A stretch of 64,000 nucleotides of DNA, from the NCBI GenBank assembly GCA_963662465.1, contig OY759599.1:4416001-4480000 (forward strand), in the 5' to 3' direction. The number at the start of each line of letters is the position of its first letter. The first letter of the stretch is position 1. The notes under the pieces are model-generated. The model had not been told where the DNA came from and made no database searches. It saw only the letters and a program-made list of their open reading frames with translations. Below, piece after piece: positions 1 to 64,000 of this stretch. The position numbers and the translations under genes were made by a program. The DNA is from Desulfatiglandales bacterium. Its GTDB lineage: Bacteria; Desulfobacterota; DSM-4660; Desulfatiglandales; Desulfatiglandaceae.

Positions 1-1116
1 CTTTCTTACCGGTGCAACTATTTTCAACGTAATAAGACGTTTCCCGCAAACTGGGCAACAATCCGGTTGCTCGTCGCTTCGCTGCTGCCACAGACTCTGC
101 CAGTCCAGAAATTCCGTATCTTCAAGTGCCGGTTGTCCCAGTATTTCCCGGCAGCGTGCCAGTTCTTTTTTTGCGTTGTGATGGTAAAGGCCGTATGAAC
201 GCACCATCATGGAATTCGCCAGGGGAACGTGTTGCAGGTAGCGGCCGATAAAGGTTTGAATCGGCAAGGTAATGAGTCTTACCCGCTCACGACCGTAATT
301 GAAGGTGACGTTTCCGTTTTCAATGCGGAAGATGCGTTTATTTGAGATCGGTCCGCCTCTCAGATACCGGGCCAGGTAAATTAAGACCCCTTCTCCGTAT
401 GAATAGGTCTCCTTGAGTTTAACGTTCCACTTCTTACGGCGCCCCAACTTATTAAACAGGTTTCGCGCCTGCTGCGGTCCCATGCCTTCGGGCAGAATCA
501 GTTCTTCACGGGCAAGGGCTTTTCTCAAATAGTGGAGATATTTTCCTCGAAAAACCGCCCGGACAATGCCAAACGGCAGAAGAAACGTTTTTGATGAAGC
601 AATCCACTCGCCGGCGGACAGACCACCGGCCGTCACCAAACAATGCAAATGGGGATGAAAATCCAATTTTCGGCTCCAGGTATGCAACGAGGCAATGATG
701 CCGACTTTGGCCCCCAAATGCTTCGGGTCTCCAAGGAGTTCGGAAAGGGTCTCGGTCGCGCTTTTGAACAGCAGATTAGCCATGACTTTACGGTTCAGCC
801 GCCATAAGTCATGCAATTCATCGGAGATGGTGAAAATAACGTGGAAATGCTCGGCACTCAGGAGTCGGGCCTTTTGTTTCGCCAGCCACCGCTCAACCTG
901 GGTGAAGGCGCAGAGTGGGCACATACGGTGTTTACACGAGTTATACCAGACCCTCTGGAAGTGACCATCCGGACATGCCTGGACGTGCCCCCCCAGAATG
1001 GACGTGCGGCAGGACATCAGACGATGAGCCGCCTCACGAATATGTTCCGGAAGACAATGCGTCTGATTATAGAGGGCATAGCCAAGAAGAAAGATGCCCT
1101 GAATCGTCGTTTCCAC
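1..1116 (-). CDS. IS91-family (HUH/Y2) transposase, copy 6; 3' end lies outside the window
   Basis: Sequence matches the other copies at a 1609-bp offset. Confidence 0.9.
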   Translation of the reverse strand, partial: METTIQGIFLLGYALYNQTHCLPEHIREAAHRLMSCRTSILGGHVQACPDGHFQRVWYNSCKHRMCPLCAFTQVERWLAKQKARLLSAEHFHVIFTISDELHDLWRLNRKVMANLLFKSATETLSELLGDPKHLGAKVGIIASLHTWSRKLDFHPHLHCLVTAGGLSAGEWIASSKTFLLPFGIVRAVFRGKYLHYLRKALAREELILPEGMGPQQARNLFNKLGRRKKWNVKLKETYSYGEGVLIYLARYLRGGPISNKRIFRIENGNVTFNYGRERVRLITLPIQTFIGRYLQHVPLANSMMVRSYGLYHHNAKKELARCREILGQPALEDTEFLDWQSLWQQRSDEQPDCCPVCGKRLITLKIVAPVRK

Positions 1117-1177
1117 TGCGATTTCACCTATTTCTACCAATTTTCGACGTTAAGTTCCCCCGCTGTCCAGCGGGTCT

Positions 1178-1308
1178 GTCCAACGTTTAGTTAACTGGAA
1201 AACGGGTTCAAAAAAATATATTATCATTCCAGCTGGTGACTTCGTAGGAACCAACGCATTTCGGTTTATCTCCCAATACCAGTTTTCCAGTTCAACGGGG
1301 TGTTGGAC
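1178..1308 (-). other. attC: attC site (131 bp)
   Basis: Minus strand: R'' GTCCAAC, 5-nt spacer, L'' GTTGAAC, stem TGGAAAAC...GTTTTCCA, L' GTTAAC, 5-nt spacer, R' GTTGGAC. There is one extra base in L'' and a second unpaired base further up the stem, as in canonical attC. Confidence 0.92.
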
Positions 1309-1549
1309 AGAGCCGCGGGTCATCAGCACATACTTTGCCGGAAGCAGGAGATCGGCTATGGAGATTAAGGGAGCTTCTCAGCTGTCGCGTGACCTCTTTT
1401 TAACCCGTCATGGCCGGTTAAGGATGATAAAATTCCTGCTTTCAATTGCATGATCCGTCAAAAACCCTGAAATATCGCGTTATTTATCCCTTTACCAAAC
1501 GCCTCGCCATTCAAGTGCCTTTTTGAATATGCTCATGTTTATTATCGTT

Positions 1550-2725
1550 TTACGCTGCCTGTGCATATACCGTATCCGGGTCCTTATTGAACCTCGGAAG
1601 ACTTTTTGACTTTCTTACCGGTGCAACTATTTTCAACGTAATAAGACGTTTCCCGCAAACTGGGCAACAATCCGGTTGCTCGTCGCTTCGCTGCTGCCAC
1701 AGACTCTGCCAGTCCAGAAATTCCGTATCTTCAAGTGCCGGTTGTCCCAGTATTTCCCGGCAGCGTGCCAGTTCTTTTTTTGCGTTGTGATGGTAAAGGC
1801 CGTATGAACGCACCATCATGGAATTCGCCAGGGGAACGTGTTGCAGGTAGCGGCCGATAAAGGTTTGAATCGGCAAGGTAATGAGTCTTACCCGCTCACG
1901 ACCGTAATTGAAGGTGACGTTTCCGTTTTCAATGCGGAAGATGCGTTTATTTGAGATCGGTCCGCCTCTCAGATACCGGGCCAGGTAAATTAAGACCCCT
2001 TCTCCGTATGAATAGGTCTCCTTGAGTTTAACGTTCCACTTCTTACGGCGCCCCAACTTATTAAACAGGTTTCGCGCCTGCTGCGGTCCCATGCCTTCGG
2101 GCAGAATCAGTTCTTCACGGGCAAGGGCTTTTCTCAAATAGTGGAGATATTTTCCTCGAAAAACCGCCCGGACAATGCCAAACGGCAGAAGAAACGTTTT
2201 TGATGAAGCAATCCACTCGCCGGCGGACAGACCACCGGCCGTCACCAAACAATGCAAATGGGGATGAAAATCCAATTTTCGGCTCCAGGTATGCAACGAG
2301 GCAATGATGCCGACTTTGGCCCCCAAATGCTTCGGGTCTCCAAGGAGTTCGGAAAGGGTCTCGGTCGCGCTTTTGAACAGCAGATTAGCCATGACTTTAC
2401 GGTTCAGCCGCCATAAGTCATGCAATTCATCGGAGATGGTGAAAATAACGTGGAAATGCTCGGCACTCAGGAGTCGGGCCTTTTGTTTCGCCAGCCACCG
2501 CTCAACCTGGGTGAAGGCGCAGAGTGGGCACATACGGTGTTTACACGAGTTATACCAGACCCTCTGGAAGTGACCATCCGGACATGCCTGGACGTGCCCC
2601 CCCAGAATGGACGTGCGGCAGGACATCAGACGATGAGCCGCCTCACGAATATGTTCCGGAAGACAATGCGTCTGATTATAGAGGGCATAGCCAAGAAGAA
2701 AGATGCCCTGAATCGTCGTTTCCAC
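1550..2725 (-). CDS. IS91-family (HUH/Y2) rolling-circle transposase, copy 5
   Basis: Zn-binding CRT..GGH...C...NSCKHRMCPLC, HVIFT, HUH motif HPHLH, Y2 motif YLARY, C-terminal CPVCG. A GTG start with AGGTGA RBS is preferred over the TTG at 2749. Confidence 0.95.
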   Translation of the reverse strand: METTIQGIFLLGYALYNQTHCLPEHIREAAHRLMSCRTSILGGHVQACPDGHFQRVWYNSCKHRMCPLCAFTQVERWLAKQKARLLSAEHFHVIFTISDELHDLWRLNRKVMANLLFKSATETLSELLGDPKHLGAKVGIIASLHTWSRKLDFHPHLHCLVTAGGLSAGEWIASSKTFLLPFGIVRAVFRGKYLHYLRKALAREELILPEGMGPQQARNLFNKLGRRKKWNVKLKETYSYGEGVLIYLARYLRGGPISNKRIFRIENGNVTFNYGRERVRLITLPIQTFIGRYLQHVPLANSMMVRSYGLYHHNAKKELARCREILGQPALEDTEFLDWQSLWQQRSDEQPDCCPVCGKRLITLKIVAPVRKSKSLPRFNKDPDTVYAQAA

Positions 2726-2786
2726 TGCGATTTCACCTATTTCTACCAATTTTCGACGTTAAGTTCCCCCGCTGTCCAGCGGGTCT

Positions 2787-2917
2787 GTCCAACGTTTAGT
2801 TAACTGGAAAACGGGTTCAAAAAAATATATTATCATTCCAGCTGGTGACTTCGTAGGAACCAACGCATTTCGGTTTATCTCCCAATACCAGTTTTCCAGT
2901 TCAACGGGGTGTTGGAC
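2787..2917 (-). other. attC: attC site
   Basis: Same as 1178-1308. Confidence 0.92.
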
Positions 2918-3158
2918 AGAGCCGCGGGTCATCAGCACATACTTTGCCGGAAGCAGGAGATCGGCTATGGAGATTAAGGGAGCTTCTCAGCTGTCGCGTG
3001 ACCTCTTTTTAACCCGTCATGGCCGGTTAAGGATGATAAAATTCCTGCTTTCAATTGCATGATCCGTCAAAAACCCTGAAATATCGCGTTATTTATCCCT
3101 TTACCAAACGCCTCGCCATTCAAGTGCCTTTTTGAATATGCTCATGTTTATTATCGTT

Positions 3159-4334
3159 TTACGCTGCCTGTGCATATACCGTATCCGGGTCCTTATTGAA
3201 CCTCGGAAGACTTTTTGACTTTCTTACCGGTGCAACTATTTTCAACGTAATAAGACGTTTCCCGCAAACTGGGCAACAATCCGGTTGCTCGTCGCTTCGC
3301 TGCTGCCACAGACTCTGCCAGTCCAGAAATTCCGTATCTTCAAGTGCCGGTTGTCCCAGTATTTCCCGGCAGCGTGCCAGTTCTTTTTTTGCGTTGTGAT
3401 GGTAAAGGCCGTATGAACGCACCATCATGGAATTCGCCAGGGGAACGTGTTGCAGGTAGCGGCCGATAAAGGTTTGAATCGGCAAGGTAATGAGTCTTAC
3501 CCGCTCACGACCGTAATTGAAGGTGACGTTTCCGTTTTCAATGCGGAAGATGCGTTTATTTGAGATCGGTCCGCCTCTCAGATACCGGGCCAGGTAAATT
3601 AAGACCCCTTCTCCGTATGAATAGGTCTCCTTGAGTTTAACGTTCCACTTCTTACGGCGCCCCAACTTATTAAACAGGTTTCGCGCCTGCTGCGGTCCCA
3701 TGCCTTCGGGCAGAATCAGTTCTTCACGGGCAAGGGCTTTTCTCAAATAGTGGAGATATTTTCCTCGAAAAACCGCCCGGACAATGCCAAACGGCAGAAG
3801 AAACGTTTTTGATGAAGCAATCCACTCGCCGGCGGACAGACCACCGGCCGTCACCAAACAATGCAAATGGGGATGAAAATCCAATTTTCGGCTCCAGGTA
3901 TGCAACGAGGCAATGATGCCGACTTTGGCCCCCAAATGCTTCGGGTCTCCAAGGAGTTCGGAAAGGGTCTCGGTCGCGCTTTTGAACAGCAGATTAGCCA
4001 TGACTTTACGGTTCAGCCGCCATAAGTCATGCAATTCATCGGAGATGGTGAAAATAACGTGGAAATGCTCGGCACTCAGGAGTCGGGCCTTTTGTTTCGC
4101 CAGCCACCGCTCAACCTGGGTGAAGGCGCAGAGTGGGCACATACGGTGTTTACACGAGTTATACCAGACCCTCTGGAAGTGACCATCCGGACATGCCTGG
4201 ACGTGCCCCCCCAGAATGGACGTGCGGCAGGACATCAGACGATGAGCCGCCTCACGAATATGTTCCGGAAGACAATGCGTCTGATTATAGAGGGCATAGC
4301 CAAGAAGAAAGATGCCCTGAATCGTCGTTTCCAC
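3159..4334 (-). CDS. IS91-family transposase, copy 4
   Basis: Identical translation. Confidence 0.95.
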   Translation of the reverse strand: METTIQGIFLLGYALYNQTHCLPEHIREAAHRLMSCRTSILGGHVQACPDGHFQRVWYNSCKHRMCPLCAFTQVERWLAKQKARLLSAEHFHVIFTISDELHDLWRLNRKVMANLLFKSATETLSELLGDPKHLGAKVGIIASLHTWSRKLDFHPHLHCLVTAGGLSAGEWIASSKTFLLPFGIVRAVFRGKYLHYLRKALAREELILPEGMGPQQARNLFNKLGRRKKWNVKLKETYSYGEGVLIYLARYLRGGPISNKRIFRIENGNVTFNYGRERVRLITLPIQTFIGRYLQHVPLANSMMVRSYGLYHHNAKKELARCREILGQPALEDTEFLDWQSLWQQRSDEQPDCCPVCGKRLITLKIVAPVRKSKSLPRFNKDPDTVYAQAA

Positions 4335-4395
4335 TGCGATTTCACCTATTTCTACCAATTTTCGACGTTAAGTTCCCCCGCTGTCCAGCGGGTCT

Positions 4396-4526
4396 GTCCA
4401 ACGTTTAGTTAACTGGAAAACGGGTTCAAAAAAATATATTATCATTCCAGCTGGTGACTTCGTAGGAACCAACGCATTTCGGTTTATCTCCCAATACCAG
4501 TTTTCCAGTTCAACGGGGTGTTGGAC
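4396..4526 (-). other. attC: attC site
   Basis: Same as 1178-1308. Confidence 0.92.
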
Positions 4527-4767
4527 AGAGCCGCGGGTCATCAGCACATACTTTGCCGGAAGCAGGAGATCGGCTATGGAGATTAAGGGAGCTTCTCAGC
4601 TGTCGCGTGACCTCTTTTTAACCCGTCATGGCCGGTTAAGGATGATAAAATTCCTGCTTTCAATTGCATGATCCGTCAAAAACCCTGAAATATCGCGTTA
4701 TTTATCCCTTTACCAAACGCCTCGCCATTCAAGTGCCTTTTTGAATATGCTCATGTTTATTATCGTT

Positions 4768-5943
4768 TTACGCTGCCTGTGCATATACCGTATCCGGGTC
4801 CTTATTGAACCTCGGAAGACTTTTTGACTTTCTTACCGGTGCAACTATTTTCAACGTAATAAGACGTTTCCCGCAAACTGGGCAACAATCCGGTTGCTCG
4901 TCGCTTCGCTGCTGCCACAGACTCTGCCAGTCCAGAAATTCCGTATCTTCAAGTGCCGGTTGTCCCAGTATTTCCCGGCAGCGTGCCAGTTCTTTTTTTG
5001 CGTTGTGATGGTAAAGGCCGTATGAACGCACCATCATGGAATTCGCCAGGGGAACGTGTTGCAGGTAGCGGCCGATAAAGGTTTGAATCGGCAAGGTAAT
5101 GAGTCTTACCCGCTCACGACCGTAATTGAAGGTGACGTTTCCGTTTTCAATGCGGAAGATGCGTTTATTTGAGATCGGTCCGCCTCTCAGATACCGGGCC
5201 AGGTAAATTAAGACCCCTTCTCCGTATGAATAGGTCTCCTTGAGTTTAACGTTCCACTTCTTACGGCGCCCCAACTTATTAAACAGGTTTCGCGCCTGCT
5301 GCGGTCCCATGCCTTCGGGCAGAATCAGTTCTTCACGGGCAAGGGCTTTTCTCAAATAGTGGAGATATTTTCCTCGAAAAACCGCCCGGACAATGCCAAA
5401 CGGCAGAAGAAACGTTTTTGATGAAGCAATCCACTCGCCGGCGGACAGACCACCGGCCGTCACCAAACAATGCAAATGGGGATGAAAATCCAATTTTCGG
5501 CTCCAGGTATGCAACGAGGCAATGATGCCGACTTTGGCCCCCAAATGCTTCGGGTCTCCAAGGAGTTCGGAAAGGGTCTCGGTCGCGCTTTTGAACAGCA
5601 GATTAGCCATGACTTTACGGTTCAGCCGCCATAAGTCATGCAATTCATCGGAGATGGTGAAAATAACGTGGAAATGCTCGGCACTCAGGAGTCGGGCCTT
5701 TTGTTTCGCCAGCCACCGCTCAACCTGGGTGAAGGCGCAGAGTGGGCACATACGGTGTTTACACGAGTTATACCAGACCCTCTGGAAGTGACCATCCGGA
5801 CATGCCTGGACGTGCCCCCCCAGAATGGACGTGCGGCAGGACATCAGACGATGAGCCGCCTCACGAATATGTTCCGGAAGACAATGCGTCTGATTATAGA
5901 GGGCATAGCCAAGAAGAAAGATGCCCTGAATCGTCGTTTCCAC
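4768..5943 (-). CDS. IS91-family transposase, copy 3
   Basis: Identical translation. Confidence 0.95.
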   Translation of the reverse strand: METTIQGIFLLGYALYNQTHCLPEHIREAAHRLMSCRTSILGGHVQACPDGHFQRVWYNSCKHRMCPLCAFTQVERWLAKQKARLLSAEHFHVIFTISDELHDLWRLNRKVMANLLFKSATETLSELLGDPKHLGAKVGIIASLHTWSRKLDFHPHLHCLVTAGGLSAGEWIASSKTFLLPFGIVRAVFRGKYLHYLRKALAREELILPEGMGPQQARNLFNKLGRRKKWNVKLKETYSYGEGVLIYLARYLRGGPISNKRIFRIENGNVTFNYGRERVRLITLPIQTFIGRYLQHVPLANSMMVRSYGLYHHNAKKELARCREILGQPALEDTEFLDWQSLWQQRSDEQPDCCPVCGKRLITLKIVAPVRKSKSLPRFNKDPDTVYAQAA

Positions 5944-6004
5944 TGCGATTTCACCTATTTCTACCAATTTTCGACGTTAAGTTCCCCCGCTGTCCAGCGG
6001 GTCT

Positions 6005-6135
6005 GTCCAACGTTTAGTTAACTGGAAAACGGGTTCAAAAAAATATATTATCATTCCAGCTGGTGACTTCGTAGGAACCAACGCATTTCGGTTTATCTCC
6101 CAATACCAGTTTTCCAGTTCAACGGGGTGTTGGAC
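6005..6135 (-). other. attC: attC site
   Basis: Same as 1178-1308. Confidence 0.92.
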
Positions 6136-6376
6136 AGAGCCGCGGGTCATCAGCACATACTTTGCCGGAAGCAGGAGATCGGCTATGGAGATTAAGGGAG
6201 CTTCTCAGCTGTCGCGTGACCTCTTTTTAACCCGTCATGGCCGGTTAAGGATGATAAAATTCCTGCTTTCAATTGCATGATCCGTCAAAAACCCTGAAAT
6301 ATCGCGTTATTTATCCCTTTACCAAACGCCTCGCCATTCAAGTGCCTTTTTGAATATGCTCATGTTTATTATCGTT

Positions 6377-7552
6377 TTACGCTGCCTGTGCATATACCGT
6401 ATCCGGGTCCTTATTGAACCTCGGAAGACTTTTTGACTTTCTTACCGGTGCAACTATTTTCAACGTAATAAGACGTTTCCCGCAAACTGGGCAACAATCC
6501 GGTTGCTCGTCGCTTCGCTGCTGCCACAGACTCTGCCAGTCCAGAAATTCCGTATCTTCAAGTGCCGGTTGTCCCAGTATTTCCCGGCAGCGTGCCAGTT
6601 CTTTTTTTGCGTTGTGATGGTAAAGGCCGTATGAACGCACCATCATGGAATTCGCCAGGGGAACGTGTTGCAGGTAGCGGCCGATAAAGGTTTGAATCGG
6701 CAAGGTAATGAGTCTTACCCGCTCACGACCGTAATTGAAGGTGACGTTTCCGTTTTCAATGCGGAAGATGCGTTTATTTGAGATCGGTCCGCCTCTCAGA
6801 TACCGGGCCAGGTAAATTAAGACCCCTTCTCCGTATGAATAGGTCTCCTTGAGTTTAACGTTCCACTTCTTACGGCGCCCCAACTTATTAAACAGGTTTC
6901 GCGCCTGCTGCGGTCCCATGCCTTCGGGCAGAATCAGTTCTTCACGGGCAAGGGCTTTTCTCAAATAGTGGAGATATTTTCCTCGAAAAACCGCCCGGAC
7001 AATGCCAAACGGCAGAAGAAACGTTTTTGATGAAGCAATCCACTCGCCGGCGGACAGACCACCGGCCGTCACCAAACAATGCAAATGGGGATGAAAATCC
7101 AATTTTCGGCTCCAGGTATGCAACGAGGCAATGATGCCGACTTTGGCCCCCAAATGCTTCGGGTCTCCAAGGAGTTCGGAAAGGGTCTCGGTCGCGCTTT
7201 TGAACAGCAGATTAGCCATGACTTTACGGTTCAGCCGCCATAAGTCATGCAATTCATCGGAGATGGTGAAAATAACGTGGAAATGCTCGGCACTCAGGAG
7301 TCGGGCCTTTTGTTTCGCCAGCCACCGCTCAACCTGGGTGAAGGCGCAGAGTGGGCACATACGGTGTTTACACGAGTTATACCAGACCCTCTGGAAGTGA
7401 CCATCCGGACATGCCTGGACGTGCCCCCCCAGAATGGACGTGCGGCAGGACATCAGACGATGAGCCGCCTCACGAATATGTTCCGGAAGACAATGCGTCT
7501 GATTATAGAGGGCATAGCCAAGAAGAAAGATGCCCTGAATCGTCGTTTCCAC
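6377..7552 (-). CDS. IS91-family transposase, copy 2
   Basis: Identical translation. Confidence 0.95.
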   Translation of the reverse strand: METTIQGIFLLGYALYNQTHCLPEHIREAAHRLMSCRTSILGGHVQACPDGHFQRVWYNSCKHRMCPLCAFTQVERWLAKQKARLLSAEHFHVIFTISDELHDLWRLNRKVMANLLFKSATETLSELLGDPKHLGAKVGIIASLHTWSRKLDFHPHLHCLVTAGGLSAGEWIASSKTFLLPFGIVRAVFRGKYLHYLRKALAREELILPEGMGPQQARNLFNKLGRRKKWNVKLKETYSYGEGVLIYLARYLRGGPISNKRIFRIENGNVTFNYGRERVRLITLPIQTFIGRYLQHVPLANSMMVRSYGLYHHNAKKELARCREILGQPALEDTEFLDWQSLWQQRSDEQPDCCPVCGKRLITLKIVAPVRKSKSLPRFNKDPDTVYAQAA

Positions 7553-7613
7553 TGCGATTTCACCTATTTCTACCAATTTTCGACGTTAAGTTCCCCCGCT
7601 GTCCAGCGGGTCT

Positions 7614-7744
7614 GTCCAACGTTTAGTTAACTGGAAAACGGGTTCAAAAAAATATATTATCATTCCAGCTGGTGACTTCGTAGGAACCAACGCATTTCGG
7701 TTTATCTCCCAATACCAGTTTTCCAGTTCAACGGGGTGTTGGAC
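7614..7744 (-). other. attC: attC site
   Basis: Same as 1178-1308. Confidence 0.92.
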
Positions 7745-7985
7745 AGAGCCGCGGGTCATCAGCACATACTTTGCCGGAAGCAGGAGATCGGCTATGGAGA
7801 TTAAGGGAGCTTCTCAGCTGTCGCGTGACCTCTTTTTAACCCGTCATGGCCGGTTAAGGATGATAAAATTCCTGCTTTCAATTGCATGATCCGTCAAAAA
7901 CCCTGAAATATCGCGTTATTTATCCCTTTACCAAACGCCTCGCCATTCAAGTGCCTTTTTGAATATGCTCATGTTTATTATCGTT

Positions 7986-9161
7986 TTACGCTGCCTGTGC
8001 ATATACCGTATCCGGGTCCTTATTGAACCTCGGAAGACTTTTTGACTTTCTTACCGGTGCAACTATTTTCAACGTAATAAGACGTTTCCCGCAAACTGGG
8101 CAACAATCCGGTTGCTCGTCGCTTCGCTGCTGCCACAGACTCTGCCAGTCCAGAAATTCCGTATCTTCAAGTGCCGGTTGTCCCAGTATTTCCCGGCAGC
8201 GTGCCAGTTCTTTTTTTGCGTTGTGATGGTAAAGGCCGTATGAACGCACCATCATGGAATTCGCCAGGGGAACGTGTTGCAGGTAGCGGCCGATAAAGGT
8301 TTGAATCGGCAAGGTAATGAGTCTTACCCGCTCACGACCGTAATTGAAGGTGACGTTTCCGTTTTCAATGCGGAAGATGCGTTTATTTGAGATCGGTCCG
8401 CCTCTCAGATACCGGGCCAGGTAAATTAAGACCCCTTCTCCGTATGAATAGGTCTCCTTGAGTTTAACGTTCCACTTCTTACGGCGCCCCAACTTATTAA
8501 ACAGGTTTCGCGCCTGCTGCGGTCCCATGCCTTCGGGCAGAATCAGTTCTTCACGGGCAAGGGCTTTTCTCAAATAGTGGAGATATTTTCCTCGAAAAAC
8601 CGCCCGGACAATGCCAAACGGCAGAAGAAACGTTTTTGATGAAGCAATCCACTCGCCGGCGGACAGACCACCGGCCGTCACCAAACAATGCAAATGGGGA
8701 TGAAAATCCAATTTTCGGCTCCAGGTATGCAACGAGGCAATGATGCCGACTTTGGCCCCCAAATGCTTCGGGTCTCCAAGGAGTTCGGAAAGGGTCTCGG
8801 TCGCGCTTTTGAACAGCAGATTAGCCATGACTTTACGGTTCAGCCGCCATAAGTCATGCAATTCATCGGAGATGGTGAAAATAACGTGGAAATGCTCGGC
8901 ACTCAGGAGTCGGGCCTTTTGTTTCGCCAGCCACCGCTCAACCTGGGTGAAGGCGCAGAGTGGGCACATACGGTGTTTACACGAGTTATACCAGACCCTC
9001 TGGAAGTGACCATCCGGACATGCCTGGACGTGCCCCCCCAGAATGGACGTGCGGCAGGACATCAGACGATGAGCCGCCTCACGAATATGTTCCGGAAGAC
9101 AATGCGTCTGATTATAGAGGGCATAGCCAAGAAGAAAGATGCCCTGAATCGTCGTTTCCAC
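7986..9161 (-). CDS. IS91-family transposase, copy 1 (attI-proximal)
   Basis: Identical translation. Confidence 0.95.
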   Translation of the reverse strand: METTIQGIFLLGYALYNQTHCLPEHIREAAHRLMSCRTSILGGHVQACPDGHFQRVWYNSCKHRMCPLCAFTQVERWLAKQKARLLSAEHFHVIFTISDELHDLWRLNRKVMANLLFKSATETLSELLGDPKHLGAKVGIIASLHTWSRKLDFHPHLHCLVTAGGLSAGEWIASSKTFLLPFGIVRAVFRGKYLHYLRKALAREELILPEGMGPQQARNLFNKLGRRKKWNVKLKETYSYGEGVLIYLARYLRGGPISNKRIFRIENGNVTFNYGRERVRLITLPIQTFIGRYLQHVPLANSMMVRSYGLYHHNAKKELARCREILGQPALEDTEFLDWQSLWQQRSDEQPDCCPVCGKRLITLKIVAPVRKSKSLPRFNKDPDTVYAQAA

Positions 9162-9222
9162 TGCGATTTCACCTATTTCTACCAATTTTCGACGTTAAGT
9201 TCCCCCGCTGTCCAGCGGGTCT

Positions 9223-9330
9223 GTCCAACAGTCCTAATAGGTGGAAAATTTTCCACCTATTAGCCCTATAACATGGAAAAAATTCCATCTATTGCCATAT
9301 TGAAGTCTAAAACATGGAAAAAATCCTATT
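9223..9330 (-). other. attI: attI site (core G/TTGGAC at 9229-9223; upstream extent uncertain)
   Basis: Similarity to the cassette stops exactly at the G of GTT. The site is immediately upstream of intI and is followed by a palindrome and direct repeats. Confidence 0.8.
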
Positions 9331-9365
9331 GACTTTTCCATCTATTGCGCAATATCGTCAATAGC

Positions 9366-10361
9366 ATGGAAAAATCGAAAAAATTCCGACCGGATCCCAA
9401 ACTTCGTCTTATGGATCAGGTTCGACAAGTTCTACGCTATCACCACTACGCCTATCGCACAGAACAAACTTATTGCGATTGGATCATGCGCTATATCCGG
9501 TACCATGGGAGCAATACCCATCCTCGGAATATGGGTAAGAAAGAAATCGAAGCCTTTCTGTCCCATTTGGCGGTTCAACAACACGTTGCCGCCTCCACCC
9601 AGCGCCAAGCTCTTAATGCGATTATTTTCCTATACAAAAGAGTCCTTGATATTCCGGTTGACGAAGATCTTGACCCTGTCCGCGCCAAAAGACGCTCCCG
9701 CCCCCCGGTTGTCATGAGCCAACGGGAGGTTTCCATTGTTTTGGAACACATGCACGGTTTGCATCTCCTCATGGCGAAAATCCTGTACGGCAGCGGCCTG
9801 CGGTTAATGGAGTGCATCCGACTCCGTATTCGCGATCTTGATTTTGAACGCGGGCTTATTTACGTTCGAGCCGCAAAAGGCGGTAAGGACCGTACCACCC
9901 TTTTTCCGGAATCCCTCCACTCCCTCATGAAAAATCAGGTTGAAGCGGTTGAAAAACTTCATCGGCAGGACCTGGCGGATGGATATGGGGATGTTTATCT
10001 TCCAAACGCCCTTGCCCGCAAATACCCCAATGCCGCCAAATCCCTGGGTTGGCAATATGTATTTCCCTCAAAAAAACGCAGCAAGGATCCCCGATCAGGT
10101 AAAACAATGCGGCATCATGTTCTTGAATCCGGGCTCCAAAAAGCCGTGAAGGCCGCTGTTGGAAAGGCGGGACTTACAAAACCCGTCGGTTGTCATACCT
10201 TTCGCCATTCTTTTGCAACGCATTTGCTTGAAAACGGGGTGAACATTCGGGTGGTTCAGGAATTGTTGGGCCATGCGGATGTGAAGACCACCGAGATCTA
10301 CACCCACGTAATGGAAAAGGACATTTCCGTGGTTCGAAGTCCTTTGGATGGGCTTTTGTGA
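9366..10361 (+). CDS. intI: Integron integrase (tyrosine recombinase)
   Basis: SAM-like N-terminus (YAYRTEQTY, ASTQRQALNA), GLRLMEC, KGGKDR, the IntI-specific insertion VYLPNALARKYPNA...WQYVFPS, HTFRHSFATHLL, LLGH, TTEIYTHV. ATG 9366 is preferred over TTG 9345. Confidence 0.97.
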   Translation: MEKSKKFRPDPKLRLMDQVRQVLRYHHYAYRTEQTYCDWIMRYIRYHGSNTHPRNMGKKEIEAFLSHLAVQQHVAASTQRQALNAIIFLYKRVLDIPVDEDLDPVRAKRRSRPPVVMSQREVSIVLEHMHGLHLLMAKILYGSGLRLMECIRLRIRDLDFERGLIYVRAAKGGKDRTTLFPESLHSLMKNQVEAVEKLHRQDLADGYGDVYLPNALARKYPNAAKSLGWQYVFPSKKRSKDPRSGKTMRHHVLESGLQKAVKAAVGKAGLTKPVGCHTFRHSFATHLLENGVNIRVVQELLGHADVKTTEIYTHVMEKDISVVRSPLDGLL

Positions 10362-10731
10362 AGTTGTCTTCATTCGATATGCCCTGATGTGTTCGCTCAT
10401 CAATCCCGTAACCGGCCTGTAAAGTCGGCACTCAAACATCCCACCTTGCCGGCTTACCCGTTTTTCGGAACTTTGATAAAGAATTTCACTCCCGGCGGAA
10501 AAGGCAGGCATGCCGGGAGCGGAACAGGCAGGTTTTAAGGGGATGCTCCATATGAAAACCTTCGGCGAATCGTTCAGGGTTTGTATGGATTGAACAGCAG
10601 CATGTCAGGGATGATACTTGGAATGGAAACAAAGTCAAGAAAAATCGATTAAAGAATAGGGAATTTCTGAGGTTGAGGCGAGGGTCAGAGATCAGAAAAA
10701 CAAAGAACTGATCCGGTACATTCAGGCGTCG

Positions 10732-11322
10732 TTACTTAATTGTTTTCAGCAGTGCTTTAAACTCTGTTGTGCCGGCTTTCTTGAGAATTTGGAAGATAAT
10801 GGTCTCGGTTGAGGTGACGATGGCCCCGGCTTTCCCCATCAACGACAGTCCGATCTCTCGATTGTCTTCGGTTCTGGAATCGACGGCGTGATGCGGAACA
10901 TGAACCCTGTATCCCCGTTCCAGAAGGGAGACGCATGTCTGGAAAACGCAGATGTGGGTTTCAACGCCCGTAAGGATGATATTTTTGAGGTTCCCGGCTT
11001 CAATTCCGTCATTGAAAGCGTCCACATCACAGCAGTTGAAATGCAGTTTTTCAATGGGGTTGTAAACAGGCAGGGCCTCTTGAATGACCGGCAGGGTAGG
11101 TCCCAGGTGTTTGGAATACTGTTCCGTTAATATGACGGGCAGATGAAACACACGGGCAAGGTCAAGGAGTTTCAAAAGCCTGTCTATTACACGCTCTGCC
11201 TGGCCCATGACCTGCAGGAGTTTTTCCTGTGCATCTACGATGACAAGACCTGTATTCTCTTGGTTCAATAGCGAAATGGTCATAATGTTATTAATTGTAT
11301 TCGGATCGCCATCTACTGTCAA
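10732..11322 (-). CDS. Isochorismatase-family hydrolase
   Basis: LVIVDAQEKL, TEQY...LGPT, GVETHICVFQT motifs. The real start is probably about 11283. Confidence 0.9.
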   Translation of the reverse strand: MTVDGDPNTINNIMTISLLNQENTGLVIVDAQEKLLQVMGQAERVIDRLLKLLDLARVFHLPVILTEQYSKHLGPTLPVIQEALPVYNPIEKLHFNCCDVDAFNDGIEAGNLKNIILTGVETHICVFQTCVSLLERGYRVHVPHHAVDSRTEDNREIGLSLMGKAGAIVTSTETIIFQILKKAGTTEFKALLKTIK

Positions 11323-12438
11323 CTACCGTTTTTTGTTTGCTTGCAAATTTGGTTTGGGTTCCCGTTGAATCAAAACCGCCCGTTCGGCGGCGGCAAGCGC
11401 ACCTTCGAGATAACCACCGTGTTGACTGGCAGTTTCCGTACCGGCAAAATGGACGGCGCCGTCCCAAATGGCAGTTTGACCTGCAGGGGGATAATAGAGG
11501 GGGTGTTCAATCATGGGCGGCTGGTCATACGGGGTGGCGGTAAAGGGTTCGCGTGCCCAATCCTGGTAAAAGAACGCCGTCGGCTGGGCTGCCGGTTTTC
11601 CGTAGAGAATGGCAAGTTGAGAGAGAATCGCCTCGGTGAGACGTTGTTGAGGGTTGCGTTGAACCGCCGGAATACCGAGAAACCCGGTCAGGCCATAGGG
11701 GCCATCACCGTTGTTGCTGCCGTCATGGATCTCGCCCATGGGTCCGCACTGGCTGAAAGCCTGGCCCGAGAGGTTTCTTTGCCGCCAGAAAGGTTCTTCA
11801 TAAAGGGCGCAGAATTTCGCCTGACCCGCCATCCAGGTACCGATTTTCAGCATGGCCTGGGTCAAATTGTGGGACAATTCAGGTTCAAAGAGAATGGTAG
11901 CGGCGGCAAGACGTGGCGGCAAGGCGAGGATTACCTTATTGGCGCTGAACCGTTTCCAGGGTGCTTTCTCCAGTTCGCCGACGCTGACCAGCACGCCGGC
12001 AGACTTTTTTTCGATTTTACAGACCGGGTGATTGAGTTTGACGGCGTTTTCAGGAATTAACTCACGGAGTTTCGCCATCAGGGCCATCATACCGCCCACA
12101 AGCCGCCAGGAAAGCGGTTCCATGGGGTAACCACTCACGGTCTGGACGGCACCGTTGGAATTCTGAAACCGGCCAAACCCCTCTTCAAACTGGCGATACC
12201 CCTCGAGCCCCAGATCGTAAATAAGACGCGCCATTTTCGGATGGATTGCAGGCCAGTACCAGGAGGGACCGAGATCGGAGAAAAACCCTTGATGTTCGGG
12301 GCTCAATATCCTGCCGCCGATGCGATCGCGGGCTTCGAGAACTACAAAAGATTCATTTCGTTGGGACAGCAGGCAAGCAGCATAAATACCGCTGAGACCG
12401 CCGCCGATGATCACAATATCAACTGTTTCAGTGGGCAT
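11323..12438 (-). CDS. Flavin-containing monoamine oxidase family protein
   Basis: GGGLSG, EARDRIGGR, DLGPSWYW, FAGTETA...GGYLEGAL. Confidence 0.9.
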   Translation of the reverse strand: MPTETVDIVIIGGGLSGIYAACLLSQRNESFVVLEARDRIGGRILSPEHQGFFSDLGPSWYWPAIHPKMARLIYDLGLEGYRQFEEGFGRFQNSNGAVQTVSGYPMEPLSWRLVGGMMALMAKLRELIPENAVKLNHPVCKIEKKSAGVLVSVGELEKAPWKRFSANKVILALPPRLAAATILFEPELSHNLTQAMLKIGTWMAGQAKFCALYEEPFWRQRNLSGQAFSQCGPMGEIHDGSNNGDGPYGLTGFLGIPAVQRNPQQRLTEAILSQLAILYGKPAAQPTAFFYQDWAREPFTATPYDQPPMIEHPLYYPPAGQTAIWDGAVHFAGTETASQHGGYLEGALAAAERAVLIQREPKPNLQANKKR

Positions 12439-12442
12439 GGAA

Positions 12443-13159
12443 CTATTCCGGCGGCATAGTGCTCATGTCGGGGACCCAGCCCTCGGGCGTCTTTCGGTAC
12501 AGGGGGTATCGGATGGGCGACTTGACCAGTGAGGGCCATTTGGGGTCGATAGCTCCAAGGCGGTCTATCCAAACATTGGTCTCCCGATTGGCCACCACGA
12601 TCCCCACAAGTTCAATCCCCAGTTTTTCCACCAGTTTCAATTCAGCTGACAAGGTGCCGCCGGTGCTGATGACGTCCTCCACCAGAATGACCCGCTTGCC
12701 GTCAAGACGTTCCAGCAACTTGGGATCGATATAGACCTGCTTCGGCACGGTTGGACTTGTGATGGATGTAACGGGCACGGATAGTTCATCTTCGTACCAG
12801 AATTTACGGGAATAACCCAGGGGAACATAGCGCTCATGGCCCAGTTTCCTGGCCACAATGGGGGCATAAACCATCCCCAGGGTGGGCATCCCAATAACCA
12901 CTTCCGGATCCCACTGTTTGGCCAATTTGGCCATTTCCGTTGTCAGACGGTCTTCCACCTCAAAGGTCGTTTGATTGGAGCACAGAAAGGCGATGGCCGT
13001 ATCAAAATCAGGGGGCAAGGGGAGAAGGGGAAGGTCCAGCCAGTCACCGTCGGGAAGCTGAACCGGAACGCTGTCCTGATAGGGGGGGTGCGGAACCTCT
13101 TTCATTTCCGATGCCGGGATTAACCGTTCACAATTACTGCCTTTGCCTTTCAAATCCAT
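12443..13159 (-). CDS. Type I phosphoribosyltransferase (adenine/purine PRT-like)
   Basis: PRPP loop VILVEDVISTGGT. ATG 13159 has an AGGAG RBS; the ORF track extends to 13336. Confidence 0.85.
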   Translation of the reverse strand: MDLKGKGSNCERLIPASEMKEVPHPPYQDSVPVQLPDGDWLDLPLLPLPPDFDTAIAFLCSNQTTFEVEDRLTTEMAKLAKQWDPEVVIGMPTLGMVYAPIVARKLGHERYVPLGYSRKFWYEDELSVPVTSITSPTVPKQVYIDPKLLERLDGKRVILVEDVISTGGTLSAELKLVEKLGIELVGIVVANRETNVWIDRLGAIDPKWPSLVKSPIRYPLYRKTPEGWVPDMSTMPPE

Positions 13160-13467
13160 GAAACACTCCTGTTCGTTCTGATGCGGCAAGCCGCGGTTGT
13201 AGGTTTTAGGACTTTGCCCTTTTCCCGCCGGAATATGTCCCAAAAGAGCCCGCATGTCAAGCCCCTTAAGAAAAGCCTCTGAAAACAAAAGGGAAAATGG
13301 GTGACAGGATTGTTTTTGCGACTTCTTTATTGACATAAACGGCCTTCCTTCCCTATATTCCGATCATATTCATCATCAGGATCGCAGGCAAAAGCATACC
13401 GGAGCGGTCCGGGTTTTTTCAGGATGATTCGAAAAAGAGAAAATCCAAAAAAGATAGACGAGGTTTC

Positions 13468-14355
13468 ATGGGAATGGCGGGGTTGTTACAAACCATATTG
13501 GGCGGCATCGGCGAGGGTTCCATCTATGCCCTTCTGGGGCTGTCATTTGTCCTGATTTTCGGCAAGCTGAGGATCTGTTCGGTCCTTCACGGGGACCTGG
13601 CCGTGCTGGGCGCCTATGCGGCTTACTGGTCTTTCGCCCTATGGAAAATTGACCCCTTCCTGAGTATGCTCTACCTGCTCCCCCTCTTTTTCGGGGGCGG
13701 CTACCTCATCCAGCGGTTTTTCCTGAAGCCTTTTATGGCCATGGAAACCTGGAAAGGACGATACCAGGGGCAAATCATGGTCACCTGGGGCATCGCACTG
13801 GTCATTATGGCCCTGGAGTATATCTTCTGGACCGGAACCTATCGAACCATTGCCACCGATTACCGGAACACGGCCTTCTTCATAGGGGATATCTCCCTGC
13901 CCTATGTACACCTGGCATCCATCGCCGGCGTCTTTGCCATCTATTTCCTGATCACCGCCCTGCTCAAGAGAACGGGGCTGGGGATCGCCTTGAGGGCCTG
14001 TTCCGACAACCGGACCGCCGCCATGCTGGCGGGGATCAACTACCACCGAATCTGCTCCCTGGCCTTCGGAATCTCAGCAGCCATTTCCGTGGTGGCCGGC
14101 ATCTTTTTTGCGCTGACCCATCAGATCACGCCGTCTTTGGGATTGAGCCTCACCTTCAAGGGTTGGGTTGCGGTCATCATGGGGGGAATGGGCAGCCTGG
14201 GAGGGGTGATTGCCGCAGGGCTTCTGCTGGGGGTCATCGAATCCCTCACCGCCTATTTCTATATCCCCGCCTTAAAAGAAGCGGCTCTCTATACGGCGCT
14301 CCTGGTCTTTTTGATTGCCAGGCCCGAAGGGCTGTTTAAACAGGCGAAAAACTGA
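13468..14355 (+). CDS. Branched-chain amino acid type ABC permease (LivH-like)
   Basis: GSIYALLGLSFVLIFG, G.ALRACSDN..AAMLAGIN, VIMGGMGSL. Confidence 0.92.
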   Translation: MGMAGLLQTILGGIGEGSIYALLGLSFVLIFGKLRICSVLHGDLAVLGAYAAYWSFALWKIDPFLSMLYLLPLFFGGGYLIQRFFLKPFMAMETWKGRYQGQIMVTWGIALVIMALEYIFWTGTYRTIATDYRNTAFFIGDISLPYVHLASIAGVFAIYFLITALLKRTGLGIALRACSDNRTAAMLAGINYHRICSLAFGISAAISVVAGIFFALTHQITPSLGLSLTFKGWVAVIMGGMGSLGGVIAAGLLLGVIESLTAYFYIPALKEAALYTALLVFLIARPEGLFKQAKN

Positions 14356-14377
14356 CGGGGAACCCAAAGGAATTCAT

Positions 14378-15337
14378 ATGAATTTAAAAAGATGGTGTTT
14401 GTGGGGCGCCGCGTGTTTCCTCCTGTTTCTGGCGATCCTTTTCAGCAATCATGCGGGCTTTTTATCCAATTTCATCGTTTACGCCTTCCTGTTTATCATC
14501 GCGGGGGAAGGGTGGAACTTATTGGGGGGCTATATCGGAGAAATCTCCTTCGGTCATGCGGTTTTCTTCGGCGTAGGCGCATACTGCGTGGGACTGCCCA
14601 TCGGATACGGTTATGACCCGCCATTGGCGCTCCTGGTGGTTCTGGGAGGGGTGGTGAGCGCCCTTTTGGCCTACATCCTGTCATTCCCACTTTTGAGAAT
14701 GCAGGGCTTTCCCTTCCTGATCGCCACCTTCGGCCTGGGGGTCATCTTTCAGAAGGTGTTTCATATTTCGAAATTTTTCTTTTCAACCCGCGGCATTTTC
14801 CTCCCTTCCGTCAACAACTACCTCCTCTACGCCGTCATCGGGGCCCTTGCCATCGCATCGGTGATCTTTACAAGATGGCTCGTGAGCCAGAACATCGGTC
14901 TGAGTTTCAGGGCCATTCGCGACGCCCCCGATGCGGCACGGATGTCCGGGGTAAACATCTTCAAAACAAAGATGACGGCCTTTGTCATCGGCGCCTTCAT
15001 GACCGGGATTGCCGGGGCTCTGTTCGCCCTCTATCGCAGCTATGTACAGCCTGTAACCTGTTTCAGCATGGCCATCAGCCTGACCATCCTGCTGGGCCCC
15101 TATATCGGGGGGATCGGAACGGTCATGGGGGCCGCCATCGGGGCCTTTGTGGTCCTGGGTCTGGAAGAGGTATCCAGAGATCTTTTCGTGCATGGACACC
15201 ACCTTTTTCTGGGGGGGATTCTGATCATCATCATGATGACCATGAGGGAGGGCATTTGGCCCGCAATGCTTCGTATTTTTAAAAAAATTCCACGGTTGGC
15301 GGGCCGGAAGGCCCCTGTATCAGAAGAAATTAGATAG
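14378..15337 (+). CDS. Branched-chain amino acid type ABC permease (LivM-like)
   Basis: WNLLGGYIGEISFGHAVFFGVGAY, RAIRD...AARMSGVN. Confidence 0.92.
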   Translation: MNLKRWCLWGAACFLLFLAILFSNHAGFLSNFIVYAFLFIIAGEGWNLLGGYIGEISFGHAVFFGVGAYCVGLPIGYGYDPPLALLVVLGGVVSALLAYILSFPLLRMQGFPFLIATFGLGVIFQKVFHISKFFFSTRGIFLPSVNNYLLYAVIGALAIASVIFTRWLVSQNIGLSFRAIRDAPDAARMSGVNIFKTKMTAFVIGAFMTGIAGALFALYRSYVQPVTCFSMAISLTILLGPYIGGIGTVMGAAIGAFVVLGLEEVSRDLFVHGHHLFLGGILIIIMMTMREGIWPAMLRIFKKIPRLAGRKAPVSEEIR

Positions 15338-15366
15338 ATCCGAACATCACCAGCAAGGAACGCAAA

Positions 15367-16098
15367 ATGGGAATATTGGAGATAACCAACATCAACAAGG
15401 CCTTCGGAGGTCTTCAGGCCTTATCGGGAGTCACCATCAACATTGAAGAAGGAGAAACCTACGGACTGATCGGCACCAACGGCTCGGGGAAAACCACCCT
15501 CTTCAACATCGTTTGCGGATTTTTCAAGCCGGATACGGGGTCCATCACCTTCAGGAGCCGCAATATCACGGGCTTTGCACCGGATAAGGTCTGTAAAATG
15601 GGGATCGGAAGGTGTTTCCAGACGGTACAACCCTTCAGAAGCATGTCCCCCATGGAAAACGTCCGGGTAGCCAGGACCTATGGGCGAAAGGTCAAGAAAG
15701 ACAAAGAATTATCCCTGAACGACATTATGGACATTGTGGGTCTGACCCAAAAGAAGGACCGGGTTACGGAAAATCTCACCCTGCCGGATAAAAAGAATGT
15801 GGAAATCGCCAGAGCCCTGGCGGGGAATCCTGAATTAATCCTTTTTGACGAAGTGGCAAGCGGCCTCACCGCCAGGGAGATCGAAGGACGAATCGCGCTG
15901 ATGAAAAAACTTTCCAACATGGGGATCACCATCGTGGTGGTGGAACATATCATGAAGTTCATCAAGGGGATCTGCGACCGGGTGGGGGTCCTTCACACGG
16001 GCCAGCTGATTTGTGAAGGTCGTCCCGCCCAGGTGGCGGAAGATAAGCGGGTGATCGAGGCCTATCTGGGGAGTGGGTCCAGGGGGAAGACATCATGA
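15367..16098 (+). CDS. ABC ATP-binding subunit (LivG-like)
   Basis: GTNGSGKTT, C-terminal VIEAYLG. Confidence 0.93.
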   Translation: MGILEITNINKAFGGLQALSGVTINIEEGETYGLIGTNGSGKTTLFNIVCGFFKPDTGSITFRSRNITGFAPDKVCKMGIGRCFQTVQPFRSMSPMENVRVARTYGRKVKKDKELSLNDIMDIVGLTQKKDRVTENLTLPDKKNVEIARALAGNPELILFDEVASGLTAREIEGRIALMKKLSNMGITIVVVEHIMKFIKGICDRVGVLHTGQLICEGRPAQVAEDKRVIEAYLGSGSRGKTS

Positions 16099-16811
16099 AG
16101 GTCCTCGAAGTAAAAGAGATCACCGCGGGCTACGACAAAGAGATCGATGTTCTACACAACATCTCCCTGTTTGTGGAAGACCGGGAGTCGGTTTCCCTCA
16201 TCGGCGCCAACGGCGCCGGAAAGAGTACGCTCTTAAAAATCATATCGGGATTGCTGCACCCCAAAAAAGGTGAAATCGTTTATGAGGGGGAAAGGATCGA
16301 AAAGCTGGCGCCCCACCAGGTGGTGGAGAGGGGAATCATTCAAATCCCCGAGGAAAAGGAGACCTTCGCCACCCTTACCGTGGCTGAAAATCTGCGAGTG
16401 GTCTGCCAGACAAAACGATCCAGGGGAAAAAAAACCGAAAACCTGGCATTCGTATTGGAGACCTTTCCCGTGCTTGAGAACAGGAAGAATCAGGAAGCCC
16501 GGACCCTCAGTGGCGGCGAACGAAAAATGTTAGCGGTGGGGATGTCCATGATGGCCGAGCCCAGGATGCTCTTGCTGGATGATATTTCCGTGGGTCTGGC
16601 GCCCAAGGTGGTGGGGTTTCTGTACGACCGGCTGGAACAACTGCGGGATCTCCTCGAGATCCCCATTTTGATGGTGGAACAAAACGTTGAGATCGCTCTG
16701 GATTTTACGGAAAGGGGGTATGTGATCAGCGGCGGAGAGGTTGTCTTGACGGGACAGGCGGAAGACCTGAGAAACGCTCAGGCGGTAAAAGAATCCTATT
16801 TGGGCGCTTAA
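16095..16811 (+). CDS. ABC ATP-binding subunit (LivF-like)
   Basis: GANGAGKST, LSGGE, ESYLG. Confidence 0.93.
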   Translation: MKVLEVKEITAGYDKEIDVLHNISLFVEDRESVSLIGANGAGKSTLLKIISGLLHPKKGEIVYEGERIEKLAPHQVVERGIIQIPEEKETFATLTVAENLRVVCQTKRSRGKKTENLAFVLETFPVLENRKNQEARTLSGGERKMLAVGMSMMAEPRMLLLDDISVGLAPKVVGFLYDRLEQLRDLLEIPILMVEQNVEIALDFTERGYVISGGEVVLTGQAEDLRNAQAVKESYLGA

Positions 16812-16854
16812 TTAATTTTTTTAAAAAAAGAGTTTAAAGAAAGGGGAAGCAGGA

Positions 16855-18165
16855 ATGAAAAAAATGTTTTTGGTTATGGGAATGGCTGTAATCACGATGT
16901 TGTTTGCATCTTTGAACGTTTTTGCCGTCGAAAGCAAACCGCTGGATCCTCCGGGACCCGGAGTGGTGGCGCCGGGTGAAGACATTGTGATCGGCGGCAC
17001 CTTTACCCTGACGGGCCCCGTCTCTCATGCGGGTCGGATGACCCTGGAGGGGGCCGAGCGGGCCGTGAAGTATGTAAATGAAGAACTGGGGGGCATCCTG
17101 GGGCATCAGGTCAAACTCAAATATTATGATGATGAGTACCAGGAAGCCAAAATCACCATGTTGTATGAGAAGCTCATCAGCAGGGACAAAGTGGATCTCC
17201 TTGTTTCCCCCTATACGTCCCCCTTCCTGGCGGCCTGCCCCGTGGTTGACAAACACGGCATGCTCCTGTTCTGCAACGCCGCGGACAGCTATGTGGGCAA
17301 CGACAAGTATGGCCAGACCGTAGTGAACATTCAAATGGACGACCACTGGCGAGGCGGTATGTGGTGGCATGATGTGGCCGATTTTTTTGTGAATTTCGAA
17401 AAATGGAACTACAAAAAACTCCCCAAGCCCAAAACCGTCGCCGTATTGAACCTCAACATTTCATATGGGCACGAAGTGGCGGACTCGGTGATCAAATATC
17501 TGGAAAAAAACGGCTTCAAGGTGGTGTATCATGAGTTCTTCGAGCCGGTGGTGGGCGACTGGACCCCGGTGGTAACCAAATTGAAAGGCCTTAAGCCTGA
17601 CATCATTTTTCAGCCCCATTATTTTGAAGACTGCGTCACCTTTGTGCAGAAATGCCGCGAAATGAATTATTATGCCCCCTACATGATCATCGAGGGCATG
17701 GGCTGGGACCCGCTGTCATGGACCCATCCGGACATGGGCGGATTGCCGCCGGAAATCGCCAAGCGAGGCTTCTTCGGATACTCCGTGTTCAAACGAAAAT
17801 ATGACTCAGCCGGCAAGAAATATCTGGAAGAATTTACGACGAAGAAGTACGGACATTTCCCGGGCAACGACCATATCTGCGGTTTCATGGCCATCGAACT
17901 CATGGCCAAGGCAGCCAACAAGGCGGGTTCCCTCAAGAAGGAAGATATGATCAAGGCCATGATGGACAATACCTTTGACCTGGCCGGCTATGAATACAAA
18001 ATGAACAAAACCGGCGGCAACGCCGCGGCCTTCCATTGGGGCGTGGGGCAATATATCCCGGAAGACATTAAAAAAGCCGATTCAGGGCCTGATGACTGGT
18101 ATTGCGTCTGGCCCCCCAAGTATGAAGAACATAAACCCTTTTATCCTTTCCCCGGCTGGAAATAG
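16855..18165 (+). CDS. LivJ/K-family substrate-binding protein
   Basis: Signal peptide, TLTGP...G, GGILGHQVKLKYYDD, and operon context. Confidence 0.88.
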   Translation: MKKMFLVMGMAVITMLFASLNVFAVESKPLDPPGPGVVAPGEDIVIGGTFTLTGPVSHAGRMTLEGAERAVKYVNEELGGILGHQVKLKYYDDEYQEAKITMLYEKLISRDKVDLLVSPYTSPFLAACPVVDKHGMLLFCNAADSYVGNDKYGQTVVNIQMDDHWRGGMWWHDVADFFVNFEKWNYKKLPKPKTVAVLNLNISYGHEVADSVIKYLEKNGFKVVYHEFFEPVVGDWTPVVTKLKGLKPDIIFQPHYFEDCVTFVQKCREMNYYAPYMIIEGMGWDPLSWTHPDMGGLPPEIAKRGFFGYSVFKRKYDSAGKKYLEEFTTKKYGHFPGNDHICGFMAIELMAKAANKAGSLKKEDMIKAMMDNTFDLAGYEYKMNKTGGNAAAFHWGVGQYIPEDIKKADSGPDDWYCVWPPKYEEHKPFYPFPGWK

Positions 18166-18174
18166 TCGGTCTTT

Positions 18175-18225
18175 GGCCCGGGGCGAACGCTTTCACGTCC
18201 CCCTGAAAAAGGGGACGCCCGGGCA
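18175..18225 (+). terminator. GC-rich stem-loop after the ABC operon
   Basis: CGTCCCC..GGGGACG nested in GCCCGGG..CCCGGGC; no clear U-tract. Confidence 0.4.
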
Positions 18226-18285
18226 TGACCGGGGAGAAGCGGATTAGGCGAATTAATATGATCGGGGCATTTTTTAAGCGCATTA

Positions 18286-18442
18286 AAGTTGCCGCTGCGC
18301 ATCCGCGTTTTGGATGTGGATATCCCTTTGCGGAAAGGGAATCTCGATTCCAGCCATTTTGAACTTTTCAAAGATCTCAAAATAAAGCGCACTGCGAATA
18401 TTTCGCCGCGGCGTTACCCGGACGTCTATCCATATGGCAGCT
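18286..18442. repeat. Structured dispersed repeat (MITE-like), copy 1
   Basis: 18286-18412 closely matches 63873-64000 and contains several short hairpins. Confidence 0.8.
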
Positions 18443-18921
18443 CAAAATTGATTGAGCTGTCGCCATATTGAATAAACGTAACCATGGGTTTTGGGAACAA
18501 TGCATTCAATGTTGCCTCTGGTTCTCACCTTGGTGACACGCAAATAGATATCCGTAACCACGCCCAGACCTTTATCCACTTCAATCCAGCCGCCTTTTCT
18601 GATTTTACCGCCGAATATGATCGCAAAACCGCTGATGATATTGGCGGCCGTGTGCTGCAGTCCCAAGCCGATGCCGATGCCGGCGGCACCCGCAAAAATC
18701 AGAAGAAACCGAAGATCGAGTCCCACAACCTTCAAGGAAATCAGAGTACCAATGACAATAAAAACATATTTGAACGTGGTATCGAGGGCATGCCCCAGAC
18801 CGGGGTCGACTCCAATGGAAGGATAAGGGTAAAGAGAAAAGATGCAGCTACAAAGGCAATGGATGAAATGGGGTAAATCCTGTATTTGATGATTCATTAT
18901 CGCAACGTCCTTTTTTTCCAT
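18442..18921 (-). pseudogene. MscS mechanosensitive channel fragment
   Basis: GAAGIGIGLGLQ..AANIISG, GKIRKGGWIEV...G.VTDIYLRVTKVRT; both ends are missing. Confidence 0.8.
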
Positions 18922-19190
18922 GGACTATTTTTTTCACTCCTTAGAGTGGATTTTGTGGTAAACCCTCATGACAAGGGATTTGCCACCCCCGTGCATGAAA
19001 ATGGCATCTACCGCTTTTAGGCTAACCGCTAACAGCTAATAGCTAACCGCTGCATTTTCATGGTAAAGATAAGATGAATTCGGCTCTCAAATGGTGGACG
19101 TTCTCTCGCGGGAATAAGACGTGCTGAAAAACAACATGTTTATCGGTGCGCCCGAAGAAAGCCACAATTTTTCCACTGTAAACAAAAGCC

Positions 19191-20753
19191 TTGTGCAATG
19201 TATCCCGGTTTAGCGGGACAAGGAGAAATAAGGTGCCAAAACGAACACCGCGCTGGGTGGTTCTCAGCTGTTCGGCCCTCCTCATTTTGGCGATGAACGG
19301 CTGCATGGTTGGACCGACTTATCACCCGCCGGATGTCTCCGGTTATACGAAACAAAAATGGCAGGCGTCCTTTTTGGAAGGCAGCGGAGCGCTGGACGGG
19401 CAAGCGCAACCGATGACGGTCTGGTGGCGCCAATTCAAGGACCCGGAGCTGAGCGGCCTGGTCGAAAAGCTCGTTGGTTCCAACCTTGCTCTGGCCGAGG
19501 CCAGGCAACGGATTGTCGAAGCCCGCGCCCGCAGGGGAATCGTGAATGCCGAGCGCCTGCCCCGAATGGATTTGACGGCAGATTACTTCCGGGCAGGTAC
19601 CGGGAAAGAAGCCTTAACGTTCCAGGGACCGCCCCCGGGCGAACAGATAAATCTCTATGCGGCCGGCGCTGTTGCCGGATGGGAACTCGACTTGTGGGGT
19701 CGGGTGGCGCACCTCATTGAATCCGCCGACGCTCAAATTGAAATCGGTTATGCGGACTACCATGATATGATGGTCTCTTTGGCCGCCGAACTGACCCTGG
19801 CCTACATCGATGCCCGAACCCTTCAGGCCCGACTGGAGATGGTGCGCCGCAATATCGTCCTGCAGGAGAAAACCGTGGCACTCTTCGAAACTCGATACCG
19901 AGCGGGAAACGGCGCACAGCTGCCGGTCGTACAGGCCAAACGGCTGCTGGAAAGCACGCGGGCATTTATCCCGGAATATAAGCGCGCGTTGACGGCGGCG
20001 GAGAATCGAATCAATGTGTTGCTCGGAAAACCACCGGAGGCAAACATTCTCAAACCAGGACCGTTGCCGTCGGTACCCCCTCTCATCGGTATCGGGCTTC
20101 CGGTGGATCTTCTGGTGCGGCGGCCCGACATCCGCGGGGCCGAACGCCGGTATGCCGCTGCGGTGGCCCAAATCGGCGCTGCCGAGGCGGATCAATATGT
20201 CCGGCTTTCGCTTTCAGGTACGCTGAAACTGCAGACCGACACCGTCGGCGCGCTGCTGGGCAAAGACGCCATCGTCTACATGCTGAGCCCTGGCCTTCAA
20301 TTTCCACTTTTCTCCGGAGGCCGAATCCGCGGCAATATCCAGGTTCGCCAATCCCAGGCGGAACAGGCACGGCTTGCGCTCGAGCAAAAAATCCTTGAAG
20401 CGCTTGCCGAGGTCGAGAACGCCGCCTTCGGCGTGGTTCGAAGCCAGGAGCAGGTGATCAACTTGACAGCCGCACAAAAAGCCGCCCAACAGAGCGTCCA
20501 CCTGACCGATACCCTTTACAGGGCCGGGTTGGACAATTTTTTTCAGGTCATTGACGCCGAAGAAAAGCTCGTTGCCCTGCAGGAGGATCTTCTTCTGACC
20601 AGGCAGAAAGCGCTGGCCCAGGTGGTCCAGCTCTACAGAGCCCTGGGCGGCGGCTGGCAGGTTCTGGAATCCCCGGAAGGGGATGGCGCTTCAACGGTGG
20701 AAGCGCCATCCCCAAAACCCCATAACACGGAAAGTGGAGCCTCAGCACGATGA
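19191..20753 (+). CDS. Outer membrane efflux lipoprotein (NodT/OprM family)
   Basis: Lipobox NGCMVGP, WELDLWG, LLVRRPDIRGAE, LYRALGGGW. Confidence 0.93.
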   Translation: MCNVSRFSGTRRNKVPKRTPRWVVLSCSALLILAMNGCMVGPTYHPPDVSGYTKQKWQASFLEGSGALDGQAQPMTVWWRQFKDPELSGLVEKLVGSNLALAEARQRIVEARARRGIVNAERLPRMDLTADYFRAGTGKEALTFQGPPPGEQINLYAAGAVAGWELDLWGRVAHLIESADAQIEIGYADYHDMMVSLAAELTLAYIDARTLQARLEMVRRNIVLQEKTVALFETRYRAGNGAQLPVVQAKRLLESTRAFIPEYKRALTAAENRINVLLGKPPEANILKPGPLPSVPPLIGIGLPVDLLVRRPDIRGAERRYAAAVAQIGAAEADQYVRLSLSGTLKLQTDTVGALLGKDAIVYMLSPGLQFPLFSGGRIRGNIQVRQSQAEQARLALEQKILEALAEVENAAFGVVRSQEQVINLTAAQKAAQQSVHLTDTLYRAGLDNFFQVIDAEEKLVALQEDLLLTRQKALAQVVQLYRALGGGWQVLESPEGDGASTVEAPSPKPHNTESGASAR

Positions 20754-21817
20754 AACGAGTTCTCAAAAAGGTCATTCCAGCGGCTATGCTCATAGCGATC
20801 GGGATTTTGGGCGGCTGGTGGCTGTTCAAAATGGAGAAGCACAAATCCGAGACCGAAATTACGCTTTACGGCAATATCGATATCCGGAACGTGGCGTTGG
20901 CCTTTAACGAGACGGAGCGCATTACCGCGGTTTTGGTGGAAGAGGGCGATTGCGTCGAGCCGGGCCGGATTCTGGCGCGGCAGCAAACCAACCGCATGGA
21001 GGCCCAAATCAGGGAGATGCAGGCTCGGGTCGCCGCCCAGCAACAGGTGGTCAATCGCTTTAAAGCCGGTACCCGCCCGCAGGAGATTGACCAGGCACGG
21101 GCCGAGGTGAATGCCGCCAGGGTCAGGGCCGCAAATTCCAGACGGAATCTTGAGCGCATCCGGAAAACGGCGGGAACCGGGGCCACGAGTCGGCAAGCCG
21201 AGGACGATGCCCGAGCACAGACCGATGTGGACGATGCCCAGCTCAAGGTGAAGGAAAAGGCCCTCAACCTGGCGCTGGAGGGACCTCGAAAAGAAGATAC
21301 GGCCGCCGCCGAAGCAACGCTTGCGTCCCTCAAGGCTTCGCTTATGCTCTTGAATATAAGGCTTGCGGATATGACCCTGACGGCGCCGGCCACGGGTGTG
21401 ATCCAGAACCGGATACTGGAACCGGGAGATATGGGGGGCCCTACCCGACCGGTGTTCACGCTGGCGTTGATCAATCCCAAGTGGGCTCGGGCTTATGTGC
21501 CGGAGCCGGATCTGGGCCTCATTCATCTGGGCATGAAAGCCGGGATACTGAGCGATTCGTTCCCGGATCGCACCTTTGAAGGTTGGATCGGCTTTATTTC
21601 CCCCGTCGCCGAATTTACACCGAAGACCGTGGAGACCACGGATTTGCGGACTAAGCTGGTGTATGAAGTCAGGGTATACGTACACGATCCCAAAGATCTG
21701 CTCCGTCTGGGAATGCCGGTCACGGTCATCGTGAAAAAAACCGTTTCGGACACCCCCTCCCGACAGGGAAACGCCGCGCCTCCCAAGACATCCGCACCGG
21801 CCGATGCCGATGACTGA
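20750..21817 (+). CDS. HlyD-family periplasmic adaptor (YbhG-like)
   Basis: YGNIDIR, ISPVAEFTPKTVET.DLRT.LVY, LRLGMPVTV. Confidence 0.93.
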   Translation: MKRVLKKVIPAAMLIAIGILGGWWLFKMEKHKSETEITLYGNIDIRNVALAFNETERITAVLVEEGDCVEPGRILARQQTNRMEAQIREMQARVAAQQQVVNRFKAGTRPQEIDQARAEVNAARVRAANSRRNLERIRKTAGTGATSRQAEDDARAQTDVDDAQLKVKEKALNLALEGPRKEDTAAAEATLASLKASLMLLNIRLADMTLTAPATGVIQNRILEPGDMGGPTRPVFTLALINPKWARAYVPEPDLGLIHLGMKAGILSDSFPDRTFEGWIGFISPVAEFTPKTVETTDLRTKLVYEVRVYVHDPKDLLRLGMPVTVIVKKTVSDTPSRQGNAAPPKTSAPADADD

Positions 21818-23666
21818 TCCCCTCGGTTCAGGAAAGACAGAGGGCGTTATGGAGAGGCAGTCCAGCCTACAGAGCGCGGCCGCGGCGGAGGTGGTGCTGG
21901 CGGTCCGGGACCTGAAAAAGGAATTTTCCGCCAGGAAGGGTCCCATGATTCGGGCCTTGCGCGGCGTTTCCATGGAAGCCCGCCGCGCACAGGTCACGGG
22001 ACTTGTGGGCGCGGACGGCGCCGGCAAAACCACCCTGATCCGCATGGCCGCGGGCCTCCTTGTTCCCACGGCCGGGTCCGTCACCGTCCTGGGGCTGGAC
22101 AGCGTGGCGCAAAGCATCGACATTCAGAGCCGTGTGGGCTATATGCCCCAGAAATTCGGCCTGTACCAGGACCTGACCGTGGCGGAGAACATGGCGTTGT
22201 ATGCCGATCTTCAAGGAGTGCCCCGCTCCGAGCGCAGTGAGCGCTACCGCCGTTTGCTCCATATGACCGGCCTCGGCGCGTATACCCGGCGCATGGCCGG
22301 TGCGCTTTCCGGCGGCATGAAGCAGAAGCTGGGGCTGGCCTGCTGCCTGATCAAATCGCCCGCCATGCTTTTATTGGATGAACCGACCGTGGGGGTGGAT
22401 CCGGTCTCGCGCAGGGAGCTGTGGACCATCGTCTATGAACTGATCGACAAAGACGGCATCGGCGTGTTGTTGTCAACCGCTTATCTGGACGAGGCGGAGC
22501 GATGCAGCCATATCATCGTATTGCATGAAGGCGCGGTGCTGGCCGAAGGAACACCCGGTCAATTCAAAGAGCGGGTGGCGGGCAGGGTGCAACTGGTAAC
22601 GCCGCCTCCGGGCATCAAACCCCGTCAGATACAGGCGCGCCTTGCGGGCAGGGTGCATATTGTGGATGCCACGATCCGTTCCGGTCGGGTGCGCGCCGTG
22701 AGCGATGCCGCCGCATCGCAAGTGGTGGCCGAGGCCCTGCCCGAGCCGTGGCGAGGCGGTATCCGGGAGACGCAGCCAACCTTCGAAGATGCATTTATGA
22801 CCATCATTCCGCACCCCGGCTTTCTGGAAGCCGACAGCGCCGGGCCCTCTTCCGGCGCAACAACCCCCGAAGCGGAAAAGGGCGTAAGCGAAAAAGGCGA
22901 ACAACCGATCGTCACAACCCGTGATCTGCAGAAGTTTTTCGGTCAGTTCGAGGCGGTCAAACGACTTACTTTCGAAGTACGGCGCGGTGAGATATTCGGC
23001 CTGCTGGGCCCCAACGGCGCCGGGAAAAGCACCACCTTCCGAATGCTGTGCGGACTGTTGAAAGTCAGTGCCGGGGAGATCAGCGTGGCCGGGCATGATT
23101 TACGTCGCGCCAGCTCCCGTGCCCGCGCCAGCCTGGGATACATGGCCCAGCAGTTCTCCCTCTACGGCCAGCTCAGCGTAGAGGAAAACCTGCGGTTTTT
23201 CGGCAGGGCTTATGGCCTTGACGCCGATCGGCTCCGTCTTCGGCTGGAATGGGCCTTTTCGGAATTCGGGCTCGGAAAGTGGCGCGACAATGCCGCAGGC
23301 AGCCTCCCTGGGGGTTATAAACAACGCCTGGCCATGGCCGCGGCCCTGCTGCACGATCCGGATATTCTCTTCCTGGACGAACCGACCTCCGGGGTGGATC
23401 CTTTTGCCCGGCGGGAGTTCTGGCTCAGGATAAATAATTTTGCCGAAAAGGGGGTTACCGTGGTGGTGACGACCCATTTCATGGAAGAATCCGAGTACTG
23501 CGACCGGATGTTGATCATGAGCCGGGGGGAAGCGCTGGCCATGGGCACGCCGACGGAAATCCGGGCATTGGCCCGTTCGGAGAAAAACCCCGAGCCGACC
23601 ATCGAAGATGCGTTCATCGCCCTGGCGGAAGGCAGCCTTAGCGGCCATGCGGGGGCGTCAAAATGA
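21804..23666 (+). CDS. Dual-NBD ABC ATPase (YbhF-like)
   Basis: Two Walker A motifs (GADGAGKTT, GPNGAGKST) and two DEPT motifs. Confidence 0.93.
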   Translation: MPMTDPLGSGKTEGVMERQSSLQSAAAAEVVLAVRDLKKEFSARKGPMIRALRGVSMEARRAQVTGLVGADGAGKTTLIRMAAGLLVPTAGSVTVLGLDSVAQSIDIQSRVGYMPQKFGLYQDLTVAENMALYADLQGVPRSERSERYRRLLHMTGLGAYTRRMAGALSGGMKQKLGLACCLIKSPAMLLLDEPTVGVDPVSRRELWTIVYELIDKDGIGVLLSTAYLDEAERCSHIIVLHEGAVLAEGTPGQFKERVAGRVQLVTPPPGIKPRQIQARLAGRVHIVDATIRSGRVRAVSDAAASQVVAEALPEPWRGGIRETQPTFEDAFMTIIPHPGFLEADSAGPSSGATTPEAEKGVSEKGEQPIVTTRDLQKFFGQFEAVKRLTFEVRRGEIFGLLGPNGAGKSTTFRMLCGLLKVSAGEISVAGHDLRRASSRARASLGYMAQQFSLYGQLSVEENLRFFGRAYGLDADRLRLRLEWAFSEFGLGKWRDNAAGSLPGGYKQRLAMAAALLHDPDILFLDEPTSGVDPFARREFWLRINNFAEKGVTVVVTTHFMEESEYCDRMLIMSRGEALAMGTPTEIRALARSEKNPEPTIEDAFIALAEGSLSGHAGASK

Positions 23667-24796
23667 CGGCGCGCGCACTCTTTTTTATGCGTCTGTGGGG
23701 ATTTCTACGCAAGGAAATGCTCCAGATCCGACGTGATCCCAGCAGCATTGCCCTGGCCATTGTTCTGCCTCTGGTATTGCTTTTCATTTTTGGGTACGGG
23801 GTATCGCTGGATGCCGAGAACGTGCCCATTGCCATTGTACTCGACGACAACGGTCCGGCGGCCCGGCAGCTGGCTGCGCATTTTCATCTGTCCCCCTATT
23901 TCAAAGCCGACTACTTGAAATGCATGCCTGAAGCGATGGCTCTGCTCAACCGGGGGATCGTTGACGGCATTGTACACGTGCAGAGCGATTTTGCGTCCCG
24001 GCTGGATACGTGGCATCAAGCGCCGGTGCAACTGATTGTAAACGGCATCGATGCCAACCGTGCCCGCTTGACCCAGGGATATGCCCGGGGCGTGCTGCAA
24101 ACATGGACGGCAGTGCGTCGTGCGCAAGGTGAAGCGACGGCCGTCCCCGCCGTGGAGGTTACCCAACGGATCTGGTTCAACGAGGCGGCCGTCAGCCGGA
24201 ATTTTCTCGTGCCGGGACTCATCACCCTCATCATGACGCTGAGCGGAATCCTTTTGACCTCGCTGGTGGTGGCCCGCGAATGGGAACGGGGGACCATGGA
24301 GGCCATTCTGGTCACCCCGCTTCGCAGGATCGAACTGCTGCTGGGCAAGATATTGCCGTATTTTCTGCTGGGCATGCTGGGCATGGTTCTGTCCGTGGTG
24401 GTCGGCGCCACGCTTTTTCATGTACCGTTTCGTGGCTCCATGGGTGCGCTCATGGTATTGAGTGCGCTCTTCATGCTGGCTTCCATGGGTTTCGGGCTCT
24501 TCATATCGGCGGCCATTCGTGTCCAATTCGTGGCTGCCCAGATTTCCATTTTGGCGGGGTTTTTGCCCGCCTTATTTCTCTCGGGCCTTATTTTTGATCT
24601 GGAAAGCACCCCCGGCTTCATTCAAGTGATCAGCTATGTCGTCCCGGCACGATATTTCGTGACCATCAGTCATACCCTTTTCATGGCCGGCGATATCTGG
24701 CCGGTGCTGCTCCCCAACGCCCTGGCCCTGCTGGTCATGGCGGCGGTTTTTATCAGTCTCGCTTTTCGCAAAATCACCAAACGCCTGGAGGGTTGA
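23663..24796 (+). CDS. ABC-2 permease (YbhS-like)
   Basis: KEMLQIRRDPSS, AREWERGTMEAIL. Confidence 0.93.
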   Translation: MTARALFFMRLWGFLRKEMLQIRRDPSSIALAIVLPLVLLFIFGYGVSLDAENVPIAIVLDDNGPAARQLAAHFHLSPYFKADYLKCMPEAMALLNRGIVDGIVHVQSDFASRLDTWHQAPVQLIVNGIDANRARLTQGYARGVLQTWTAVRRAQGEATAVPAVEVTQRIWFNEAAVSRNFLVPGLITLIMTLSGILLTSLVVAREWERGTMEAILVTPLRRIELLLGKILPYFLLGMLGMVLSVVVGATLFHVPFRGSMGALMVLSALFMLASMGFGLFISAAIRVQFVAAQISILAGFLPALFLSGLIFDLESTPGFIQVISYVVPARYFVTISHTLFMAGDIWPVLLPNALALLVMAAVFISLAFRKITKRLEG

Positions 24797-25917
24797 TGGA
24801 CAGCGTACGTCGCATTATCGCCTTGATGGTCAAGGAATTCTCCATGGTCCTGAAGGATCCCAAGAGCCGCTTTGTCATCATCGGCCCGCCGTTGATCCAG
24901 TTTTTCCTTTTCGGATATGCAGCGACCTATGATGTCACAAATGTCCGCTACGCGGTGTTCGACGAGTCCCGTACGTCTGAATCCCGGGAACTTTTGTCCC
25001 GGTTTAAAGGATCCGGGCATTTCGAGCTGACAAAGACCCTCTTAAGCGAAAATGAGATCCCCCTGGTCATCAACAGCCAGGAGGACCGGCTGGTTATTCA
25101 CATCGGCCCCCGGTTCAGCCGCAACCTTCATACCGGCCAGGCGGCGAAGGTACAGGTCATCGTGGACGGCCGCAATTCCAACGTGGCCCTGATCGCCCTG
25201 GGGTACATCGGCGCCATTGTCGAACAGTACAATCAAACCCTCGTCGAGACGGGCGTGGTCACCCTAAACGGTCCCGGCGTCTTGCTGGTAGACCGACCCT
25301 GGTTTAACGCCAATCTCCAGAGCCGGTGGTACATCGTATCGGCGCTTGGCGGCATCATCAGCATGGTGGTCGTCATGATTCTCACCAGCCTTTCGGTGGC
25401 ACGGGAGCGCGAATTCGGTACGTTTGACCAACTGCTGGTCGCACCGTTCATGCCCGGCGAAATTCTCATCGGCAAATCTCTGCCCGCCATGTTCTTCGGT
25501 CTCATGGATGCGCTGATATTCTGCCTGGGTGCGGTTCATTGGTTCGGGGTACCGTTTCGCGGAACCGTAACGGCTCTCATCCTGGCCTTTTCGTGTTTCA
25601 TCATTACCATGGTGGGGGTGGGGTTGTTGATTTCGTCTCTTTCCATGACCATGCAGCAAGCGCTTCTCGGGTCCTTTATCTTCATGATGCCATCGGTCAT
25701 CCTTTCCGGTTTCGCCACTCCCATAAAGAACATGCCCAACTGGCTCCAGATCGGCACACTGATCAATCCCATGCGCCATATTATCATCGCACTGCGCAAT
25801 ATATTTCTGGAAGGCGCCGGGGCCGGATTAGTCTGGCCACAGATCTGGCCGCTTTTGCTGATCGCATTTTTCACACTGTCGCTGGCGGCGTGGCTGTTTC
25901 GGCACCGATCGCAGTGA
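24793..25917 (+). CDS. ABC-2 permease (YbhR-like)
   Basis: KDPKSRFVII, AREREFGTFDQLLVAP. Confidence 0.93.
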   Translation: MMDSVRRIIALMVKEFSMVLKDPKSRFVIIGPPLIQFFLFGYAATYDVTNVRYAVFDESRTSESRELLSRFKGSGHFELTKTLLSENEIPLVINSQEDRLVIHIGPRFSRNLHTGQAAKVQVIVDGRNSNVALIALGYIGAIVEQYNQTLVETGVVTLNGPGVLLVDRPWFNANLQSRWYIVSALGGIISMVVVMILTSLSVAREREFGTFDQLLVAPFMPGEILIGKSLPAMFFGLMDALIFCLGAVHWFGVPFRGTVTALILAFSCFIITMVGVGLLISSLSMTMQQALLGSFIFMMPSVILSGFATPIKNMPNWLQIGTLINPMRHIIIALRNIFLEGAGAGLVWPQIWPLLLIAFFTLSLAAWLFRHRSQ

Positions 25918-25984
25918 TCAGAGGAAATAGCCGAAAACCCTATTTTTTTGTGATGGAGGGATCAAATAACGATGAGATTCCGGT

Positions 25985-27451
25985 GTATAATCTTTTTTCC
26001 CGCTGTCACCGGCTTTACACAAGGTTCCAGCATGTCCGGCGACCTGAAAGACCCGGGGAAAATCCGGCCCCACCCACAACCCGCGCAGGGCGGTTCTCCT
26101 TTCGCTGATCATCGCCATTGCGACCATTGGGCTGGGCCGGCTCAATATCATCGCTCCGGTGGTATCGATGTTCTTCCTGATATCCTATGGGTTGCTCAAT
26201 TACGCCACCTATTATGAAGCCCGATCGGAGAGCCCTTCCTTCAGGCCCCGGTTTCGATGGTACCACAAAAATGTCAGTCTTATCGGCGGAGTGGCTTGTC
26301 TCGGCGCCATGATGACCATCGATGTGACGGCGGGGACCATTTCGACGGTCGTACTCTTTGCCATCTATCAGTACCTCAAGCGCACCTCGGGGCCCGCGCG
26401 TTGGGCGGACAGCCGGCGTGCCTATCACCTCCAGCAGGTCCGTGAACATCTTCTGGCGGCGGATGCGGACCCAGACCACCCCCGAAGCTGGCGCCCCCAT
26501 GTACTGCTGTTTTCCGACGATTCCAAACACCGTAAGCGGCTTTTCGACTTTGCATCCTGGGTTCAGGGCCAGAGCGGATTCACGACAGCGGTCCAAATTC
26601 TTGAAGGGCAAGGCGCTAAAATTCTCAAAGAAAAGAAGGCAACCGAAGACGACCTGCGAAAAGATATTCAGGAACACGGGATCGCCGCATTTCCCCTCGT
26701 GGTCGCGGCCCCGGATCTCATGATGGGCGCTTATTCCCTGATCCAGGCTTTCGGTGTCGGGCCCCTCAAAGCCAACACCATCCTGTTGAACTGGGTGGAA
26801 CAGACCCCTTCGGAAGACCTTGAAGAGCGCGAAAACCGGTTCGGCCGAAATCTGCGCATCGCCTATTCGCTCGGGCGCAATATTGTGATCCTTTGTGCCA
26901 AACACACCGCATGGGAAACTTTGAAAACAGTTCCCCGGGAAAACCGTCGCATCGACGTCTGGTGGTGGGGGGATGCCACCAGCCGGTTGATGCTCCTTTT
27001 TGCGTATATGATGACCAGGAGCAAAGAATGGGAAGACGCCAAGATCCGGTTGCCGGCAGTTTGCATGGCGCCGGAATCCGATGGAACCGTTCAGGAGATT
27101 CGCGACGTACTCGATGATATCCAGATCGATGCGGAGCCGGAAGTGGTCATCCAGCCGAGTGCCGCGGACGCCGCAACCGATTCCCGGAAAATGGCGCTTA
27201 AAAATGGAAAAGCGGCGGAAAAAGCCTCTGACAAAGCAGACAAAAAACTTCGGAAGGTGGAAGAGGCCGCGAGTTCCAAAACAGACCCCGAGGAACTCAA
27301 GGAACTGAAAGCTGAAGCCGATGCAGCCGAGAAACAGGCCCATGAAGCCGCCCGAAAGGCGGCCAAGGCGGCGGCAAAGGCTGAAGACGCTGCGAAAAAA
27401 GCCGAAGCGTCCGGCGCCCCACTTCCGGATACCCAGAAAAATTCCGCTTAG
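25985..27451 (+). pseudogene. Cation-chloride cotransporter (SLC12-like amino acid permease), 5'-truncated and internally deleted
   Basis: FFPAVTGFTQG..MSGDLKDPGK in one frame; LNIIAPVVSMFFLISYGLLNYA, SPSFRPRFRWY, WRPHVL, GPLKANTIL and IDVWW in another. Confidence 0.8.
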
Positions 27452-27874
27452 TCCAACGTCCTTTGCCCATACGCTACTTTCAGCTTTGAGTATTTGGTCT
27501 TTGCTTGAAATTTGTCAGATTCTTTTTTTTTATGACAGGTGCTTTTGAATTTCCAGTGATTTCTAATGGCGGAATTGAGGTGTGTTGTACAACGAGAGGG
27601 ATGATTAGTTTAATGAACTGCGAATTCTGTGGTTTCTTTGTTGATTGTTTATGAGCTGCCTCCCTTGGTTAATATCCTGGAAATGGCGGCAATGAAAATG
27701 TGCGTTTATTTTTCTGTCAATGTTTGTTATTCAAAATTCCAGGCTGAAGCTGTCAAATGTTTCGTGCCGGATCATCAACGAAAAAGGTAAAATCGATCCA
27801 TCTCTTTATATATCTCCGTGGAAGGAAGCGATCATGACAATACCATTGTCGAAACAGCTGATGTATTAGTTGTC

Positions 27875-30025
27875 CTATTGTTTTAGTATTATTCTGGCAT
27901 CTACAACATCGAGTCCTTTTTCATAAAGAAGAACCGGGTTCAGATCCATTTCTTCAATTTCGGGGTAGGATTCAATAATCTCAGAGCACATGGAAATAAG
28001 CTTTCTCAATGTTGCTTTATCATATCCTTTTTGACCCCGCACTCCGTCTAAAAGCACGGAAGACCGTGTATCCTCCAGCATTCTTTTACAGGAAACCGGA
28101 GAAACCGGTAACACCCAGAAGGTGACATCTTTCATAATTTCAACCATGATACCGCCCAACCCGTACATGATCACCGGTCCGAACTGCTCATCTATTTTGG
28201 TGCCGATGATAATTTCAAGACCCTTCTGGGCCATTGGTGTAACAAGGACACCCCGGATGTCTGCATCTGGATTATAGGCCTTGGCACTTTTAATAATCTG
28301 TTGAAAGCCTTCTTTTACCTCACTTTCCGAACTCAGATTTAACTTAACTCCGCGGGCATCGCTTTTGTGCAGGATATCGGGTGAAACAATCTTTAGTACA
28401 ACGCTCCCTTTATGTTCTTTATTTCCAATAATTTTGCTTGCCATGGCCCAGGCGTCATCCTGATTTTTAGCCACCTGGCCTACCGATGTTGAGGCGCCAT
28501 GCAGCTTGATCAACTGTTTTGCTTCATGTTCTAAAAGGACATGACGGCCTTCTTTTTGAGCATTTTCAATAATCTGCCGGCCTTCTTTTCTGGCCTTGGC
28601 CCGCCAGTTAAAGACAAAATTGGTTTTCATATGGTATGAATTTAAAAATTTTCCATATTTACAGAGCGATGCCACACACTTACAGGAAACATCCAGAGAA
28701 TCATGAACCGGAATATCATAATGCCGAAGCAGATCCAGCGCCCTGGAGTCATATGAACTATATAGAGAATGTACGAAAATCGGTTTGTGTCTTTTTTTTA
28801 CCATTGCTCCGAATCGATGGGCCGCGGCTTCCTCTCCAATGGCAAGGCTTTTTTCAAACCGGATGCCATATCCCCCAAAAAGCCCAACGACCAATAAACC
28901 ACCGACATTGGGATCATTGAGTATGATCTTGGCACAATCCGCAAACAGACTTGGATCAGAATCCGTACCGCCCGCCACATCGACAGGATTCACAACAGAT
29001 GCGGCTTCAGGCAGAATTTTCCTTAATTTTCCCTTTGTTTTATCAGACAATTCAGGCAAATCAATCCCATAATCACTCAAAAGATCCGAGGCAATGGTGG
29101 CATGACCTCCGCCATCGGCAAGAATGGCAATGGTATTGGTTTTAATAGGGGGTTGACTGGAAAGGGTCTCTGCCACCGGAAACAGCTCATCTGAATTTTC
29201 AATCACAATAATACCGGCCCGGCCATAGGCCCGATTTGATACTTCACTCATCCCGGCTAAAGAGCCGGTATGTGAACCTGCCGATTTTTTACCCGTGGCG
29301 GACCTTCCGCTCTTTAGAAGTATAATCGGTTTTTCAATACTTGTTTTGTGGGCCTCCTGTAAAAATTTTCGTCCTTCACTCATACCCTCAACATACATCA
29401 GGATGGCTTTGGTCTCCGGATCATTTCTGAAAAATTCAAGATATTCATGAAACTTGATATCTGATTCATTACCAACGCCGACATAGTAGGTAAACCCTTC
29501 GTGTTTGCGGATCGTCGCCTCCGTGATAAGCGTCAGCGCCATGTTTCCGCTTTGACACAGCAAAGCGATGTTCCCCCTGGGGGGATTTTGAATGCCCACA
29601 AGGTTCATATTGGTTTTAAGATTGATCATTCCGGACGTGTTTGGCCCGATTAACCTGACACCGGTCTGTTTTGCCACGGTGACCGCTTCAAGTTCAAGTT
29701 CCTTCCCTTTGGCGCCCAGCTCCCTGAAACCACCGGCTATAATAATGGCGCCGGCGACCTTTTTTTCACCGCATTTTCTTAAAATTCCCGGGATTGTCCC
29801 GGCAGGTGTTGTAATCAAAGCAAGGTCAATGGGGGCATCAATTTGTGTAATATCTTTATAGCAGTTAAGTCCTAATATTTTATCTTCTTTTGGGTTTACG
29901 GGATAAATGTCCCCTTCAAAACCACCTGCCAAAAGAGTTTTAATGGCCTGGTAGCCCCGCTTGGTTTTATTTTTTGATGCACCGATAATGGCTACGGATT
30001 TGGCGTTGAGTACTCTATCTAACAT
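27875..30025 (-). CDS. Acetate/acyl-CoA ligase (ADP-forming), fused alpha-beta
   Basis: SVAIIGAS, GPNTSG, SAGSHTGSLAG, ATP-grasp KIVSPDILHKSD, EMDLNPV. Confidence 0.93.
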   Translation of the reverse strand: MLDRVLNAKSVAIIGASKNKTKRGYQAIKTLLAGGFEGDIYPVNPKEDKILGLNCYKDITQIDAPIDLALITTPAGTIPGILRKCGEKKVAGAIIIAGGFRELGAKGKELELEAVTVAKQTGVRLIGPNTSGMINLKTNMNLVGIQNPPRGNIALLCQSGNMALTLITEATIRKHEGFTYYVGVGNESDIKFHEYLEFFRNDPETKAILMYVEGMSEGRKFLQEAHKTSIEKPIILLKSGRSATGKKSAGSHTGSLAGMSEVSNRAYGRAGIIVIENSDELFPVAETLSSQPPIKTNTIAILADGGGHATIASDLLSDYGIDLPELSDKTKGKLRKILPEAASVVNPVDVAGGTDSDPSLFADCAKIILNDPNVGGLLVVGLFGGYGIRFEKSLAIGEEAAAHRFGAMVKKRHKPIFVHSLYSSYDSRALDLLRHYDIPVHDSLDVSCKCVASLCKYGKFLNSYHMKTNFVFNWRAKARKEGRQIIENAQKEGRHVLLEHEAKQLIKLHGASTSVGQVAKNQDDAWAMASKIIGNKEHKGSVVLKIVSPDILHKSDARGVKLNLSSESEVKEGFQQIIKSAKAYNPDADIRGVLVTPMAQKGLEIIIGTKIDEQFGPVIMYGLGGIMVEIMKDVTFWVLPVSPVSCKRMLEDTRSSVLLDGVRGQKGYDKATLRKLISMCSEIIESYPEIEEMDLNPVLLYEKGLDVVDARIILKQ

Positions 30026-30040
30026 AAGCTGTTTCCTTTG

Positions 30041-30814
30041 TTATTTTTTTCGTTGCTCAAAGCTTTCTAAAGACTGCTCTCTTTCTTTTGTTGAAACACA
30101 GGCCAGACAGCCTTCAACCTCATAATCCATCAATGCCTCGAGACTGCACTCGCCCTGGGCCATGAGAAAGCCCTTTTTGATGACTTTCAAGGAAAAAGAA
30201 GAATTAGCGGCAATCTTTTGGGCCATATCAATGGCCTCATCCATCAGTGCGTCCAGCGGTACGGCTTTGTTGACAAGGCCAATACGGGCAGCTTCAATGC
30301 CTGTAATGTTTTCCCCCGTAAACAATAGCTCTCTTGCCTTACCCGGCCCGACCAGATCCTGAACGAGACGAAATGCACCCCCTGTGACAGATGATATTAC
30401 TTTCGCCTCAGGGGATCCGATAAGAGCCTCTTCCGCTGCAATCCTGATATCACAGGCCAGAGCGAGCTCATACCCGGAACCCAGTGCATAGCCATTAATT
30501 GCCGCAATGGTTGGTTTTTCAAACCGGATGATCTTTCTGGATGCTTCCTGCAGGGATTCAAGGTATATTCTATAGTCTTCAATGCTTCTGTCTTTTGAAT
30601 CCTTAAGATCTGCCCCGGTTGAAAAAGCGCGGCCAACACCTGTGATAATAAGAGCCTTTACATTATTGTCCTGTTTTACCGTCTCAAGGGCATCCTGCAT
30701 CTCAATCCAGAGCTGCCGGTTCATGGCATTGAGCACTTTGGGCCTGTTCAACTTGATCAGTCCGATCATGTTGTTTTTTTCATAAATAATACATTCATAA
30801 CGCATGAGATTCAC
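30041..30814 (-). CDS. Enoyl-CoA hydratase/isomerase
   Basis: LNRPKVLNAM, AFSTGADL, AINGYALGSGYELALACDIR. Confidence 0.93.
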   Translation of the reverse strand: MNLMRYECIIYEKNNMIGLIKLNRPKVLNAMNRQLWIEMQDALETVKQDNNVKALIITGVGRAFSTGADLKDSKDRSIEDYRIYLESLQEASRKIIRFEKPTIAAINGYALGSGYELALACDIRIAAEEALIGSPEAKVISSVTGGAFRLVQDLVGPGKARELLFTGENITGIEAARIGLVNKAVPLDALMDEAIDMAQKIAANSSFSLKVIKKGFLMAQGECSLEALMDYEVEGCLACVSTKEREQSLESFEQRKK

Positions 30815-31007
30815 CTTTTATGATAGGAGTTGACCGAAATAGGTAATCATTACGACGATTGCGCCGACAATAATACCCCAAACGCCATACTTAATTTTAC
30901 TCGCACTTTCCGGTTTCATTGTTCCTACCTCCTTGAATTTGAGTTACACTTTGTGGGAACATCGCCACTGTTAAGCTTTGCCATGGAATTGGCGCCAAAA
31001 ATCCATC

Positions 31008-31931
31008 TCAAATTTCAATCTCGTAGAGGCGGTGTTCCCCGCTTAAACCCTTTAATCGGGCGAGATACATCTTTCCAGACGTTATCAGGCCATCTATTTT
31101 CTCTTTGGCCGATTGGGAAATAAGAAGCTTTGTGCCGAAATCCTTATTTGCACTTTCTATTCGGCTGGCAGTATTCACCACATCGCCTATAGCGGAAATT
31201 TTGCGCATGGTGCCAGTATCAAAATTGCCCACAATGGCTTTTCCAAAATTTATGCCTGACCTGATTGAAAAAGACCAATCAAACATTTTTCTGAGATACC
31301 TGTTAAACTCAGTCAAGGCTTCGTTCATATCTTGAACAGCATGCACCGCATCCAATACGGGATTCTTGCTCTCTTCGACTAGACCGAACAATGCCAGGAT
31401 ACCGTCGCCAGCCACATCGCTGATTACACCTTTATGCTGCACAATGATTTCGTTCATGGTTTGATAGTATCGGTTTAAAACATGCACCACGTCATAAGCA
31501 GGGAATGCCTCGGTGAACTGCGTATAGTTTTCAATGTCAGCAAATAAAATCGCCAGATCTTTTTCCTGGCCGAGTCTGGTACCGGGTAAATTATCAAACT
31601 GCTTTAAGACGATTTCCAAATCCAGCTTATCAACGACCGGACGTTTTATGGTGATGTCGCCTTTAATCCGGGTCTGGCAGGCCAGTCGAATAGTTTCAGG
31701 AAATCCCATTTTCTCCGCTAGAAGTGCCTCTGTCTCATTCCTGGTCCGACAGTTTTGCAATCCGTCCATGATATAAATCCGGCAGGTCGTACAACGGGCT
31801 TCACCGCCACAAGCATGAATCTGATCGATATCGGCCTTATGCAGGGCCTCAAGGACCGTATCATCGGGGGAGGCCGGAACAGTTTTATTATCTGTTTGTG
31901 AAAATATTCTAAACATTGCCATGCCCATCAA
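31008..31931 (-). CDS. 2Fe-2S ferredoxin-adenylate/guanylate cyclase fusion
   Basis: HACGGEARCTTCR...RLACQ followed by ILFADIENYT, GDGILALFG, IGDVVNTASRIE. Confidence 0.9.
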   Translation of the reverse strand: MMGMAMFRIFSQTDNKTVPASPDDTVLEALHKADIDQIHACGGEARCTTCRIYIMDGLQNCRTRNETEALLAEKMGFPETIRLACQTRIKGDITIKRPVVDKLDLEIVLKQFDNLPGTRLGQEKDLAILFADIENYTQFTEAFPAYDVVHVLNRYYQTMNEIIVQHKGVISDVAGDGILALFGLVEESKNPVLDAVHAVQDMNEALTEFNRYLRKMFDWSFSIRSGINFGKAIVGNFDTGTMRKISAIGDVVNTASRIESANKDFGTKLLISQSAKEKIDGLITSGKMYLARLKGLSGEHRLYEIEI

Positions 31932-32150
31932 GAGAGAATAAGTCTCAATCCAGGTTGATATAATCGATAATCAATTTTTAATCGCTGAATACATGATCCA
32001 ACTCATTTCAACATGCCCATTATAGGTGCTGGGCCCATCGATAGCTTCTTTTAGGTCTTTTCAAGGCATTGAAGGTAATGTCGGGATATTGGCAGATTGT
32101 CAGGCTCGAATCAAGCATTTTCCATACCAAGTATTAGACAATTACAAATT

Positions 32151-32251
32151 GAGGGTCCCGTAAAAAGTCAAAAAACCGAAATTCGCACCTAATGATATCA
32201 ATGGTTTAGAGGTGCTAAAAAGACTAAAATCGGACTTTTTACGAGACCATC
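32151..32251. mobile_element. 101-bp MITE with 19-bp terminal inverted repeats and 7-bp target duplication
   Basis: TIRs GAGGGTCCCGTAAAAAGTC / GACTTTTTACGAGACCATC (17 of 19 match). ACAAATT flanks both sides, at 32144-32150 and 32252-32258. Confidence 0.85.
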
Positions 32252-32348
32252 ACAAATTAATTCCTGTGTAAAAAACACAAGAAGTTTCATGGAAAATTCA
32301 ACTGTCCCTTAAACACCGATTTTCGCGTTGCGATGCGGCGAATAGAAA

Positions 32349-32417
32349 TCCTTCAACGAATGGCATATCCTCGACATCAGCCAGGCCATTTGCCTGTACC
32401 GCAAGCGGCAAAAGATC
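32349..32417 (+). pseudogene. Short phosphoglucomutase N-terminal remnant
   Basis: Manual translation SFNEWHILDISQAICLYRK resembles the conserved Pgm segment SFNExHIxAIxQAI. Confidence 0.55.
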
Positions 32418-32555
32418 GTTCGAGGACTCCAAATGTTTTGCTGAAGGAGGCTTCCTTGTGATCAGGCAAGAAATTGATACTCCTGGCATTGTAGTCCTTT
32501 GCCTCTCAACAATCATCCAATCCGGGAACTTCAAACTGACTTTTTCCTCATCCTT

Positions 32556-32930
32556 CTATTTCTTCCACAAACCATGGAGATTGCAGTATTCTCTTGCCGT
32601 CACCTGGGCAGCATCGATCTTGAAAACCGCTTCCGGGGCAGCACCGGGTTTTAGAAACTGTCGGTACGCCTTTCCATCCGCGATAAGCTCAATCCACTCA
32701 ATGTAATGTTTTTCTTCCATTGGGTGCGCCACTTCACCCACGGTGACTTTATAGCCATCCTGGGTTTTTTCCACCACGGGAACGTGTTTTTCCTTGGCAG
32801 CATCCACTGTATTCTCTGTGAATTTCTTCATGGGCTGGCCGCAACAGACCAGTTCCCCTTCTCCACCGTGTAAAACCTCTATGATGTTTCCACACGCTTC
32901 ACACTTATAAATCTCAAGTTTTTCCGCCAT
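32556..32930 (-). CDS. dfx: Desulfoferrodoxin (superoxide reductase)
   Basis: YKCEACGNI...[29 protein letters not shown]. Confidence 0.97.
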
Positions 32931-33403
32931 TTGTTTCTCCTTTTTCAAAAATGATTTGGTTCTTGCAGCCGATGGAACGGCTTTTTGCATATGAATACTT
33001 AGCTCCGAAATTTGACTTCCAGTTTACGAGCCGGATTTTCAAAAGGAAATGGGGTCAAGGCTGTATTTTTGCGTATTTTAAAATACACGATGCACCCCAT
33101 GTTTTCATCCGGGTTCTGGAATACACTTTATTTTCCTTTTTTATACCGTCTCCACCCCATTTACTTCTGCGCACTAAGGAGCCAGAATAATGTTGATTAT
33201 TTATGGTGGTAGGTCTTTAAAGTTTTTGTATTTATTACGGGTTTCGATGATGAGGTGGGATGCGAAAAAATGAGCGTTTTCCAAATGCCTTTTTGTTCAA
33301 GCCAGACGGCCATAAGCGCGGAACAGGCCAGAGCGGATAGCCTGGATGAACCCTGTGACGATGCCAGAGGGGGAGCGTAAAGCACCGTACTATTTTTGAA
33401 GGG

Positions 33404-33784
33404 ATGAGCTTTAGCGAAAAATATCAAACTGAAGGACATGTGCTCTATGTAATCGAAGACCTGGGGCATCACGCACCATGGTATGGTGAATTTGATCACT
33501 CCCACATTGAAAAAATCCACGAATGGGAACGTGAAACCGCGAAAAAACGGCTGGGAGATATCTGCGAGAAATATTTAAAAGGATGCCCTCTGTTTATCAA
33601 ACACATCGCCATCGGCGATCCCGCCACGGAAATCCTGAAGCTTGCCAATGACAAAGACATGGATATGATCATCATGGCCTCGCACGGGCGAAGAGGTCAG
33701 TTTGCCTTCGGAAGCGTTTCGGAAAAGGTCGTGAAGAATTCGAGGGTGCCCGTCGTTACGATCCCCACCACACCTAAAGGATAA
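33404..33784 (+). pseudogene. Universal stress protein, probably 5'-truncated
   Basis: GDPATEIL, MASHGRRG...FGSVSEKVV; the N-terminal beta-strand motif is missing. Confidence 0.75.
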
Positions 33785-34083
33785 TCAAGTATTGCACAGG
33801 GGTCACCGGGACCCCTGTCACTTTTCACCTTTCCACACCAAGCTTCAATTCTCCTTCACGGAATTTATGACAGAACGCAATCAGTACAACTTCACAGCTG
33901 TCCTGGGGAATCCTCCTTACACATGCGGGTTTCCGGATTCATACTATCATGGCGGCAAGGGACCGCCAAAGGAAAAGTATTCAAACGCTTATTCCATTTG
34001 CAATTAACAGACATGAAAGTTATGCTGAAGACGTTCCGGCAAATCTCAAATAATAGAACCCGTATAAACCGAGTCAGCGGACC

Positions 34084-36177
34084 GTGGGCAAAAAGGTTTC
34101 ATACCCCATATTAGGAAGTCTCCTCCTCGCTGCATTGTATGCTTGCAGCATCTACAACTATCTCCTTTTCCATAGTATCGCTGAAATTTTCTCCGTGGTG
34201 ATCGCCGGCGCTATTTTCGTCATCACTTGGAATACGAGGCAGTATCTCAGCAATAACTTTCTCCTTTTTCTGGGGATCGCCTACCTGTTTGTCGGGGGTC
34301 TCGATCTCATTCATACCCTTTCCTACAAAGGGATCGCCATATTTGAGGGGTACAATGCTGATCTAGCAACCCAGCTATGGATCGCAGCCCGGTTTTTTGA
34401 GAGCCTCTCAATCCTTGCGGCCTTTCTGTTTTTGGAAAGAAAATTCAGGGTCAGATCGGTATTTCTACTGTATGCCGCCATTTTTGCCATTTTGCTTTTA
34501 TCTATCTTTTGCTGGCGTGTATTTCCGGTCTGTTTTGTGGAAGGTGTAGGCCTTACGCCGTTTAAGAAAATCAGTGAATACATCATCTCTTTTTGTCTCC
34601 TTTCTTCCGCCGCCCTGTTGGTGGTTTATCGCGAAAAATTCGACGACAGCGTCCGTCGATGGATTATGGGTTCCATCGGTCTCAGCATCGCCTCGGAACT
34701 GACTTTCACCACCTATGTGACCGCCTACGGGCTACCCAATCTATTGGGGCATTATTTCAAAATCTTATCCTTTTGGTGCATCTACAAGGCGCTGGTCGAA
34801 ACCGGGCTCAGAAAACCATATTCGCTGTTTTTCAGGGAGTTGAAACAGAGCGAGGAGCAGTATCGTTCTCTTTTTACGAACATGTTCAGTGGGTTTGCCA
34901 AGCATAAGGCGTTGTTTGACGAAAATGGGAAACCGGTTGATTATGTATTTCTCCAGGTGAATAGGGCCTTCGAAAAAATCACGGGGCTTCGGGAAAAAGA
35001 CGTCATCGGAAAAAAAGTGACGGAGGCACTGCCAGGTATCACCGAAGATCCCGCCGACTGGATAGGCAACTTCGGCAGGGTTGCCCTGACCGGAGAACCA
35101 GCCCGCATGGAAGACTACGCGGGGCCGCTGAACCGATGGTATTCAGTAAGCGCTTATAGTCCGGAAAAGGGTCTTTTCGTAACGGTATTTGATGATATTA
35201 CCCAGCGAAAACAAAATGAGGAAGCGCTCCAAACGGCCAGTGAGATGCTGGAGATTCGCGTTCAAGAGCGAACAGCCGAACTCAGTCGTGCAAAAGAACT
35301 TTTCCAGACCATCATTGACAATATCCCCGTTATGATCTGCCTTTTTGATTCTCATGGGGATGTGAGAGTCTTGAACAGCTATTACAAAAGCCTGATCGGC
35401 TGGGACCCTGAGAAAAATGGAGACATGGACCTGGCAGAGGCATGTAAAATTGATTCCACCATCTGTGGAGAGATCTGGTCGCAAATGAAACAAAGAAAAC
35501 CGGTCTGGAAGGATATCATTCTTCACACAACACATGGAAAGGAGCTGGAAACCTCTTGGGCCTCAGTCGGACTGTCGGATAGGTCTCTCATCGCCATCGG
35601 CATCGACATCACTGAAAGGAAAAGCGCCGAAAAACAGACGGAAATTTATCTGGAACAACTGAAACGGAGCAACAAAGAACTTCAGAATTTTGCTTTTGTT
35701 GCATCCCATGATCTTCAGGAGCCTCTCCGGAAGATTCAGAGTTTCGGAGATCTGTTGGTCACCGAATTCAGCGATTCCATCTCTGAAGAGGGCCGGGATT
35801 TTCTGATGCGGATGCAGGATGCGGCAACAAGAATGCGTGTTTTGATCGACTCTCTCCTGGCCTATTCCCGCGTGACCACCAAAACCCAACAGTTCTTTCA
35901 AGTAAACCTGGTTGAGGCAGTGGAAGAGGCTCTGGCAAACCTTGCAATTCTTAAGGAAGAGAAAAATGCATCGGTTGAGGTGGGTGGACTCCCCACCGTG
36001 GAAGGGGATAAGATCCAAATGATACAGCTCTTTCAGAACCTCATCGGCAATGCCCTGAAATTCCACCGAAAGGGAGAGTCGCCGGAAGTAAAGATCTATG
36101 GCCACGGAAGCCATAAGGGCCGAATTGTATACTTCATGAAAGGGTTGCGAATACAGGATTTACCCTATTGTTTTTAG
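34084..36177 (+). CDS. MASE3-PAS-PAS sensor histidine kinase, C-terminally truncated
   Basis: NYLLFHSIAEIFS (MASE3), ASHDLQEPLRKI, QNLIGNALKF. The G1/F/G2 boxes are missing, so it is probably a pseudogene. Confidence 0.85.
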   Translation: MGKKVSYPILGSLLLAALYACSIYNYLLFHSIAEIFSVVIAGAIFVITWNTRQYLSNNFLLFLGIAYLFVGGLDLIHTLSYKGIAIFEGYNADLATQLWIAARFFESLSILAAFLFLERKFRVRSVFLLYAAIFAILLLSIFCWRVFPVCFVEGVGLTPFKKISEYIISFCLLSSAALLVVYREKFDDSVRRWIMGSIGLSIASELTFTTYVTAYGLPNLLGHYFKILSFWCIYKALVETGLRKPYSLFFRELKQSEEQYRSLFTNMFSGFAKHKALFDENGKPVDYVFLQVNRAFEKITGLREKDVIGKKVTEALPGITEDPADWIGNFGRVALTGEPARMEDYAGPLNRWYSVSAYSPEKGLFVTVFDDITQRKQNEEALQTASEMLEIRVQERTAELSRAKELFQTIIDNIPVMICLFDSHGDVRVLNSYYKSLIGWDPEKNGDMDLAEACKIDSTICGEIWSQMKQRKPVWKDIILHTTHGKELETSWASVGLSDRSLIAIGIDITERKSAEKQTEIYLEQLKRSNKELQNFAFVASHDLQEPLRKIQSFGDLLVTEFSDSISEEGRDFLMRMQDAATRMRVLIDSLLAYSRVTTKTQQFFQVNLVEAVEEALANLAILKEEKNASVEVGGLPTVEGDKIQMIQLFQNLIGNALKFHRKGESPEVKIYGHGSHKGRIVYFMKGLRIQDLPYCF

Positions 36178-36281
36178 AGGATCAAAATCGGTAAATATCA
36201 ATAGAAAAGCATTAAAAGGGTTAAGATGAAAGTGCCAATTTTGCCTGGTCGGTTCGGAGGATCAGAAAAAAGTAAATCCTT

Positions 36282-37525
36282 TTGTCCATGGAGACAATGA
36301 TTGTGACGAACGTCAAAAAAAACGGCTCCGAGGGTAAATTAAAAATCCTTCTGGTAGAAGACGACGCTGATGACCATGTTATCATACGGCACCATCTGTC
36401 CAAAATGCCCGGCAATGGTTTTTTCATGGACTGGGTCACCGATTATGATGAGGCCATGGCGGCGTTGGAATCTGACGGATATGATCTCTGTTTGCTCGAT
36501 TATCGCCTGGGCGTCCATACGGGGCTGGAGTTATTGGATCGGATCGGATGTGAAAATTGGCATACACCCATCATTTTCCTGACGGGACAGGGCGAATATG
36601 ATGTTGATATCCAGGCCATGAACCTGGGAGCGGCGGATTATCTTGTCAAGGATCATTTGACAAGTGATCTGCTGAACGATCCATCCGTTACACCCTTGAG
36701 AGAGAGGCCTCCCGGAGGGCGCTGCAAAACGCTAACCAAGTTCTGGAGCTACGGGTCCGGGAGAAAACCGCCGATCTGGCTGAAGCCAATAGGCAGTTAC
36801 ATCGGGAATCGGAGAAAATCAAGCTCTTTGCCTATTCGGTCTCTCATGATCTCAAGAACCCGGTCATCAGTCTCTATGGGCTGACGAAACGGTTATTTCA
36901 AAATTATGGAGATATACTCGACGAAAAGGGCCAGGCCCATTGCAGACATATCATGCAATCCGCACGGCAGATTGCCGCCCTCACCGAAGGAATCAATGCG
37001 TTCATCGCTTCTAAAGAGACCCCCATGAACACCATAGATCTGGACCTTGAAAAAACCGTGACCCATATCGGTCACGAATTTTCGGAACGTCTCCGGTTGC
37101 GAAACATCAAATGGTCATGCCCTGAACGTCTCCCCGTTATTCATGCCGACGCCCTTTCCCTGGAAAGAGTTTTAAGGAACCTTGTTGACAACGCTTTGAA
37201 ATACGGCGGCAAGGGACTCAAAGAGATTCGGATCGAATTCAGGGAGACGAAGGATTTCTGGATTATGTCGGTAAGCGATGACGGAATGGGCATCAGGACG
37301 GAAGATCCCAACAGCATATTTGGACCCTTCATGAGAATCGGATCATCACGGAAAGTAGACGGGTTGGGTCTGGGGCTGGCCATTGTAAAGGAAATTGCAG
37401 ACCGACACAAAGGAGAGGCCTGGGCGGAACGGGGCACCCTCGGCGGGGCGAGCATATCGGTCTCCTTCTCTAAAGGAATTGCTCAGAGCAAAACGGGGCC
37501 GAATGTCGCGGCGCCTTCAGAATGA
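36282..37525 (+). pseudogene. Receiver-histidine kinase hybrid, frameshifted near 36675
   Basis: Receiver domain (LLVEDDADD, LLDYRLG) followed by SHDLKNP, NLVDNALKY and GLGLGLAIV in another frame. Confidence 0.8.
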
Positions 37526-37557
37526 TTTTCTAAAAAATAAACCTAAAAGGCGAACCC

Positions 37558-40044
37558 ATGGACTTTAAAAAAATCAGCAGTCAAGAAGCCGAAAAAAAAA
37601 GCATTGAGGAAATTTACCATATTTTTGAGAGCAGTCCTGAGGGACTCAGCGGGTCCGAGGTCCGGAAAAGGTTGGAAACCTACGGACCCAATGCACTTGA
37701 GGAAAAAAAGGGAAACCCCCTCCTCAAGTTTCTGGACTATTTCTGGGGACCCATCCCCTGGATGATCGAAATCGCCGCAATTCTCTCCTTTGCGGTTCGC
37801 CATTGGGCCGATTTCATCATCATCATGGTCTTGCTCCTGTTTAATGCGGTGATCGGTTTCTGGGAGGAGTACCAGGCATCCAACGCCCTTGAAGCCCTGA
37901 AAGAGCAGCTGGCCCTCAAGGCCCGGGTGCGACGGGAAGGGAAGTGGCAAAATCTCCCCGCACGGGAACTCGTGCCGGGAGATATTATCCGTATGCGACC
38001 CGGAGACATTGTCCCGGCCGACGTGAAGCTCATAGATGGAGATTATCTGAGCGTCGATCAATCCGCACTCACGGGCGAGTCCCTGCCCGTGGAAAAAAAG
38101 ATGAGCGAAATCGTCTATTCGGGGTCCATTGCCAAACAGGGAGAGATGGTGGGGTTGGTGACCTCAACGGGTTCAAACACCTACTTCGGCCGCACGGCAA
38201 AACTGGTAGAGAGTGCGGGGGCCGTTTCCCATTTCCAGAAAGCGGTTCTTCGGGTCGGCAACTTTCTCATCTTCATGGCCCTCGGGCTCAGTATCATCCT
38301 GGTACTGGTGGAGTTAATGCGCGGTGTCAGCATTCTCGATCTCCTTCAGTTTGTCCTGATCCTGGTGGTGGCCTCCATCCCCGTAGCCATGCCGGCTGTC
38401 CTCTCGGTAACCATGGCCCTGGGCGCCCTCGCCCTCTCCCGAAAGAAAGCCATCGTTTCCCGGCTTCAGTCCATTGAGGAAATGGCGGGAGTCGACATCC
38501 TCTGTTGCGATAAAACCGGAACGTTGACCCAAAACAAGCTCACTTTAGGGGACCCGGTCCCCTTTAAAGCCGGAAATCCTCAGGAATTGATCCTGGCAGG
38601 CTCCCTGGCGTCAAAAGAAGAGGATCAGGATGCCATTGATCAGGCCGTCATGGGAGGGTTGGAGAGTCCTGATGCGCTCAAGCGCTACCAGCAGGTCAAG
38701 TTTGTTCCATTCGATCCGGTGGGCAAACGTACCGAAGCCACGGTCAAAGACGATCAGGGCAACACCTTCAAGGTCTCCAAAGGCGCACCCCAGGTGATGC
38801 TCGATTTGTGCCCCATGGACAAGGAAACCAGAGACAGGGCGCAGAAAACGGTGGATGAATTCGCAGCCAAAGGATACCGCACCCTGGGGGTTGCCAAAAG
38901 TGAAGAAGGCAAAGATTGGCAATTTTTAGGCATCCTTCCCTTGTATGATCCCCCCAGAGAAGACTCCACTGAAACCGTCACCCAGGTGAAAAAATACGGC
39001 ATCAAAATGAAAATGTTAACCGGAGACGACGTAGCCATCGGCCGAGAGACCGCCCGTCAACTGGGAATGGGAACCAACATTCAGGCGGCCGACAAACTCT
39101 TCGGAGGGGAAGGAGACACGCTGCATCTCAGCCACGATGCGGCCCTCAAGATAGAAGCCGCGGATGGGTTTGCCCGAGTCTTTCCTGAACACAAATACAG
39201 TATTGTTAAAGCCTTGCAGGAACGCAACCATATCGTGGCCATGACCGGGGACGGAGTGAACGATGCCCCCGCGCTGAAGCAGGCGGATGCGGGCGTGGCG
39301 GTCTCAGGCGCCACCAATGCCGCTCAGTCGGCGGCGTCCCTCGTCCTGACGGCGCCCGGACTTTCAGTCATCATCAAGGCGGTGGAGGAAGCACGACAAA
39401 TCTTTGAACGGATGATGAGCTACACCATCTACCGCATCGCCATGACCATCGACATTATGTTTTTTGTGGTTCTGGCCATGATCCTTTTCAACTATTTCCC
39501 TCTCACTCCCGTCATGATCATTCTCCTGGCACTGCTCGACGACATCCCCATTATGGCCATCGCCTATGACAACACCTGGCTCAGCCAAAAACCGGTGAGA
39601 TGGGAAATGCAGCGGGTACTTTCCGTTTCGAGCATCCTGGGATTTCTGGCCATTCTGGAAAGCTTCGGGTTACTCCTCATCGGCAAGGAAGTATTTCACC
39701 TGAATACGCCTCAGCTCCAAACCTTGATTTTTCTTCAATTAGTGGCGGGAGGTCACCTCATGCTTTTCCTCACCCGCACGAAAAAAGCCTTCTGGCACCC
39801 TCCCTACCCTTCCTGGCAGCTTTTCTGGGCCATTGTGGGAACCCAGGTTTTGGCCGTTCTGATGACGGGATTCGGCTGGCTGGTCCCCGCCCTCGCCTGG
39901 AAAGTGGTCGGTTTGGTCTGGGTCTATAATCTGGTCTGGATGGTGATTCAAGATGGCATAAAACTGGGCGTCTACCGGCTTATCGAGAACCGCACCAGAC
40001 ATCACCGAAACTTTCTAAAAACCATGAATCAGCCGCTTCATTAA
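37558..40044 (+). CDS. Plasma-membrane-type proton-efflux P-type ATPase (P3A)
   Basis: FWGPIPWMIE, TGES, IPVAMPAVLS, DKTGTLT, FDPVGKRT, GDGVNDAPALK. Confidence 0.95.
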   Translation: MDFKKISSQEAEKKSIEEIYHIFESSPEGLSGSEVRKRLETYGPNALEEKKGNPLLKFLDYFWGPIPWMIEIAAILSFAVRHWADFIIIMVLLLFNAVIGFWEEYQASNALEALKEQLALKARVRREGKWQNLPARELVPGDIIRMRPGDIVPADVKLIDGDYLSVDQSALTGESLPVEKKMSEIVYSGSIAKQGEMVGLVTSTGSNTYFGRTAKLVESAGAVSHFQKAVLRVGNFLIFMALGLSIILVLVELMRGVSILDLLQFVLILVVASIPVAMPAVLSVTMALGALALSRKKAIVSRLQSIEEMAGVDILCCDKTGTLTQNKLTLGDPVPFKAGNPQELILAGSLASKEEDQDAIDQAVMGGLESPDALKRYQQVKFVPFDPVGKRTEATVKDDQGNTFKVSKGAPQVMLDLCPMDKETRDRAQKTVDEFAAKGYRTLGVAKSEEGKDWQFLGILPLYDPPREDSTETVTQVKKYGIKMKMLTGDDVAIGRETARQLGMGTNIQAADKLFGGEGDTLHLSHDAALKIEAADGFARVFPEHKYSIVKALQERNHIVAMTGDGVNDAPALKQADAGVAVSGATNAAQSAASLVLTAPGLSVIIKAVEEARQIFERMMSYTIYRIAMTIDIMFFVVLAMILFNYFPLTPVMIILLALLDDIPIMAIAYDNTWLSQKPVRWEMQRVLSVSSILGFLAILESFGLLLIGKEVFHLNTPQLQTLIFLQLVAGGHLMLFLTRTKKAFWHPPYPSWQLFWAIVGTQVLAVLMTGFGWLVPALAWKVVGLVWVYNLVWMVIQDGIKLGVYRLIENRTRHHRNFLKTMNQPLH

Positions 40045-40168
40045 TCAGGGATTTCCGAAAGAGGTGATTTCCGGTTATATTGGTGGAACCGAGTCAATAG
40101 GAAACCCAACCCCGATTCAATATGGGGTTGACACAGGTATTTCAGGCGTTTCATGATAAGGAGAATCC

Positions 40169-40738
40169 ATGAATGATAAACCAGCAGCTGCCGGAAAGAG
40201 CAGTTTTGATCTAATCGATAGCGCAAAAGTATTTGCAATGATGGATGTAGAGCCTGGCTCAACTTTTCTTGATTTGGCCTGCGGTATCGGCAATTACAGC
40301 ATTGCAATGGCAAAAAATATGAAGGGAAAAGGTGTTATTTACTCGATTGACCTTTGGCGGGAGAGCATAGAAAGCTTAGACCAGGAAATCGAAACAAAGG
40401 GCATAAAAAACATCAAGCCCATGGTAGCAGATATCCGCGAAAAACTGCCGTTTGAAGAGAATTCCGTAGACGCCTGCCTGCTGGCAACCGTATTGCATGA
40501 CCTGTCAAAAAATGATCAAAAAGCCATTCTCAAAGAAATCGCCCGTGTTGTAAAACCTGGGGGGATGGTCAACATCCTCGAATTCAAAAAAATTGATAAA
40601 GGCCCCGGTCCGCCGGCTGGCATAAGGATGCATGAGGAAGATGTTGAGAACCTTGTCGCGCCATATGGCTTCAGGAAGGTTGACAGAGGCGAAGTGGGGG
40701 AATTCAACTACTTACTGAAATACAAAAGCATTCGATAG
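40169..40738 (+). CDS. Class I SAM-dependent methyltransferase
   Basis: FLDLACGIG, VKPGG. Confidence 0.88.
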   Translation: MNDKPAAAGKSSFDLIDSAKVFAMMDVEPGSTFLDLACGIGNYSIAMAKNMKGKGVIYSIDLWRESIESLDQEIETKGIKNIKPMVADIREKLPFEENSVDACLLATVLHDLSKNDQKAILKEIARVVKPGGMVNILEFKKIDKGPGPPAGIRMHEEDVENLVAPYGFRKVDRGEVGEFNYLLKYKSIR

Positions 40739-41166
40739 TGACTCTATGAGTGGATCCAAACCGAAAAAATAGGATATTGGGAGGTCACCGCCATTGGGAT
40801 CGGCGGGTGAGCGACGGCATCTTTGCAGCCGTCAATGGCGCCAATGTGATATTCGCCCAAGGACCCAAAGTAAAAGATGCTTTCACTATTGGGTGTTGGG
40901 TTGGGAAATGACCTACAAAAAATCAGTGTTTTCCTGATTGACCTGCTCTCATGTCCCGAGCATAATCCTTTTTAAAGAATTCATTTCTGTTGAAATTGAT
41001 AAATAAATGTGTTTATAACTAACCCTTGGATTAAGGAAGAGCCTGTTAATCGAGCAGGCAATGCCTTTGTCTTGAAGCAGTTGCCCGATACACCCCACTC
41101 GTGGAAAAGATTTTCGAGTTCTTTCCTGATAACATATTGAACCCGAAACGCATAAGCGGAGGGTAG

Positions 41167-41631
41167 ATGGAAAGGAATACGAGGAGTCAAAATAGAGGGC
41201 ATGTTGTGCCCCCAACGATTCTCGTAGCCGAAGACGATCCGGATGACAGATTCCTAATGGGACGAGCCTTCCGGGAGCTGGATGTCCGTGCGGCTCTTCG
41301 TTTTGTGGGGGACGGGGAAGAGCTCATGCGTTATTTAGCCGGCGATGACGCGGATAGGAATCCTGAAGAGTGCTTTTCACCGCCGGGTTTGCTTTTTCTG
41401 GATCTGAATATGCCCAAAAAGGATGGTCGTGAAGCCCTTTTAGCAATCAGATCGGATCCGCGCTTCCGAGATTTAGCCATCGTCGTATGGACCACTTCAA
41501 ACCGTGCGGTAGATAAGGCCTTTTGTAAAGAAAACGGCGCCAGTTCCTATGTCACAAAACCACACACCTACACGGAACTGGTTAAGGCAATCCAAAAGGT
41601 CGTGAGCGAGTGGCTACCGCTTTCCGGTTAA
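41167..41631 (+). CDS. Single-domain response regulator (Rcp1-like)
   Basis: VAEDDPDD, LDLNMPKKDG, TTS, YVTKP. Confidence 0.9.
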   Translation: MERNTRSQNRGHVVPPTILVAEDDPDDRFLMGRAFRELDVRAALRFVGDGEELMRYLAGDDADRNPEECFSPPGLLFLDLNMPKKDGREALLAIRSDPRFRDLAIVVWTTSNRAVDKAFCKENGASSYVTKPHTYTELVKAIQKVVSEWLPLSG

Positions 41632-42021
41632 ACCATGTTACGGACTCAAGGCGTGGTGGAAAAGCTTAAAAGAATGGAAACCCTTGCAAGAACCCATCGT
41701 CTTTGCTTCTTGAGAAACAGTCCGTAAACCTCCCCAATGCGCGTTGGAAGGTAATCCTAATCCCAGCATTATACGTTCCTACGGCAACACCGGGGTCAAA
41801 CCCGTGAGGCGGGAAGTGCAAACAAACGGTGCCATTTAATTTAGCGTGCATACTGGTTCTTTTTGATAAAAATACAGGGTAACCGTTCACGGTTTACGGT
41901 TGCCGGTTTACGGTTGAAAAAGAGAGGATAACGGAAGAGTATGGGGGTCCTCTTGTGAAGATTTAAAAAATTGCGGTTATCAATCCCAACATAATTCCGC
42001 ATCCTTCATTACCCCATTTAT

Positions 42022-42262
42022 GTGGAAGATGAATTGCGTCTCGGGATACCGGTCACCACCATCATTCAGATCGTGGTCTTTGGGTATGCCGCCACCTTCG
42101 ACCTCGAACGGATGCCCTCGATCTCAAATTCACCCGCAATCTTTTGTTGCGCCGTCCCACGTCGATTCAGGTCATCGTCTGCTCTGGCCATAGTACTGAC
42201 CCATGATGCTGATCGGGCTTATTACCCTGACTTTTGCGGGCATTTTGTTCCGGCATCACCTT
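42022..42262 (+). pseudogene. Collapsed remnant of a ybhG...ybhR-type operon
   Basis: DELRLGIPVT (YbhG end) is joined to IQIVVFGYAATFDL (YbhR start) and a YbhR-like C-terminal piece; compare the intact operon at 20750-25917. Confidence 0.7.
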
Positions 42263-43259
42263 TACTGAGAAGAATGTTTATCTGAAGTACACTCTGAAAT
42301 GCCCATGAATGCAGGATACACCCCATTGCTTTCACATGGAAAACCCCATAGACTCAATTCCGTAAACATTAAGGAGGCGCACCCATTTTCATAGAAGGAG
42401 CTTGCCCATGCAACAACAAACCATCATACGATCTCCAGTGGGACCCATGGCCTGGGAGTTCCGGGCAGGGTCTCAGGAAAACCCATATCCGGATTTTCGA
42501 AATTTCAGCGTACCAGACCCGAAACTACCCGAAATCCGATTAACGCTCCCCCTACCCATCCCCATAAACGACGAGGCTTGCCGCCTTTCGCGGTACGGGT
42601 ATCTCCAGACATTCCCCAATCGGAATCCAATGTACGGTTCGGGCCTGACCGGTTTTTAAAAGACTTTGGCTTGTTGGGAGAGCCACAATTTTATACACAC
42701 AAGAGAAGATCCGCAGTTTGACGGTAGAATTTGGGAGCAGTCCGCAACAAAATCCAGATCAGAGGAGGAGCACCATGGAAGATATGGAAGGATACCGAAC
42801 CCAAATCGAAGCGCAAATGACCGATTTTAACGAAAATCTTGAACAGGTCATTGCCAAAGCAAAGGAGAAGAAAAATACCCATTCACAGGTTCATGTCCAA
42901 AATCTTCTGAAAAAATAGGAAGATTTGTCCTTTGTGCATTGTTTTATCATCAATCCCAAATCCGGTTCCATATATCAATAATCAATGAACTGTTACGGCA
43001 TTCTCCCATAAATACGCTTTCACCCGGAAATTGAAATGGGTTGTATCCAGTATTTCTGATCCGGGAATGGAGTATTGCCTGAAAAAGCCAATTTTTCTTT
43101 AAGAGTTCACATGTTACCATTTTTTCAACCATAGCAGTCGGGATTTTTATGTGGAGTTTTTAGCCCTTAAAATACTCTCGCCACCCCATTGCATCTCAAT
43201 ATCCTCTTTTGATAATATCAAACTGGATAAAGAAAACATTTTCGACAGGAGGTCAGTTC

Positions 43260-43877
43260 ATGAAAATTTTGATTGTCTATTACTCCATGTACGGCCATGT
43301 ATTTCAAATGGCCCGGGCCGTGGAAAAAGGGGTTCAGTCTGTTGCGGATGCGGAGGTGCAGCTCAGACGGGTTGAGGAATTCCCGGAAAACATGGCGCAC
43401 ATCCGCGAGAGCGATCATGCCCGTCCGGTGTGGGAGGAACAGGAAAAAATTCCCGTATGCTCCCTGGATGATTTGCGGACGGCCGATGGTATTCTGTTCG
43501 GAACCCCCACCCGTTTTGGAAACATGGCCGCGCAAATGAAGCGGTTCATCGACTCCACGGCCCAACTCTGGCTTGAAGGCGCCCTGGAAAGCAAACCGGC
43601 CGGCATTTTTACCTCGACGGCCACGGCACACGGCGGACAAGAGACTACAGCGCTAACGTTCATGGTCCCCCTGCTCCATCTGGGAATGCTCATCGTGGGA
43701 GTCCCCTACTCCACCCCCGGCATGCTTCACACGGAAGGCCGCGGCGGCACCCCTTACGGGGCTTCCACCCTGGCCGGTTCCCAAAACCAATTGAACCCTG
43801 CCCCGGAGGATCTGGAAATCGCCACTGCCCAGGGTCGGAGGGTGGCCCTCATCGCTTCAAAACTCAAAACGGACTAA
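43260..43877 (+). CDS. wrbA: NAD(P)H:quinone oxidoreductase WrbA
   Basis: YYSMYGH, GTPTRFGNM, HGGQETT, GGTPYGAST. Confidence 0.95.
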   Translation: MKILIVYYSMYGHVFQMARAVEKGVQSVADAEVQLRRVEEFPENMAHIRESDHARPVWEEQEKIPVCSLDDLRTADGILFGTPTRFGNMAAQMKRFIDSTAQLWLEGALESKPAGIFTSTATAHGGQETTALTFMVPLLHLGMLIVGVPYSTPGMLHTEGRGGTPYGASTLAGSQNQLNPAPEDLEIATAQGRRVALIASKLKTD

Positions 43878-44244
43878 AACGGTCGGACGCCGTTTTAGAT
43901 GAACCCTTAAGAACGCTACGGATGGGTCAGGAGCCCCTTGCCTGACCTTATCCGCGCGGTCGTCGCCAATCAAAATAGTTCCGGAATTGGCCAACAGATC
44001 CACTTCCGTGACGTCACCGGAAATCAATTCGTTAAGCCGGATACGATAATAAAAGGGCAGATCATGTATTTTCGAGGCAGAAAACCCCCGGCACAAATGA
44101 TCCGCTTCTATTTCCGGCTCGCCAAAGCACAACAGAATTTGTAACCATTTACGGGTTCAAAGGTCCGGACCGATGATGCCAACTATGACCGAGAGATGTT
44201 ATACAAGCCTGCGAATGCACACACTGAGAACCTTCCAGCGGGTC

Positions 44245-45363
44245 TCACCAAGGCCTGCGCTGAACCCGTGAACGGTTACGTGCGGACTCAACCCATTCGA
44301 TTTCTCGAGAAATGGAATCGGTCACCATCTCGCAGCGAAGTTCGGCGGGCAATACCGCCCAGGTATAAGTTTCCACTTCCATGGGGGTCCCATCGGGAAA
44401 AAGGGGAAGGATCCGATCGAGGAAAAACCGGGTGGTGCCACACTCCGTTGTGGCCCCGAGAAACACCGGGACATGGAAATGGACCCGCCACTCCTCCACG
44501 TTATCCGGGGCGGCCGCAATGGCCTGATCAAGGTCGGCAAAGCGCAGCAACTCTCCCGCTTTCGTTTTGGCTACCGTCTGATGCAGATAACATGATTCGC
44601 AAAATCGGCTGAGCCGCCCGATATCAGGATGTGTCAGGCGAAGGGCCGAAGAGACCTGAACATGACCGATCCTGATCTCGTGGGCGGCAAGCTGATGTAA
44701 CGATTCGGCCGGATCTTCATACTGAAGGGCCTGGTGGCAGCAGTCATAGCAAACCGCCAGCAGGGAACGCTGAGACGGGGACAACTCGAGGCGGCTGAAA
44801 AAGGCGATCACATCAGCGGTCGTTTCGAGCAGGCAACCCGGTTCCGGTTCCAAAGAGAGCAGAATCTCCTTGCCGCTTTTCCGGCGTAACGCCTCCAGAT
44901 AATCAAGCGCAGACACAAGATGTTTTTTAATCTCAGGGAAATCCTCTTCGCTGAGGCTTGTACGAAAACCGCCGGGCACCGTAGAAATGGAACCCGTCAT
45001 TCCGTCGGGCAACCACTGCTCCAGCAGTGTAGCAACCTTTTTGGTGTAAGCGAGACGTTTCGGATAACGCCAGTCCGGCAGATAAACGGATTGTTTGACC
45101 GGGGTATGGTGGAACATTCCGAAAGGAAAGGCGTTAATGGTAGCCACATAGATATTATTGCCCCGGCACCAGCCATAAAATTCATCCGCATCTCGTTCGC
45201 TCATCTCTTCAGCTGCTCTTCCGGAAAGGCGCAGTCCCAACGGAAACGGTACATCGGGGGAGACTCGCTCTTTGACGACCGGGACATGGCGACGGACTGC
45301 CAGGAAGATCTCCTGCCAACTTTCACCAGGATGGATGTTGGTGCAGTATGAGGTTGTTGCCAT
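44245..45363 (-). CDS. eboE: EboE-like xylose isomerase/TIM-barrel protein
   Basis: YCTNIHPGE, GLRLS, NAFPFG.FH..VK..VYLPDW, EPEPGC, WRVHFHVP, EVETYTW. Confidence 0.88.
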   Translation of the reverse strand: MATTSYCTNIHPGESWQEIFLAVRRHVPVVKERVSPDVPFPLGLRLSGRAAEEMSERDADEFYGWCRGNNIYVATINAFPFGMFHHTPVKQSVYLPDWRYPKRLAYTKKVATLLEQWLPDGMTGSISTVPGGFRTSLSEEDFPEIKKHLVSALDYLEALRRKSGKEILLSLEPEPGCLLETTADVIAFFSRLELSPSQRSLLAVCYDCCHQALQYEDPAESLHQLAAHEIRIGHVQVSSALRLTHPDIGRLSRFCESCYLHQTVAKTKAGELLRFADLDQAIAAAPDNVEEWRVHFHVPVFLGATTECGTTRFFLDRILPLFPDGTPMEVETYTWAVLPAELRCEMVTDSISREIEWVESARNRSRVQRRPW

Positions 45364-45517
45364 CAATTGCCCTCCGAGACCTTTGCAAAACGTACCCGCC
45401 GACGCATAACCCCAAAAACATTTTGACTCATGGAACGCCGACAAGTATCTTATATTAAAGTTTCAAATTTATGCAACAATTGGGAGCATCGGTTTCCGGA
45501 CCGAAAGAATTTATTTA

Positions 45518-45945
45518 ATGATCACAACAAACCTCATCTTGAACCTTCTTCTGATTCTCTCGGTGGCCTGGATCCTTGGCTCCATCTTTTCCCGTTTCAG
45601 CCTACCCGCCATGCTGGGTGAACTCCTGGCAGGGGTTATCCTGGGACCTCCCATCTTGGGTGTCGTTCTTTCCTCTGATGCGATCGAACTGTTGGCGGAA
45701 CTCGGGATATTTTTTGTCATGTTCCACTCAGGAATGGAAATGGACCCGAAGGAACTTCTGGAACACAAATGGCCTTCTTTAGGGGTGGCGCTGGGAGGAT
45801 TTGTAATTCCTTACACCATAGGCTTTCTGACAGCGAAGGCATTTGGCGCTACCCTCTTCCAGGCCCTGGTCATCGGCATGGGCGTCTCTGTTATGACCAT
45901 TGCCGTTCAAGTTGAACTCGTGATTGCCACGGTGGTTCTCAAAAA
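45518..45945 (+). pseudogene. Cation:proton antiporter (CPA2) N-terminal fragment
   Basis: LGELLAGVILGP, LAELGIFFVMFHSGME; only about 140 aa. Confidence 0.8.
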
Positions 45946-45975
45946 AACCAAACGAAACCATTGGAGGTCATTTAC

Positions 45976-46698
45976 ATGAAGGAATTCGAACTGGAAAAGC
46001 TGCGGAAGTTTGACGGAAAGGACGGTAAGCCCGCATACGTCGCCTGCAATGGCAAGGTTTACAATGTGAGTGACAGCAAACGCTGGCAGGGCGGTCTTCA
46101 CATGAACCGGCACCATGCCGGAAACAACCTGACCGCCGACATTCAGGCGGCGCCCCATGAACCGAGCGTGCTCGAAAGATATCCGCAAGTGGGGACTTTG
46201 AAAAAGGAAGAACAAACAGAGGGTCAACTGCCGCCGGCGCTTTCCCGGTTTCTGGAAAGAATGCCCTTTTTTAGAAGACACCCGCACCCCATGACCATTC
46301 ATTTTCCCATTGCCTTCACCTTTGCCACCCTTGCCTTCACCTTCCTTTATCTGATAACAAAAATAGAACAATTTGAAATCACGGCATTTTGTTGCCTGGG
46401 AACCGCCGTTTTCTTTACACCGATCGCTATTCTGACCGGCTTCTACACCTGGTGGGTGAACTACGGCGCCAAGTCCATTCGGCCGGTGAAGATCAAGCAA
46501 AAGCTCTCATTTCTCCTCCTTTTCATCGAAATCGGCCTCTTCATCTGGCGGTGGAAAAACCCGGTCCTTCTTCAATCCCTGGGATGGCAGACCCTCCTCT
46601 ACCTTCTCCTCGTTCTTTCCATGTTCTTTGTGGTGACCATGATCGGTTGGTTCGGCGCCAGTCTGACATTTCCCCTTGAAAAACCGAAAACCAGATAA
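45976..46698 (+). CDS. Cytochrome b5-like heme/steroid-binding domain fused to a DUF2231-like membrane domain
   Basis: FDGKDGKPAYVACNGKVYNVS...GLHMNRHHAG..LT, then HPHPMTIHFPIA. Confidence 0.85.
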   Translation: MKEFELEKLRKFDGKDGKPAYVACNGKVYNVSDSKRWQGGLHMNRHHAGNNLTADIQAAPHEPSVLERYPQVGTLKKEEQTEGQLPPALSRFLERMPFFRRHPHPMTIHFPIAFTFATLAFTFLYLITKIEQFEITAFCCLGTAVFFTPIAILTGFYTWWVNYGAKSIRPVKIKQKLSFLLLFIEIGLFIWRWKNPVLLQSLGWQTLLYLLLVLSMFFVVTMIGWFGASLTFPLEKPKTR

Positions 46699-46834
46699 GC
46701 TAATTTAAGGAAATACCGCCCATAAAGGATGCAAATACACCCTTTACCCCATTCCATTTAATTCGGAAATGCGGTATATTGCCATAGTAATTTTTGACAT
46801 TGGCAATGCATCTTATAGATAAGGAGGCAACACC

Positions 46835-47175
46835 ATGAAAAGAAAACTGTTTATCATTTTTTTGGCGATTCTTGTGGGAAACGTCCTTCCAATAATCACC
46901 AATTCTTATGGGGGGAGGTTGACCAGGGGAAAACCCTTTATGATTCCAAATGCGTGATCTGCCATGGGGCCGACGGAAAAGGGGACGGGCCGGCGGCGGC
47001 AGCTTTGAATCCCTCTCCCAGGAATTTTCAGGAGCCCCAGTTCTGGCAGGAAAATGCGAACCAGGACATTGCGGAAACCATCCGCAACGGTCTTTCCCCC
47101 ATGCCGGCCTTCGATTTGCCTGATGCTGAAACCAAGGCCATCATTGATTATATGAAACACACATTCAAGAAATAG
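46835..47175 (+). pseudogene. Monoheme cytochrome c, frameshifted at a G6 run (46910-46915)
   Basis: AGGAGG RBS and signal peptide MKRKLFIIFLAILV in one frame; CVICH...MPAF in another. Confidence 0.8.
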
Positions 47176-47269
47176 ATGAAGAAGACGATGGTGACCCATT
47201 TCTCTACAGCCCCGATCCCGTGTATGGAAACCGCACCGGAAGCCCCTGAGAGTGAAAGGGAAATGAACC

Positions 47270-47452
47270 ATGATCAATGAGTTCTACGACGTTCTCAACA
47301 GGCTGGGCTACCATCATCCTTTTCACCCAACGGAAGTGCATATACCCATCGGATTGGTTTCCGGCGCCCTTATTTTTAATGAAGAAATAAAGCGGAAACC
47401 GATTCCCTTTTCACAACCAATTATGGGGGACTTTTATTCGCAACTGTGTTAA
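47270..47452 (+). pseudogene. DUF2231-like N-terminal fragment
   Basis: GYHHPFHPTEVHIPIGL, after which similarity is lost. Confidence 0.5.
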
Positions 47453-47495
47453 GAATTGCAGCAATGGTTTCATCCCAATGCAGTCAAAATAACCG

Positions 47496-48437
47496 ATGAT
47501 GGATTTCTCTTCACAAAGACAGATCAGCGGCATATCACGGCTGGGGCTCTTTCTGGCCCTCTCCCGGACCCCCCACGCTTTGTTGGACATGACGACCCCC
47601 GGCCTGGCAGCGTTATTGTGGCTGGGTGCGTTTCCACCGCTTAAGGTGGTGTTGGTGGGACTCTTGACCGTTTTCGCCGGTTACAGTGCCGTTTACGCCT
47701 TAAACGATCTCGTTGATTACCGTTCCGATAAGAAGAAAATGGAAGAAGGTCTTTTTCAGGATACGGAGAATTACCTGGATGGCGCCATGGTACGGCATCC
47801 GGTGGCCCAGGGTTTGCTGAAGTTCCGGGAAGGACTCGGCTGGACTTTGGGATGGGCCCTGGTGGCGGTGGTGGGCGCGTTCATTTTGAACCCGACCTGT
47901 GTCGTGATTTTCATCGGCGGCTGCCTTCTGGAAGCCGTCTATTGCCTCATGTGGCGACTCAGCTGGACACGGACCATCGTCAGCGGCGGGGTCAAAACCT
48001 CGGGCGCTATTGCCGCCGTCTACGCGGTGGATCCAGAACCTTCCTTCGGCCTTTTGCTGATCCTCTTCTTGTGGCTCTTTTTCTGGGAAATCGGCGGGCA
48101 GAATATTCCCAACGATTGGGAGGATCTGGAGAGAGACAAACATCTTCGGGCCAAAACCGTTCCCGTCCGGTTCGGGCCTGAAATTTCGTCTCTGCTGGTC
48201 ATGTGCTGTCTCGTCACAACCCTGATCATGAGCGGTCTTCTTTTATGGGCGACGCCCTTTCCCCTTAACTGGCCGTTTTTAGTGAGTGTTTTCATGGTCG
48301 GCATCTATCTGCTCATACTCCCTGCCTACCAACTCTATCAGGCAAAAGACCGCCCAAAAGCCATCAACCTTTTCAACAAAGCCAGCTATTATCCCCCCGT
48401 ATTGTTCGTGGTAGTCGTGATTCAGTACCTACTGTAA
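47496..48437 (+). CDS. UbiA-family prenyltransferase
   Basis: YALNDLVDYRSD, NDWEDLERD, multi-TM. Confidence 0.88.
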   Translation: MMDFSSQRQISGISRLGLFLALSRTPHALLDMTTPGLAALLWLGAFPPLKVVLVGLLTVFAGYSAVYALNDLVDYRSDKKKMEEGLFQDTENYLDGAMVRHPVAQGLLKFREGLGWTLGWALVAVVGAFILNPTCVVIFIGGCLLEAVYCLMWRLSWTRTIVSGGVKTSGAIAAVYAVDPEPSFGLLLILFLWLFFWEIGGQNIPNDWEDLERDKHLRAKTVPVRFGPEISSLLVMCCLVTTLIMSGLLLWATPFPLNWPFLVSVFMVGIYLLILPAYQLYQAKDRPKAINLFNKASYYPPVLFVVVVIQYLL

Positions 48438-48517
48438 CACTCATTTAAACGGATTTTACGCGTTCGTACTGTTTCGGCCAGGGGACGTCCCCCCTCAGGC
48501 TTTGCGTCTTGCGGGTT

Positions 48518-48830
48518 TTATTTAAAAGGCTCCAGTCTCAGGGCAGCTTGTATTTTGTCCCGTTGCTCCGGATTTACGCGCGACTCATCCGCATAGTCCC
48601 ACCATCGCGCTACAACATCCCTCACTTCATCAATGATCGTTTTCGCACGTCCGCGCTTCATCGAAGCGCTATTTGCACACGCTTTGAAATCCTCCAGAGT
48701 AAATCCACTCCGCTTGCCATTCATCGTCATTTGATGACTCGATGTCCATTTTCCGCCTGGTTGATAGCTGTAGGTCATGTCGAACGCGGGTGAAAGTGAC
48801 CAGTTTCCCGACCGGTCCATCAGGAAGGCA
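48518..48830 (-). pseudogene. HipA-family kinase C-terminal fragment
   Basis: FLMDRSGNWSLSPAFDMTYSY...HQMTMNGKR. Confidence 0.8.
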
Positions 48831-48984
48831 AGGGAATCTTGGGAATCTTGGGGACGTTCGTCAGTTTATAAGTTACTCAAAAGCTTTCGGTTATTTCCCT
48901 TTAATTGAGTACTCTTCTATACTCCTCTTTACGAGTTTCGCGTGACATATAAACTTATAATCTGAAGTACCCCCACTCACCTTG

Positions 48985-49302
48985 TTATGCGCTTAACTTC
49001 TTTAACTCTGCTGCGTATGCCCCATACTCGCCCAGGTGGGCGAGCATCAGGCTCTTCCATAGTTTTCCATGGTTTGGAACAAAGGAGTGCAGCAACTCGT
49101 GGACGATGACATAGTCCCATAGCTCAGTTTTCAAGTCGAGCAGATCGGCGTTGAAGTTCAAGTGGCCGCTGGTGGAGCACGAGGCCCATTTGTTGCTCAT
49201 CGGCCACACCCCAAGCCAAACGACATCCACATCGAGCTTCTCCGCCCAATGCCGTACACGGCTCTTGAACGCTCGCTTCTGATTCATAGCCGCTACGGTC
49301 AT
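48985..49302 (-). CDS. M48/YgjP (DUF45) metallopeptidase associated with type I R-M
   Basis: KWASCS, DYVIVHELLH, NHGKLW. Confidence 0.85.
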   Translation of the reverse strand: MTVAAMNQKRAFKSRVRHWAEKLDVDVVWLGVWPMSNKWASCSTSGHLNFNADLLDLKTELWDYVIVHELLHSFVPNHGKLWKSLMLAHLGEYGAYAAELKKLSA

Positions 49303-51540
49303 ATCTTGTCCGCCTTCTCTAACAGCATGAACAGTTCTTCCACCATCGCCGTTACGCGATCCAGATCATCAATTTCTCCAAAGATTGCGAAGGTCACCTT
49401 CTTCCGCAGCTCGCGAAGTGAGTTCTCGCTCTTCTTCCAGTTCGGGAATTCTGCGAACGCCTTGCGAATCTTCCGGCTCAATTCCTCCGCATTCTCGATC
49501 TTCGCATCGATCAAACTGCGATAGACAAAGTAGGTCAGGCCATCGAACGCTTTTTCGGCCTGCTCCTTTTTCCGGGTTTCGTTGGATTCGACCTCGTTCA
49601 ACAGTTCTTCCAACGCTTCGGCGGTGGACTTCTGGCGTTGTTCGAAATTCTCCTGCACAGCCAACGCGCGCTCGGCCATTGCAATCAAAAACGGATCGTC
49701 GCTGTGCTCGTCGGCGAGTGTCTGGATACTCTTCACCAGGTTGATGACTTTGGTACTGTCGCCGCCTTTCTTCTTCTTGATCAACTCGACTGTGTCGGCG
49801 TTGATCTCAACTATTCCTCCGACCGGCTGCATGCCGTAACTACCCACCTGCTCCTGCACCAACAGGTTCGTCTTCTTCTGGAAATCTTTGTCGACGTAAA
49901 CGGTTTTCGTATAGGCCTTGCGAACAACGGCATAGATTCCTGACAACGTGCCGTAGTCAGCGATATACGGCCGCAGGAAGGCATCGGGCGAGATGATCTC
50001 GTAGAGCATCTCGATCTCCTTGTATTCCTTGAAAAACTCCTTGCGCCGCGCAGGATCGCGAAAGTGCTCGATGAGGGTATCGACGTCCTTGTCGTCGAAG
50101 TTGCGCTCAATCAGGCCCAGATACGCCGGCGCCTTGCTCTCCATCATATTTTTGAAGAGCACCTTCAGGAGCTTCAGGTCCTTGACGATGGCGTTGATCT
50201 CGTCGCTGTCGAAGGCAAGGGCCTTTTCCAGCTTGTCAAAGACGCCGACGAAATCCAAAACAAAGCCGTGGGGCTTGACCATCTCCCGGGCCTCGTTCTC
50301 GTAGGGGCGGTTCACCCGGGCGATGGCTTGCAACAGGGTGTGGCCCCGCATCGGCTTGTCGAGATACATGGCGTAGAGCACGGGCGCGTCAAAGCCGGTG
50401 AGCAGTTTCTCGGTGACGATGAGGATCTTCGGCTGCTGGTCGAGCTTGCCGAAGCTCTTGCGGATCTGCCGCTCCTTCTTCGGGTCGAGGTGGAATTCTT
50501 TCAGCAGGGCCGAGTCGTTGTTGCTGCCGGTGTAGACAACCTCGGAATACTCGGGCGGCAGGAATTGATCGAGGGCGTGCTTGTAGTGGGCGCAGGCTTC
50601 GCGGTCCACGCCGACGAGGAATGCCTTGTAGCCGAGCGGCTCGACGTTCTCACGGTAGTGTTCGGCGACGAACTGCGCCACCTTCCGTATCCGCTCCTTG
50701 CCCGTGAGGAAGTTTTTCAGGTTTACTGCCCGATCGAGGATCTTGTTCAGCTCCTCGATGTCGGCCACACCTTCGGCTTCGGCGAGGGAGAGGAATTCCG
50801 CATCCAGCGTCTCGTGCGGGACGAGCATTTCATTGGGGGCGAGCTGATAGTAGAGCGGCAGGGTGGTGCCGTCTTCGTGGATCATCGTCACGATGATGCC
50901 CCGGTAGTCGTTCTTCAGCAGCCGGTTGAGCCGGGCGATGCTGCCGGCGTGCTCCAGGTTGCCCAGGCCGAGCGCGGCCAGGTTCTTGAGCATCTGGTCT
51001 TCCAGCTCGTTGCGGTCGATCATCAGCAGGACGGTGGGCTTGTCCGCCTCGGGCGCGCGAAAGAGCCGTTCCGCCGCACCATGTTCCAGGTCACCCCGTA
51101 GGAAAAGCCGATGGCGTCGGTGGCGGTGAAGAGCTGCTGCGACACGAACAGCTCGGGCATCTCGCGGTGGTAGCGGCGGATCTGGTCCACCCCCAGAGCA
51201 ATCGCCTCGTCCTTGTTGGCGTTCTTGCACTCAATCACCAGCACCGGGATGCCGTTGATGAGAAAGACGACATCCTCCCGCGTGCCGTAGTGGCCGTTGT
51301 GAAAGGCCCACTCCTCGGTGACTTCAAAAACGTTCTTTGCCAGGTCGTCGTAAGCGATCAGGATCAGGTCGCGCTCGCGCTTCTCCTCGTGGTCGAAGAA
51401 TTTGCCCCGGCTGCGCAGGTGCTCGACGAATTCCCGGTTGCCGTAAATGTCGGTGTGGAGATGGCGGAGCTGCCCAGGCAACGCGCCCTCGGCCTCGGCA
51501 TAGCGCGGGTTGAATTCCCGCACCTTGGCATCGAGCAGAT
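49299..51540 (-). pseudogene. hsdR: Type I restriction subunit R, with internal deletions and frameshifts
   Basis: INGIPVLVIECKN nuclease motif, DRNELEDQ, LLTGFDAP.L..MYLDKP, LLQAIARVNR. The Walker A and DEAH regions are missing. Confidence 0.88.
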
Positions 51541-52759
51541 CGCGGATCTTCGCGGTCATCAGTTCATGAAGGAGCGTGCGGAAGAGGTCTTTGAGTGCGC
51601 CGAGTTTTCGTTGGTGCCCAGCATGCTTTTGATCAGCCGTATCAAGCACGGCAATGATTTCGGCCTGCTCGTTAGGCGGTGGAACAGGGACCAGTAGGGG
51701 CTTGAGCTTGATTTCTGGAAGGTGTGCGATCGTGGTTCTAGTTCCGGTCACGCCATAGGTGTTCGTAAGAAGGAACGCGAACATCATCCAGTGAACCATG
51801 AACTCGTTAGTGATTTGGTCAGTCTTCGGCCGCAGTCTGTGAAGAGCCTTCTGGTAATAGCAGTCGACGATGCTGCCATCCCAAAGTGCAGCGCGCCCTA
51901 CCTCTCCGCCTTCGCACACCATGAGATCACCTTTTCGCAATTGGAACTTCACTGCCTCGCGATCATTGAAGTCCATTCGAAGGAGATCTTCAGTTTCGAT
52001 TCGACCCCATTGAACGTTCTTGTTTCGCAGATAAAGCTTTGGTGAATCCCCAACCTTTGCTTTCTGGGAAAGCATCTTTCCAAGTTGTGTCTCGAAAAGA
52101 TCGCCAATGGGAAGAAGCTCCCAACTCTCAGGAACGGGGCCGATTTCGGTTTGTTTTTGGGGTTCGTTGCGGAGGCCTTCGGTGAAGAGCTTGTGCATGA
52201 GGGCCTTTTTCAGCTCGGTGGTGGTCTGAATGATCCGCTCCTGCGCTTCGATCGCCCGCTGCACCGTCGAAAGGATGTGCGAGATCTTCTTCTACTCGGG
52301 GAGTGGGGGGAGCGGGAGCTCGATGGCCCGAAAGTCCGATTTCTTGAAAAATCCTCGCGCCTGGTCTTCGCTCTCACCGAGAAGCTCGGGGACCTTGTAG
52401 CGCAAGAAAAAGAAAAAGAAATCACGGTCGAGTCCACCATTCGTCGGAACGACCCTCCACATGTTCTGATTCATCAGAGCCGGAAGAATGTGCGGGGGAA
52501 TCTGGCCGAGTTTGCCGCGGGTAGCACCCACCATCACGAAAAGAATATCTCCTTCTTCGAGGAGATACTGGGAGTGTGAATCCGTGAACTCCGCAGGTAG
52601 ATACTTCCTGTCATTAGAGATATTTACCGTTCCATCCCAGTTGATGTTGACGACACGGAAATTCAGGACGCCATCAGCGACATAGTCCTCGCTCTTGAAA
52701 GCGTAACCGTTCTTCAGATCGCAGAAGTTGCCAAGCGCTTTGTATTCCCAATCGATCAT
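51541..52759 (-). pseudogene. hsdS: Type I specificity subunit S with a premature stop at 52292-52294; 3' end fused to hsdR
   Basis: Two TRDs, PPLPE*KKISHIL, KKALMHKLFT, EIGPVPESWE, LFRTLLHELMTAKIR. Confidence 0.88.
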
Positions 52760-53017
52760 CGTTAGTTGGCTCCGATCTTCTCCAGAATCTCCTTCAAGGC
52801 TTTGTCCGTCTCCCTCGCCGGATGGCTGGTTTTCCAGCCCGCCATGAGGCTTTGCCGGGGACTGGAAAGTCCCCCCTCAGTTTCGCAGACAGGAATGTCC
52901 GCCCTCCTTTGCTGAACCTCTCTGGCGGTGACTCTGGCTGTCCGTCGACTGGTGGCGTGACTTGGGCCTCTTGGGCCTCGACTTGTCCGCTCACTTGTCC
53001 GGTAGCTACACTGTTCT

Positions 53018-54514
53018 TCATGGACGGCCCCTTTCCTTTTCCAATTGTTCCAGCAATCTGCGGCCTTTTTCCGTGAGCCGGTATTTCTGGAGGCGACTGG
53101 TGGGTTTTTCGGGGATGGTGCGCTCTACCAGTCCGTCTGCAAGGGCTGGGTCGATGTAGGTGTCGCGTAGGCGTCGACGACTTTTAAGGCCGAAGGCGAC
53201 GAGAATGTCGGCGTTGGAGAGGGCGACGCGATCTGCCAGCAAAACAAGAAGTCGAGTGACGTATTCTCCAACTGGTGCCGTGACTGGTGCCGTAACTGGT
53301 GCCAATTTGGTCCCTGCCTCAGGCTTTTTCCTCCTGATCGTCAACACAAAAAACCCTCCGTCAATCCTGATTTCAGGTTCAGGAAGCCTGGCTTTCTGGC
53401 ATCGCCGGAACATATCACGAATACCGGTTCCCATGCGCTCGATGTACTTGGTCAGGTACATGGGCTCGGCAAGAAGCGGATTATAAGGAACGGAGGCATG
53501 GGGGCCTCGCAGTTTTTCAAGGGTCAGGGTCGGCGGCAGCGTGCCGGGATTCCAGACTTCAAGCCGATCCTTAAAGAGCATGACCTGTACGCTGGCATTG
53601 CTGGTGTAGTCGCGATGTACGACGGCATTGACGATGGCTTCCTGCGGAATTTCGTATTTCGTCGGCGCCCGGGTGCTTTCCGCTCTCGTGCCCACCCAGA
53701 GGTCTATCTTGGAGAGCACGAAATCCTTGGCCTGATCCACGAGATCGAAAACCGTGCCTTTGTACACCTGATAAGAGGGAATGGGTTTTGCCACTTCATA
53801 GCCGTGAAAATGGGCGCATTTCACCTCGGAGGTGATCAGAAAACGTTGCGGCTGTTTGCCGAACAACAACATAGCGGCATTGGTCGGCCGTCCTTTGTCG
53901 AGCAGGTTGAGATGCACCAGCACCTCATGCGGCGGCGTATCTCCCGGCAATGGGAAATTGCGACCGAGCCGGGAGAGAACAAGAAAACGGGTGATCTTGT
54001 CTTCGTCAAGGTCGTCGGGCGAAGCGTTTCAGCAGAACGTGGCATCAAACGGACCGAAACGGATCAGTTCACGCTCTTCGAGAATCCGAACGAGACTCGC
54101 ATACACCGCGGCAATAAGCTCCTCGGAGGAATTGATCCGACGTCGGATAAGGCTGCCGGCGGCATCACTTATCAGGGCGCTTATTTTCGGATGCCGAACG
54201 CCGTCATCGGACCCCTTGACGAAGATCAGGCGGGTTTTGCCCTTTTCGGTGGCCCGATTGAACTCACGGTGTGTCGGTGAAAGCCCCTCGGCATCTTCCC
54301 AACCATACTCATTGCCGAAAATACCGAGATAGATATCGCAACGATCCACCTCGTCGAGGTAGCACTGGTCCGCTCGCTGATCGGCCGCCGGCTGATCTTC
54401 GAACCGAAAATATTCGAAAAAGCGCCGCAGCAGCGGATCGCCTGCAAGGTATTCGGCCAGCGCTTTGCGCTCCGTGGCGAATTCTTTTTGAACGCTGCTG
54501 ATGAAGATCTTCAT
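53018..54514 (-). pseudogene. DUF4062 + RecG-like HATPase/HTH accessory gene, disrupted near 54030
   Basis: MKIFISSVQKEF (DUF4062); EAIVNAVVHRDY, NPG.LP, IERMGTGI, KPTSRLQKYRLT. Confidence 0.8.
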
Positions 54515-54760
54515 GCGCCGACTCCAAGTTGCTTGAGGATTTTGTTGAGGGCCTTGTCGGTCTCTTTCGCCTCGGCCTCGATGGCTTTCAGTTCCGTCAC
54601 AATCTCCGCAATCGGCCGGTAGATCTCGGCGTCGCCGGTGTGGATATAGCGGCTGGGGGAGATGTTGTAGTCGTTTTTCGCAAGCTCGGCGTGATCGACG
54701 ATGCGGCTGAGTTTTTCAGTCTCGGTCCACTTGATAAGGGTGTCGGGGATTCTCCGCCAA
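54511..54760 (-). pseudogene. hsdM: Type I methyltransferase M, C-terminal fragment
   Basis: ELAKNDYNISPSRYI...EAKETDKALNKIL. Confidence 0.8.
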
Positions 54761-54767
54761 TACAGGT

Positions 54768-55250
54768 TCACCTAAACCACCGAGCCTCTTTGGATGGGCT
54801 TTCGTTGTAAACCGCAAAGGGAACATCCGTCAGATCAAAGGTGGCGGCATATCCGAAAACGAGAAGCTGGATCACCGACGGTCCGATAATGACAAAACGG
54901 CTTTTGGGATCTTTGAGCAGGACCAGTAATTCCTTGATGACCAGGGCGATTCCCAGGCTGCTGGGATCGCGAAAAGCCTGCAGAAATCCCTTACGTATCA
55001 GGCCGCGCAGGCGCATCAGGGTGCGGCTTGTGGAGGGTACTCGGGTGTCAGGTGCTTGATGGTGATCCGGGGTCATGGGTTATTTTCCGCTCCCCTCGAT
55101 TGAATGACATGCACAAAGGCATCTTCCATGGTCAGCTCGGGGCTGTCATCTGAACGCGCGGGTGCCTTGATTTCCGACGGGGTACCCAGGGCGATAATTT
55201 GACCGGGCACCATGATGGCCAGGCGGTCGCAATACTCGGATTCCTCTTTG
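54768..55250 (-). pseudogene. Collapsed remnant of a ybhF-ybhS-ybhR-type operon
   Basis: EESEYCDRL...TMEDAF (YbhF end), RDPSSLGIA (YbhS start) fused to LKDPKSRFVIIGP...FGYAATFD (YbhR start). Confidence 0.85.
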
Positions 55251-55499
55251 CCGCCTTGAAGTTCCCATGTCACTTGCCAGAAAACCGAACGTCCCCGTCA
55301 GGGACAAGAAAACCAAGAGGCCGACTCATTCACGAACGGATAGCAAAAGGAGCGTTTTTCAATCTTGACAAACAGACCTGTATTCACTAAGGTTTTTTTC
55401 AAGAATAGTGCTTTTTTTTACACGGTTGGCGTCTACCGGCATCTACGGACCTTTTTGCAATTCAGCTGATTCTTATTTTTTAGATGAAAGAGGTGAAAA

Positions 55500-55724
55500 T
55501 TGAAACAAGGAAAATGCCCAAAATGCGGTTCTAATGAGGTTTATTGCGGTTCCGACATCAAGCCCAAAAGCGGGCCCTTCGGGAGCAATTCCATCCCGGT
55601 CAGCTTGACCTCCATTGCGGCGCTGGATAACTACGTGTGTACGCAGTGCGGCTATGTGGAAAGTTACATTTCGGATCCGTCAAAGCTCAAAGAAATGTCC
55701 ATAAAATGGCCCAAAGTGGGTTGA
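55500..55724 (+). CDS. Small zinc-ribbon protein
   Basis: CPKCGS...CTQCGY; AGAGGTG RBS. Confidence 0.7.
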   Translation: MKQGKCPKCGSNEVYCGSDIKPKSGPFGSNSIPVSLTSIAALDNYVCTQCGYVESYISDPSKLKEMSIKWPKVG

Positions 55725-55739
55725 CAATAACAGGGTCGC

Positions 55740-57440
55740 ATGAAACATGAGCAGGATTTCATTGGCATCAATGGCCTGAAGCGTTTCGCCGGCATCACCC
55801 GGGTACTGGTTCGGAACGGTTTCGGCATGTTGGCCGACGCCCTGGTCAAACGTTCAGCAGCAGAAAAGCTTGCCGGAAGACGCCCGTCAATATCCCTTCC
55901 TTCACCCCATCGATTGCGCCGTCTGCTGACGGAACTGGGCCCCAGTTTCATCAAACTCGGGCAGCTCATGAGTGTTCGGGCGGATCTCTTTCCTCCGGAA
56001 TACATCGAGGAACTGACAAAGCTTCAGGACCAGGTTCCGCCACAGCCTTTCAAAAGCATCAAACCTTTTATTGAAAAGCAGCTGGGACAACCCCTCGCCC
56101 GAGCATTCAAGCGGTTCGATGAGAATGCCATCGCTTCCGCCTCCATCGCTCAGGTTTACAAAGCCGAACTCAATACCGGCGAGCAGGTGGCCGTTAAGGT
56201 GGTACGCCCAGGCATTCTAAAGCAGATTCGCAGTGATATACGAGTGATGTATTACACGGCCCGCAAGTTTGAAAAGATGTTTGAACTGGCCCGGGTCATC
56301 GGTGCAAGGAATGTGGTGGAAGAGTTCGAAAGATCGATTTTCAACGAGTTGGACATGCACATCGAGGCCGGCAGCATCGAAAAATTCTCTCGTTATTACA
56401 GACATATTGAGGACATCTGCATCCCGAAAGTCTATTGGGAACTGACCGCTAAATCCGTTCTGGTGATGTCGTTTATTCCAGGCGTCAAAGTGAATCAGGT
56501 GCCGGCCATCAGGGAAATGGGCATCGATCCAAAAGGGATTGCCATGATCGGCCTGCGCAGCCTCTCCCGGCAACTGATGGAATTTGGATTCGTGCACGCC
56601 GATCCCCACCCGGGCAACACCATCGTCATGCCCGACGGGCGCGTCGGACTTGTGGATTTCGGCATTACCGCTCACCTGGACGAGGAGTTGATGCTCCAGA
56701 TCGCCCGTTTGTTTCTGGGGTATGCCGAGCATGATTACAACCTGGTTATGGATTCGCTTTTGGATACGGGCATCATTGATGAGGGAATTGACCTGCGAGC
56801 CTTTCGCGATGACCTCAAGGAGATGAGTGAACCGTTTTATGGAAGAACGCTTCAGACCATCTCCGTGGTGGATGTTTACGACCAGGTCATCCGGTTGCTT
56901 TTTAAGTACCATATCCGGCTGCCCCGAAACCTGCTCCTGCTGCTCAAAACCTTTATTCAAACCGAATCGCTGGGTAAGATTCTGGGCAGTGACGCCAGCA
57001 TCCTGGAGGTGATCCGGCCCTACGCCAGGACCATGCTGGCGCGTGGATACGATTCGAAAAAAGTTTTGCGGGCCATGGGAAGGGATGCCTGGGCCTCCGG
57101 ACGAATTTTGAGGCTTGCCCCCAAGCTCTTTTATGACATCCTGAGACAGACCGCCTCGGGGAAACAACGACTCGAGCTTCGACACAGCGGATTCGACGAC
57201 ATGGGCAGTCGTCTGGAAAAAGGGCTCAATCGACTGATTTTAGGCATCGTCCTTGCCGCCTCCATCATTGCCGGCGCTCTGGTACTCGACGCATCCGAAA
57301 AACTGTTCGTTTTCACCATAAACATTCTGGGGAACCACGCCGTCTCCCTGACATCCCTTTTGGGGCTTCTGGGGTATACCATCGCCACGGTTTTGGGTAT
57401 CTGGCTCATCATTTCCATCTTCCGATCCGGCAAGATGTGA
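55740..57440 (+). CDS. ubiB: ABC1/AarF/UbiB-family kinase-like protein
   Basis: LGPSFIKLGQ, ASASIAQVY, VAVKV, HADPHPGN, VDFG. Confidence 0.9.
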   Translation: MKHEQDFIGINGLKRFAGITRVLVRNGFGMLADALVKRSAAEKLAGRRPSISLPSPHRLRRLLTELGPSFIKLGQLMSVRADLFPPEYIEELTKLQDQVPPQPFKSIKPFIEKQLGQPLARAFKRFDENAIASASIAQVYKAELNTGEQVAVKVVRPGILKQIRSDIRVMYYTARKFEKMFELARVIGARNVVEEFERSIFNELDMHIEAGSIEKFSRYYRHIEDICIPKVYWELTAKSVLVMSFIPGVKVNQVPAIREMGIDPKGIAMIGLRSLSRQLMEFGFVHADPHPGNTIVMPDGRVGLVDFGITAHLDEELMLQIARLFLGYAEHDYNLVMDSLLDTGIIDEGIDLRAFRDDLKEMSEPFYGRTLQTISVVDVYDQVIRLLFKYHIRLPRNLLLLLKTFIQTESLGKILGSDASILEVIRPYARTMLARGYDSKKVLRAMGRDAWASGRILRLAPKLFYDILRQTASGKQRLELRHSGFDDMGSRLEKGLNRLILGIVLAASIIAGALVLDASEKLFVFTINILGNHAVSLTSLLGLLGYTIATVLGIWLIISIFRSGKM

Positions 57441-57467
57441 GTACACTATCCGGCGAGACGGCGTCTC

Positions 57468-58175
57468 TTAACGGGCTGAGCCCCGTTTCTTGAAATGTGA
57501 CAAATAATTCACGCTTGTATCTGAAGTCAGAAAGCATCCATGGGTGAAAGGGTTGTACCCAAATCCGGTCAAATGCCGTAACTCCAAGCCAAATTCTTCC
57601 GCCCATGCCGACAACTCCAGGGGCCTGATAAACCTGGAATGGCGGTGGGACCCAACGGGCAGAAGGCGAAAGATATATTCCGCACCGATGATGACAAAGA
57701 GGAAAGACCTGATATTTCGATTGATGGTGGCAAAGACAAGATCTCCATCCGGCTTCGCGAGTCGGGAACAGGACCGGACCACGGATCGAGGATCAGGGAC
57801 GTGTTCCAGCAGCTCCATACAGGTCACCAGATCGTAACATCCTGTTGCCGATGATGTCAGCGCCTCCACCGTTTTTTGTTGGTAATCGATCTTCAATCCG
57901 GCCATATGGGCGTGATGGCGGGCCGCGTTCAAGGCCTCGGCCCCCAGATCGATCCCCGTGACATCAGCGCCATCAACGGCCATGGCCTCGCTGAGGATTC
58001 CGCCGCCACACCCCACATCCAGCACCTTCGCGCCTTTCAGAGTGGTCCGCTCGTGAATATACCTCAACCGCAAGGGGTTAATCCGGTGAAGCGATTTTAA
58101 AACCCCTGACGGGTTCCACCAGCGGGATGCCAGGCGATCAAATTTAGCGACTTCGGTCTCATCCACATTGCCCAT
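57468..58175 (-). CDS. ubiG: Ubiquinone-biosynthesis-type O-methyltransferase
   Basis: NVDETEVAKF..LASRWW, LHRINPLR, LDVGCGGGILSE, CMELLEHVPDP. Confidence 0.92.
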   Translation of the reverse strand: MGNVDETEVAKFDRLASRWWNPSGVLKSLHRINPLRLRYIHERTTLKGAKVLDVGCGGGILSEAMAVDGADVTGIDLGAEALNAARHHAHMAGLKIDYQQKTVEALTSSATGCYDLVTCMELLEHVPDPRSVVRSCSRLAKPDGDLVFATINRNIRSFLFVIIGAEYIFRLLPVGSHRHSRFIRPLELSAWAEEFGLELRHLTGFGYNPFTHGCFLTSDTSVNYLSHFKKRGSAR

Positions 58176-58187
58176 AACGGTTTACCC

Positions 58188-58994
58188 CTATTTTACCGCC
58201 CTGTGAGCCACGGCAATGCCATTGGTCATTCTCCGGTAGTGAACATTTGACAGCCCCACTTCCCTGAAAATGCTTGACAGCTCGTGGGGTAGCAAAAACA
58301 ACCGGATGGTTTCCGGCAAGCAGCTGTAGGCCTTTTTGTTTCCCGCGATGGCATTTCCCAGCGCCGGCATGATGTAAAAAGAGTAGAAGTCGTAGAGCCG
58401 TCTGAACCAGGGCCGGACGGGCCTTGAAAATTCAAGGCAGAGAAACAGGCCTCCGGGCCTTAGAACGCGAACCATCTCTTCAAAAGCCTGTTTCATGTGG
58501 GTAATGTTTCGTACCGCAAATCCGATCATGACCACATCAAAGGTATTGTCTTGAAACGCTATTTTTTCAGCGTCGCCCTGAACATAGAGGATGCTTCGGC
58601 GGGCCGCTGCGTTGGTCCGTTTTTGCCGACCGGCAGCAATCATAGCCCTGTTGATATCATACAAAACGACCCGGCCCGTCTGTCCCACCACCCGGCGTGA
58701 CAGAACGGAAAGATCCCCCGTGCCCCCGCTTACATCCAGCACCCGATCTCCGGGCTTCAAATCCAGCATTGCAATGGCCCGGTGTTTCCACAGATAATGG
58801 GCGCCGAAACTGAGCAGGGTATTCATCAGGTCATATTTTCCGGCCACTGCGTCGAAATGACGGCGGACCCGGTCAGCTTTCTCCGCCTCGCTCAATTCTT
58901 CTGAACCGAAGCGGGCGCGGTTTTCTTTTCTAATCGATTCGTCCAGTTGTTTCAGGCGTTCATTTCGCTCCTCCCAGTCATGACGCAATCCCAT
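58188..58994 (-). CDS. ubiE: Ubiquinone/menaquinone C-methyltransferase
   Basis: FDAVAGKYDLMNTLLSFG.H..WK, GTGD, CLEFS. Confidence 0.9.
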   Translation of the reverse strand: MGLRHDWEERNERLKQLDESIRKENRARFGSEELSEAEKADRVRRHFDAVAGKYDLMNTLLSFGAHYLWKHRAIAMLDLKPGDRVLDVSGGTGDLSVLSRRVVGQTGRVVLYDINRAMIAAGRQKRTNAAARRSILYVQGDAEKIAFQDNTFDVVMIGFAVRNITHMKQAFEEMVRVLRPGGLFLCLEFSRPVRPWFRRLYDFYSFYIMPALGNAIAGNKKAYSCLPETIRLFLLPHELSSIFREVGLSNVHYRRMTNGIAVAHRAVK

Positions 58995-59340
58995 ATTCCC
59001 CCCATCTTCCAGCTTTCATTTCTTTTCGAAAATAAATCGCCCTATTCGAAATAACCAGGAATTTCTTTCACCGGCAACCAGGGTTTTATCACTTTATTAC
59101 TCTATTTGCCAGCCATTAAGGTTAGACTTAGAAGGGCGGGTCGAGGAACAACCAAACCAACAGACAGCATCTATATCCCAGGACCGGAGCGCATTACACC
59201 CTTTGCGGATATCACAAGCCACATACTTTTTTGTAATCATCAAAATACATGATGCACCCTACTTCAATCGCAAAAACGCTTCTCTATATTGGGACCGAGT
59301 AAGATAGGGCAAAATGAAATTGGAAGCCGGGAGGATCGGC

Positions 59341-59556
59341 ATGGCCGCACACGGTGTCATTTCGAGTTTTTCACCATGGGAGGCCGGCATATTGAGTCTG
59401 GCACTTTATACCGCCATGGTTCTGGCGTTGGTCGGAGTGCTTTTATTTCTCTGTGGCCGGCTGGGGGAACGAAAAACAGCCGCTGAAAAAGCAACCCCTT
59501 ACGAATGCGGTATCATTCCCACCGGCAACGCGCGGTTCCGCTATAGTCGATCGTAA
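59341..59556 (+). pseudogene. nuoA: NADH dehydrogenase subunit A fragment
   Basis: TM1 plus EKATPYECGIIPTGNARFRY, then truncated. Confidence 0.8.
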
Positions 59557-59592
59557 AAAAACAGAGCCTTATCACCTCGCCAAAAAAAGCTT

Positions 59593-60229
59593 ATGCAATT
59601 AGACGCTTCATTGTCCCCTTTGATCATTACCTTTCTACTTTCGTCATTTTATGGCGTTATAAGACAGCTTACCCATAAGCCAATCGGTTTCGGAACATTT
59701 ACCTTCGTTTCCACCGGCTCATGTGCTCTGGCGATTATCTCGATTCGTATAAGCCCTTCAAATCCATTACCCCTATTGGGAGCAATTGTTACCGGTATCG
59801 GTTTTTTAGGAGCCGGCGCACTTATAAAGACAAGTGAAAAAGTGGCGGGTTTTACTTCAGCTGCTCTTATATGGATTTTTGCCGTCTTTGGTCTGGTGAT
59901 GGGTACGGGTGAATATATAACCGCGGGCATTACGTATGCTATTATCATTTGGATCGTAACAGGCAGGGTACGACCGCAATCTTGAAAAGCGGGGTATAGG
60001 ATCGTATCATCGCAAGATTACCATCATTACGAATAAAATCATTCCCGAACAGGAAATTCGGGACACTTTATTCGGTAACCGCAGACATGCTCTTGTGGAC
60101 CTTCATGGCGATAAAGAACATGACAGCCTTACTGTTACGTATTCGATAGAGGGCTCACAAGTCCATATTGATGAAATGTCAAGAATCTTAGAGCAATGGG
60201 AGTGGTGTGCGTCTTATTCAATCGAGTAA
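59593..60229 (+). pseudogene. MgtC/SapB-family protein, frameshifted near 59960-59985
   Basis: KPIGFGTF, IVTGIGFLGAGALI, GFTSAALIW; an ACT-like tail follows in another frame. Confidence 0.75.
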
Positions 60230-60399
60230 CTGATCTTATAATCCTATCTTGATGCGGTGAAATGTCAAATATCATTGGTTAACTTTTTGAGATCAGAGCC
60301 CATCCATGAAGAATCGAGATAAGGAATATAAACCCCATCTGTTCGGCAAGGTGTTGCGAAGGCTCATCGGTGCGCCCCGGGTGGAAGACCTGGCGGACG

Positions 60400-61475
60400 C
60401 CCGGTTTTCGCAGAAAATTTCCCAGCTGCCGGGGGTGGGACTGGTCAGTATCAGCGGCGGCCGGCGGCCGGCGGCCGGCGGTTCGGATTCAGGCCAACCC
60501 CACCACCCTGGCCGCCTACGGCCTGACCCTTGAAGACCTTCGTACAGCCATTGTCACTGCCAATGTGAATCAGGCAAAGGGAGGGTTCGACGGTCCGCGC
60601 CGGTCCTTCGTTATCGGGGCCAACGACCAACTCCTTTCCAGCAGGGACTACCGGCCCGTCATTATCGCCTACCGAGAAGGCGCTCCGGTGCGTATCTCCG
60701 ATGTGGCGGATGTCATCGATGATACGAAAAACGTAAACCAGGCGGCATGGATGAACGAAACCCCGGCGGTTATCGTCAACGTCCAGCGTCAACCCGGCGC
60801 CAACGTCATCCAGGTGGCGGTGGAAAGCCTGTCCAGTTTCATCGGAGTGGACGGCACCAACACAACCCTTAACAGCGGCAGGATCTTGATCAATCTGAAA
60901 CCCCGGGAGAATCGGAATGCAAGCGCTGGAGAAGTTATCGAAAGACTCCAGCGGGAACTGGCCAAAGTTTCGGGAATTTCCCTGTTCATGCAGCCGGTGC
61001 AAGACCTGACCGTCGACGCCAAGGTCAGCCGTACCCGGTTCCAGTACACACTGGAAGACCCCGACTTCGACGAGCTGAACAGATGGGCGCCCCGGCTGGT
61101 TGATTCACTGCGCGCGCTCCGAGTTGCGCGACATAGGCAGCGACCAGCTTGACAAGGGATTGAGAGTGTCGCTCCACATCGACCGCGGGACCGCCTCCCG
61201 TCTGGGAATTACCCCGCGGATGATCGACGACACACTGTACGACGCATACGGGCAGCGGCAGGTCTCCATTATCTACACCCTTCTAAACCAGTACCATGTG
61301 GTAATGGAGGTGGCGCCCCCCTTCCAGCAGCGCCCTGAAACGCTGCATGACATCTACGTCCCCGCTTCAAACGGAGCGCCGGCGCCGCTGAGCGCCTTCA
61401 CCCATTACGAGACGACCGCCACCCCGCTGGCCGTAAACCACCAGAGACAGTTTCCGTCCGTGACGATTTCAGGCT
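60400..61475 (+). pseudogene. MdtB/MdtC-type RND transporter fragments with internal deletions
   Basis: [35 protein letters not shown] fused to VESLSSFIGVDG, DTLYDAYGQRQVS. Confidence 0.85.
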
Positions 61476-61479
61476 ATCG

Positions 61480-62157
61480 GTGGAGGCTGGAATTCCGCAT
61501 TGGGTGGCAGTAGCGGTTATGGGAATATCGGTCGCGGGTTGCATGTCGCCCCAGGGAGTGCCGGATTACACGGCCTCCGGAGCTTTGGCCGGCGGGGCCA
61601 CGGGCGCCATCGTCGGGAGCTTGACCCGGAACCCGGCAGCCGGTGCACTCGTCGGCGGGGCCGCGGGCGCGCTGGTCGGAGGTCTCATCGGACACGGCAT
61701 GGAGCAGGCCCAGGAAGCACAGTTGAAGGCGCAGGCTCCCCAAACTCTGCAACGGGTGGAACAGGGGCAACCATTGACGGTGGCGGATGTCCAATCGCTG
61801 GCGAAGGCCGGGATCAGCGACGACCTTATCCTTAGTCAAATTCGCAACTCCCGAACAGTCTATCACCTCGCCACAGCGGACATTATCGCATTGAAGAATG
61901 CGGGAGTCAGTGAAAAGGTCATCGACTTCATGATCAATACGCCCACCCAGATTACCTCCGCCGAAGTGGGGGGCGTGGTAGGGACCTCGCCGCCGTCGCC
62001 GCCCGAACAGATAATCGTTGCTCCGGGTCCGGGCTATTTCTGGGTGGGGAATGCGTGGGGGTGGTTCGGGGGCCGCTGGGTATGGCGCCCCGGCTATTGG
62101 CACAGGCCGATGCATCCCTATGGGTACTATGGGTACAGGCGCCCCTACTGGCGGTAG
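61480..62157 (+). CDS. Glycine-zipper lipoprotein with YXWGXW-like C-terminus
   Basis: SVAGC lipobox, GALAGGATGAIVG, PGPGYFWVG...WVWRPGYW. The start is uncertain. Confidence 0.75.
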   Translation: MEAGIPHWVAVAVMGISVAGCMSPQGVPDYTASGALAGGATGAIVGSLTRNPAAGALVGGAAGALVGGLIGHGMEQAQEAQLKAQAPQTLQRVEQGQPLTVADVQSLAKAGISDDLILSQIRNSRTVYHLATADIIALKNAGVSEKVIDFMINTPTQITSAEVGGVVGTSPPSPPEQIIVAPGPGYFWVGNAWGWFGGRWVWRPGYWHRPMHPYGYYGYRRPYWR

Positions 62158-62280
62158 GCGGTTTAACAGGGCCGTGGAAGCCATGCAATTTTCTTAAGCT
62201 GAGCTTATGGATTTTAAATCCGCACGGCAATACATTGCGCTTCATCACGGATTAAGCCAATTAAAAGGAGAAGGCCTATT

Positions 62281-62962
62281 ATGGAACCCCATTCCGTGCG
62301 ATCCAAGAAGGCTCCCGAATCGAAGCCCAATGCGAACGATGACCTGAAATCCATTCCCATGCCGGAACTGCAAACCAAGTTGGGGTCGTCGCCGGACGGC
62401 CTCAGTCAAGCCGCGGCGGAAAAACGGCTGGCCCAATATGGACCGAACGAGATTGAAGAGCGGAAAACCAGGACGCCATCAATCTCGCCGTGCTGGGGGA
62501 GCTGAAAAATGATCAGGCATTGGAAGGCTACCAGATGGTTCATTTTCAGCCCTTCGATCCGGTGCATAAGCGCACCGAAGTCAGCGTCAAGGGCACGGAC
62601 GGAAAGGCGTTCAAGGCAACCAAGGGCGCGCCGCAGGTGATCCTGGAGCTGTCGGCCAAATGCAGAAGAGGTCAAACCCGCCATCGAGAAGGCTGTCAAC
62701 GAATTTGCTGCACGCGGCTTCCGCTCGCTGGGCGTAGCGCGGACCGAGGGAGAAGGCCCATGGCGGTTTATCGGCGTGCTGCCGCTTTTCGATCCGCCCC
62801 GGGAACAAATCAAAGCGACCATCGCGACTGCCCGACAGATGATTGAATAAAAACCTGTCGATGTAACACCGCAGATCGTCCAACGAGCCTATGAAATTTA
62901 CGAGCAACAAGGCCGCCAAGACGGCAAAGCAGTTCAGGACTGGAAGAAGTCGGAGAGAAAAA
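62281..62962 (+). pseudogene. Second P3A H+-ATPase collapsed into fragments, with a DUF2934-like tail
   Basis: GLSQ..AEKRLAQYGPNEI joined to QDAI..., FQPFDPVHKRTE, KGAPQV, LPLFDPPRE, then RAYEIYEQQGRQDGKAVQDW. Confidence 0.82.
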
Positions 62963-62966
62963 CCCC

Positions 62967-63695
62967 ATGGACGTTCATAAACCGGGCCATGACGCCCATT
63001 GCCAGATCTGCGGCGGGAAGGCCTCTGACCTGGAGCTTTTACCCGCCGTTCTTGTAAGGCCCGTTATTGCAGGCTTAATTGTCAAAACCAATCCGAAGTG
63101 GTCGTTTGACGGATATATCTGCGTCGATGATCTGAACAGGTTCAGGTACGATTACATCCGTTCCGTTCTCGAAATAGAAAAAGGCGAACTGTCGGACCTG
63201 GACAGGGAGGTGCTCGAAAGCCTCCAAAAGCATGAAATCCTTTCCTCCAATACCGAACAGGATTACGAGTCTGTACTGACTTTCGGAGAAAAACTCTCGG
63301 ACAGGATAGCCGCATTTGGGGGCAGTTGGAGATTCATCATCATATTTGCCTGCATTCTGTTTGTATGGTTGCTGATCAATTCAATCGTCTTGCTGTTCAA
63401 ACCGTTTGACCCGTATCCTTACATCTTGTTAAATCTGGTTCTGTCCTGCCTGGCTGCTATTCAGGCTCCCGTCATTATGATGAGTCAGAACCGGCAGGAG
63501 TCAAAGGACCGTCTTCGCGCATCCCATGACTATCAAATCAACCTCAAGGCGGAACTTGAAATCCGGAATCTGCACCAGAAGATCGACCACCTTCTGTCCC
63601 GCCAGTGGGAACGTCTCGTGGAAATCCAGGGAATACAACTTGAAGTCTTGGAAGAGATACGCACCAAATCCTCGCAAACGGGCTCTTTCAAATAG
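62967..63695 (+). CDS. DUF1003 membrane protein
   Basis: FGGSWRFI, FDPYPYILLNLVLS, QAPVIMMSQNRQ. Confidence 0.9.
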   Translation: MDVHKPGHDAHCQICGGKASDLELLPAVLVRPVIAGLIVKTNPKWSFDGYICVDDLNRFRYDYIRSVLEIEKGELSDLDREVLESLQKHEILSSNTEQDYESVLTFGEKLSDRIAAFGGSWRFIIIFACILFVWLLINSIVLLFKPFDPYPYILLNLVLSCLAAIQAPVIMMSQNRQESKDRLRASHDYQINLKAELEIRNLHQKIDHLLSRQWERLVEIQGIQLEVLEEIRTKSSQTGSFK

Positions 63696-63872
63696 ATGGC
63701 GTCATGACCCAATTTGGAAACCATGCAGCTTTTTTATACCGCATATCAAAGAGAGTTCGACAATGAGTAATATCCTCAAAATCGGACGTATTTCGGTTAT
63801 GATATTTATCAGATCCATTTTTTTATTGTCACTGCGATCTATTAAACAAATTAACTTGGTAAGTTGGAACTC

Positions 63873-64000
63873 AAGTTTCCCGCTGAACATCCGCACTTTG
63901 GATGTGGATATCCCTTTGCGGAAAGGGAATCTCGATTCCGGCCATTTTGAACTTTTCAAAGATCTCAAAATAAAGCGCACTGCGAACATTTCGCCGCGGC
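63873..64000. repeat. Structured dispersed repeat (MITE-like), copy 2, cut by the window end
   Basis: Matches 18286-18412. Confidence 0.8.

Follow-up and report, generated by a model that had tools for sequence, protein, structure and literature searches.

Organization of the locus

The window, i.e., the 64,000-nucleotide stretch of DNA that was analysed, opens with a tandem array of integron cassettes next to an integron integrase gene, whereby the following features were assigned:

9345..10361, plus strand: intI, integron integrase; TTG at 9345, with the first ATG at 9366 as the likelier start
9229..9344, minus strand: attI region, with the G of the G|TT crossover at 9229 (from sequence reading and the end of the tandem periodicity)
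7620..9228, minus strand: cassette unit 1, 1609 bp (100% identity, spacing 1609)
6011-7619, 4402-6010, 2793-4401 and 1184-2792, minus strand: cassette units 2-5 (identity and spacing)
1-1183, minus strand: cassette unit 6, truncated at the window start; units 7 and 8 are outside it
7986..9185, minus strand: IS91-family HUH/Y2 transposase gene (profile matches); probable start GTG at 9161
6377-7576, 4768-5967, 3159-4358 and 1550-2749, minus strand: repeats of the transposase gene; partial repeat at 1-1140
7614..7744, minus strand: attC, 131 nt; repeats at 6005-6135, 4396-4526, 2787-2917 and 1178-1308
7744 to 7614, minus strand: attC boxes R'' GTCCAAC (7744-7738), 5-nt spacer, L'' GTTGAAC..., loop, L' GTTAAC, spacer TAAAC, R' GTTGGAC (7620-7614)
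9204..9228, minus strand: terIS-like 5' end with TT-GGAC (9228-9223), AGA and the hairpin CCCGCT-GGAC-AGCGGG (9219-9204); every 1609 bp
7792..7804, minus strand: conserved 3'-UTR motif TTAATCTCCATAG, 47 nt before R''; every 1609 bp

The periodicity of the window sequence identified positions 1-9229 as a tandem repeat of 1609 bp with zero mismatches, comprising five full units and one partial unit of the eight present in the whole genome (C1:4412357-4425228, minus strand; 100% identity, spacing 1609), the assembly of which is a single 8.16-Mb contig. The copy count of the array rests on this one assembly, and eight copies of 100% identity are hard to count. On the cassette strand every unit contains a single open frame (7986-9185, then every 1609 bp leftward). 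Unit 1, read on the minus strand from 9228 to 7620, opens with TTGGAC right after the G at 9229 and closes with ...AACTAAACG, and the array originates at the G|TT crossover of the attI adjoining the intact intI, where the periodicity stops exactly at 9229. The core site is permuted at G|TT as in a cassette, its first six bases TTGGAC being the complement of the unit's own R'' GTCCAAC, while the TTGGAC of the attC R' box belongs to the next unit. Each unit is hence confirmed as a canonical cassette, consisting of an IS91-family HUH/Y2 transposase gene and a 131-nt attC.

The encoded transposase matches NF033538 (IS91 family) with 357 bits (cut-off 125) and possesses the Pfam domains Y2_Tnp (PF04986) and Zn_Tnp_IS91 (PF14319), the zinc-binding domain being N-terminal; its identity to the IS1294 and IS91 transposases amounts to only 23-29%. 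Residues H162/H164/H166 (HPHLH) and Y255/Y259 are invariant among 18 homologues, and dN/dS values of 0.06-0.12 between the subfamilies of this genome point to strong purifying selection that keeps the enzyme functional, its activity being predicted. The conserved start is probably the GTG at codon 9, yielding 391 amino acids, as this is the usual length of database relatives and as other genomic copies carry in-frame stops upstream of that codon.

The integrase gene matches TIGR02249 over its full length (1-315) with 445.7 bits (cut-off 265) and VchIntIA (2a3v) with 307 bits over residues 25-335, gap-free through the IntI-specific ALxxKYPxA...W.YVFPS segment, whereby the catalytic motifs around R, K, H-x-x-R, H and Y are identical in both. 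Judged by its sequence, the product of 9345/9366-10361 is an integron-type tyrosine recombinase with the IntI-specific segment. Between intI and the array start (9229/9228) lie 117-138 nt, containing a 28-bp perfect palindrome, TAATAGGTGGAAAATTTTCCACCTATTA, 5 nt from the crossover G, and ATGGAAAAA motifs that are repeated as far as intI. This putative attI, adjoining intI and receiving cassettes at G|TT, gives the arrangement of an integron, and a near-identical attI with its G|TT junction heads a second integron with the same cassette (copy B). The original prediction of 1609-bp units that start at the TT of G/TTGGAC, hold one HUH/Y2 transposase in cassette orientation and abut, with the first of them, an attI beside an intact intI is thus borne out by the periodicity and both profile matches.

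The attC site

Folding of the attC bottom strand as DNA, i.e., of the strand that is recombined by IntI, gave -20.9 kcal/mol (z -3.5), the predicted structure consisting of an R stem and an L stem that are separated by 4 unpaired nt, with one base bulging out of the L stem; in circular or tandem form the R stem lengthens to about 18 bp. When 32 attCs of the family were aligned, 77.5% of cells paired as compared to 62.5% in shuffles, with changes on both sides in 13 of 14 L-stem pairs and a covariation score of 0.377 versus 0.137 in shuffled and 0.03-0.16 in slid alignments. A covariance model (R1), built solely from attCs of the transposase-cassette family and hence including the window copy in its training set, found within the 64-kb window only 1178-1308 and its four repeats (at 2787, 4396, 6005 and 7614), each with 72.5 bits. 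R1 also matches attCs of unrelated cassettes in this genome (27-38 bits) and the class 1 integron attCs of aadA2, blaIMP-6 and aacA4 (23-35 bits), while its search of the IS1294 and IS91 loci returned no attC match. With R''/R' and L''/L' boxes, spacers, bulged base and predicted bottom-strand fold the 131-nt site qualifies as an attC, so that the earlier assignment of a canonical attC to the unit's end, and to 1178-1308 in particular, stands, the R1 score being that of a training member. In textbook attCs the bulged base is a G; on the bottom strand it is a C in the array attC and a G in a further copy of this genome (copy H).

Termini of the cassette

The 5' end of the cassette is laid out as an IS91-type terIS (tetranucleotide, 3 nt, 6-bp hairpin) preceded by an added GTT, which causes the first seven bases to read as the integron core site GTTGGAC. 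The same layout is found at the left end of IS1294 (GAAC, 3-4 nt, GCAGCC-TGGC-GGCTGC), whose ends were set by independent insertions, and at that of IS91 (CGAG, TAG and a hairpin identical to that of IS1294). In 30 of 44 distinct family 5' ends, as compared to 82 of 3870 random GTT sites, the 7-mer is followed at a distance of 3-4 nt by a perfect stem of 5 bp or more. A terIS-type 5' end with GTT in front is a new observation.

At the other end, R'' is the reverse complement of the core GTTGGAC and the 3' end is formed by a complete attC. Upstream of it, the conserved 3'-UTR motif resembles the right termini AATTTCCTATAC and AATTCCTATCG of IS1294 and IS91 (one relative, L062, reads TTCCTATCG at its position), and 35 of 45 distinct 3' regions of the family contain CCATAG, as compared to 69 of 2954 control stretches. 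This oriIS-like motif sits 47 nt inside R''; the element does not end in an oriIS terminus against a CTTG/GTTC-type target but in the attC, with core-site remainders as flanks. Both the terIS-like hairpin and the CCATAG motif are non-coding and conserved across seven phyla.

Copies in this genome and relatives in other genomes

The genome contains 17 transposase copies of three subfamilies. Of these, 16 occupy a cassette position, preceded by an attI or attC, and the remaining one comes after an attC-like hairpin that was recognised by eye and went unscored by R1. Three copies lie directly at the attI of a full-length intI and one at an attI-like remnant, three behind R1-scored attCs of other cassettes and one behind the by-eye hairpin, two behind an attC plus group II intron, and seven inside the tandem. 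The introns, which precede copies C and D, sit 6 nt into the core. Insertions are flanked on the right by what is left of the core of their target (TTAGGC, TTAGAT, TTCGCG...) and not by GAAC/CAAG-type tetranucleotides; copy C ends in ...AAACG|AT instead of G|TT.

About 60 relatives, distributed over seven phyla, make up a single clade with a conserved architecture. The 60 one-gene transposases group together (SH-aLRT 93) and apart from canonical IS91/IS1294, and the two-gene transposases with a tyrosine recombinase form a separate group (SH-aLRT 99). Between R'' and the GTT 7-mer upstream of the gene, reverse complementarity is perfect in 32 of 42 distinct loci and has at most one mismatch in 41 of 42, the chance level being about 2% per locus. 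In other genomes 96 of 97 attC matches are on the transposase strand. An attC match was obtained for 43 of the 60 genes having at least 500 nt of downstream flank, 28 loci being R1 training members; seven of the 17 without a match are the AT-rich copies of Natroniella, in which an attC can be recognised by eye and through the tandem period. An IntI-like gene is located within 1.6 kb upstream in 15 of 60 relatives. In two copy-bearing genomes no integron integrase above the family cut-off was found (Natroniella: an IntI-like recombinase only; Kistimonas: none). Tandem copies occur in five other genomes (L012, L037, L051/L052, L070 and L078); the second tandem copy of L012 stops inside R'' at GTTC|A, without attC.

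A natural before-and-after pair is provided by a 37%-identical relative, which interrupts the aadA2 attC of a class 1 integron precisely at its G|TT, as an insert of 1462 bp (11 plasmid records), while the empty junction is present in thousands of records. Neither a copy outside an integron-like context nor a close homologue as an ordinary IS91 insertion was found among the 17 genomic copies and the relatives' loci read. Homologues are bounded by GTT cores and attCs and form one clade apart from IS91/IS1294 and the two-gene relatives, which is what the original prediction of a distinct cassette element had called for.

Relation to known systems

With integron cassettes (class 1; Vibrio cholerae IntIA/VCR) the element shares the start at the TT of G|TT, a single gene in array orientation, a 131-nt attC with R''/R', L''/L', 5-nt spacer and bulged base, and the array at an attI beside a divergent intact intI, and in class 1 integrons one relative is a regular cassette. 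It differs from them by a mobility enzyme under purifying selection as cargo, the IS91-type 5' terminus, the R stem of about 18 bp (circle or tandem) and the eight identical tandem copies. With the IS91 family (IS91, IS801, IS1294/IS1294b) and ISCR it shares an NF033538 transposase with HUH and two tyrosines, the left end of tetranucleotide, 3 nt and 6-bp hairpin like terIS, the A/T-rich ...TCC(A/T)TA(G/C) motif like the oriIS terminus, lack of target duplication and a size of 1.5-1.7 kb. However, IS1294 and IS91 are without the attC that forms its 3' end, its flanks are integron cores and not CTTG/GTTC, and its copies lie only in integron-type arrays, whereas ISCR1 is located beside the array and not in cassette format. 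Other IS91 elements, which we take to be an ISfinder subgroup, consist of two genes, the transposase being preceded by a tyrosine recombinase; they were seen in L012 and L096-L098. The two-gene copy of L012 shares the arrays and has the same CCCCATAG motif at its end, followed by R'' GTTCAAC, a short attC and G|TT, but two-gene elements carry their own IntI-like recombinase and their transposases are 27-40% identical, whereas the element described here is without recombinase and lies beside a canonical IntI. IS1111-attC elements and attC-homing group II introns are likewise specialised on integron sites, but interrupt the attC and carry none of their own, whereas the present element has cassette-like bounds and leaves neighbouring attCs intact.

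The earlier statement that no mobile element linked to integrons is itself the cassette was too strong. IS91-like genes followed by an attC or in cassette position are mentioned in passing with ISCR28 next to sul4 (PMC12772301), with ISVsa10 in In1547 (PMC11049973) and with ISShvi3 in a Shewanella integron (PMC9229058). There they are treated as IS insertion, "a new gene cassette structure" or "data not shown"; in the passages concerned neither the ends and the family nor tandem amplification and mechanism were found to be analysed. L095, which falls within the one-gene clade and has the same ends, is likely ISVsa10, an identification based on the description of In1547 and not on the record name (PMC11049973); ISShvi3 and ISCR28 may be likened to the element by their descriptions. 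The transposase-cassette family is widespread and barely described.

Proposed reaction model and alternatives

Taken together, the explanation we favour, with reserve, is that of an IS91-family (HUH, two-tyrosine, rolling-circle) mobile element in exact integron-cassette format, which would be inserted by IntI and copied by its HUH enzyme. The placement of the copies makes it likely that the resident IntI inserts a circular form at attI (attI x attC, crossover G|TT). Each copy thus inserted would come to lie first in the array, within reach of the integron promoter, which would express the transposase. That the transposase nicks the element, be it integrated or circular, and that rolling-circle synthesis then displaces the bottom strand is conceivable, at somewhat less than even chances, and such a copy-out plausibly fits the conserved terIS-like end, the purifying selection and the recurrent tandems. 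According to one report, only the bottom-strand single-stranded circle of IS91 was inserted (PMC13181058), whereby "bottom" is taken, from the IS1294/IS91 flanks, to denote the tnpA-antisense strand. As this reported circle would be the same strand that IntI uses in attC, rolling-circle transposition via a bottom-strand circle appears compatible in orientation. Since the donor copy would stay put, each round would add one, and repeated rounds would yield eight identical units at attI and copies at other attI/attC sites. A point against this model is that, if CCATAG were the origin nick, as suggested by its likeness to the canonical right termini, a circle from terIS to oriIS would be without attC, so that full units could only come from circles or tandems. 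Observations that do not fit the favoured explanation are the two copy-bearing genomes without canonical IntI, the L012 copy ending in R'', the end of copy C, the C in place of G as bulged base of the array attC and the 17 of 60 relatives without attC match. Eight identical copies could also come from unequal crossing-over once two copies exist.

The first two of these fit an autonomous IS91-type IS that homes to integron cores by its own HUH transposase, whereby the attC-like end would be an oriIS palindrome, IntI uninvolved and the tandems failed rolling-circle terminations. The IS91 family targets tetranucleotides (CTTG, GTTC, GTCC) without target duplication and has subterminal palindromes at its ends (PMC13181058). 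Here, the bases following GTT are GGAC or GAAC, complements of IS91 targets, followed by the terIS-like hairpin, and the junction sequence would fit either the IntI crossover (G|TT) or a HUH cut two bases away (GTT|GGAC); the L012 copy ends at GTTC|A. This reading is nevertheless unlikely, as the right flanks are remainders of target cores, the insertions fall precisely where cassettes enter the double-stranded attI sites, and this at two different integrases, none of the 17 genomic copies and the loci read lies outside an integron-like context, and the 3' end is a full, covarying R''-L''-L'-R' with bulged base that scores on R1, a model which finds textbook attCs and nothing in IS1294/IS91.

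A transposase gene once captured with an attC and shuffled as passive cargo, the array arising by IntI duplication or RecA-dependent unequal crossing-over, would profit from the ease with which homologous recombination expands identical tandem repeats. We regard it as quite improbable in view of the strong purifying selection on the enzyme across subfamilies with invariant catalytic motifs, the conservation of hairpin and CCATAG across seven phyla, the 17 copies of three subfamilies in one genome, first in line at three of its four full-length intI genes, and the recurrence of tandems in five other genomes. Furthermore, self-comparison of three array regions of this genome revealed the transposase cassette to be the only one amplified in perfect tandem. 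That the assembler collapsed or expanded a circular or multi-copy element is hardly credible, even though counting eight identical copies in one assembly is difficult: the genome is one contig, and relatives' tandems were found in independent assemblies, including the complete Natroniella chromosome. In the contigs of a public run holding this DNA the unit has a word depth of ~424 versus 33 for the unique flank, and this ratio of ~12.7, compared with 9-10 near-identical copies in the assembly, is rough, as contig depth is not copy number. In another sequencing run the identical unit is joined to the other attI type; this junction and the word depth also speak for replicative behaviour as in the favoured explanation.

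Implications

Integron cassettes are viewed as passive cargo, dependent on rare single-stranded DNA for recombination. The full cycle of a self-amplifying hybrid cassette, in which the HUH enzyme would copy out a bottom-strand single-stranded circle that is the IntI substrate, IntI would paste it at attI and the integron promoter would re-express the transposase, is proposed tentatively and is doubtful as a whole. If true, this would be the first integron cassette to make its own recombination substrate, and the integron GTT core with its folded attC would be mechanistically, perhaps historically, linked to the GTTC-plus-hairpin ends of IS91. One-ended transposition is known for IS91; a corresponding read-through past the terIS-like end could then copy neighbouring DNA together with an attC, and other cassettes might be made or moved in this way, a step of integron biology still unexplained. 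A cassette family encoding a rolling-circle-type single-strand nickase, with IS91 ends fused to integron sites and with tandems at the attI of unrelated bacteria, would either parasitize the integron platform or help it by supplying its substrate. It connects two mobility systems based on single-stranded DNA in a concrete and testable way and may bear on cassette amplification and formation. A clinical class 1 integron already contains one relative, which its annotation records simply as an IS insertion.

Anatomy of the tandem array and its two proteins

A base-by-base comparison at an offset of 1609 bp yielded zero mismatches over positions 1-9229 of the window, in which a repeat finder identified six in-register copies. 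In the source genome, which is assembled as one 8.16-Mb contig, the array comprises eight identical units on the minus strand (C1:4412357-4425228), so that the window covers five complete units and a portion of the sixth. The relevant features of the window are:

9228 to 7620, minus strand: unit 1, beginning with TTGGAC and ending in ...AACTAAACG
7986-9185, minus strand: transposase reading frame of 399 codons, inside unit 1
9345/9366-10361, plus strand: integrase gene, beyond 116 nt of palindrome-rich DNA past the G at 9229

The original prediction had the unit begin at the TT of G/TTGGAC and the first unit abut an attI next to an intact intI. Both points hold, as unit 1 opens with TTGGAC directly after the G at 9229, from which 116 nt lead to the integron integrase gene. 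Within unit 1, a 240-nt untranslated stretch lies between the transposase frame and the terminal 131-nt inverted-repeat structure. The anatomy as first noted is real and far beyond chance. Rfam returned zero families in the 64-kb window and promoter-like hexamers occur at chance level (6 versus 3.8 +/- 1.9 expected).

Each unit had been reasoned to hold one HUH/Y2 transposase in normal cassette orientation, which was borne out by a match of the encoded protein to NF033538 (357 bits, cut-off 125; positions 2-355 of 356), by the Pfam domains Y2_Tnp and Zn_Tnp_IS91, and by the HUH residues H162, H164 and H166 (HPHLH) and the tyrosines Y255 and Y259, all invariant when the protein is aligned with 17 homologues (52-87% identity). 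By these matches the protein is identified as an IS91-family transposase. Translation probably begins with the GTG of codon 9, which would yield 391 aa; relatives in the database usually have this length, and in the other genomic copies the upstream frame is closed. The integrase matches TIGR02249 over its full length (446 bits, cut-off 265) and aligns with Vibrio cholerae IntI (2a3v; 307 bits) gap-free through the segment distinguishing IntI from Xer and with identical catalytic motifs, identifying the gene adjoining the array, as judged from its sequence, as an integron integrase.

Fold and covariation of the attC site

When folded as single-stranded DNA, the bottom strand of the 131-nt structure forms an 11-bp R stem, an unpaired spacer of 4 nt per side, an L stem carrying one bulged base and a variable loop, with a fold energy of -20.9 kcal/mol (z -3.5) that none of 200 shuffles equalled. 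For covariation analysis 32 attCs, each located downstream of a family transposase (4 from the source genome, 28 from other genomes), were aligned. Here, 77.5% of the R and L stem cells pair as compared to 62.5 +/- 1.1% after shuffling, 13 of the 14 L-stem pairs change on both sides, and the covariation score amounts to 0.377 versus 0.137 for shuffled alignments and 0.03-0.16 with slid partners. The four outer R pairs are weaker in place, as is to be expected of pairs that lie beyond the crossover and thus belong to the following cassette.

A covariance scan had been proposed as a check of the attC at 1178-1308, and R1, the covariance model built from the family's own alignment, indeed matches this site and its repeats: five sites were found in the 64-kb window, all of them at the coordinates first noted or the repeats thereof, with the window attC itself being a training member. 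R1 furthermore matches, at 27-38 bits and over its full model length, attCs of unrelated cassettes in the source genome, which are shorter and GC-rich, and at 23-35 bits the attCs of aadA2, blaIMP-6 and aacA4 from a clinical class 1 integron, with zero matches on the IS1294 and IS91 loci. As R1 thus detects textbook attCs too, the 3' site of the cassette is an attC by the same yardstick. A fold-based attC scan was too noisy to be used (9 matches in 8.4 kb, one clearly real), and ends were paired by a stem-based rule together with R1, replacing exact 7-mers and lowest energy, which had mis-picked several loci.

Copies in the source genome

By tblastn, 17 transposase copies and 0 other IS91-type genes were identified in the source genome. 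Three subfamilies can be distinguished among the copies, at 99-100%, 81-84% and 73% nucleotide identity, and between these the 391 transposase codons show a dN/dS of 0.06-0.12.

Left junctions of the transposase cassette copies in the source genome (T1, first unit of the window's tandem; A to I, further copies)
T1: directly at the attI of a full-length intI; the window's array
B: directly at the attI of a full-length intI; second integron, 97% identical
H: directly at the attI of a full-length intI; IntI 52% identical, different attI
E: attI-like remnant of 33-60 nt, without intI
A, F, G: attC of another cassette, scored by R1
I (truncated): attC-like hairpin, seen by eye only
C, D: attC plus group II intron, the intron 6 nt into the core
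7 copies: inside the tandem

The element is hence the first cassette at three of the four full-length intI genes of this genome. All non-intron left junctions (T1, B, H, E, A, F, G, I) read G/TTGGAC and count as seven independent ones, F and G sharing a duplicated segment. Right junctions read ...AAACG/TT followed by the remainder of the target core (TTATGT, TTCGCG, TTGGCG, TTCTCG, TTGTGG), with copy C as the sole exception (G/AT). In this copy (L088 ~6300-6320, G000:C1:3341303) ...AACTAAACG is followed by ATGGTT, making it the only full copy without the right-junction GTT.

Copy B (L087, G000:C1:3286000-3293000) is one 100%-identical cassette in first position, next to the 97%-identical intI and a near-identical attI, and the cassette following it starts with TTATGT. 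Copy E (L090, G000:C1:3747483 onward) stands at the head of a cassette array, behind no more than 33-60 nt of sequence similar to the attI of copy H, and this short piece of attI is also found ahead of relatives in L009 and L010. The group II introns (Rfam group-II-D1D4-7 and Intron_gpII; L088 2196-4700 and L089 3311-4083) are oriented like the cassettes and separate a host-type attC from cassettes C and D, their insertion point lying 6 nt past the G of the core, and the 2.2-kb intron element recurs many times in the array holding C and D. Just upstream of copy A, a tandem repeat of ~261 bp with ~4 copies, 99% alike, was found (G000:C1:3202473-3203508). In the attI of the window (9231-9345), a perfect palindrome of 28 bp lies at a distance of 5 nt from the crossover, accompanied by several inverted repeats of the ATGGAAAAA(A)TTCCAT type, and copies H and E, whose attI is unrelated, have an analogous palindrome (TTATCAGG...CCTGATAA) 7 nt from the crossover. 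From their sequence, both attI types look like a hairpin, a spacer and GTT, i.e., half an attC.

Sequencing depth was taken from the contigs of public runs. In a run containing 80% of the sampled words, the two contigs of the unit have word depths of 424 and 423 and a 7.7-kb unique-flank contig has 33. The resulting unit/flank ratio of ~12.7, contig depth not being a copy number, is of a similar order to the 9-10 near-identical assembled copies and speaks against both an assembly artefact and a large free pool. In another run of the same coded organism, one contig is identical to the unit over 329 nt and then continues into the attI type of copy H, meaning that there the same cassette sits at a different attI. 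None of 13 short contigs showed terminal overlaps, hence any sign of circular assembly is absent among these.

Relatives in other genomes

Transposase relatives numbered 3286 at E <= 1e-20, the best of them mostly on contigs of 1.4-2.5 kb. One genome per species was scanned, which yielded 433 encoding stretches, and 74 loci were kept. R1 gave 97 matches on these, 96 of them on the transposase strand. The proposed check of whether homologues are bounded by a GTT core and an attC came out positive: an attC match within 650 nt downstream was found for 43 of the 60 near-full-length genes with at least 500 nt of downstream flank, and R'', a box of the attC, is the exact reverse complement of an upstream GTT 7-mer (<=350 nt) at 32 of 42 distinct loci and complementary within one mismatch at 41 of 42 (chance ~2%). 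Nine further genes with shorter flanks also have an attC match; among the attC-matched loci 28 are R1 training members and several others are close copies of those. The R''/core pairs covary, as seen from GTCCAAC/GTTGGAC, GTTCAAC/GTTGAAC, GTACAAC/GTTGTAC, GTGCAAC/GTTGCAC and GCTCAAC/GTTGAGC.

Among the 17 genes without an attC match, seven are Natroniella copies rich in AT, in which a tandem period of 1627 bp makes both the attC and the unit evident, and the other missed loci that were read (L011, L026, L033, L047, L062, L067, L081) are decayed, interrupted or diverged in integron-like surroundings. One further missed gene is the second of two tandem copies in L012 (5434-7000), which breaks at GTTCA inside R'' and lacks an attC; a break at this point would be consistent with cleavage at the mirror-image counterpart of the terIS-like site. 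An IntI-like gene lies within 1.6 kb upstream at 15 of 60 loci (divergent in 12), and tandem family copies occur in five other genomes.

A further proposed check was whether the homologues form a clade. In a quick maximum-likelihood tree of 68 rows, one two-gene row being present twice under two labels, a branch with SH-aLRT 93 separates the 60 one-gene rows (transposase alone) from the others. Among the latter, two-gene elements (recombinase plus IS91 transposase) have transposases that form a separate group (SH-aLRT 99), and IS91 and IS1294 form a third (SH-aLRT 99). The one-gene group spans Thermodesulfobacteriota, Nitrospirota, Nitrospinota, Acidobacteriota, Pseudomonadota, Bacillota, Chloroflexota and others. 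At the integron integrase family cut-off, zero canonical IntI was found in the Natroniella and Kistimonas genomes. A Natroniella sp. chromosome (L050-L053) carries at least 6 copies, three in tandem with a period of 1627, and one copy has upstream of it an IntI-like tyrosine recombinase of 367 aa and an ORF of 407 aa that belongs to no Pfam family; insertion sites there resemble attCs with CCTAAC/GTTAGG cores. On the 10.5-kb Thiolapillus plasmid pTBH10 (L084), a 39%-identical transposase (2367-3746) is flanked by attC-model matches of 36 and 51 bits, placing the family also in a cassette array on a small plasmid.

A precise cassette in a class 1 integron

IncN plasmids of clinical Enterobacterales carry the order intI1 - aac(6')-Ib - blaIMP-6 - aadA2 - IS91-family transposase - qacEdelta1, whereby the transposase (locus L095) is 37% identical to that of the window:

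L095 4404-5865: relative as an exact cassette of 1462 bp, with the aadA2 attC before it and the 3' conserved segment behind it

This unit opens with G/TTGAAC-TTG-hairpin directly after the aadA2 attC, its R'' reads GTTCAAC, and it closes with ...TAAGCG/TTAGAT at the start of the 3' conserved segment. The filled form was found in 11 plasmid records and the direct joining of aadA2 and qacEdelta1 in thousands, the difference being exactly 1462 bp. The unit is probably the 'ISVsa10 insertion' of In1547, as named in PMC11049973.

IS91-type ends

The ends of IS1294 were set from independent insertions (query L083:200-2300; position 183 to 1870-1876 in many records, plus an empty site). Its left end consists of GAAC, 3-4 nt and the hairpin GCAGCC-TGGC-GGCTGC, that of IS91 of CGAG-TAG and the same hairpin. 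Both readings agree with terIS as described in PMC13181058, i.e., one subterminal palindrome by the cleavage site GTTC, or CTCG in IS91. The 5' end of the cassette possesses the same layout, with GTT and GGAC followed by AGA and the hairpin CCCGCT-GGAC-AGCGGG, and relatives open with GAAC, GGAC, GTAC, GCAC or GAGC, 3 nt and a GC-rich to AT-rich hairpin. Under a strict criterion, chosen since a looser one passed 38% of random sites, a perfect stem of at least 5 bp located 3-4 nt behind the 7-mer was found at 30 of 44 distinct ends versus 82 of 3870 random GTT sites.

CCATAG, mostly in the form A/T-rich...TCTCCATAG, is a recurrent motif of the 3' untranslated region: it occurs in 35 of 45 distinct 3' regions versus 69 of 2954 control stretches, at a distance of 5-48 nt (median 29) ahead of R''. 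In sequence it resembles the right termini of IS1294 (AATTTCCTATACGT) and IS91 (AATTCCTATCGAT). In L062 (1377-1900) a canonical-looking TTCCTATCG replaces CCATAG and is followed by an apparent further cysteine-rich open frame.

Proposed mechanism and relation to known elements

The copies present a cassette format with an attC, placement at crossovers, a conserved enzyme, IS91-like ends and recurrent tandems. The element thereby joins two known kinds and is best classified as an integron cassette with an IS91 chassis; its structure is well supported, and the mechanism proposed for it is plausible, albeit unproven. IntI probably inserts a circular form of the element at attI, which is supported by insertions at the exact cassette point in two attI types and in attCs including a class 1 attC, by flanks that are core remainders and not IS91 targets, and by a 3' end having every feature known to be needed by IntI. 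We know of no use of these attC features by an HUH enzyme. As a further step, the transposase may provide the single strand. The strand complementary to the transposase gene is the recombinogenic attC strand, and for IS91 a bottom-strand circle is reported as the inserted intermediate (PMC13181058). A cut at GTT/GGAC (terIS-like) or at G/TTGGAC (IntI) would yield an identical circle, and donor-keeping copy-out with subsequent IntI paste-in at attI would give identical copies at the first position. Four observations do not fit neatly with this scheme: the internal, not terminal, position of CCATAG, the L012 copy without attC, the odd right junction of copy C, and the lack of a canonical IntI in Natroniella and Kistimonas.

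In the literature searched, no paper was found to describe a family of integron cassettes made up of IS91-type transposases. Passages on ISCR28 (PMC12772301), ISShvi3 (PMC9229058) and ISVsa10 (PMC11049973) are the nearest to it, and the original sul4 paper (PMC5732528) shows a transposase of the ISCR type at the position of a cassette. Among the loci examined, two-gene cassette-like elements of recombinase and IS91 transposase were seen, and group II introns at attC cores were seen in the source genome's arrays. A subgroup of IS91 elements with a recombinase is distinguished by ISfinder.

Follow-up and report, generated by a model that had tools for sequence, protein, structure and literature searches.

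An integron cassette that encodes an IS91-type transposase and lies eightfold at attI: a putative self-copying cassette in a Desulfatiglandales bacterium

Eight identical, head-to-tail copies of one integron cassette adjoin attI in a Desulfatiglandales bacterium (GCA_963662465.1), and the sole gene of the cassette encodes an IS91-family transposase. We propose, with a probability of roughly 0.5, that this is a selfish cassette that is copied by its own transposase and has been stacked eight times at attI by the integron integrase IntI. The window, that is, the whole stretch of DNA that was analysed, comprises 64,000 nucleotides (C1:4416001-4480000) of a genome assembled as one 8,161,625-bp contig (C1; OY759599.1). 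The array and its platform were annotated in window coordinates as follows.

1..9228, minus strand: visible part of the tandem array (exact 1609-bp period, 0 mismatches; eight 100% blastn matches)
7620..9228, minus strand: cassette copy 1, adjoining attI, reading TTGGAC... to ...AACTAAACG, with edges at G|TT
6011..7619, minus strand: cassette copy 2 (1609-bp period; blastn)
4402..6010, minus strand: cassette copy 3 (1609-bp period; blastn)
2793..4401, minus strand: cassette copy 4 (1609-bp period; blastn)
1184..2792, minus strand: cassette copy 5 (1609-bp period; blastn)
1..1183, minus strand: 5' part of cassette copy 6; its remainder and copies 7 and 8 precede the window
9229..9344, no strand assigned: attI region, 116 bp, with three ATAG(A/G)TGGAA..TTTTCCA palindromic motifs, ending ...GGACTG at the crossover
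9345..10361, plus strand: intI, divergent from the cassettes, ORF of 338 aa, start approximate (TIGR02249, Pfam)

Each position i was compared with position i + 1609, and the period was exact over window positions 1-9229, with the first mismatch at 7621; the 1609-bp period given in the first-pass annotation was thereby borne out, the match running through 9229. The array was not reported by Tandem Repeats Finder, for which the longest period handled was 500. By whole-genome blastn (eight 100% full-length matches), it was found to consist of 8 units x 1609 bp at C1:4412357-4425228 (12,872 bp, 0 mismatches; window -3643..9228), and 5.74 of the 8 units lie in the window. That annotation had described at least six identical copies with no other cassette interspersed: identity and head-to-tail order stood, the number was raised to eight, and the eight copies are uninterrupted, but the array continues distally, outside the window, with a different 2276-bp cassette carrying the genome's common 86-87-nt attC type. 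Its array end at 9228 coincides with a cassette boundary, the shared G at 9229 belonging to attI (crossover G|TT), and its very recent amplification is supported by 0 differences in 12,872 bp together with the depth ratios below.

Depth was taken from short-read unitigs of two runs (X3 and X4), both from one sample, possibly the genome's own, and so not independent replication. Tandem copies and free circles both add to the depth of a unit-unit junction, which does not tell the two apart. In X3, depth was 43.9 in the flank, 424.4 and 423.1 in the unit, 303.9 at the 56-nt unit-unit junction and 38 at the attI-cassette junction; the corresponding values in X4 were 33.6, 350.7 and 346.5, 251.1 and 28. 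Divided by flank depth, the unit gave 9.7x in X3 and 10.4x in X4, while the assembly contains 10 copies across the genome; the unit-unit junction gave 6.9x and 7.5x (expected value 7), and the junction with attI 0.87x and 0.83x. Exact long tandem repeats are a known weakness of assemblers, which might have unrolled a single- or low-copy cassette, or a free circle, into eight copies. Assembly artefact was among the routes listed at first pass, with single-copy depth over the unit and no single read across several units named beforehand as its sign. The unit lies at about ten times single-copy depth, not 1x, and unit and junction depth together disfavour this route, which we consider next to negligible even though the depth comes from unitigs and not from individual spanning reads. 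The array is not an assembly artefact.

To judge from its parts, the platform in the window is an intact chromosomal integron, with attI between the array and a divergent integron integrase. IntI scored 445.7 bits against TIGR02249 (cut-off 265), the match covering the profile without a break (positions 1-315 of 315), and Pfam identified Phage_integrase and SAM_4 domains. Genome-wide, a member of the cassette family lies directly at attI for three of five integrase matches above the cut-off. A second integron (C1:3288823) also has the cassette at attI, 100% identical and ending at precisely the same bases; the platform of this integron (attI, intI and 346 bp beyond) is 94.1% identical to that of the window, and a near-identical attI region adjoins its integrase. 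The third integron has a diverged relative of the cassette at attI, and in a further run (X5) the first 329 nt of the cassette were joined to this integron's attI type. An identical cassette on platforms 94% alike supports recent mobility at the level of the cassette, and its presence at two attI sites whose platforms are 6% apart suggests that IntI may excise and insert it. All 15 intact 5' ends of the family in the genome are preceded by G and lie at attI, attC or another copy, and none lies at the thousands of other GTTN sites. Two further copies have a group II intron inserted at base 5|6, and a copy at C1:3341303 is followed at its 3' end by AT instead of TT.

The repeat unit is, in its structure, a canonical integron gene cassette. 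Its edges fall at G|TT throughout (attI junction ...GGACTG|TTGGAC; unit junctions ...TAAACG|TTGGAC; distal end ...TAAACG|TTCGCG). The elements recognised within it are listed here for copy 1.

7614..7744, minus strand: attC, 131 nt, at the junction of copies 1 and 2, the same site recurring at every unit junction (sequence and folding)
Parts of this attC, minus strand: R'' GTCCAAC 7744-7738; spacer 7737-7733; L'' 7732-7718; L' 7639-7626; spacer 7625-7621; R' G|TTGGAC 7620-7614
7792..7797, minus strand: CCATAG motif within AATCTCCATAG, about 50 nt before R'' (sequence)
7986..9185, minus strand: IS91-family HUH/Y2 transposase gene, the same in every copy (Pfam, NCBIfam)
9204..9219, minus strand: palindrome CCCGCTG-GA-CAGCGGG, 16 nt, 9 nt behind the 5' boundary (sequence)

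In the circular form of a cassette, its first six bases form R'. Of the 15 family members with both ends known, 13 have these bases in perfect complementarity to the R'' of the same cassette, in two covarying states (TTGGAC/GTCCAAC and TTGAAC/GTTCAAC); L004 and L011 have one mismatch each. In the stem, L'' (GTTGAACTGGAAAAC) pairs with L' (GTTTTCCAGTTAAC) with one extrahelical base, and the 5-nt spacers (ACCCC and TAAAC) are non-complementary and thus unpaired. The extrahelical base is at L'' position 4 in 12/12 family attCs despite differing L-stem sequences; a second one is present in 7/12. Which nucleotide is extrahelical differs from site to site, a variation also seen in other attCs of the host. 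Pairing between R'' and R' reaches about 17/18 bp. At the tandem junction the bottom strand folds at -32.0 kcal/mol (z -4.9) and the top strand at -28.1 (z -3.2). Among the 12 family attCs, the bottom strand folds better than the top in 8, equally in 2 and worse in 2, and top-strand A.C mismatches correspond to bottom-strand T.G wobbles in three lineages, the reverse occurring in none. An attC is an imperfect palindrome with R'' of the form RYYYAAC and R' of the form GTTRRRY, to which GTCCAAC and GTTGGAC conform. Published attC sites span 57-141 bp, and the substrate of IntI is their bottom strand in folded form (Loot et al. 2012, PMC3458562). The attC type of the unit is private to the cassette family (15 of the 16 sites in the genome that match its L'-spacer signature) and differs from the genome's common 86-nt attC. 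The palindrome and G|TTGGAC together make up a conserved, terIS-like left end, which recurs at each of the genome's 15 intact 5' ends and in relatives. CCATAG is kept in relatives whose proteins are as little as 54% identical, as well as in a two-gene element (L010), and this block is a candidate site for the transposase.

The transposase ORF spans 399 aa from a TTG at 9185; translation likely begins at an in-frame GTG at 9161 (391 aa), which lies 7 nt behind AGGTGA and agrees with the N-termini of relatives. The protein scored 167 bits for Y2_Tnp and 86 bits for Zn_Tnp_IS91 (Pfam) and 357 bits for NF033538 (NCBIfam; cut-off 125). Its HxH and YxxxY motifs are intact, and a comparison of 10 sequences showed no variation at H162/H164/H166, at Y255/Y259 or at five Cys.

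On the proposed reading, the transposase would act on its own cassette, with the conserved left-end hairpin and the CCATAG block as its sites, and would release the bottom strand as a circle, as published for IS91. The released bottom strand would carry the attC fold that IntI recombines, so that pasting at attI would be done by IntI and not by the transposase, and each new insertion would push older copies down the array. For IS91, the text and legends of PMC13181058 describe single- and double-stranded circles, of which only the bottom-strand single-stranded circle is inserted; 'bottom strand' was taken from them to mean the strand opposite the sense of tnpA. Two of the routes offered at first pass, a rolling-circle concatemer and repeated IntI reinsertion, are mechanistically plausible because the cassette encodes an IS91-family rolling-circle transposase. 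Transposase activity, nick and circle are predictions for this cassette.

Relatives in other genomes bear on the origin of the cassette. Distant relatives (33-41% identity) occur at 12 loci, each with a recombinase match directly upstream on the same strand; the six of these recombinases that were scanned are all Xer-like and below the IntI cut-off. Such two-gene elements, in which a Xer-like recombinase lies upstream of the transposase and which we take to be an ISfinder subgroup, were found in L010, L017, L018, L020 and L022-L030, and a true IntI adjoins close relatives in L006, L008 and L012. A left end of GTTGAAC plus a CCGC..GCGG hairpin is present in 6/9 two-gene relatives displayed. The L010 element, which is in cassette position, has the same left end, CCATAG, R'', hairpin and G|TT end as the window cassette. 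Two tandem copies in L010 are identical over 1511 nt. The ancestry of the window cassette appears to lie in two-gene IS91 elements (Xer-like recombinase plus transposase) with the same ends; a recombinase of its own would since have been lost, with the host IntI serving in trans. Tentatively, and at somewhat under even odds, an IS91-lineage rolling-circle transposon may have become a self-replicating cassette, with its recombinase shed, its ends serving as a working attC and its bottom-strand circles pasted at attI by IntI.

Eight copies alone do not require repeated site-specific events, because RecA exchange, starting from two copies, leads to an equally perfect array. A single duplication by IntI at attI, expanded to eight by RecA-dependent unequal sister-chromatid exchange with no part for the transposase in the amplification, would account for the identity of all eight copies: identical 1.6-kb tandem units are a good substrate for such exchange, which keeps identity and register, and replicative attC recombination, as treated in the sections used of PMC3458562, explains the first duplication without a transposase. 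What it leaves unexplained is the cassette family at attI of three integrons, the identical copy moved between platforms only 94% alike and the perfect tandem pair in another genome (L010); moreover, there is no evident selection for extra transposase-gene copies, and junction depth is near the integer 7 (6.9, 7.5) with no sign of a broad spread in copy number, although unitig depth is coarse. We consider this route rather unlikely. An eight-unit rolling-circle concatemer, arising by repeated termination failure on a circular template and inserted by one IntI event at attI, would also explain the perfect identity. IS91-type termination fails in 1-14% of events (11-29% in one assay; PMC13181058), and on a circular template such failure would yield multimers, but seven failures in a row would by our own arithmetic occur at about 1e-7 to 2e-4, which is very rare, and the resulting sequence looks the same as that of serial insertion; we rate such a concatemer as very improbable. 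Concatemer insertion, repeated IntI reinsertion and RecA exchange are inseparable by sequence.

The unit might instead be an insertion sequence of the IS91 family whose transposase alone directs it to the GTT core of attI and attC sites; with the left-end GTTG as target tetranucleotide, new copies would land upstream of residents, head-to-tail. In the family as described in the text and legends of PMC13181058, terIS lies upstream of tnpA and combines a cleavage tetranucleotide (GTTC in both IS801 and IS1294) with a single adjacent subterminal palindrome, and oriIS lies downstream, contains palindromes and borders the target tetranucleotide (CTTG, GTTC or GTCC). The cassette fits this pattern on the left, with GTTG and the 16-nt palindrome conserved across the IS91 subgroup, including two-gene elements in other phyla, and on the right, with a long palindrome followed by GTTG, GTTC or GTTA (once GATG) and an R'' that itself starts GTCC or GTTC. 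The left-end bases, however, are also the cassette's R' half-site, and any attC looks like the right end. The restriction of the unit's attC type to these cassettes, unlike the common 86-nt attC, would suit such homing, and insertion beside the GTT core 1 nt out of phase with the IntI junction would be identical in sequence. Against it, the 15 intact 5' ends avoid all GTTN sites other than attI, attC or another copy; the 3' site keeps all structural marks of attC across differing stem sequences, which a transposase origin does not require; and every relative is paired with a tyrosine recombinase, its own or IntI, which suggests that the transposase does not paste alone. We therefore judge homing by the transposase alone to be improbable.

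The unit shares with ordinary integron cassettes its G|TT edges, an attC with R''/L''/L'/R', unpaired spacers and extrahelical base, a single sense-oriented gene, and insertion at attI beside a divergent intI. It differs from them in that its cargo is a rolling-circle transposase and not an adaptive or toxin-antitoxin gene, in lying as eight identical copies in a row, and in its conserved 5' hairpin, long R''/R' pairing and family-private attC. IS1111-attC insertion sequences also live in integron recombination sites, but they interrupt attC by their own enzymes and are not built as cassettes. The same holds for attC-homing group II introns as presented in the portion of PMC7923331 used here, which are likewise mobile elements of integron recombination sites. 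ISCR1 of complex class 1 integrons is an IS91 relative associated with integrons, yet in the account taken from PMC8876359 it lies beyond the 3' conserved segment and is not a cassette, having no attC. With IS91, IS801, IS1294 and IS1294b, as portrayed in the text and legends of PMC13181058, the unit shares a HUH/Y2 transposase with a zinc domain at its N-terminus, a terIS-like left end (tetranucleotide next to a subterminal palindrome), an oriIS-like right end (palindromes, then GTTN), lack of target duplication and, as would be expected for it, copy-and-paste via single-stranded circles. Canonical members are scattered over many CTTG or GTTC sites independently of any tyrosine recombinase, whereas such dispersal over unrelated tetranucleotide sites was absent among the 15 intact 5' ends of the unit's family in this genome; the right end of the unit is a full attC, and no orf121 was found in it. 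The two-gene IS91 elements belong to the same transposase clade and have the same left end, but they encode a recombinase of their own (about 265-275 aa) that scores below the cut-off for integron integrases, whereas the unit has none and lies beside a true IntI, forward at the IntI crossover.

Duplicated cassettes are known from chromosomal integrons, and their origin through excision followed by re-insertion at attI is accepted (Loot et al. 2012, PMC3458562). A habit in which a cassette copies itself and relies on IntI to stack the copies was not described for cassettes in the literature searched. If the proposed reading is true, the eight-copy stack and the presence of the family at attI in three integrons of one genome are the footprint of self-copying, integrons are open to parasitism from within, and the elements that combine an IS91 transposase with a recombinase form a bridge between rolling-circle transposons and the integron system.

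The exact 1609-bp period proposed in the first-pass annotation was borne out by repeat search and self-comparison, with no mismatches from window 1 through 9229; the first mismatch between positions i and i+1609 falls at 7621. Tandem Repeats Finder, whose longest period is 500, made no array call on the window. The host genome is a single contig (C1) of 8,161,625 bp, with the window at C1:4416001-4480000. The array end, which the first-pass annotation had proposed to look for in the preceding sequence, lies at C1:4412357, where a different cassette follows, so that the array totals 12,872 bp (8.0 units) with 0 differences among all units. At least six identical copies had been counted from the sequence; blastn of the unit against the genome returned eight full-length array matches, all at 100% identity, and outside the array one identical and one 99.3% identical copy.

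Depth was taken from two public sequencing runs of one sample (X3 and X4), in which 0.90 and 0.89 of the words sampled from the stretch are present as short unitigs with a mean word depth. With eight tandem and two further copies in the assembly, depth ratios of 10 (unit), 7 (unit-unit junction) and 1 (attI bridge) were predicted.

Mean unitig depth in X3 and X4, with the ratio to the distal single-copy flank in brackets
Distal single-copy flank unitig: X3 43.9 (1); X4 33.6 (1); expected 1
Unit, two unitigs: X3 424.4 and 423.1 (9.7); X4 350.7 and 346.5 (10.4); expected 10
56-nt unit-unit junction unitig, whose words would be common to tandem copies and any free circle: X3 303.9 (6.9); X4 251.1 (7.5); expected 7
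183-nt attI-cassette bridge unitig, 0 mismatches: X3 38 (0.87); X4 28 (0.83); expected 1

The first-pass annotation had raised an assembly artefact, to be recognized by single-copy depth over the unit. Depths of 9.7x and 10.4x over the unit, together with those of the junction and the attI bridge, contradict it, and an artefact behind the eight copies is very improbable, although unitig depth is a coarse measure and the X3/X4 sample is possibly the source of the assembly itself.

The unit and the adjoining integron have the following parts (a slash within a sequence marks a boundary).

Features of the cassette and its integron
Unit 5' end, minus strand: TTGGAC directly behind a G (from sequence)
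Window 9219-9204, minus strand: 16-nt palindrome following TTGGAC (from sequence)
Window 7986-9185, minus strand: transposase open frame; likely start the in-frame GTG at 9161, behind AGGTGA
3' of the gene: non-coding stretch of about 240 nt containing a conserved AATCTCCATAG block
3' end of the unit: 131-nt site composed of R'' GTCCAAC, a 5-nt spacer, L'' GTTGAACTGGAAAAC, a variable centre, L' GTTTTCCAGTTAAC, a 5-nt spacer and G/TTGGAC
Window 9345-10361, divergent from the cassettes: integron integrase gene intI (TIGR02249, 445.7 bits, cut-off 265, end-to-end match)

The cassette gene encodes an IS91-family transposase (NCBIfam NF033538, 357 bits, cut-off 125; Pfam Y2_Tnp and Zn_Tnp_IS91). 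Five cysteines, H162/H164/H166 and Y255/Y259 do not vary when the protein is aligned with nine relatives, the most distant at 36% identity. Transposase and integrase are both intact. The attI region adjoining the array spans 116 bp, carries three copies of a palindromic motif and ends in ...GGACTG. These positions give the order intI, attI, cassettes, with the cassettes oriented as usual. A sigma-70-like promoter match (TGGACA, 18 nt, GAAAAT; 9/12; a consensus match only) at window 9185-9214 on the minus strand overlaps the 5' palindrome, as it does in every cassette copy (e.g., 7576-7605). On the non-cassette side of intI, genes for an isochorismatase-family protein, a flavin amine oxidase and a phosphoribosyltransferase-domain protein occupy window 10732-13336 (minus strand), and ABC-transporter-like permease and ATPase genes begin at 13468.

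The 3' site of the unit fits the structural definition of an attC: it has inverse core and core boxes, non-complementary 5-nt spacers and an L stem with one extrahelical base, and its 131 nt fall inside the 57-141 bp range stated in PMC3458562. A custom attC search missed this site at strict settings and was noisy on chosen regions, and was used only for the unit's site and the clear 86-87-nt family. Twelve family attCs were compared (the window's, three further host-genome copies and eight from other genomes). Since MAFFT placed L' out of register between lineages, L'' and L' were compared pairwise instead of by alignment-based structure analysis. The extra base at L'' position 4 was present in 12/12 despite widely differing stem sequences, two sites (L004 and L015) having unrelated stems; seven carry a second extra base. 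Across the twelve, three lineages show an A.C mismatch in the top strand where the bottom strand has a T.G wobble, and the reverse was seen in none. The bottom-strand fold was better in eight, equal in two and worse in two. At the tandem junction the bottom strand folds at -32.0 kcal/mol (z -4.9, 0/200 shuffles as good) and the top strand at -28.1 kcal/mol (z -3.2, 2/200 shuffles as good).

In 13 of 15 members the cassette's first six bases pair fully with its own R'' (one mismatch in the other two), and there are two covarying states, TTGGAC with GTCCAAC and TTGAAC with GTTCAAC. Two features go beyond an ordinary attC. Complementarity of the 5' end to the R'' region extends over about 17 of 18 bases, with a compensated change between lineages. 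The attC type is also private to the family, 15 of 16 genome matches to the L'-spacer signature being family cassette ends.

The host genome holds 17 matches to the transposase lineage and five integrase matches above cut-off. A cassette 100% identical to the unit, with exactly the same ends, lies at the attI of a second integron (integrase C1:3287696-3288643), an 82.7% relative lies at that of a third (integrase C1:6792755-6793702), and further relatives lie behind attC sites that belong to other cassettes. At each of the 15 intact 5' ends the preceding base is a G, and the neighbour is an attI, an attC or another copy. Over 1480 bp the platforms of the window's and the second integron share only 94.1% identity, whereas the two cassettes do not differ at all; the cassette therefore moved, or was converted, in recent time and as a unit of cassette size. 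The runs X6 and X5 cover the stretch only piecewise, and from X5 (another sample, same organism label) one 404-nt unitig was used, in which the cassette's first 329 nt (0 mismatches) are linked with the third integron's attI type. The unit has recently come to lie at more than one attI.

The platform duplicate (window 9229-10707 against C1:3288822-3287345) covers attI, intI and 346 bp past the stop, and the similarity ends about 25 bp short of the isochorismatase-family gene. Its ends were checked for an IS91-like tetranucleotide, a sign of one-ended transposition; GAAC was found at one copy and not at the other. Family cassettes at C1:3747482 (L035), L004:4932 and L005:5943 are preceded by attI-like regions with repeated TATCAGGGCAAAAT..CTGATAATCAATGG motifs, which resemble the attI of the third integron; the retrieved flanks contain no integrase gene. 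A multi-cassette stretch holding a family cassette occurs twice (C1:6743238-6746984 and C1:6785803-6789549, 42,565 bp apart); the two have the same internal spacing of hairpin matches and are suggestive of segmental duplication within a large array. Another, unrelated IS91-family element (open frames near 444 aa, NF033538 215-217 bits) has some ten near-identical copies that lie apart from the integrons (C1:380997, 506124, 1051425, 1525127, 1590228, 1704287, 7213235, 7676878, 8150139 and others), so that a conventional, dispersed element of the IS91 type is resident in the genome as well.

Distal to the eighth copy, a stretch of 2276 bp that opens with TTCGCG leads up to an 87-nt attC (R'' TGCGAAC, R' GTTCGCG), for whose type the genome shows at least 25 relatives. 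This segment is a ninth, ordinary cassette, whose product is a 469-aa secreted protein. The attI junction as it stood ahead of the eight-copy stack would have been ...GGACTG/TTCGCG. The 10-nt identity between the distal flank of the array and the flank of the copy at C1:3745867 extends no further. Directly behind the attC of the distal cassette (C1:4410075-4410161; about 13720-14160 of host locus L001) is a group II intron of 2.2 kb, which has at least 12 copies in the genome and is placed immediately behind attC sites. The same intron splits two transposase cassettes (C1:3339700 and C1:3354083; L003 and L039) after their fifth base (GTTGGA/CAG), within the R' box.

Relatives at 54-87% identity were found in MAGs labelled Desulfobacteraceae, Desulfatiglandales and Thermodesulfobacteriota. 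In an order-wide search of 209 genomes, which gives no copy counts as at most eight candidates per genome were scored, close relatives (85-87% identity) occurred in only two other genomes, of the same genus. True integron integrases lie divergent beside the relatives at L006 (482 bits), L008 (412 bits) and L012 (446 bits). L010 holds two tandem copies identical over 1511 nt, the second cut within R''. Among distant relatives (33-41% identity, several phyla), a tyrosine recombinase match lies directly upstream on the same strand at 12/12 loci; the recombinases of the six loci scanned are Xer-like, 262-275 aa long and below the integron-integrase cut-off. Such two-gene elements, with the Xer-like recombinase and the IS91-type transposase on one strand, occur in several phyla (L010:3280-5804, L017, L018, L020 and L022-L030), and six of the nine displayed share the left end of the one-gene cassettes, as GTTGAAC and a CCGC..GCGG hairpin. 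The one at L010 also has the CCATAG block, an R'' box, a hairpin and a G/TT end, and lies where a cassette would, with intI on one side and the one-gene cassettes on the other. ISfinder has a subgroup of IS91 with a phage-integrase gene. The transposase clade is constantly paired with a tyrosine recombinase, its own or IntI, and this supports a two-enzyme scheme, with copying left to the HUH enzyme and pasting to the recombinase.

According to PMC3458562, IntI recombines the folded bottom strand of attC, and an excised cassette re-inserted at attI is duplicated. According to PMC13181058, IS91-family transposases begin at oriIS, which is downstream of tnpA, and finish at terIS, upstream of it; they fail to terminate in 1-14% of events, and form single- and double-stranded circles, of which only the bottom-strand single-stranded circle is inserted ('bottom' being taken from its text and legends as the strand opposite the tnpA sense strand). 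We infer that the transposase may copy the cassette out as a bottom-strand circle, that this circle would carry the bottom-strand attC and so be an IntI substrate, that IntI would paste it at attI, and that repeated copying and pasting would stack the copies. A probability of about 0.5 was assigned to such a self-amplifying cassette, copied by its own transposase and stacked at attI by the integron integrase.

RecA-dependent unequal exchange after one duplication would equally yield an identical array; it applies to the expansion step and is the less probable account, though one to be taken seriously. Insertion by the transposase alone is unlikely: the ends do match the published IS91 layout, with the insertion point only 1 nt out of phase, but the element lies exclusively at integron sites, its attC structure has been kept and every relative has a recombinase partner, all of which speaks against it. 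Formation of the whole array as a concatemer in one step would need seven termination failures in a row and is decidedly improbable.

Neither an IS91-type transposase in the role of an integron cassette nor a homogeneous multimer of this kind at attI was found described in the literature searched, a scope outside which ISfinder/TnPedia and most subscription journals lie; that literature does mention ISCR1 next to class 1 integrons, an aadB cassette array that was amplified, and the duplication of cassettes in general. The finding combines two known kinds, integron cassette and IS91 element.

Integron cassettes are regarded as passive, promoterless cargo moved by IntI only. If the self-amplifying reading is true, no cassette before this one would have had an interest of its own in spreading, its cargo enzyme making single-stranded circular copies of the cassette's DNA. 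IntI requires single-stranded bottom-strand attC DNA, the supply of which is believed to limit recombination; an HUH enzyme supplying it would therefore couple two mobile systems so far studied separately. The eight copies displace the other cassettes 12.9 kb from attI; should transcription be driven by a promoter on the attI side, this displacement would leave them silent. The reading also bears on the origin of cassettes and attC sites, and on how cassettes get duplicated.
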